Of a stretch of 24,218 bases of DNA, positions 1 to 24,218 are shown piece by piece; position 1 is the first letter of the stretch; the number at the start of each line of letters is the position of its first letter. This DNA comes from Desulfobacteraceae bacterium (GTDB taxonomy: Bacteria; Desulfobacterota; Desulfobacteria; Desulfobacterales; Desulfosarcinaceae), in the NCBI GenBank assembly GCA_027031325.1, contig JALVRI010000576.1:1-24218 (forward strand), in the 5' to 3' direction. The position numbers and the translations under genes are program-made. The notes under the pieces are model-generated. The model was not told the origin of the DNA. It made no database searches and worked only from the letters and a program-made list of their open reading frames with translations.

Positions 1-93
1 GCACAAAGGGCAGTCGGGGGACGGATCGGAAAGCCGTACCAGGGCCTCGAAGTCGTGGCCGCAGGCCGGGCACTTGAAATCGTACAGGGGCAT
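1..93 (-). CDS. FmdB-family zinc-ribbon protein (partial, runs off the left edge; absent from ORF track)
   Basis: Manual translation from ATG at 93: MPLYDFKCPACGHDFEALVRLSDPSPDCPLC..., matching the FmdB pattern MPxYxxxCxxCGxxFE...CPxC. SD GGGGAG lies 10 nt upstream; gene starts 7 nt after the hisHF stop. Confidence 0.9.
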   Translation of the reverse strand, partial: MPLYDFKCPACGHDFEALVRLSDPSPDCPLC

Positions 94-100
94 AGCGTTT

Positions 101-1681
101 TTACTCCCCGGCTTGATGTCTGATTTCAACCTTGTCGGCCAGGTATTGCTTGACCTGGCCGATGGGAACCTCGCCACGGTGAAAGATGCCGGCGGCCAGG
201 GCGGCTTCGGCCCCTGTCGCGCTAAACACCTGGTAAAAATGCTCCGGGCAGCCTGCACCGCTGGAGGCGATCACCGGAATCGAAACCGCTTCCTTGACGG
301 CATTGACCAGCTCAAGGTCGAAACCCTGGTTGGTGCCGTCGCGATCTATGCAATTGAGCAGGATTTCTCCGGCTCCCAGCTCCTGACAGATTTCGGCCAG
401 GGTGATTGCGTCCAGGGGACGTCCTTCCCGGCCGCCTTTTACCGTGCATTGGTACCAGCAGTGGCGTCTGCCGGCCGGATCGGGATAGCTGGTTTCGATA
501 ACCCGCCGGCCGGATGCCTCCGGGCCGTCCACGTAAACCCGGCGCGGATCGATGGAGATGACCACGGCCTGGTTGCCGTAGACCGAGGCGATCTGCTCGA
601 TGGCGCTGCTGCCCGGGCTGTGGTCGCCGGCCAGGTACCTTTCGGCCACCATGACCGCTTCAGATCCGATCGAAACCTTGTCGGCCCCGGAGCGGAAATA
701 GGCCGAAGCCACTTGAAGGGCCGACCACCGGCGGCCGCCTGAGTCGGTGTAGTCCCTGATTCCGCCGCCGATGGTCAGGGGAACAAAGACCTTTCGGCAA
801 GTGCGGCGGAGTACTTCCAGCATGGGCATGTCTTTGAGGGGAAAGTCCCTGAAACCGGTGATGTTGAGAAAGGTTATCTCGTCGGCCCCTTCCCGGTAAT
901 AGCGCCTGGCAAGTTCCACCGGTTTGCCAAGATTGCGCACCCGGCCTTTTTCGCGGACATCGTACTGGTCGCCCTTGGTGACCACCAGGTCTCCCCGGTC
1001 GTTGGCGCGCACGTCGAGGCAGGCGATGATCCGCTTGGCAAGCCGGGTGGGACAAGGGCGGTGTTGCGGCAGGCAGGGGGCCGGGTTGCGGATGAAGTTT
1101 TCAAGGATCCGGAGGCCGGCCGGTCCGCTTTTTTCCGGGTGAAACTGGGTGGCTACCAGGTTGCCGCGCTGGACGGCGCTGACAAAGGGATAGCCGTAGT
1201 CGGTGGTGGCCAGGACGTGGGAAACATCATCGCAGACGGCGTGGTAACTGTGGACAAAGTAGAATTTTTCGTCACCTTCCAGGCCGCAGAAAATCGGGCT
1301 GGCAGCCCTGGCCGTTATCCCGTTCCAGCCGATATGGGGTACGGCCAGATCGGTTTCGAAGCGCACGATGCGCCCCGGCAGGACCGACAGGCCCCGGATG
1401 CCGGGTGCTTCCCGGCTGCCTTCGAAAAGGGCCTGCAGTCCCAGGCAGATACCGAGAAAGGGACGGTCCTCCAGAAGGTATTTTTTCAATGCTTCTGCCA
1501 GGTGGCGGCGCTGAAGGGTTTCCATCATCTGTCCGAAGGAGCCGACCCCTGGAAAAACAAGCTTTTCGGCGGCCATGATGTCGGACGGCTTTTCCACCAG
1601 GCGCACCGTTTCGCCCAGGGTCTCGATGGCGTTGATGACGCTGCGCACGTTTCCGGCACCGTAATCGAGCAAGGTGATCAT
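101..1681 (-). CDS. hisHF: Fused imidazole glycerol phosphate synthase HisH-HisF (HIS7-like, 526 aa)
   Basis: N-terminal glutaminase: [24 protein letters not shown] (catalytic Cys), QFHPEKSG (His-x-Glu). C-terminal cyclase: [30 protein letters not shown]. Start moved from 1759 to ATG 1681 (MITLLDYG), where the domain begins. Confidence 0.95.
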
Positions 1682-1783
1682 GAGGGTTTTCCATCCTGAA
1701 TGTTGTCGTCTTGGAGTCCTGAAAATCTCCCTATTAACCCAGGAGCGGGATAAAGACAAGTACAGGCTTGCGGCCGCGGGCGA

Positions 1784-2674
1784 TCAACCTTTATCCAGGT
1801 TATACTTGGCGGCGTAACCCCGGGGGGTTACCATGAGGCCCTCCCATGCCCAGCTCTGGCTGTTGCCCACAAACACGGTGGTCTGCATGTCGACCGGGGC
1901 CTCCGGCAGGCCGGACAAGGTGGTGAGCAGGACGCTTTGATGGGGCCGTCCGGCTGAGGTCACGACCCCGGCCGGAGTGTCCGGGGATCGATGCTCCATT
2001 ATTATCCGGCAGGCTTTTTCGAGCCTGTCCCGGCGGCGCCGGCTGCGGGGGTTGTAAAGGACGATGACAAAATCGGCGGAGGCTGCGGCCGCCAGGCGTT
2101 TTTCGATAAGCGGCCAGGGGGTCAGCAGGTCACTCAGACTGATTGCGGCAAAATCGTGCATCAGGGGTGCTCCCAGCAGGGCGGCTCCGGCTGCCAGGGC
2201 CGGGATACCCGGTATGACCTCGATTGACAGGGTTGCCTGAGCCCCTCTGTCGCTTCCGGGACCCCGTCCGGCAAGCCGGACCTTTATTTCGCGCCGGCGA
2301 CATATTTCAAGTACCAGTCCGGCCAGGGCGTATATCCCGGGATCACCGCTGCAAACCAGGGCGCAGCTTTTGCCCGCGGCGGCAAGCTCGATGGCCCTGG
2401 CCGCGCGCTCGACTTCCTTGCGCATTCCGGTGGCCACCACCTGCTTGCCTGCAAGCAGGGGACGGATAAGCTCCACGTAAGTGGTGTAACCTACCACGGC
2501 ATCGACCGTTTCCAGGACCTGCCCGGCCCTGAGCGACATCAGCTCCGGGCTTCCCGGTCCCAGGCCTATCAGGTAGAGGCCCGGCGGGCAAGGGCCACTG
2601 TCACTTGCCTGGTTTTTTGCTTTTTGACCAGCAGGGGGCCGTTTCCGGCCGCCAGGATGGCTGCTGCTTCGCAT
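1784..2674 (-). CDS. cbiH: Precorrin-3B/cobalt-factor III C17-methyltransferase (CbiH/CobJ)
   Basis: LYLIGLGPG, VVGYTTY, SGDPGIY, HDFAAISLSDLLTPW, LYNPRS, DMQTTVFVGNS, TPRGY. The only upstream in-frame ATG (2674, preceded by GGGAG) lies inside cbiG, so the start is uncertain. Confidence 0.93.
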   Translation of the reverse strand: MRSSSHPGGRKRPPAGQKAKNQASDSGPCPPGLYLIGLGPGSPELMSLRAGQVLETVDAVVGYTTYVELIRPLLAGKQVVATGMRKEVERAARAIELAAAGKSCALVCSGDPGIYALAGLVLEICRRREIKVRLAGRGPGSDRGAQATLSIEVIPGIPALAAGAALLGAPLMHDFAAISLSDLLTPWPLIEKRLAAAASADFVIVLYNPRSRRRRDRLEKACRIIMEHRSPDTPAGVVTSAGRPHQSVLLTTLSGLPEAPVDMQTTVFVGNSQSWAWEGLMVTPRGYAAKYNLDKG

Positions 2675-3615
2675 ACGCTTTTTACTCCCACGTGTTTTTC
2701 GACCAGGGCCGAATGGGAGACCCGGTCTTCTACTGTTTTCAGATCAGCGGCGCTGAAAAAGACAAGCTCGGCGCAAAGTTCCTCTGCCAGGCGGGCGATC
2801 GACTCTTCGCGGCGCTTTACCTCGGCCGTGGCCACCCTGAAAATGCTTTCAGCCGCCAGTTGATACCTTTCAAGCACCTGGGCGAGTGCCCCGCGCAGCT
2901 CGGTGATGGAAGCGCCCTTGCGGCATCCCAGGCCGAGGGCGAGGCTGGGTGGATGGAGCAAAAGCCGGTCGGGGCCGGTTGGCAAGCGGGATTCGCTCAC
3001 CAGCACCAGGGGACGGCCGGCGGGAATTTGAGGGTCGGGACGATCGGTTTTTTCAAGGCCTGCCGGCAAGCTTCCGAGCCAGCCTTCAGGATCGTAGACC
3101 AGCGGTGCTATTCCCTGGATCATGGCCATGTTGACGGCCTTGATGGCCCCGGGATTGGCTATCACAAGGCCCCGTCCGGAGGCCAGGGTGTCGATGGCCG
3201 GCTTGCCGAGGCAGTCGGTTGCGGTGGTAATGACGGCCTGGGCGCCGGTCAAGGCGGCTATCCGGCGGGCAAGCCGGTTGGCCCCTCCCAGGTGACCGGA
3301 AACCAGGCTGATGGCCCAGCGGCCGGTTTCGTCCATGACCACAACGGCCGGGTCGGTCGTCTTGGATTGCAGCAAGCCGGCAAGCTGGCGTACGACTATG
3401 CCGGTTGCCATGATGAAGACATGGCCGTCGTAGCTGCCGAAGCTTGCCGCAAGGGACGGTGCCAGGCGCTCAAAACGGTTGGCCGGACGGTCGAAGTCCA
3501 CCCCGGCCGAAACGAAAAGATCGACCCGGGCGTCAAGCCCTGCAAGCCGCGCGGCAAGACGCGCGGCGCCCGGGGTCAGGGCCCAGACGGCTATTTTTTC
3601 CTTGGCCTCGCTCAT
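2569..3615 (-). CDS. cbiG: Cobalt-precorrin-5A hydrolase CbiG
   Basis: FIMATGIVVR, KTTDPAVVVMDE, SLVSGHLGGAN, VITTATD, LGLGCRKG, GVKSVCEAAA. Start set at ATG 3615, an ATGA overlap with the cbiF stop. Confidence 0.93.
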   Translation of the reverse strand: MSEAKEKIAVWALTPGAARLAARLAGLDARVDLFVSAGVDFDRPANRFERLAPSLAASFGSYDGHVFIMATGIVVRQLAGLLQSKTTDPAVVVMDETGRWAISLVSGHLGGANRLARRIAALTGAQAVITTATDCLGKPAIDTLASGRGLVIANPGAIKAVNMAMIQGIAPLVYDPEGWLGSLPAGLEKTDRPDPQIPAGRPLVLVSESRLPTGPDRLLLHPPSLALGLGCRKGASITELRGALAQVLERYQLAAESIFRVATAEVKRREESIARLAEELCAELVFFSAADLKTVEDRVSHSALVEKHVGVKSVCEAAAILAAGNGPLLVKKQKTRQVTVALARRAST

Positions 3616-4400
3616 GATGATTCCGCTTTGGCGGTTCTGAAACCGTGGGAAAAGGTCCCGCAATAAAGGCGCGACGGTTTGACCTTTCCTGCTGCCAGGG
3701 CCGGGCTGACTATCACCAGGGCCTGGCGGTCGATCCCGGCCTGCTTGGCGCTGGCGGCAAGGTCCCTGACGCAGGTGATGAGGATCTGCTGGTCGGGCCA
3801 GCTGGCGCGATAGACGAGCGCGCAAGGGGTCTCGGGACCGTAAGCTGCCTGGAGGGAGGCTGAAACCTTGTCCAGCAGGCCGGCCGAAAGGTAAATCGCC
3901 ATGGAGGTTTTGTGGGCCGCCAGGTCTGCCAGGGCTTCAGCTTCGGGAACCGGGGTGCGCCCGGCAACGCGGGTCAGGATCAGGCTCTGGCAAACCTCCG
4001 GCAGGGTGTATTCCAGGCCCAGGGCCGCGGCGGCGGCAAAGGCGGCCGTTACCCCCGGGATGATCCGCCAGGGTATCCGCCTCGATTCCAGGGCCTGGAT
4101 CTGTTCCGCCATGGCTCCGTAAAGGCTTGGATCACCGGTATGCAGCCGGACCACCTTTTCGCCCCTCGACCAGGCCGCAGCCATCAGTTCCACGATTTCA
4201 TCAAGGTCCAGGCCGGCGCTGTCCACGCACCGCGCCCGCAAGGCCCAGCCAAGCATCTGCTCCGGGACCAGGGACCCGGTGTAAACCACCAGGTCGGCCC
4301 CCTCCAGTGCCCGGCGGCCCTTGACGGTGATCAGTTCAGGGTCGCCGGGGCCTGCCCCGCAAAAGATTATCGGGTTTGATTCTTTTACATTTTCAGGCAT
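3612..4400 (-). CDS. cbiF: Cobalt-precorrin-4 C11-methyltransferase (CbiF/CobM)
   Basis: FCGAGPGDPELITVKG, YTGSLV, VRLHTGDPSLYGA, IPGVTA, ELTLPEVCQS-like LEYTLPEVCQSLILTR, YRASWPDQ, SRLY...FSHGFR. Confidence 0.95.
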   Translation of the reverse strand: MPENVKESNPIIFCGAGPGDPELITVKGRRALEGADLVVYTGSLVPEQMLGWALRARCVDSAGLDLDEIVELMAAAWSRGEKVVRLHTGDPSLYGAMAEQIQALESRRIPWRIIPGVTAAFAAAAALGLEYTLPEVCQSLILTRVAGRTPVPEAEALADLAAHKTSMAIYLSAGLLDKVSASLQAAYGPETPCALVYRASWPDQQILITCVRDLAASAKQAGIDRQALVIVSPALAAGKVKPSRLYCGTFSHGFRTAKAESS

Positions 4401-5634
4401 TTGTATCTCCGGGTGAGTCTTTCCTGATGGCCTGGATTATCCAGACCGGGTTGCCGGCCGCAAAGCGCAAACCTTCTCCAAGGGGTCGGCCGTAGGAAAC
4501 CTGGACCTGGACGGCCTCGGCCTGCCAGCCGGCCTTTTTGAAAAACGCCAGGCTCGCCTCCAGGCTGGAGAGCAGGACCGTGTTGACCACCACAACCGCG
4601 TCCGGGTTGGTCCTTGCGGCGACCACTTCAAGAATGGCCGTAAGTTGCCGGCCGCCGCCGCCGATAAAAACCCGGTCGGCCGGAGGCAACCGGTCCAGGC
4701 CTGCCGGCATCACGGCCCTTACCGCGGTGACGTTGGAGGCTTTCAGGCGCCGGCAGTTGCTTTCCAACTGGGCAAGCCGGCCGGCATCTTTCTCGACCGC
4801 AAAGATCCTTCCCTTGTAGGCCAACACCCCGGCCTCAATGGCCACCGCTCCGCTTCCGGCTCCAAGGTCCCAGACCACGGCCTCGGGAAAAAGGCGCAGG
4901 CGGGCCAGGGAAACGGCCCGCACCTCGGACTTGGTGATCATGGCCTCCCGGCGGACAAACCAGTTGTCAGGCATTCCGAAAAAAGGAACCCCGGTCAACG
5001 GGGTGTCATCCGCTTGCACCAGGATCACCATGTTGGGCTCACTGAATTTCATCCCGGACGCTTCGGCCAGGGTGAAGGAGCGGACTTTTTCGGCGGATGT
5101 TCCCAGTTGCTCGAGGACCCACATCCTGAAGCGGACGGCTCCCCAGGCAAGGGCCCGGCGGGCCACCCAGGCCGGGTCGTGGTCGGGATCGGTGAAAACC
5201 GCCACCTTGGAGCTTTGGGAGAGGGCCTTGCGAAGTTTGCCGGAGTCCCTGCGGCCGTGGCAACTGACAAAGGCCGCATCGTGCCAGGGCAGCTTGAGGC
5301 GGGCGAAGGCCGCCGCCAGGGCGCTGACATTGGGGTGGATTTCAACCCGGTCCGGTCCCAGGGTTGCGGCCAGGTAAGCGCCGATACCGAAAAAAAGCGG
5401 GTCCCCCGAGGCCAGGACTACGATCCTGGCACGGGTCATCTCTTGCCGGAGAAAATCCACCAGGCCGCCAAGATCGCGATCGATGACCTTTTTGGCGCAG
5501 TCCAGGTCCCGGAAAAATTCAAGCAGGCGGGCACCGCCCACCAGTACGTCGGCCTGCCGGATAATTTCCCGCTGCCTTTGGGTAAGATCGTCGGCTGAAA
5601 GGCCGATTCCAATTATATCGATATGATGTCGCAT
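4393..5634 (-). CDS. cbiET: Bifunctional cobalt-precorrin-7 C5-methyltransferase / cobalt-precorrin-6B C15-methyltransferase (CbiE-CbiT, CobL-like)
   Basis: N-half: IIGIG, VVLASGDPLFFGIG, SCHGR. C-half: MITKSEVRAVSLARL, WDLGAGSGAVAIE, DRVFIGGGG. Confidence 0.93.
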   Translation of the reverse strand: MRHHIDIIGIGLSADDLTQRQREIIRQADVLVGGARLLEFFRDLDCAKKVIDRDLGGLVDFLRQEMTRARIVVLASGDPLFFGIGAYLAATLGPDRVEIHPNVSALAAAFARLKLPWHDAAFVSCHGRRDSGKLRKALSQSSKVAVFTDPDHDPAWVARRALAWGAVRFRMWVLEQLGTSAEKVRSFTLAEASGMKFSEPNMVILVQADDTPLTGVPFFGMPDNWFVRREAMITKSEVRAVSLARLRLFPEAVVWDLGAGSGAVAIEAGVLAYKGRIFAVEKDAGRLAQLESNCRRLKASNVTAVRAVMPAGLDRLPPADRVFIGGGGRQLTAILEVVAARTNPDAVVVVNTVLLSSLEASLAFFKKAGWQAEAVQVQVSYGRPLGEGLRFAAGNPVWIIQAIRKDSPGDTNA

Positions 5635-5652
5635 AATACCATAATCACTGCT

Positions 5653-6795
5653 TTAAGTATTGGGTGACGGCCGGGGCATACGCCTGGTGCCTCTTTGACC
5701 ATGGTAAACCAGCTTGCCTTCAAAATCAAAGATCACGGCTTCGAGGCTTGTCCGGGAGGGACAGCAGCCTGCGGCGGAAGCCAGGAGGCGCTTTCCCACG
5801 GCCGCGATGGCCCGCGGGTGCCGGGCGCGGATGATGTCGAAGGCCTGGCGGGCCGTGTTGCAGGCCGAAACCAGGCGTGCAAGCTCATCACCGCCACCTG
5901 CCTGCCGGCACCAGTCTGCCAGGGCCTTCATGTCCACCGGGCCCTTGTCGGCGTGGGTATGGGCCAGACCCTGGGCCATTTTGACCGCCTTGCCGAAAAA
6001 GACCGCCAGGACAACAAGGCCGAATCCCCGCCTGCAAGCTTGCTCAAGGGAAAAGGCGAAAAAATCGCCCATCTGGACGAAGGCGGTTTCATCTATTTGT
6101 GGCCAGAGGCCCTGGGCGAAACGTTCACTGCGGCGCCCGGTGGTCAGGACGACCTGGTCCAGTCCCACGGCCCGTGCAACGGCCATGGCCTTTTCGATGG
6201 TGGCCTTGTAGGCCGCGTGGGACATGGGTCTTACGATACCGGTCGTGCCCAGGATCGAAATTCCGTCCAGGATACCAAGACGCGCGTTGAGGGTTTTGCG
6301 GGCCAGCTTTTTGCCATCCGGAACGAATACTTCCACGGTGATATCCAGGTCACCGGCTTGGGGGGGCAGCTCGGAGCGCACCTCGTTTTCGATCATCCGC
6401 TTGGGACCGGAGGTGATGGCCGGGTGGCCCACGGCAACCTCGAGCCCCGGCTTGGTCACCCGGCCGACTCCCGGGCCGCCGGTTATTATGACCCGGCCCC
6501 TTCCCGGGCGATGGAGGGTGACCACGGTCCCGATGCGGGCCTTGTGGGTGACATCGGGGTCGTCGCCGGCATCCTTGATGACTTCGGCCAGGGCGCGCTT
6601 GGGGCCTAGTCGGCGGCAGGCGGCAATGGCGATGGCGCCCCGGCTTCCGTCGAGAAAAGAGATTGAAACCTCGGCGGGAGCAGCTCCGCCCATCAAGAGC
6701 CTGGTGGCCGCCTTGGCGGCGGCGGCCGCCGCCGCCCCGGTGGTAAAACCGGATCGCAGGCGTTTTTGGGGTTTGGCGCCGGTTGAAGGAGTCAT
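5653..6795 (-). CDS. cbiD: Cobalt-precorrin-5B C1-methyltransferase CbiD
   Basis: LRSGFTTGAAAAAAAKAA, KDAGDDPDVTH, GVGRVTKPGL, TLNARLGILDGISILGTTGIVRPMS. ATGA overlap with cbiL. Confidence 0.95.
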   Translation of the reverse strand: MTPSTGAKPQKRLRSGFTTGAAAAAAAKAATRLLMGGAAPAEVSISFLDGSRGAIAIAACRRLGPKRALAEVIKDAGDDPDVTHKARIGTVVTLHRPGRGRVIITGGPGVGRVTKPGLEVAVGHPAITSGPKRMIENEVRSELPPQAGDLDITVEVFVPDGKKLARKTLNARLGILDGISILGTTGIVRPMSHAAYKATIEKAMAVARAVGLDQVVLTTGRRSERFAQGLWPQIDETAFVQMGDFFAFSLEQACRRGFGLVVLAVFFGKAVKMAQGLAHTHADKGPVDMKALADWCRQAGGGDELARLVSACNTARQAFDIIRARHPRAIAAVGKRLLASAAGCCPSRTSLEAVIFDFEGKLVYHGQRGTRRMPRPSPNT

Positions 6796-7502
6796 TTCTT
6801 GGCTATTACCAGGGTCCAGTAGCCCGGCCGCAGTTCTGCCAGCTCGCGGACATCCTGGATTACCTTTTCATCAGCCATCCCCAGGTTGGAGATCGCCACG
6901 CTGGCAGGGAGCATTTCAGCTTCTTCCAGGGCTGCCAGGATATCTGTTGTATTGCGATAAGCCTTTAGGATAACAACATTTTCAGCACAGGCACATGCTC
7001 GTCGGAGATTGTCGCCGCCCTCTGCCCCGGAAACCACCAGCAACGACTGCTCGCCCTCGACCAGGGGCAGGTTGATTCTGGCGGCCGCCGCCTGGTAGGA
7101 GGTGATACCGGGTATGGTGATGACCCGGGTGGCGGGTGAAATTTCACGGATTGCCTGGAGGATATAACCGTAGGTGGCATAGGTCAGGCAATCGCCCAGG
7201 GTGATGAAAGCCGCGTTACGGCCGCGGCGAAGCTCGCCGATGATGGTCCGGGCGTGGCGCCGCCAACTTTCCTGTTTTTGGACCGGATCCTTGGTCATGG
7301 GAAACGACAGCATGTGGACCCGGGCCGTTTCCGGAAGGTGGGGACGGACGATTTCAACGGCCCGGCTGTGCAGATTCTTGGTGGATGAAGCGGCGAAGAT
7401 CAGGTCCACCTTGTTGAGTATCTTGACCGCCTTGACCGGGATGAGATCCGGGTCTCCCGGTCCGACCCCGATTCCGTAAAGTGTGCCGTTGGCTTGGTTC
7501 AT
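6792..7502 (-). CDS. cbiL: Precorrin-2/cobalt-factor II C20-methyltransferase (CbiL/CobI)
   Basis: GTLYGIGVGPGDPDLIPVKA, FPMTKD, FITLGD..YATY, IPGITSY, VILKAY. ATG 7502 is coupled to the cbiC stop (TGATG); TTG 7505 is an alternative start. Confidence 0.93.
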   Translation of the reverse strand: MNQANGTLYGIGVGPGDPDLIPVKAVKILNKVDLIFAASSTKNLHSRAVEIVRPHLPETARVHMLSFPMTKDPVQKQESWRRHARTIIGELRRGRNAAFITLGDCLTYATYGYILQAIREISPATRVITIPGITSYQAAAARINLPLVEGEQSLLVVSGAEGGDNLRRACACAENVVILKAYRNTTDILAALEEAEMLPASVAISNLGMADEKVIQDVRELAELRPGYWTLVIAKK

Positions 7503-8149
7503 CAAAGCTGTTCCCGTGTTGTCTTTGGTTCAGGTTCGGTTGCGATTGCCAGCAGGGCCAGGGCGTTTACCACGGCGGCGGCGACGTTGGATCCTCCCTT
7601 GCGGCCCAGGTTGGAAATCCAGGGCAGGTCCAATTCCATCAGCTTTGCCTTGGACTCGGCGGCGTTGACGAAACCGACCGGCAAGCCGATGACCAGGTCC
7701 GGAAGGAGCTTTTCGGCCGATACCAGCTCGATAAGGCGCAACAGGGCCGTGGGAGCGTTGCCGACCACCCAGATTCCGCCGTCGCCCCGGCCGGCCTCCA
7801 GGTCCACAGCCGCCCTGGCCCTGGTGGTTTGCATTTCAGCCGCCGCTGTCGCCACCTCCGGGTTGGCCATTTGACAACTTACGCGGCAGCCGAACTTTTC
7901 GACGGCCTGACGGCGGATGCCCATGCCGGCCATGTTGGTGTCGGTGATTATGCGCGCCCCGGAGCAAATGGCACTAATTCCGGCATCGATGGCCCCGGGA
8001 TGAAAACGGATCATCTCCAGCCATTCGAAATCGGCCGTGGTGTGAATCACCCGTCGCACTACCTGCCAGGTGCGCTGGTCATAACCGTGGTCGCCGGCCT
8101 CGGCGTCAATAATTGCAAAACTTCGTTTTTCTATTTCTTCCGGTAACAT
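7502..8149 (-). CDS. cbiC: Precorrin-8X/cobalt-precorrin-8 methylmutase (CbiC/CobH)
   Basis: PEEIEKRSFAII, RRVIHTTADFE, VGNAPTAL, IGLPVGFVNAAESK, GRKGGSNVAAAVVNAL. SD AAGGA upstream. Confidence 0.96.
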   Translation of the reverse strand: MLPEEIEKRSFAIIDAEAGDHGYDQRTWQVVRRVIHTTADFEWLEMIRFHPGAIDAGISAICSGARIITDTNMAGMGIRRQAVEKFGCRVSCQMANPEVATAAAEMQTTRARAAVDLEAGRGDGGIWVVGNAPTALLRLIELVSAEKLLPDLVIGLPVGFVNAAESKAKLMELDLPWISNLGRKGGSNVAAAVVNALALLAIATEPEPKTTREQL

Positions 8150-8166
8150 AACAATTCCTTTTTAAA

Positions 8167-9546
8167 TCATTGCTTCAATTTACGATAATCGAGGCAACTT
8201 GCCACCAGGGACGCTGCCGCCTCCGGACAGCTTCCCAAGTGAAGGTGGACATAGCTGCCCAGGGTACGGCCCAGGGCGTATCCTGCGGCCGGGCAAGCGC
8301 GTCCCAGCTTGTCTTCGACCTGGTAGACCTTCAAAATATTCTCATCCTCTTTGACGACCCGGGAATAATGAAATTCATGGCCCCTTACCTGCTGCCCGGC
8401 AGGTCCCAGGATGGTGGTTGCCTGAAAGGTTACCCGGCGGTAGCCCAGACGACGTAGCTTTTTTTGCATCTCGAAGTCAAGGGGCAGGCAGGCGCACATT
8501 TTGTGGCGTTTTCCTTCCAGGTCGACAATACTGCGGCCCAGGTACATCAAGCCCCCGCACTCGGCGTAGATGGGCATGCCCGCGCGGCTTGCCGTCAGGA
8601 TCCGGTGTCTCAAATCACGGTTGGCCTCCAGCTCTGCGGCCCGCAGCTCGGGGTATCCGCCGCCAAGGTAAATCCCGTCGATATCCTCCGGGAGCCTTGA
8701 ATCGGAAAGGGGTGAAAAATAAACCAGGTGGGCCCCGGCCTTTGCAAGCAGCTCGAGGTTGTCCTGGTAATAGAAACAGAAGGCCGGGTCGCGGGCCACC
8801 GCCAGGCGGACAGAGGGGCTGGAAGAAGATGGCCGGGTGGCCGGAGCCTGCGTATCGATTTCCGGGAGGCTGTCAAGGAGCCGGTCCAGGTCGATCGCTT
8901 TTTCAACCATCGCGGCCAGGGCCTCCAGCCTATGGTCTCCAAGGGGTGAATCCTGGACGGTTACCAGTCCCAGGTGACGCTCGTCCATGGCCAGACAAGG
9001 GTCGCGCGGGATAAATCCCAGCGGGGGAGGAAGCCGGGAGCCCTCAAGGGCGCTTTCCAGGTGGCGGCGGTGAACCGGGCTGCCGACACGGTTGAAGATC
9101 ACCCCGGCAAGCTTGAGCCCGGGATCGAAGTCCGCAAAGCCATGAATCAGGGCGGCCGCGCTTCGGGCCATCCGGGCGGCGTCCACCACCAGGATTACCG
9201 GCAAACCCAGCCATTTGGCCATTTGGGCCGTCGAGCCGTTTTCAGCGGCCCCGTCGGCGCTGTCGAAAAGCCCCATGACGCCCTCTACCACCGCCACGTC
9301 CGCACCGGCGGCATGGCGTCGGAAACATTCAAGGTTGTAGCTTTGGGACAACATCCAGCCATCCAGGTTGCGGCTTGGACGGCCGCAAACCAGGCCGTGG
9401 TGACCGGGGTCGATGAAATCGGGCCCGATCTTGAAAGGCGCGACCCGCAGGCCGCGTCGCACCAGGGCCGCCATCAGCCCGAGGCTGACTGTGGTTTTGC
9501 CTGATCCGCTCATGGGAGCGGCGATCACCAGGGCCTTGGGTGCCAC
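8167..9546 (-). CDS. cbiA: Cobyrinate a,c-diamide synthase (CbiA/CobB)
   Basis: SGSGKTT, FKIGPDFIDP, VEGVMGLFD, AFCFYY, YLGGGYPE, YAECGGLMYL, GHEFHYS, SYVHLH. GTG start with SD GGGGAG. Confidence 0.96.
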   Translation of the reverse strand: MAPKALVIAAPMSGSGKTTVSLGLMAALVRRGLRVAPFKIGPDFIDPGHHGLVCGRPSRNLDGWMLSQSYNLECFRRHAAGADVAVVEGVMGLFDSADGAAENGSTAQMAKWLGLPVILVVDAARMARSAAALIHGFADFDPGLKLAGVIFNRVGSPVHRRHLESALEGSRLPPPLGFIPRDPCLAMDERHLGLVTVQDSPLGDHRLEALAAMVEKAIDLDRLLDSLPEIDTQAPATRPSSSSPSVRLAVARDPAFCFYYQDNLELLAKAGAHLVYFSPLSDSRLPEDIDGIYLGGGYPELRAAELEANRDLRHRILTASRAGMPIYAECGGLMYLGRSIVDLEGKRHKMCACLPLDFEMQKKLRRLGYRRVTFQATTILGPAGQQVRGHEFHYSRVVKEDENILKVYQVEDKLGRACPAAGYALGRTLGSYVHLHLGSCPEAAASLVASCLDYRKLKQ

Positions 9547-9559
9547 CTGAACTCCCCTT

Positions 9560-10591
9560 TCACTCTTTTATCCAGGCAGGCTCGAGTTCGGCCCGCTCCT
9601 GGAAACGCGCCAGGATGTCCGGCCCGTGGCGCAGGAAGGTTTTAGGGTGCAATATCGTTCCGATGCGCTGGATGCCGAGCAGCAGCCGGCAGGTCGGGCG
9701 CGAGACTATCTTTTCACTGACGAGGTAGACCCTGCCCGCAGCCACGGCCTTGATGATTTCAAATCCTGGTTCCTTTACTATATCGTTGACCCGGACCGGG
9801 TTCATGGGCCCCTGTTGGGCCAGGTAGTAGTCGATTCGGCGGGCATGGGAAAGGATGCGCTCTTTTCCGTAGACCGCGATGTTGTTGTTGGGACGCACCG
9901 GTGCGTCCGAAGCGACGTTGATTCCACCGGCCGCTTCCAGGACGAAGATCGCCGCCGCTGTCGGAGCGAAGGTCTTCATCTTGGAATGGATGGCCTCGAA
10001 GTAAACCCGGGGTTTGTTTTTCAGTCCGGCCGTGAGCCTGCGAAAGTCGGCCACCGCCCGCCTGAAGGCGGCCACCAACCGCCCGGCCCGTTGCCGTTGC
10101 CCGCTCAGGACCCCCAGGATCTTCCAGTAGGTCATGACCTCGTCCATGTTGCGGGGCTGGAGGCTGACCACTGTAACCCCGCTTTCTTCCAGGCGCTGGA
10201 TGAAATCGGGGTGGCCCCGGTCTATCATGGGTCGTACCAGGACCAGGTCGGGCTTGGCGGCCAGCAGGCGTTCGGGGTCGTCGTGGGCCGAAAAGACCGG
10301 CTTGGTCCGGGCGGCCGGAGGAAAGCTGTCGTGAGCGGTAACTCCGATGACCGACTCTCCAAGCCCCAGGGCAAACAGGTTTTCGGTGTGGGCGGTATAA
10401 AGGGAGATGATTCTGCGCTTTACCTGGCCGGCCCGGATGCGGCGCCCGGCCTGGTCGATAACGTATCCGCTGGATGTCAGGACCGGGGCCAGCCCGTGGC
10501 TTTTGGCAAGTGAGTGCGCGGCTGTCCGGCCCGGGACCGGTAAAACGGTCAGGGCGAAGACCAAGACAGGCGTAAAAAGCTTTTTCAGCAT
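9560..10591 (-). CDS. ABC transporter substrate-binding protein, BtuF/FecB-like (probably corrinoid)
   Basis: Signal-peptide-like N-terminus; RIISL...TENLFALG...VIGV, ERLLAAKPDLVL. Lies in the B12-riboswitch operon. Confidence 0.85.
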   Translation of the reverse strand: MLKKLFTPVLVFALTVLPVPGRTAAHSLAKSHGLAPVLTSSGYVIDQAGRRIRAGQVKRRIISLYTAHTENLFALGLGESVIGVTAHDSFPPAARTKPVFSAHDDPERLLAAKPDLVLVRPMIDRGHPDFIQRLEESGVTVVSLQPRNMDEVMTYWKILGVLSGQRQRAGRLVAAFRRAVADFRRLTAGLKNKPRVYFEAIHSKMKTFAPTAAAIFVLEAAGGINVASDAPVRPNNNIAVYGKERILSHARRIDYYLAQQGPMNPVRVNDIVKEPGFEIIKAVAAGRVYLVSEKIVSRPTCRLLLGIQRIGTILHPKTFLRHGPDILARFQERAELEPAWIKE

Positions 10592-10606
10592 GGCTGAGCC
10601 TCCCGC

Positions 10607-11401
10607 TTAAGTCGCATGATCCCCGTGGGTGAAAACCACCTGGAGGGTACCGGCAAAATCGTCGTGACGTACCATGGCCGGCACCCTGAAGACCATTTCC
10701 AGGTTGGAGCCTGTAAGAACCTCTTTCTTTTTTCCGGCGGCCACCACTTTTCCCCGATTCAAAAGAACAATGTGGCTGCAGAAGGCTGCCGCAAGGTTGA
10801 TATCCTGGAAAACGGCGATGGCACAACAGTTGTTTTCCCGTACCCTCCGGGCGACACATCGCATCAGGCCCAGGGCGTGGTTGATGTCCAGGTTGGCGGT
10901 AGCCTCGTCCAGGACCAGGACCGGTGTATCTTGGGCCAGGGCCCTGGCAAAAACGACCCGCTGGCGCTCACCGCCGCTGAGCTCGGTTATCCTGCGCCCG
11001 GCAAGACCCAGGGTGTCGGTTTCTTCCAGGACCTGTTGCACAACTTCCAGGTCCTTTTTTGCCGGGGAGGTGAAGCGGGGCAGGTGGGCATAGCGGCCCA
11101 TCAGGACCACTTCCCGGACGCTGAAAGGAAAACCGATGACGTATTGTTGGGGGACCAGGGCCAGCTTGCGTGCCAGGCTGCGGCGGGTGTAAGTGTCCAG
11201 GGGGCGGTCGTCGAGCAGGATAAGGCCCTGTTCCGGTTTCAAATGGCGGCAGAGAAGGTCCAGCAAGGTGGTTTTGCCGCTGCCGTTGGGACCCAGGATT
11301 CCGTAGAAGTGACCGTAGCCGAAGTCAAGGTCGACGGCCTTGAAGATGCGTGCCTGGCGGTAACTGAAAGATACCTGCTGGAGCTTAAAGGCCATCGGCA
11401 A
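10607..11401 (-). CDS. ABC transporter ATP-binding protein, BtuD/FecE-like
   Basis: Walker A GPNGSGKT, signature LSGGERQR, Walker B VLVLDE. The H-loop reads QD instead of HD (see findings). Start may be 11395. Confidence 0.92.
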   Translation of the reverse strand: MPMAFKLQQVSFSYRQARIFKAVDLDFGYGHFYGILGPNGSGKTTLLDLLCRHLKPEQGLILLDDRPLDTYTRRSLARKLALVPQQYVIGFPFSVREVVLMGRYAHLPRFTSPAKKDLEVVQQVLEETDTLGLAGRRITELSGGERQRVVFARALAQDTPVLVLDEATANLDINHALGLMRCVARRVRENNCCAIAVFQDINLAAAFCSHIVLLNRGKVVAAGKKKEVLTGSNLEMVFRVPAMVRHDDFAGTLQVVFTHGDHAT

Positions 11402-12455
11402 CCCCCTTTTTTTGGCGCCTGCGAAACAGGTAACAGAAAAAGGGCCCGCCGATAAGGGCCGTCAGGACGCCTACCGGAACTTCACGCGGCAGCACGGCCC
11501 TTGTCAGGGTATCGGCCGCCAGCAAAAGCAAAGCGCCGGCAAGAAAAGAAAAGGGCAGCAGGCGCCGGTTGTCAGGACCGGCAAGGCTCCTTACCATGTG
11601 GGGTACCAGCAGGCCCACGAATCCGATAATGCCCGAAATGGAGACACAGGCCGCCGTGACCAGGGAGGCACTGACCAGCAGGACCAGGGTCGCTTTCCTG
11701 GTGGAGACCCCCAGGGATGCCGCCGAACGCCGGCCCAGGGCCATGAGGTTCAGGTCCCGGGCGTAGAAAGCGAAAACCGCCATTCCGACAGCGGAAAAGA
11801 TCGCTACCAGCCCGACCTGGGGCCAGGTTCGGCCGGCGAAACTGCCCATCAGCCAGAAAATTATGGCTGCAACCTGCTCGTCGGCCAGGTATTTCAGGAA
11901 GCTGATACCCGCCGACAAGATGGCAGCGACGATGATACCGGAAAGGATCAGGCTGGTTGAGCCGTAGCCGTTTGCGGAAGCCGACAGGTAGAGTACCGCC
12001 GCCAGGGTGGCCAGGGCGCCCATGAAGGCGAAGAGGGTGAGGCTGTAACTGCCGAACAGGGATAGGTTGAGCACGATCGCCAGGGAGGCTCCGAAAGACG
12101 CTCCGGCCGATATTCCCAGGGTATAGGGGTCGGCCAGGGGGTTGAGCAGGAGGGCCTGGAAGACCACACCGCAGGCCGCCAGGCCGCCGCCGACGATGGC
12201 CGAAGCCAGAATGCGCGGAAGTCGCACCTGCCAGACAACAACCGGCAGGAGGGGGTCCAGATCGGCGATCCAGTGACCGGCCTTGAATATCTTGGCGCCG
12301 ATAATGCTCGCCACCTGGGACCAGGCAATGGAGATATAGCCCATGCCGGAGGCGGTCACCACCGCTGCCGACAGCAGGGCCGCCAGGAGGAACAGGACGA
12401 CCAGCTGCTTTCCGGCAAAAAGGCGTGGACTGAATTCGGATTCTGCCCCTGGCAT
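11385..12455 (-). CDS. ABC transporter permease, BtuC/FecCD family
   Basis: RLPRILASAIVGGGLA, NPLADPYTLGISAGA, FWLMGS, GIIGFVGLLVPH, GGPFF. Start moved from TTG 12470 to ATG 12455, which has SD GGGGAAGA. Confidence 0.93.
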   Translation of the reverse strand: MPGAESEFSPRLFAGKQLVVLFLLAALLSAAVVTASGMGYISIAWSQVASIIGAKIFKAGHWIADLDPLLPVVVWQVRLPRILASAIVGGGLAACGVVFQALLLNPLADPYTLGISAGASFGASLAIVLNLSLFGSYSLTLFAFMGALATLAAVLYLSASANGYGSTSLILSGIIVAAILSAGISFLKYLADEQVAAIIFWLMGSFAGRTWPQVGLVAIFSAVGMAVFAFYARDLNLMALGRRSAASLGVSTRKATLVLLVSASLVTAACVSISGIIGFVGLLVPHMVRSLAGPDNRRLLPFSFLAGALLLLAADTLTRAVLPREVPVGVLTALIGGPFFCYLFRRRQKKGVADGL

Positions 12456-12467
12456 TTGTATCTTCCC

Positions 12468-12512
12468 CAAAAAACAAGCCCTTCTGTGCCTGAAAAAAGC
12501 ATTAGAAGGGCT
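12468..12512 (-). terminator. Intrinsic terminator/attenuator, probable riboswitch expression platform
   Basis: Minus strand reads AGCCCTTCT-N18-AGAAGGGCT followed by TGTTTTTT, directly before the permease SD. Confidence 0.7.
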
Positions 12513-12577
12513 GCACCCAGCTTACTTGACCCTTGGTGAGTGTTCCCCGGTTGCCTGGTAGCAACCCGGGTTGCGGC

Positions 12578-12778
12578 AAGGCAGGTCTTCTGGCTTCCCT
12601 GCCCGTTTCGGCGGCCTTCCCATCGTAAAGCCGACAGTGGCAATTGAGCCGAAAGGGTTCCGGCGGTCGTTGGTGACAGCCGGCAGGGTTACAGCGGCGG
12701 GACCGCTCCCGATTTCAACGGGATTCCCTATTAAGCCCATCCGGTACCTGTCCGGCAAAAGCGGGCACCTTGCAGGGC
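12578..12778 (-). ncRNA. Cobalamin (AdoCbl) riboswitch
   Basis: Minus strand reads AGGTGCCC...GGGCTTAATAGGGAATCCCGTTGAAATCGGGAGCGGTCCCGCCGCTGTAA...GCCACTGT...GGGAAGG...GGGAAGCCAGAAGACCTGCC, with all hallmark B12-element motifs, upstream of btu/cbi genes. Confidence 0.96.
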
Positions 12779-12779
12779 C

Positions 12780-12809
12780 ACCATAAGAAAAGGCCGCCCG
12801 GCTTGTCAA
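12780..12809 (-). promoter_or_regulatory. sigma70 promoter for the riboswitch-btu-cbi operon
   Basis: TTGACA (12809-12804), 18-nt spacer, TATGGT (12785-12780), immediately 5' of the riboswitch. Confidence 0.7.
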
Positions 12810-12898
12810 ATGAAAATCATGGCCCGCCCTGGCCCGGACCTGAAAGCAGGGGCTTGTTGAAGAAAAGTTGAAGAAAAACAGAAAGACGTTGCGATATT

Positions 12899-12927
12899 TT
12901 GTTGACAACCAAGATCTGATGTATAAT
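12899..12927 (+). promoter_or_regulatory. sigma70 promoter for the cold-shock gene
   Basis: Perfect TATAAT at 12922-12927 with TTGTTG 17 nt upstream; an overlapping TTGACA at 12902 is only 14 nt away. Implies a ~95-nt 5' UTR, typical of csp genes. Confidence 0.6.
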
Positions 12928-13027
12928 GATTTGACAGTTTCACTTGGAGAACCATTTGTCAGTCTTTGTACAGTGGTGACCAAGCGTTTGGAACAAGAAC
13001 ATTTTTCATTGAAAGGAGGTCACCACG

Positions 13028-13228
13028 ATGGCCAACGGAGTAGTCAAATGGTTTAGCGACAAGAAGGGTTACGGATTTATCGCCCAGGAAGATGGGCCTG
13101 ATGTTTTCGTACATTTCAGTGGAATCAGCGGAAGCGGTTTCAAAAACCTCAACGAGGGCGACCGGGTAACATTCGAAATCGAAGAGGGACCCAAAGGACC
13201 CTCGGCGGTGAACGTGACCGTGGTCTAG
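13028..13228 (+). CDS. csp: Cold-shock protein, CspA family (66 aa)
   Basis: [15 protein letters not shown] (RNP1), DVFVHFS (RNP2), [21 protein letters not shown]. Strong SD AAAGGAGGT. Confidence 0.98.
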
Positions 13229-13250
13229 CTTCTGTCACGACCTGAAAAAC

Positions 13251-13285
13251 AAAAAGCGGAGCACCTGGTTGCTCCGCTTTTTTTT
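13251..13285. terminator. Bidirectional intrinsic terminator between convergent csp and GMC oxidoreductase genes
   Basis: AAAAAGCGGAGC-N8-GCTCCGCTTTTTTTT: GC stem with an A-tract before and a T-tract after. Confidence 0.9.
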
Positions 13286-13342
13286 ATGGTGGGCCTGAGC
13301 GCTTGGATCGGTGCGGGACCCGGATTTTGCCGTCCTTCCAGG

Positions 13343-14920
13343 TCAGTTTCGCTTGGGCGGGACATGGCTCATGGCATGCTCGGCCATGGCGGTTATGGTC
13401 AGGCTTGGGTTGACTCCCAAATTGGCCGGGACCATGGATCCGTCCACAACGTAAAGGCCGGGGTGGCCGAAGACCTGGTTGTAGATGTCGATAACACCCT
13501 CGGCCGGATCGTCGCCCATGACGCACCCGCCCAGGATGTGGGCGGTCGTGCCCTTTTTGAAGAATACTTCGCCGATGGCGTTTTGGGGCAGGCCGTTCAT
13601 TATGCGGGCAAGGGTCTCGGTCGCTCTTTGGGCCTGGGGTATGCAGTCAGGGGCTTTGAGGGCATCTTTTTCCGGCCGGGAGACAAAACGTTTCAGCCGG
13701 GGCAGAAGGGGGTGGGGCCTGTATTCCAGCCGGATGCTGTTTTCCAGGGTTTGCATTACCAGCAGGATGATGGTCTTGCGCGCCCAGCCGAACGGCCAGT
13801 GGACCCTGACAAAATCGAGGGGATGTGCAAAGGCCTGACGGAACCATTCCAGGCGCCTTTTGCGGCTACAGCCCCCCGGAGGCATGATGGTGGTCAGCAG
13901 GCTCATCAGGTCCGACCCCTTCGGATAGCGGACCGGCTCGATGTGGGTCGCCCGGTCGGGGTAGATGCTTGAAGTTATTGCCACACCTTTTGAAAGATCT
14001 GTGCCGCGGCGGCGTGAACTGACCCCGGTCAATGACTCGCTGTTGGTTCTTACCTTGCGCCCCAGCATTGGAGAGAGGTTTGGAAGGGTGCCCTCGTCCC
14101 GGCATTGAAATAAGAGTTCCAGGGTTCCGAGTACTCCGGCGGCCAGAACCACCCGGGACGCTTTGAAGGCTCTTTTGGGATGGCCCCCAAGGCTCGTTGT
14201 GCAGGAGGTTTCCACAATATAGCCTCCGTCCACGGGACGAAGCAGGCGGGCCTTGGTTTCGGGAAAGATTTTCACCCCCAACCCTTCTGCCAGGTAGAGA
14301 TAATTTTTGACCAGGGTGTTTTTGGCATTGTGGCGGCAGCCAACCATGCATCCTCCGCAATGGGTGCAGCCTTTACGAGGCGGCCCTTGACCGCCGAAGT
14401 AAGGATCCGCCGCTATCTTGCCCGGTCGGCCAAAGAAGACGGCCACGTCCTGGAGCCTGAAAGTATTCCGGCACCCCAGGGCTTTGGCCAGGCGGAAGAT
14501 TTCAACGTCGGCCGGTGTTGGTTCCGGCACCCGGGTTACACCCAGCATCCTGCGGGCAACGGCATAATGGGGAGCCAGCCTTTGGTACCAGTCGCTTCCC
14601 CGGGGCCATGAAGAGGATTGGAAAAACACCGCTGGAGGCACCAGGTGGGTGTTTGCGTAACCCAGGCTGCCACCGCCCACGCCCGCGCCGCTCAGGACCA
14701 TTACGTGGGGCAGGTTGGATATCCGCAGGATACCGTAGCAGCGCAACCGGGGAGCCCAGAGGAACCTTTTTATCTGCCAGGAACGGGTGGCAAAGTCGTT
14801 GTCCCGGTAGCGTTTGCCTGCTTCTATGACCGCCACCCGGTATCCTTTTTCGGCCAGGCGCAGGGCACTTACGCTGCCGCCGAAGCCTGATCCGACGATG
14901 ACAAAATCATATTCCAGCAT
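13343..14920 (-). CDS. GMC-family FAD oxidoreductase, cholesterol oxidase (ChoD)-like
   Basis: YDFVIVGSGFGGSVSALRL (Rossmann GxGxxG), GVGGGSL, CTHCGGCMVGCRHNAKNTL..NYL, TAHILGGC, VVDGSMVPANLGVNPSLTI. Start set at ATG 14920, where the domain begins. Confidence 0.88.
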   Translation of the reverse strand: MLEYDFVIVGSGFGGSVSALRLAEKGYRVAVIEAGKRYRDNDFATRSWQIKRFLWAPRLRCYGILRISNLPHVMVLSGAGVGGGSLGYANTHLVPPAVFFQSSSWPRGSDWYQRLAPHYAVARRMLGVTRVPEPTPADVEIFRLAKALGCRNTFRLQDVAVFFGRPGKIAADPYFGGQGPPRKGCTHCGGCMVGCRHNAKNTLVKNYLYLAEGLGVKIFPETKARLLRPVDGGYIVETSCTTSLGGHPKRAFKASRVVLAAGVLGTLELLFQCRDEGTLPNLSPMLGRKVRTNSESLTGVSSRRRGTDLSKGVAITSSIYPDRATHIEPVRYPKGSDLMSLLTTIMPPGGCSRKRRLEWFRQAFAHPLDFVRVHWPFGWARKTIILLVMQTLENSIRLEYRPHPLLPRLKRFVSRPEKDALKAPDCIPQAQRATETLARIMNGLPQNAIGEVFFKKGTTAHILGGCVMGDDPAEGVIDIYNQVFGHPGLYVVDGSMVPANLGVNPSLTITAMAEHAMSHVPPKRN

Positions 14921-15020
14921 CTTTTCATCCACTTTGTTGTTGGGATTCGCAGGGATCGCAGGTAAAAACATCCTAATCGATGGATAAATTGCCTGCAAGA
15001 AGAGAGTTTGGAGCTGGGCT

Positions 15021-15206
15021 TTGACAAGAGAGGATTCGGATCAATACATTGCCTGCCCCAGGCTGAAGGGCCGGCCGCGCAAGCATCTGGAGGTATGCCG
15101 CAAATGTTCCCACCGCAAGAAATGCCGGGCGTATTTCCGTTTTCAGCAACCGGCATTGCCGTTTGTTTACCCCGGCCGGGACCGGCGGGGCGGAGGAAAT
15201 AGCTGA
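15021..15206 (+). CDS. Small basic Cys-rich hypothetical protein (61 aa)
   Basis: TTG start with GGAG 7 nt upstream; four Cys (C-x13-C-x2-C-x5-C); fills an otherwise empty intergenic gap. Confidence 0.5.
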   Translation: MTREDSDQYIACPRLKGRPRKHLEVCRKCSHRKKCRAYFRFQQPALPFVYPGRDRRGGGNS

Positions 15207-15370
15207 CGGGCTGTTGCAATCGACGATCAAGAAGCCAAATCAGGACAACCGGAGTTCAACAATCAACTGGTATCAGCAGGAGCTGGAATGCAAGTCAGGA
15301 TCAACATGAACGCTGGTTTTGCAACAGCCCGTCAACTAAAGCCCGGGGGAGGGAACGTCTTTTTTTTTGG

Positions 15371-15727
15371 TCAACTCATGATATCTATAACTCGGCCCAG
15401 GATTTCATCTTCCGTCTTCAAGGCTGCAAGATTGGCCTGATAGGCATGACGAACAGTCATCAAATCGGCCATCTCCTCGACCAGGTCTACGTTTGAACCC
15501 TCGACTTCGGTGGTCGTATCATCGGCGTAAGTTTCATGGATGGGTCCGGGAGTTTCTTCGTCCTTGAAGACCTGGGCCTTTACACCTCCGTGATCGCCTT
15601 CCGACAGTATGGTACGCCTGCGCTTGAATCCGTCGGTTTGGACATTGGCGATGTTGTCAGCGGTTACGTTCAATTTTTTTTGAAAAGCCGAAATGGCAGT
15701 TAGAGTCGTACTGTCGGCTACGACCAT
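15371..15727 (-). CDS. Short flagellar basal-body rod/hook-family protein (FlgC/FlgG-like N- and C-terminal domains only, 118 aa)
   Basis: N-terminal rod motif VTADNIANVQTDGFK and C-terminal motif EGSNVDLVEEMADLM...AYQAN...EDEILG. ATG 15727 with SD GGGAGG. Confidence 0.85.
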   Translation of the reverse strand: MVVADSTTLTAISAFQKKLNVTADNIANVQTDGFKRRRTILSEGDHGGVKAQVFKDEETPGPIHETYADDTTTEVEGSNVDLVEEMADLMTVRHAYQANLAALKTEDEILGRVIDIMS

Positions 15728-15769
15728 GTTTGCCTCCCTTTCGGCCTTTAGCCTGCTCACATGGATCAC

Positions 15770-15785
15770 TACAAGTTTTATGCCA
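15770..15785 (-). promoter_or_regulatory. Candidate sigma54 (-24/-12) promoter for the mini rod gene
   Basis: TGGCATAAAACTTGTA versus consensus TGGCAC-N5-TTGCW; the -12 dinucleotide is GT rather than GC. AT-rich tract upstream. Confidence 0.5.
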
Positions 15786-15858
15786 GATGGGGTTTATTTT
15801 AAATACCTTTGAAAAACAAATAGATACAAATTATTGTTTTCCACAGGCCATATCCGGG

Positions 15859-15898
15859 GTGACATTTTTGGTCACTTGCATGTGACAATTAATGTAAC
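15859..15898. promoter_or_regulatory. Tandem 17-bp imperfect palindromes, candidate enhancer-binding-protein sites
   Basis: GTGACA-TTTTT-GGTCAC (15859-15875) and GTGACA-ATTAA-TGTAAC (15882-15898), 23 bp apart. Confidence 0.5.
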
Positions 15899-16333
15899 CG
15901 GACGTCAAGGCGAGCCTACCTGCTCAGTGTCAAGCAGATGACGACTTGCTCCCCGGCCCAAAAACCGCCCGCCATCTCCCCTGGAAAGAAATAACAAGAA
16001 ATAACAGATAGATATGCTGTTGATGGCTTTGGATTGTACATCCAGGCAAGCGGGCATGTTTTTTGCTGGGTCTGTTCAAGGGGACCGTAAAAATCAATTT
16101 ACCCGGATTTTGCAGCCGGCGAGTTTGGCGAAGATGCGAGGCGGAGGGCAGGCAGACGTACTCTGGTACTTCAACCGCCCTCCAACAAAGCAGATTCGCT
16201 AAAATCGCCAGCCCCTTGCGGCTTCAAATGCCTGATGATTTATCACCTAATTAACTTCACCTTTTGGGCGAAGGCACGACCGGGAACAAATACATGCTAA
16301 CTATGTAATTATTCAATGAAGTTACTTATTTCC

Positions 16334-16349
16334 AGGCATTTGAAGTGCA
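16334..16349 (+). promoter_or_regulatory. Candidate sigma54 promoter for the cyclase operon
   Basis: AGGCATTTGAAGTGCA gives exact GG-N10-GC spacing with GGCA and TGCA cores; AT-rich region upstream; 64 nt before the first ATG. Confidence 0.55.
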
Positions 16350-16412
16350 TAATCCGGGATTTACCCGGCTACTGACGGACAAGTCGAATGTTTCGGCTGC
16401 CAGGCTGAGAAA

Positions 16413-18647
16413 ATGCTTATCAAACAGGGAACAAAAAACGGTTGCGAGCGACCAGGGTTGTTGAGGCGCCTGTTGGAGAACCGTTTGCGACGGGCCATGA
16501 TCGTTGCCGTGGTATCTTTGTGCCTCTCCCAGGTGTTGGTTGCTTCAGGCTGGCTGCGACAGCTGGAGAACTTGAGCATCGACTGGCGCATGAGGCTCTG
16601 CCGTAAAAATCGCCCTTTACCGCAGGAGATGGTCCTGATTCTGATAGACGAAGCTTCCCTTGACGCCATGAACCGGATTGGCGGGCGTTGGCCCTGGGAC
16701 AGGCAGGTTCATGCAAACGTTATCGATTTTCTCAACCTGGCAGGTGCCAGGGCGATCGTCTTTGATGTCCTCTTTACCGAAGAACAAGGCGATCCGGGCC
16801 AATCAGGTGCAAGCAGATCGGATAGTATTTTGGCCGAAGCCACGTCCCAGGCCAAGGTGATCCATGCGGCCCAGCTTGCAGGAGAGAAAAAAGCAGGCTC
16901 TCTTTCCGGTTACCCCTTGCCGCCTGATTTTGCCGCCCGTTTTGGATTGTCCCTGAAGGGCAGCAGGCTCCAACTCAGGCAAAAAAGTGAGGCCTACCTG
17001 CCCTACGACAGGTTATGGCGTGCAGCCACTGGAGTCGGGGTTGTCAGCGTCGACCCCGACCCGGACGGTGTGATTCGCAAAATGCCCTTGCTGGTTGCTT
17101 ACGGCGGCACGATCCTGCCGGGCTTGGCATTGGCGACTGCGCTGGCGGGGCAGGACCGGGTCGGGCTGGAATGCAGTTCCGGCCGCCTTATCCTGAAAAG
17201 CGGCCAGCGACTTTTCAGGATCCCGGTCGATTTGAGGGGGCGGATCAGGGTCAATCCCTATGGCCGCTACGAGGCATACTCTTACAGCGGAGTCTATCTC
17301 AGCCTCCAGCAGATGATGGACGGTAAACTAAACAACCTTCCCGTCGAGCCATCGGTTTTCAAGGATAAAATCGTTTTCATAGGCGCCAGCGCAGCCGGGG
17401 TTGAAGACCTCAAGACAACCGCCCTGGGCCCCGATACACCCGGTGTCCTGCTGCACGCATCGGTTTTGGCGAACATTTTGGAAAACGATTTCATTAACGA
17501 GGCTCCCTGGCAAGTGATGACCCTGCTGGCAGCCTTGATGGCCGGCGTGGCGGTTTGCTGCGTTGTCTACAGCGAGTCTCTCTGGCTCCAGGTAAGCCTT
17601 CCCCTCCTGGCTGCAACAGGCCTGTGGTGGGTGGCCCTCAAGCTGACGGCTTCAGGCCTGCTGGTAGGGCTGATGGGTCCAAGCTGTGCGCTCCTGCTGG
17701 CACATGGCGGGGCATTGGCGACCGAGCGTTTCATGGAGAGGATCGAAAAATCCAGGATAAGAAATTACCTTGGGCAATATGTTTCACCGGTCGTCCTGGA
17801 CAAGATTATCACCTGCCACGATGGAGACTACCTGGGCGCGGAAGTCGGCGCCGAGGAAAAGCTGAGCATAATGTTTACAGACCTGCGGGGGTTTACAACC
17901 ATCAGCCAGTCGATGCCGGTAGACCGGGTTGTCAACCTGCTCAACCGCTACCTGTCACTTATGACTGAAAAGGTTTTCGAATACCATGGCACCCTGGACA
18001 AGTTTATCGGGGATGCCCTGGTTGCTTTTTGGGGAGCGCCCTTGCCCGAACAGGACCATCCGGTCAAGGCGGTAAGCTGCGCCCTGGCGATGTTGAAAGC
18101 CCTGGCGCATTTCAACGAATTCAAACGTCTGCCGTCAGAGCCGATTTTGAAAATGGGGATCGGCATAAATACCGACCGGGTCATCCTGGGCAACATCGGG
18201 TCTGAAAGGAAGCTCGATTACACCATCGTTGGAGACGGGGTCAACCTGGCTTCGAGGCTTGAAGGACTGACCAAGACTTACCGGGTCCCCATCGTGGTTT
18301 CGCACGCCACCTACCGCCTGGTGCGATCCCGCATCGTCTGCCGTCCCTTGGACGTGGTGAAGGTCAAGGGACGCAAGGGAAAAACGAGAATTTATCATCC
18401 CCTGGGAGCGGCGGATGAAATTGATCGCCAAATGCTGCAAGTGGCGGCCCTGAGCCGGGAAGGGCTCGATTTGTTCCTTGAATGCCGTTTCGAACAGGCC
18501 CTGGGGGTCTACCAGCGCCTGGAACGTCTTCTGCCGGGAGACCAGGTGGCCAGGATCTTTGTCGAACGCTGCCGCAATAGACTTTCAGGCGGCCATCAAA
18601 GCGTTCCAATCAAGAAGGATACAGGTGACAGCTTGAGGAGAATTTAA
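16413..18647 (+). CDS. CHASE2-domain membrane adenylate cyclase (class III) with C-terminal TPR-like helices
   Basis: N-terminal TM segment; CHASE2 motifs (LILIDEASL, RWPWDR, AIVFDVLF, DPDGVIR, IVFIGASAAG); three TM segments; cyclase motifs MFTDLRGFT, DKFIGDA, DYTIVGDGVNLASRLEG. The Lys/Asp specificity pair indicates ATP. Start may be 16497. Confidence 0.93.
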   Translation: MLIKQGTKNGCERPGLLRRLLENRLRRAMIVAVVSLCLSQVLVASGWLRQLENLSIDWRMRLCRKNRPLPQEMVLILIDEASLDAMNRIGGRWPWDRQVHANVIDFLNLAGARAIVFDVLFTEEQGDPGQSGASRSDSILAEATSQAKVIHAAQLAGEKKAGSLSGYPLPPDFAARFGLSLKGSRLQLRQKSEAYLPYDRLWRAATGVGVVSVDPDPDGVIRKMPLLVAYGGTILPGLALATALAGQDRVGLECSSGRLILKSGQRLFRIPVDLRGRIRVNPYGRYEAYSYSGVYLSLQQMMDGKLNNLPVEPSVFKDKIVFIGASAAGVEDLKTTALGPDTPGVLLHASVLANILENDFINEAPWQVMTLLAALMAGVAVCCVVYSESLWLQVSLPLLAATGLWWVALKLTASGLLVGLMGPSCALLLAHGGALATERFMERIEKSRIRNYLGQYVSPVVLDKIITCHDGDYLGAEVGAEEKLSIMFTDLRGFTTISQSMPVDRVVNLLNRYLSLMTEKVFEYHGTLDKFIGDALVAFWGAPLPEQDHPVKAVSCALAMLKALAHFNEFKRLPSEPILKMGIGINTDRVILGNIGSERKLDYTIVGDGVNLASRLEGLTKTYRVPIVVSHATYRLVRSRIVCRPLDVVKVKGRKGKTRIYHPLGAADEIDRQMLQVAALSREGLDLFLECRFEQALGVYQRLERLLPGDQVARIFVERCRNRLSGGHQSVPIKKDTGDSLRRI

Positions 18648-18648
18648 C

Positions 18649-19149
18649 ATGAACACAAGAAGATGGATGTCTATCGCGGTTTGCCTGGGGATATTGCTTC
18701 TGTCCGGCCGGGTGTTTGGCGAAACAATCTACGTTCACAGCCGGATAGCCCCGCTGATGGCAGGGCCTGACCTTGCTTCCGGCAAGCTGGGGGAACTGGA
18801 GTTGGGCTCGAAACTGGAAGCCGACCGGCTTCAAAACGGCTGGTACCATGTTGTGTCGGACGGCAAAAGCGGATGGGTCAATCGCTTGATGGTCAAAAAG
18901 TACCCCCCGGTCAAGGAGAAGGGGGACCAATTGATGGGCCGGCAGCACCTTGCCAGGCGTGCCCGGATACGGCCATCGAGCCTGGCTTCCACGGCGGCCG
19001 CCCGTGGACTTAGGGCTGAACGCAACCGCTACAATATGAGGTTGAAGGCCGACTACAAGGCACTTGAGAAGATGGAAAGTTTTCGGGTGACCCCCCAGGA
19101 TGCCCGCTGCTTCGTAATGAAAGGATCCCAAAATGTGTCAGGGCAATAA
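18649..19149 (+). CDS. Secreted SH3b-domain protein
   Basis: Sec-type signal peptide (MNTRRWMSIAVCLGILLLSGRVFG); SH3b pattern GSKLE...NGWYHV...KSGWV; Arg-rich C-terminal half with STAAARGL. Confidence 0.8.
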   Translation: MNTRRWMSIAVCLGILLLSGRVFGETIYVHSRIAPLMAGPDLASGKLGELELGSKLEADRLQNGWYHVVSDGKSGWVNRLMVKKYPPVKEKGDQLMGRQHLARRARIRPSSLASTAAARGLRAERNRYNMRLKADYKALEKMESFRVTPQDARCFVMKGSQNVSGQ

Positions 19150-20008
19150 ACCGGTATCGGCACTGGTGGTGATGGTGATGGTTATCGGGTTGGCCGCAAG
19201 GGCTGATTGCGGGCGACAGCGGATCAACGTGATTGCCAAGGAGCAAGAGGCCCCGGCCGATTGGCAAACCGAAGCCTGGTTCGGCCGCAAGCTTGCCGCA
19301 AGAATCCTGGGCAGCATTCCCCTCTGCGATTGTCCGGCCGCCAATCGCTATCTCAATCTTGTCGGCAGCGGACTGGCACTCTATGCGCCTGCCCCGGGAG
19401 CCGTTTTTACCTTTGGGATCCTGGACAGTGAAAAGGTCAACGCTTACGCCACACCGGGCGGGTATATTTTTGTCACCAAGGGAGCCATTTTGCGCATGCG
19501 CAATGAGGCCGAACTGGCCGCCGTGTTGGGGCATGAAATCGCCCATGTGTCATGCCATCACATGGTCAAGAGCCTTGGCCTCAACCGCCACCAGGATTCG
19601 GCCGTAGGAGGAATGGCGGTTTTGGTCGGAGGGACGACCGGCAGTTTTCGGCAGGCAATTTCACAAGGCCTGGAAAAAGGCCTGGAGATCCTTTTCGACA
19701 CCGGTTACAGCCGCAAGCAGGAACTTGAAGCCGACCGGATCGGAATGCAGCTGGCAGTCACGGCCGGGTATCGCAAGGACGGACTGGTAAACTTTTTGAA
19801 GCGCATTCACGGTTTTGAAGCCTCGGCCGCTGAGGATGACAGGAGTCACCCCACCTGGAAGGTACGACTTCAACAGTTGGAGGCAAGCATGGATGGACTG
19901 CATCAAGATCCAGGTCCAGGCCAGACAAGGGAGGAGCGTTTTAATGAAGCTTTTGCGCAGTTGTTTGATTCTGATATTGGCGATGAGCATAACCGCAGTT
20001 CAAGGTGA
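19133..20008 (+). CDS. M48-family zinc metalloprotease (periplasmic, BepA/LoiP-like)
   Basis: Signal peptide; VNAYATPGGYIFV, ELAAVLGHEIAHV (HExxH), YSRKQELEADRIG, SHP; all zinc-site motifs intact. Confidence 0.92.
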   Translation: MCQGNKPVSALVVMVMVIGLAARADCGRQRINVIAKEQEAPADWQTEAWFGRKLAARILGSIPLCDCPAANRYLNLVGSGLALYAPAPGAVFTFGILDSEKVNAYATPGGYIFVTKGAILRMRNEAELAAVLGHEIAHVSCHHMVKSLGLNRHQDSAVGGMAVLVGGTTGSFRQAISQGLEKGLEILFDTGYSRKQELEADRIGMQLAVTAGYRKDGLVNFLKRIHGFEASAAEDDRSHPTWKVRLQQLEASMDGLHQDPGPGQTREERFNEAFAQLFDSDIGDEHNRSSR

Positions 20009-21236
20009 GGATGGCTTTGCCGACGATCAGCATTATGTGAACGTCCTTGTGGGAAGCCGGGCCGCCTCCCTGGGAGGTGCGTACACGGCCCTGGCCGATG
20101 ATCCCTCGGGCTGCTATTACAATCCGGCCGGTATCGCGCTGGCGCCCTACCAGAGTTTTTCGGCCAGCATGAACGTCTTCCAGCGTTCCCTGAAAACTTA
20201 CGAGCATGCCCTGGCAGACACTGAAGGCAATCTGCATGACTGGGAGCAGGAATCTTCGACCCTGTTGCCCAACTTTTTCGGCGTGATAAAGAATTTCGGC
20301 AAGGGAGTCCTGGGTATTTCCTACGCCGTGCCGGATGCCATCAACCGGCGCCAGCGCCAGAGTTTCCGGAATATCCAGTCCAACATTGCCGGAAATCCTG
20401 TCGAAAATTTCACCATCGATATCAACGACAGCGACCGTACCTTTCTCTTCGGCCCCTCGTATGCCGTAAGGCTCAGTGACAACCTGTCCCTGGGAGGGAC
20501 GCTTTACGTGTATTACAGGGACCGGGAGGTGGTTCGCAACCAGTTGTTGCAGTTCGAACAGGGCCAGCATTACTGGATAAACTACTACGAAACCAGGCAG
20601 GATTGGGGGCTTCGGCCTATTTTGGGGCTGATCTGGGAACCGCATCAGAAGTTGGCCTTGGGGCTGACCGCGGCCAAGACTTTTGTCACCTCGGGTAAGC
20701 TCAAACAGCAGACAACTTTCAGGGATTCTTCGGCCGACAGCCCTTACATCATAGACGGTATAAGCTACGATTTTTCAGATACAGACACCCTCTATTTCGA
20801 TTCGACCACCACCCATCCAAGCGATGATCAGCCCCTTAGCCTGACCCTGGGAGCATCTTACTTCGTTTCGCCGCGCTTGCTGGCGACCATGGACTTGAGC
20901 TTTCACCAGGCCGAAGATCAAAAGGAGGCAACCTGGAACCTGGCCGCCGGTGCGGAATACTACTTGACCGAATCGATCGCCCTGCGCCTGGGTTTATATT
21001 CCGACCGGGCAAACACCCCGGAGTTGAGCAGCAATGCCACCAACCAGGCCGAGCATGTCGATATCTACGGCGCCAGTTTCGGGGTGGCCGTTTTTTCCCA
21101 ACAGTCGAGCCTGTCGCTGGGTTTCGGCTATGCCAGGGGAGAAGGCGAGGCTCAGATAGTAAGCGACAGCCTTACGATTCAGGATGTCACCATAGAAGAC
21201 CTGACTATTTATCTTGCGGCGGGCTACAGTTTTTGA
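19944..21236 (+). CDS. Outer-membrane beta-barrel, OmpP1/FadL/TodX-like
   Basis: ATG 19944 with SD GGAGGAG; signal peptide; GSRAASLGGAYTALADDPSGCYYNPAG (FadL-type hatch motif); amphipathic beta strands; C-terminal beta-signal YLAAGYSF. Confidence 0.82.
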   Translation: MKLLRSCLILILAMSITAVQGEDGFADDQHYVNVLVGSRAASLGGAYTALADDPSGCYYNPAGIALAPYQSFSASMNVFQRSLKTYEHALADTEGNLHDWEQESSTLLPNFFGVIKNFGKGVLGISYAVPDAINRRQRQSFRNIQSNIAGNPVENFTIDINDSDRTFLFGPSYAVRLSDNLSLGGTLYVYYRDREVVRNQLLQFEQGQHYWINYYETRQDWGLRPILGLIWEPHQKLALGLTAAKTFVTSGKLKQQTTFRDSSADSPYIIDGISYDFSDTDTLYFDSTTTHPSDDQPLSLTLGASYFVSPRLLATMDLSFHQAEDQKEATWNLAAGAEYYLTESIALRLGLYSDRANTPELSSNATNQAEHVDIYGASFGVAVFSQQSSLSLGFGYARGEGEAQIVSDSLTIQDVTIEDLTIYLAAGYSF

Positions 21237-21298
21237 AGCATGAGCTTGCCCGGGGGACAAGAATCGTCCGGCCGGGTTCAAATCCTGGAAAAGTAACC

Positions 21299-21325
21299 TA
21301 AATGAACACTGAAAAAAGCCGATAA
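21299..21325 (+). promoter_or_regulatory. sigma28 (FliA) promoter
   Basis: Exact consensus TAAA-N15-GCCGATAA, in the intergenic gap before the HDOD gene. Confidence 0.85.
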
Positions 21326-21403
21326 GATTGGATGGAGACATGGCCGGGGCCTGCTGAAGGTCCCATAGCTGAAAAGGCGGCAGGAACTCGAGCCGGTTTT
21401 ACA

Positions 21404-22282
21404 ATGGAAACTGAAAAAAGAATCAAGACCATCAAGCGTTTCATCGAGCGGATGCCCAGCTTGCCGACCTCGGTTACCAAGGTATTGGAGATCTGCAACC
21501 GGCCCGATACCTCACCCAACGATCTGAACCGCGTCATCTCCCTCGATCCGGTATTGACCGGGCAGGTACTCCGGCTGATCAATTCAGCCTATTATGCCCT
21601 GCCCAACCGGATTACCTCCCTGACCAGGGCCATCATCATGCTGGGGATAAATACGGTCAAGAACCTGGCCCTGGCCACATCGGTACTGAGCACATTCAAG
21701 GACCGGATTGCCTGTAAAAAGGTATCCATGGATGATTTCTGGGCCCACAGCCTGGGAGTCGGGGTGATCGCAAAGACCTTGGCCCAAATCAGCGGGGTTA
21801 CCCCGGCCGAGCAGGAAACTTATTTCGTTGCCGGTCTGCTCCACGATCTGGGCAAGATTCCCCTGGCAAACAAGTTCCCGGCCGAATACGACCAGGTAGT
21901 CGAAAACGCCGGCAACAACGGAGGATCCCTGGTGCAATGGGAACAGAACGTGTTCGGTATCAACCATCTCCAGGTCGGTGGAATGATCGCCGACAAATGG
22001 AAGCTCAACCAGGAAATGAGATCTGCAATAATCGGACACTGCCTGGAGTGCGAGGACGTTCCCGATCATCGGGTTGCGATTATGGTGGCCCTGGCCGATT
22101 ATCTGGCGGTTCGTTTCGAGATCGGAGCGGCCGGCAACGGCAAGGTCGAGGATAAGGTTCTGGTGGCTGCCCTGAGCCGGATCTCCATCAAGCCGGACAG
22201 GCTGGAAGGATTGCGGAGCAAGGTGGAACTGGAGGTAGACAAGGCCAGGGATTTTTTGAAAATCGCAGGGAAGGATGAATAG
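21404..22282 (+). CDS. Stand-alone HDOD-domain protein
   Basis: MPSLP...DPVLTGQVLRLINSAYY...SLTRAIIMLG, FWAHS, AGLLHDLGK, INHLQVG...WKL. Start is probably 21404; the ORF track uses 21332. Confidence 0.92.
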   Translation: METEKRIKTIKRFIERMPSLPTSVTKVLEICNRPDTSPNDLNRVISLDPVLTGQVLRLINSAYYALPNRITSLTRAIIMLGINTVKNLALATSVLSTFKDRIACKKVSMDDFWAHSLGVGVIAKTLAQISGVTPAEQETYFVAGLLHDLGKIPLANKFPAEYDQVVENAGNNGGSLVQWEQNVFGINHLQVGGMIADKWKLNQEMRSAIIGHCLECEDVPDHRVAIMVALADYLAVRFEIGAAGNGKVEDKVLVAALSRISIKPDRLEGLRSKVELEVDKARDFLKIAGKDE

Positions 22283-22285
22283 GTC

Positions 22286-23203
22286 ATGGAAGTCACTTTT
22301 TGGGGTGTAAGAGGATCTATCCCGTGTCCCGGACCCGAGACGGTCAAGTATGGAGGCAATACGGCCTGCCTTGAACTTTATCTGGAAGAAATAGACAGGC
22401 GCATAATAATCGACGCCGGATCGGGTATCAGGCTGCTGGGCAACAAGCTGATGGCCGAACAACTGCCCAAAGGACCCATCGAGGCCGATATCTTTTTCAC
22501 CCATACCCACTGGGATCACATCATGGGGTTTCCCTTTTTCACGCCTGTGTTTATCCCCGGGACCAGGCTCAACATCTACGGCCCGGTGACCTTTGAAAAC
22601 GAAACCCTTCAGGATGCCCTCAACGGCCAGTGGACCTACCGCTATTTCCCGGTCCGCCACGAAGAGCTTTCCTCGCAGATCAATTACTTTGACCTCAAGG
22701 AAGAGCGCATCGACCTGGGACAGGGCCTTTCGGTTCAGACCAAGTACCTGAACCATCCCTTGCTTTGTCTCGGTTATCGCTTCGAGTTCGAAGGCAAGGT
22801 CTTTTGCACGGCTTATGATACCGAGCCTTTCCGTAACCTGTTTTGCAACGATCCCCAAGACCCGTCCTATGACGAGGCCATGGCCCTGGAAGGGGAACAG
22901 GTGGCCAGGGAAGAAAACCAGCGCCTCGAACGGTTCATCCAGGGTGCCGACCTGCTGGTCTACGATACCATGTATACCCAGGCCGAACTCGAAAACGGCC
23001 GCAGGGGATGGGGGCACTCTTCCATGGAATATGCCATCGAGTCGTCGATTGGTAACAATGTCAAACAGCTGATCTTGTTTCATCACGATCCCGGCCGGAG
23101 CGACGCCGAGCTGGACGGCTTGGAAAAAAGTTTGTGCCTGCCGGCAAGACAGGATGGTCTGGACGTCAGTTTCGCCAGGGAGGGAGTTACCCTGACCCTT
23201 TGA
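22286..23203 (+). CDS. MBL-fold metallo-hydrolase (RNase Z/PhnP/cyclic-nucleotide phosphodiesterase-like)
   Basis: FWGVRGSIPCPG, YGGNTAC, IDAGSG, THTHWDHIMG (HxHxDH), HP...GYR, GHSS, FHHDP. Starts 3 nt after the HDOD stop. Confidence 0.92.
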   Translation: MEVTFWGVRGSIPCPGPETVKYGGNTACLELYLEEIDRRIIIDAGSGIRLLGNKLMAEQLPKGPIEADIFFTHTHWDHIMGFPFFTPVFIPGTRLNIYGPVTFENETLQDALNGQWTYRYFPVRHEELSSQINYFDLKEERIDLGQGLSVQTKYLNHPLLCLGYRFEFEGKVFCTAYDTEPFRNLFCNDPQDPSYDEAMALEGEQVAREENQRLERFIQGADLLVYDTMYTQAELENGRRGWGHSSMEYAIESSIGNNVKQLILFHHDPGRSDAELDGLEKSLCLPARQDGLDVSFAREGVTLTL

Positions 23204-23344
23204 ACCCGCGGCCTTGGATGCTGGTGAAAAGGTGCCGCCGGGGCGGGCAAATTTTGCCCCTCCAGACCGGGTGCATAAGCCTTTCTGCCTCTTTTCTGTG
23301 TAATAACTCCTTGTTAGAACGGAAGATAACAATGGTGAGGTTCT

Positions 23345-23360
23345 TGGCACGATAATGGCA
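23345..23360 (+). promoter_or_regulatory. Candidate sigma54 promoter
   Basis: TGGCACGATAATGGCA has one mismatch to TGGCAC-N5-TTGCW and exact GG-N10-GC spacing; 76 nt before ATG 23437. Confidence 0.7.
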
Positions 23361-23436
23361 AGGATTTTCGGGAAGATAGCGGCTCACAAGCGCCGGGACG
23401 ATTTTTACCCATCCCTAAAACACGGGGAAAGTGACC

Positions 23437-23898
23437 ATGAAGATAGATCCAAGCAACCCAAGCGGCAATTTAAAGTTGGAAAATCAGGGTAAAAGGGCGG
23501 CAAAAGCCGGCTCCAAAATTGAATTCGGCAAAATCCTGGAGCAGGAGGTGTCCGGTATGGGCACAGGTTTGACGGGACCTGGCGGAATCCGGGCATGTCC
23601 GGGGCCGGCAAGTCTCGGGCCAATCGGCTTGCCTGGACGTCCCCCGGCCGCAGAGGCCCTGGACGCTCTTGACAGAACCCTGGAAGGGCTCGAACGCTAC
23701 CGCCGTTGCCTTGCATCTGCCGGGACAAGCCTGAAGGAGGCCTCGGCCCTGCTGGAGGAGGTCAAGGGTGAAGTTCGAAGCCTGCAAGAACTTTCGGCTG
23801 CCCGGCTGTTGGAACCGGGCTTGAATGACCTGGTCCATGAGGCCATGGCTACCGTCATGGCTGAAGAGGCCCGTTTCCGGAGGGGCGATTATTGTTGA
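23437..23898 (+). CDS. Hypothetical protein (153 aa; N-terminal 'FGKIL' motif, helical C-terminal domain ending RRGDYC)
   Basis: ATG with SD GGGGAAAG; coiled-coil-like heptads. Resembles, from memory and unverified, deltaproteobacterial hypotheticals ending RGDY. Confidence 0.8.
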   Translation: MKIDPSNPSGNLKLENQGKRAAKAGSKIEFGKILEQEVSGMGTGLTGPGGIRACPGPASLGPIGLPGRPPAAEALDALDRTLEGLERYRRCLASAGTSLKEASALLEEVKGEVRSLQELSAARLLEPGLNDLVHEAMATVMAEEARFRRGDYC

Positions 23899-23974
23899 GC
23901 AACAGCTGGCAGGGCCACTTCTTGGGCGGTGCAAATATCCTGCGGCAGGCCCTGGCCCGGGCAAGGAGAAGAGT

Positions 23975-24218
23975 ATGGAAGCTTATCCGGATGGCCGGTT
24001 ACCGAACATCGCCGAGCTGGTGAAAAGCCGGCAGCCGTCTTCCATCCTGGAAGTCGGATTTGGCCACGGCCCCTTGAACGAGATCGCCCGTTGCAGGCCG
24101 GGATCAATTGAAGGCCTTGCCATAAGCGGAATTGAAAAGACGGCGGCCTTCATTCCGGCTTTTCTCAGGTCCAGGTTCAGGGAACTGTTCGAGGGCGATC
24201 CCACCAAAATACTTGAGG
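23975..24218 (+). CDS. Class I SAM-dependent methyltransferase (partial, runs off the right edge; absent from ORF track)
   Basis: Manual translation: MEAYPDGRLPNIAELVKSRQPSSILEVGFGHG...AISGIEK...LFEGDPTKILE, showing motif I (ILEVGxGxG), an acidic motif II and EGD. SD AAGGAG; no stop before the window end. Confidence 0.75.
   Translation, partial: MEAYPDGRLPNIAELVKSRQPSSILEVGFGHGPLNEIARCRPGSIEGLAISGIEKTAAFIPAFLRSRFRELFEGDPTKILE

Follow-up and report, generated by a model that had tools for sequence, protein, structure and literature searches.

Introduction

Small periplasmic proteins can hold a membrane-bound sensor in check until a protease intervenes. During envelope stress in Escherichia coli, the small periplasmic protein CpxP inhibits the sensor CpxA, and the protease DegP removes CpxP under stress. 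In Sinorhizobium meliloti, the M48 lipoprotein JspA and its partner LppA lower the level of ExoR, a periplasmic protein that inhibits the ExoS kinase (PMC10659215). CHASE2 cyclases of the same species answer a protein signal through an outer-membrane barrel, NsrA, and the signal of this pathway is the free ribosomal protein uL2, with a pI of 11.1 (PMC7529298, PMC13001267). In Burkholderia, the 'BiofilmReg' operon encodes a LysM-FecR periplasmic protein together with a CHASE2 histidine kinase (PMC5192318).

Here, we analyse four genes from a 24,218-nt stretch of DNA (the window), which an original prediction had described as a candidate uncharacterised trans-envelope signalling system, and we compare them with these described systems.

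Results

The four open reading frames lie on the forward strand at 16413-18647, 18649-19149, 19133-20008 and 19944-21236. A 1-nt gap, a 17-nt overlap and a 65-nt overlap separate or join them in that order, confirming the predicted coordinates and tight coupling; the last overlap presupposes that the barrel gene starts at ATG 19944, which is preceded by a GGGAGGAG Shine-Dalgarno site. All four proteins passed the curated Pfam cut-offs, and the expected CHASE2-cyclase, SH3, M48 and FadL-like domains are present. The second, third and fourth proteins have signal-peptide-like N-termini and, together with the cyclase's hydropathy profile, their predicted locations fit a set that spans every envelope layer, as proposed. 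The candidate sigma54 promoter did not hold up. The site at 16334-16349 departs from TGGCAC-N5-TTGCW at 3 positions, matches of this quality occur 108 times in the window against 110 expected from shuffled sequences, and a search of the two closest relatives did not find the site conserved. We rejected it as no better than chance. A search of RNA runs found none that contains the sequence.

The first gene (16413-18647) encodes a receptor-type class III adenylate cyclase of 744 aa (Pfam CHASE2, 188 bits; Guanylate_cyc, 83 bits). Its hydropathy profile contains one N-terminal membrane segment and a hydrophobic cluster of about three more at residues 364-431. Therefore, residues 50-365 (approximately), which form the CHASE2 domain (Pfam match at 16530-17552), face the periplasm; the cyclase domain (17853-18395) is cytoplasmic. 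The catalytic residues D490, K530, D534, D608, N611 and R615 are all intact, in agreement with the original prediction, and the closest solved relative is the catalytic domain of Pseudomonas aeruginosa CyaB (3R5G, 126 bits). We found one CHASE2 gene in this genome, the one described here, and seven class III cyclase matches. Because the genome also carries 13 matches to cNMP-binding domains, a cAMP output would have readers.

The product of the second gene (18649-19149), SH3T, has 166 aa and is secreted and basic (Pfam SH3_3, 31 bits), with a mature pI of 10.2. Its signal peptide (residues 1-24) is followed by a bacterial SH3 domain (25-84), from which a Pro-Pro hinge leads into a helical tail, which carries the family motif RRARIRPSSLASTAAARGL at residues 103-121 and DYKALEKMESF at 135-145. 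Across loci, SH3T is a secreted SH3b protein of roughly 160 aa with a conserved helical tail. A profile search returned 1039 representatives at E<1e-10, among which about 110 full-length proteins reach E<1e-26, and 93 of the 94 family members examined have the tail core A-x-[RK]-G-[LFIV]. In the AlphaFold model (mean pLDDT 85), the SH3 part exceeds 90 and the motif region falls to 55-69; the tail core sits in this least confident stretch and is probably flexible. A fold search with SH3T matched its SH3b part alone.

The third gene (19133-20008) encodes a short periplasmic M48 zinc metalloprotease of 291 aa (Pfam Peptidase_M48, 103 bits), whose signal peptide ends in ARA, ahead of D. The catalytic residues H134, E135, H138 and E197 are intact and, together with D201, invariant in the family alignment. 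Its closest solved relatives are the Geobacter structure 3C37 (E 8.5e-20), followed by BepA (6SAR and 6AIT). Like BepA (YfgC), LoiP and 3C37, the protease is periplasmic and has the M48 catalytic fold and an HExxH motif followed further on by a Glu. However, it cannot be called BepA-type: it lacks the TPR half, falls far under the cut-offs of the NCBIfam BepA and LoiP models (94.7 bits against a cut-off of 570 for BepA) and belongs to a separate clade. On the M48 tree, a single branch (SH-aLRT 99) separates 102 rows, among them all 91 SH3T-linked proteases, from the other 38 rows, which are linked to neither partner, and the linkage label needs 10 changes, compared with 40.6 in shuffles. The data supports a dedicated clade of SH3T-linked proteases, well separated from the BepA-like enzymes, none of which adjoins a CHASE2 gene.

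We found that these three genes recur together far beyond chance. The 401 Desulfobacterota genomes yielded 54 loci, and in all 54 an M48 gene in the same orientation lies directly 3' of the SH3T gene. In 42 of them, the pair adjoins a CHASE2 receptor, in most cases a cyclase. These counts overstate the independent observations where the genomes are close kin. The CHASE2 gene precedes SH3T or follows M48, and the linkage therefore survives rearrangement. A generic M48 motif retrieved 80 named loci from other groups. The short M48s among them come with SH3T and mostly with CHASE2 as well; the 33 M48-only loci hold long BepA-like genes with neither partner. The trio recurs in beta- and gammaproteobacteria, Nitrospirota, Nitrospinota, myxobacteria, Planctomycetota, Verrucomicrobiota, Spirochaetes and others, with named SH3T-carrying loci in Thiobacillus, Methylotenera, Gallionellaceae, Acidovorax, a Pseudomonas MAG, Nitrospirota, Nitrospinota, Myxococcales, Tepidisphaeraceae, Verrucomicrobiota, Kiritimatiellia and Spirochaetes.

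The linkage follows the sensor. Seven loci (L052, L078, L089, L094, L098, L102 and L153) keep the same neighbours beside CHASE2 receptors of 548-590 aa that have no cyclase domain; thus, the pair tracks the sensor domain and not the output. The pair can also be a single protein. A natural SH3-M48 fusion in a Brocadiaceae locus (L146) retains an intact HEVAH and lies directly 3' of a CHASE2 cyclase; ten fusion clusters are of this type (P0160-P0169, P0160 being the L146 protein), two further clusters carry both Pfam domains, and a CHASE2 cyclase is again followed by a fusion at L171. Conversely, 12 of the 54 pairs have no CHASE2 gene nearby. Four of these orphans directly follow giant PD40/TPR/CHAT proteins (2560-2625 aa), and the remaining eight lie beside housekeeping genes, including lnt and prmA. 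SH3T and M48 can therefore function by themselves or with different partners and, as the orphan pairs also retain the tail core, that motif cannot be specific to CHASE2. Of roughly 456 CHASE2 matches in the Desulfobacterota sample, 42, or about a tenth, are linked to the pair, indicating a solution adopted by a sub-family rather than a general CHASE2 mechanism.

The fourth gene (19944-21236) encodes an outer-membrane beta-barrel of 430 aa with a signal peptide, from the FadL/OmpP1/TodX family (Pfam Toluene_X, 41.6 bits against a cut-off of 29.7). All its ESM Atlas feature matches at 0.98-0.99 are FadL/OmpP1 clusters; assignments to PorV, PorQ or BamG were rejected on sub-cut-off model scores. 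Barrel homologues (E<1e-115) adjoin the trio in only 12 loci, all in the window's sub-lineage (9 of the 54 Desulfobacterota loci and three close relatives), where they lie 3' of the M48 gene or divergently upstream, and on the tree the M48s of these loci are set apart by a branch with SH-aLRT 87. A search of the 80 named loci from other groups found the barrel in none. The predicted co-occurrence consequently stands for the trio and fails for the barrel, which is a lineage-specific addition; the conserved core has three genes (CHASE2 receptor, SH3T and M48) and not four.

Discussion

We propose that the three-gene core acts as one signalling cassette, in which the protease would set SH3T, and SH3T would modulate CHASE2 and hence cAMP. 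We give this mechanism about an even chance of being correct. The receptor cyclase would make cytoplasmic cAMP according to the cue sensed by its periplasmic CHASE2 domain, with SH3T and the dedicated M48 as its periplasmic accessory pair. SH3T would bind the CHASE2 domain as a modulator, whether inhibitor or activator, and M48 would set the amount or form of SH3T by cutting the flexible, conserved tail segment around A-x-R-G-L. A protease that acts on the SH3 protein, as one alternative of the original prediction held, fits both the constant SH3T-then-M48 order and the natural fusions. An envelope change would thereby become a cAMP change, and the input could be an altered protease activity or the binding of the SH3 domain to peptidoglycan or a peptide. 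In the window's sub-lineage, the FadL-family barrel would most likely bring an outside cue to the periplasmic pair, such as a hydrophobic compound or a surface contact, in parallel to NsrA for CyaK in Sinorhizobium.

Several other mechanisms would also place these genes side by side. SH3T and M48 could carry out quality control directed at peptidoglycan or outer-membrane proteins, with SH3b targeting the wall, M48 degrading stalled proteins in the manner of BepA, LoiP and YcaL, and a cyclase that is merely co-encoded or upstream and receives no input from them. The orphan pairs beside housekeeping genes (8 of 54 loci), the solved BepA and Geobacter relatives of the protease, the resemblance of the SH3 part to SH3b domains of wall hydrolases in the fold search, and an adjacent barrel as a possible M48 client in this lineage all point in this direction. 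However, the CHASE2 linkage outlasts changes in gene order across more than ten phyla and two receptor outputs, which co-regulation alone rarely does. The protease clade also stands apart from the BepA-like enzymes, and its member here lacks the TPR domain, which docks BepA on the BAM complex. We consider such a maintenance role unlikely. It is quite improbable that the barrel instead admits a hydrophobic compound that CHASE2 binds directly, the first alternative of the original prediction, leaving SH3T and M48 outside the signal path in this organism. FadL, TodX and TbuX do import hydrophobic molecules, and this barrel meets its family cut-off and stays beside the trio in two arrangements within the sub-lineage. 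A role as a receptor domain for small molecules has also been ascribed to CHASE2 (PMC8195603), but we found no ligand-binding evidence for any CHASE2 domain in the searchable literature. CHASE2 accompanies the pair in 42 of 54 loci and the barrel in only 9 of the 54 and in none of the 80 named loci, and direct sensing cannot account for SH3T and M48 as the conserved partners.

A conflict or cell-fate module, in which SH3T-M48 is a proteolytic trigger shared by different effectors (CHASE2 cyclases, CHASE2 receptors with an unknown C-terminal domain, or giant, caspase-like CHAT proteins) and governs a self/non-self or stress-death decision, appears very improbable. The four loci with CHAT proteins agree with it, as do the fusions of CHASE2 to caspase-like domains in cyanobacteria and TRADD-N systems (PMC3501461, PMC8195603). 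Near-identical architectures also occur in distant phyla; a receptor from Methylotenera and one from Desulfobacterota are 64% identical, which suggests horizontal transfer. Nevertheless, the window contains none of the typical effectors such as a toxin or a nuclease, the pair is most often accompanied by an ordinary cyclase whose catalytic residues are intact, and numerous cNMP-binding proteins, as in this genome, are typical of regulatory cAMP use. Under the proposed cassette, the trio's conservation across many phyla offers a starting point for testing which signal the orphan CHASE2 sensor domain recognises.

A literature search found no paper describing the CHASE2-cyclase/SH3/M48 composition, so the original claim of novelty holds for the composition, but the logic has close precedents. 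The NsrA system of S. meliloti likewise pairs inner-membrane CHASE2 class III cyclases (CyaK, CyaD1 and CyaD2) with an adjacent outer-membrane barrel gene, and cyclase activation needs the barrel. Its signal uL2, which contains an SH3-like barrel, is alike in basicity to the small, very basic SH3T. Unlike the 430-aa FadL-family barrel here, NsrA has about 1200 aa, of which residues 600-1200 form the barrel, and its pathway has no known protease; a search of plasmid records, including pSymB with cyaK, found no SH3T homologues. In BiofilmReg, the gene that adjoins the CHASE2 receptor encodes a secreted protein which has a wall-binding domain, a second case of CHASE2 with a dedicated periplasmic partner. 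That partner, however, carries LysM and FecR instead of SH3 and a tail, the operon lacks a protease, and its output runs through a kinase and a response regulator.

The ExoR/JspA/LppA/ExoS-ChvI system also uses proteolysis. An extracytoplasmic M48 and a small partner of about 150 aa control a periplasmic sensor-binding protein and so set the sensor's output. The parts differ: JspA, a lipoprotein of 497 aa, contains a LysM domain, ExoR belongs to the Sel1-repeat proteins, and no SH3 domain has been reported for the lipoprotein LppA. A histidine kinase that lacks CHASE2 serves as the sensor, and the genes do not share one operon with it. CpxP/DegP/CpxA draws on unrelated families (a helical LTXXQ protein, a serine protease and a kinase), and its genes are not adjacent to the protease gene. 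By analogy, the circuit logic that we propose for the CHASE2 trio nonetheless matches that of CpxP/DegP/CpxA or ExoR/JspA/ExoS.

A four-gene locus encoding a CHASE2 cyclase

The original prediction described four tightly coupled genes, and its gene calls, spacing and domain assignments are borne out by our ORF calls and by Pfam matches, all of which exceed the curated cut-offs. The first gene encodes a CHASE2 cyclase (16413-18647 (+); CHASE2, 188.1 bits, and Guanylate_cyc, 82.7 bits) and is followed by genes for SH3T, a secreted SH3b protein with a conserved helical tail (18649-19149 (+); SH3_3, 31 bits against a cut-off of 27), a short periplasmic zinc protease of the M48 family (19133-20008 (+); Peptidase_M48, 102.7 bits against 20.3) and an outer-membrane barrel (19944-21236 (+); Toluene_X, the FadL/OmpP1/TodX family, 41.6 bits). 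The four ORFs are co-oriented; the first two are separated by a 1-nt gap, and the next two junctions overlap by 17 and 65 nt. The 65-nt value assumes ATG 19944 as the start of the barrel, a codon that is preceded by the ribosome-binding site GGGAGGAG and begins a signal peptide.

The candidate sigma54 promoter that had been placed before these genes (16334-16349) did not hold up. It carries three mismatches to the consensus, the window holds 108 such sites when 110 are expected from shuffles, and the site is not kept in the nearest relatives. A scan of the window for promoters and terminators found sites no more numerous than in shuffles. The sequencing runs found to contain the window's sequence are all DNA runs of hydrothermal-vent metagenomes, with no RNA run among them, and its genome is a metagenome assembly of 639 contigs that is 89% complete. 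Loci from the same phylum, Desulfobacterota, match Geobacter sp. OR-1 at 77% nucleotide identity and a Desulfobacula MAG at 73%.

Two flanking features were considered as members of the module and rejected, since their conservation extends no further than the two or three nearest relatives. Downstream, after a 95-nt gap, the barrel gene is followed by an HDOD/HD protein and an MBL-fold hydrolase (21332-23203 (+)). The sole PDB match of the window's MBL protein at E<=0.001 is RNase Z, and its ortholog at locus L002 of another genome has a weak match to Anti-Pycsar Apyc1. Upstream of the cyclase and divergent from it lies a gene for a small protein with only N- and C-terminal flagellar rod/hook motifs (15371-15769 (-); Flg_bb_rod, Flg_bbr_C); it is kept in L002 and L003 only. 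The ORF list also includes a long ORF at 101-1759 (-), a candidate fused HisH-HisF.

The receptor is predicted to be an adenylate cyclase with a periplasmic CHASE2 domain

The CHASE2 match of the receptor covers residues 40-380 (Pfam PF05226, cut-off 26.3 bits). Hydropathy identifies hydrophobic segments at residues 25-50 and in a C-terminal cluster at 364-431, and with one N-terminal segment and a C-terminal cluster the CHASE2 domain should face the periplasm. The best alignment of the catalytic domain is to that of P. aeruginosa CyaB (3R5G, 126 bits). As originally predicted, the catalytic and ATP-specifying residues are intact: the protein retains D490, D534, K530, D608, N611 and R615, positions established in class III cyclases as binding metal, selecting ATP or serving the transition state. 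By profile and by residues, the first gene qualifies as a class III adenylate cyclase, and cAMP production is predicted. The window's genome contains a single CHASE2 gene and seven class III cyclase matches, together with 13 cNMP-binding-domain matches, so that a cAMP signal would have readers.

SH3T and its protease form distinct families

A word-indexed search found four relatives of SH3T, and their alignment shows conservation of the C-terminal tail besides the SH3 domain. When a profile of the protein was searched against 1.8 billion representatives, 1039 proteins matched at E<1e-10, about 110 of them full-length (roughly 160 aa, E<1e-26). In family members the signal peptide is followed by an SH3b domain, then by a Pro-Pro hinge and a tail, whose consensus in the window's sub-family is ARRRASxxTxAAARGL ... 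DYxALxxME. The AlphaFold model (mean pLDDT 85) places the SH3 barrel strands (25-78) above pLDDT 90 and folds the tail into four helices, with the motif region scoring lowest (55-69). In Foldseek and other fold searches, only the SH3b part finds matches, to the SH3b domains of wall hydrolases (E about 2e-4). SH3T scores 18.3 bits against TIGR04211, the YgiM-like family of SH3 domains with a membrane anchor, which is below the cut-off of 65, and the likeness of the predicted models is limited to overall layout.

The protease carries H134, E135, H138 and E197, all invariant among 25 aligned family members. The suggestion that it is of BepA type was not upheld, as it scores 94.7 bits against a cut-off of 570 (NF052400), covers only profile positions 45-226 of 483 and, unlike BepA with its C-terminal TPR domain, has no TPR match in Pfam. 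Its score against the LoiP model (NF052399) is 49.7 bits for a cut-off of 365. The N-terminus ends ARA|DC with no canonical lipobox; about a third of family members carry one.

We calculated a maximum-likelihood tree of 140 M48 domains, in which a branch with an SH-aLRT of 99 separates the window's protease from the long BepA-like proteins. One side holds 102 rows, including all 91 SH3T-linked proteases, and the other holds 38 rows with a median ORF of 502 aa and no linkage to either SH3T or CHASE2. Six of the 11 unlabelled rows on the linked side adjoin CHASE2, and their SH3T is weak, fused or undetected. By these sequence comparisons, the protease is classed within the M48 family, yet as neither BepA nor LoiP.

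SH3T is always paired with M48 and usually with CHASE2

We searched 401 genomes of the phylum Desulfobacterota with the SH3T profile, obtained 54 full-length matches, fetched about 8 kb on each side and scanned the six-frame ORFs with profiles made from the window's proteins. In all 54 loci, an M48 gene on the same strand lies directly 3′ of SH3T. The pair adjoins a CHASE2 gene in 42 of them, located immediately before SH3T or immediately after M48; 36 of these receptors are CHASE2 cyclases of full length, three are truncated at contig ends, and the last three, at 561-590 aa, have CHASE2 but no cyclase domain. These counts overstate the number of independent events because related genomes are not independent, and weak or divergent partners were possibly missed because neighbors were stop-to-stop ORFs scored with home-made profiles. 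CHASE2 itself occurs in 233 of the 401 genomes (about 456 matches); the linked receptors are roughly one-tenth of the phylum's CHASE2 genes and therefore a sub-family rather than the rule. At two loci, the CHASE2 cyclase beside an intact SH3T-M48 pair is split, into several frames (L073:5620-7760) or into two (L066:5528-7814), the split being due either to frameshifts in a pseudogene or to an error of assembly.

The remaining 12 pairs have no CHASE2 gene nearby. Four of them directly follow genes for giant secreted proteins of 2560-2625 aa (L047:8655-16463(-), L051:8594-16276(-), L071:101-7858(+) and L074:88-7962(+)), and the others lie beside housekeeping genes (lnt, prmA). The one giant protein that was scanned, from L047, contains PD40 and TPR domains and a C-terminal CHAT (caspase-like) domain. 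The SH3T-M48 pair may serve more than one kind of partner. All four giant-protein loci are in Desulfobacterota, one of them in a Geobacter-like genome.

Across all loci examined, the tail core A-x-[RK]-G-[LFIV] is present in 93 of 94 SH3T members, and the basic RRRAS stretch is found in the window's sub-family only. Both were considered as marks that distinguish CHASE2-linked pairs from orphan pairs and both were rejected, the core because it is universal and the stretch because it is solely a sub-family feature.

Across phyla we applied the protease motif [AG][VI]L[AG]HE[IV][AG]H[VI], taking one genome per species, which yielded 80 named loci for the same ORF scan. SH3T directly precedes a short M48 gene, mostly with CHASE2 adjoining, in beta- and gammaproteobacteria (Thiobacillus, Methylotenera, Gallionellaceae, Methylophilus, Acidovorax and a Pseudomonas MAG), Nitrospirota, Nitrospinota, Zetaproteobacteria, Myxococcales, Kofleriaceae, Desulfobacterota (Smithella, Desulfobotulus, Desulfobacula, Geobacter and Desulfuromonadaceae), Tepidisphaeraceae, Verrucomicrobiota, Kiritimatiellia, Spirochaetes and Aegiribacteria. 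As a negative control, 33 M48-only loci contain long BepA-like genes with no preceding SH3T and no CHASE2 nearby. The expected recurrence across phyla is therefore found for CHASE2, SH3T and M48, which recur together in more than ten phyla, but not for the barrel, which is confined to the window's relatives. One locus (L095) has two SH3T-M48 pairs in tandem.

Some receptors that adjoin the pair lack a cyclase (L094:3531-5273(+) and L078:8547-10229(-)). The cyclase-less receptors (548-590 aa) have in common a conserved C-terminal domain, about 135 aa long, that Pfam does not match. At 64% identity over 554 residues, the Methylotenera copy is close enough to its Desulfobacterota counterpart to suggest horizontal transfer. 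For the C-terminal domain, Atlas features at 0.8 give a weak hint, a lead only, of a GGDEF or cyclase-like palm fold. SH3T is thus linked with M48 always and with CHASE2 usually, whatever the receptor's output.

Natural fusions join SH3 and M48 domains

In a Brocadiaceae MAG (L146), a 486-aa fusion protein is encoded directly after a CHASE2 cyclase. Its signal peptide is followed by an SH3 domain, a degenerate tail and an M48 domain in which HEVAH is intact, and both the SH3 and M48 domains fold confidently in its AlphaFold model. A protein search returned ten fusion clusters of this type (P0160-P0169, where P0160 is the L146 protein itself), and two further clusters carry both SH3_3 and M48 Pfam domains. 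That two proteins encoded apart in other genomes occur fused is a classic sign of joint action, and it is silent on what they do.

The neighbors of two Planctomycetota fusions are also arranged alike. L171 has a CHASE2 cyclase, the fusion and then a divergent cNMP-binding MscS channel and an MBL/PDEase_II hydrolase; L172 has the fusion, channel and hydrolase in the same order, its first gene being cut by the contig end. These flanking hydrolases and channels raise the possibility of a cAMP-degrading partner, and the window's own MBL protein, considered as a possible class II cAMP phosphodiesterase, is just 23% identical to the PDEase_II-type L171 hydrolase over 130 residues. In a Thiobacillus MAG, an M48 gene comes after two SH3T genes (L096:4641-6684), and about 3 kb further a fused SH3T-M48 lies directly before a CHASE2 gene (L096:10033-12672). 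In the latter fusion HExxH reads REVVH, and its protease domain is probably inactive.

The barrel is a FadL-family protein of one lineage

The Toluene_X match of the barrel (PF03349, cut-off 29.7 bits) covers profile positions 24-382 of 421, and its Atlas feature matches at 0.98-0.99 are FadL/OmpP1 clusters. Its scores fall short of the PorV and PorQ models (NF033709, 51.3 bits against 90; NF033711, 25 bits against 220), and it does not reach the BamG profile. Homologues (E<1e-115) near the trio of CHASE2 receptor, SH3T and M48 are confined to L002 to L005 and the nine loci most closely related to the window, where the barrel gene lies after M48 or, as in L040 and L041, divergently upstream. 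In the M48 tree, a branch with an SH-aLRT of 87 sets the 12 barrel-linked proteases apart, which agrees with the barrel having been acquired once. L005 is the most distant locus still in four-gene order, with an SH3T that is 33% identical, and its barrel is followed by a 1605-aa protein with faint Ig-like matches only (L005:3259-8076(+)).

A proposed role for SH3T and M48 in CHASE2 signaling

We propose that SH3T would serve the CHASE2 domain as an accessory protein in the periplasm, and that its dedicated M48 protease would set the amount or form of SH3T, probably by cutting a flexible, conserved segment of the tail. Control of SH3T by M48 would in turn set the activity of the cyclase. We infer the interaction, the cleavage and the effect on cAMP alike, and give this accessory-protein-plus-protease reading an even chance of being correct. 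The tail core is kept in pairs without CHASE2, which fits a role between SH3T and M48, rather than recognition of CHASE2. The pair occurs both with and without the receptor, and it could be a quality-control pair that is merely co-encoded with CHASE2, an explanation that we judge improbable. Direct sensing of a small molecule by CHASE2, fed by a barrel that accompanies the trio only in the window's relatives, seems very unlikely to us, and to a conflict-type module we attach scarcely any weight.

A bolder reading goes further. SH3T, or a tail fragment released by M48, might be the direct ligand of this CHASE2 sub-family, an extension, with uL2 mimicry and barrel coupling included, that we regard as doubtful. 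CHASE2 is among the commonest extracytoplasmic sensor domains, and the searchable literature contains no established ligand or activation mechanism for it, a gap of two decades. If the extension is true, the gap would be explained, as some CHASE2 domains would read an endogenous, protease-gated periplasmic protein and not an environmental small molecule. S. meliloti, in responding to the basic protein uL2, would then be answering a mimic of an SH3T-like ligand, and the FadL-type barrel would link the relay with the cell surface, making a complete outer-membrane-to-cAMP pathway in this lineage.

The conservation of the trio across more than ten phyla singles out two proteins as concrete candidates for the input of one CHASE2 sub-family, a case strengthened by the natural SH3-M48 fusions, and the cAMP output makes an effect of the partners cheap to test. 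The barrel-bearing version would also show how the relay connects to the outer membrane. If the partners do not affect the cyclase, the SH3T-M48 pair would still represent a new, widespread family of dedicated M48 proteases.

Comparison with known systems

For the barrel, NsrA would by analogy be the closest precedent. CHASE2 cyclases of S. meliloti need this outer-membrane protein to respond to uL2 (PMC7529298, PMC13001267), and it is large, about 1200 aa (PMC7529298). The window's barrel, at 430 aa and of the FadL family, is set apart from the NsrA of the NsrA-CyaK system by that published description. No homologue of SH3T was found near S. meliloti cyaK, on pSymB or any plasmid record searched.

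The claim that no characterized pathway has this composition stands for the searchable literature, but systems of this kind, in which proteolysis controls the periplasmic accessory protein of a membrane sensor, are known. In that literature, outside which many subscription journals lie and where absence is not proof, no SH3 or M48 partner of CHASE2 is described and no paper combines CHASE2, adenylate cyclase and M48. The composition of the trio and its attachment to CHASE2 appear undescribed. The logic of the proposed circuit would, by analogy, have tested precedents. In E. coli, CpxP, DegP and CpxA share this logic. A second example is provided by JspA, which combines M48 with LysM, and LppA, which lower ExoR, the periplasmic inhibitor of the ExoS kinase (PMC10659215).
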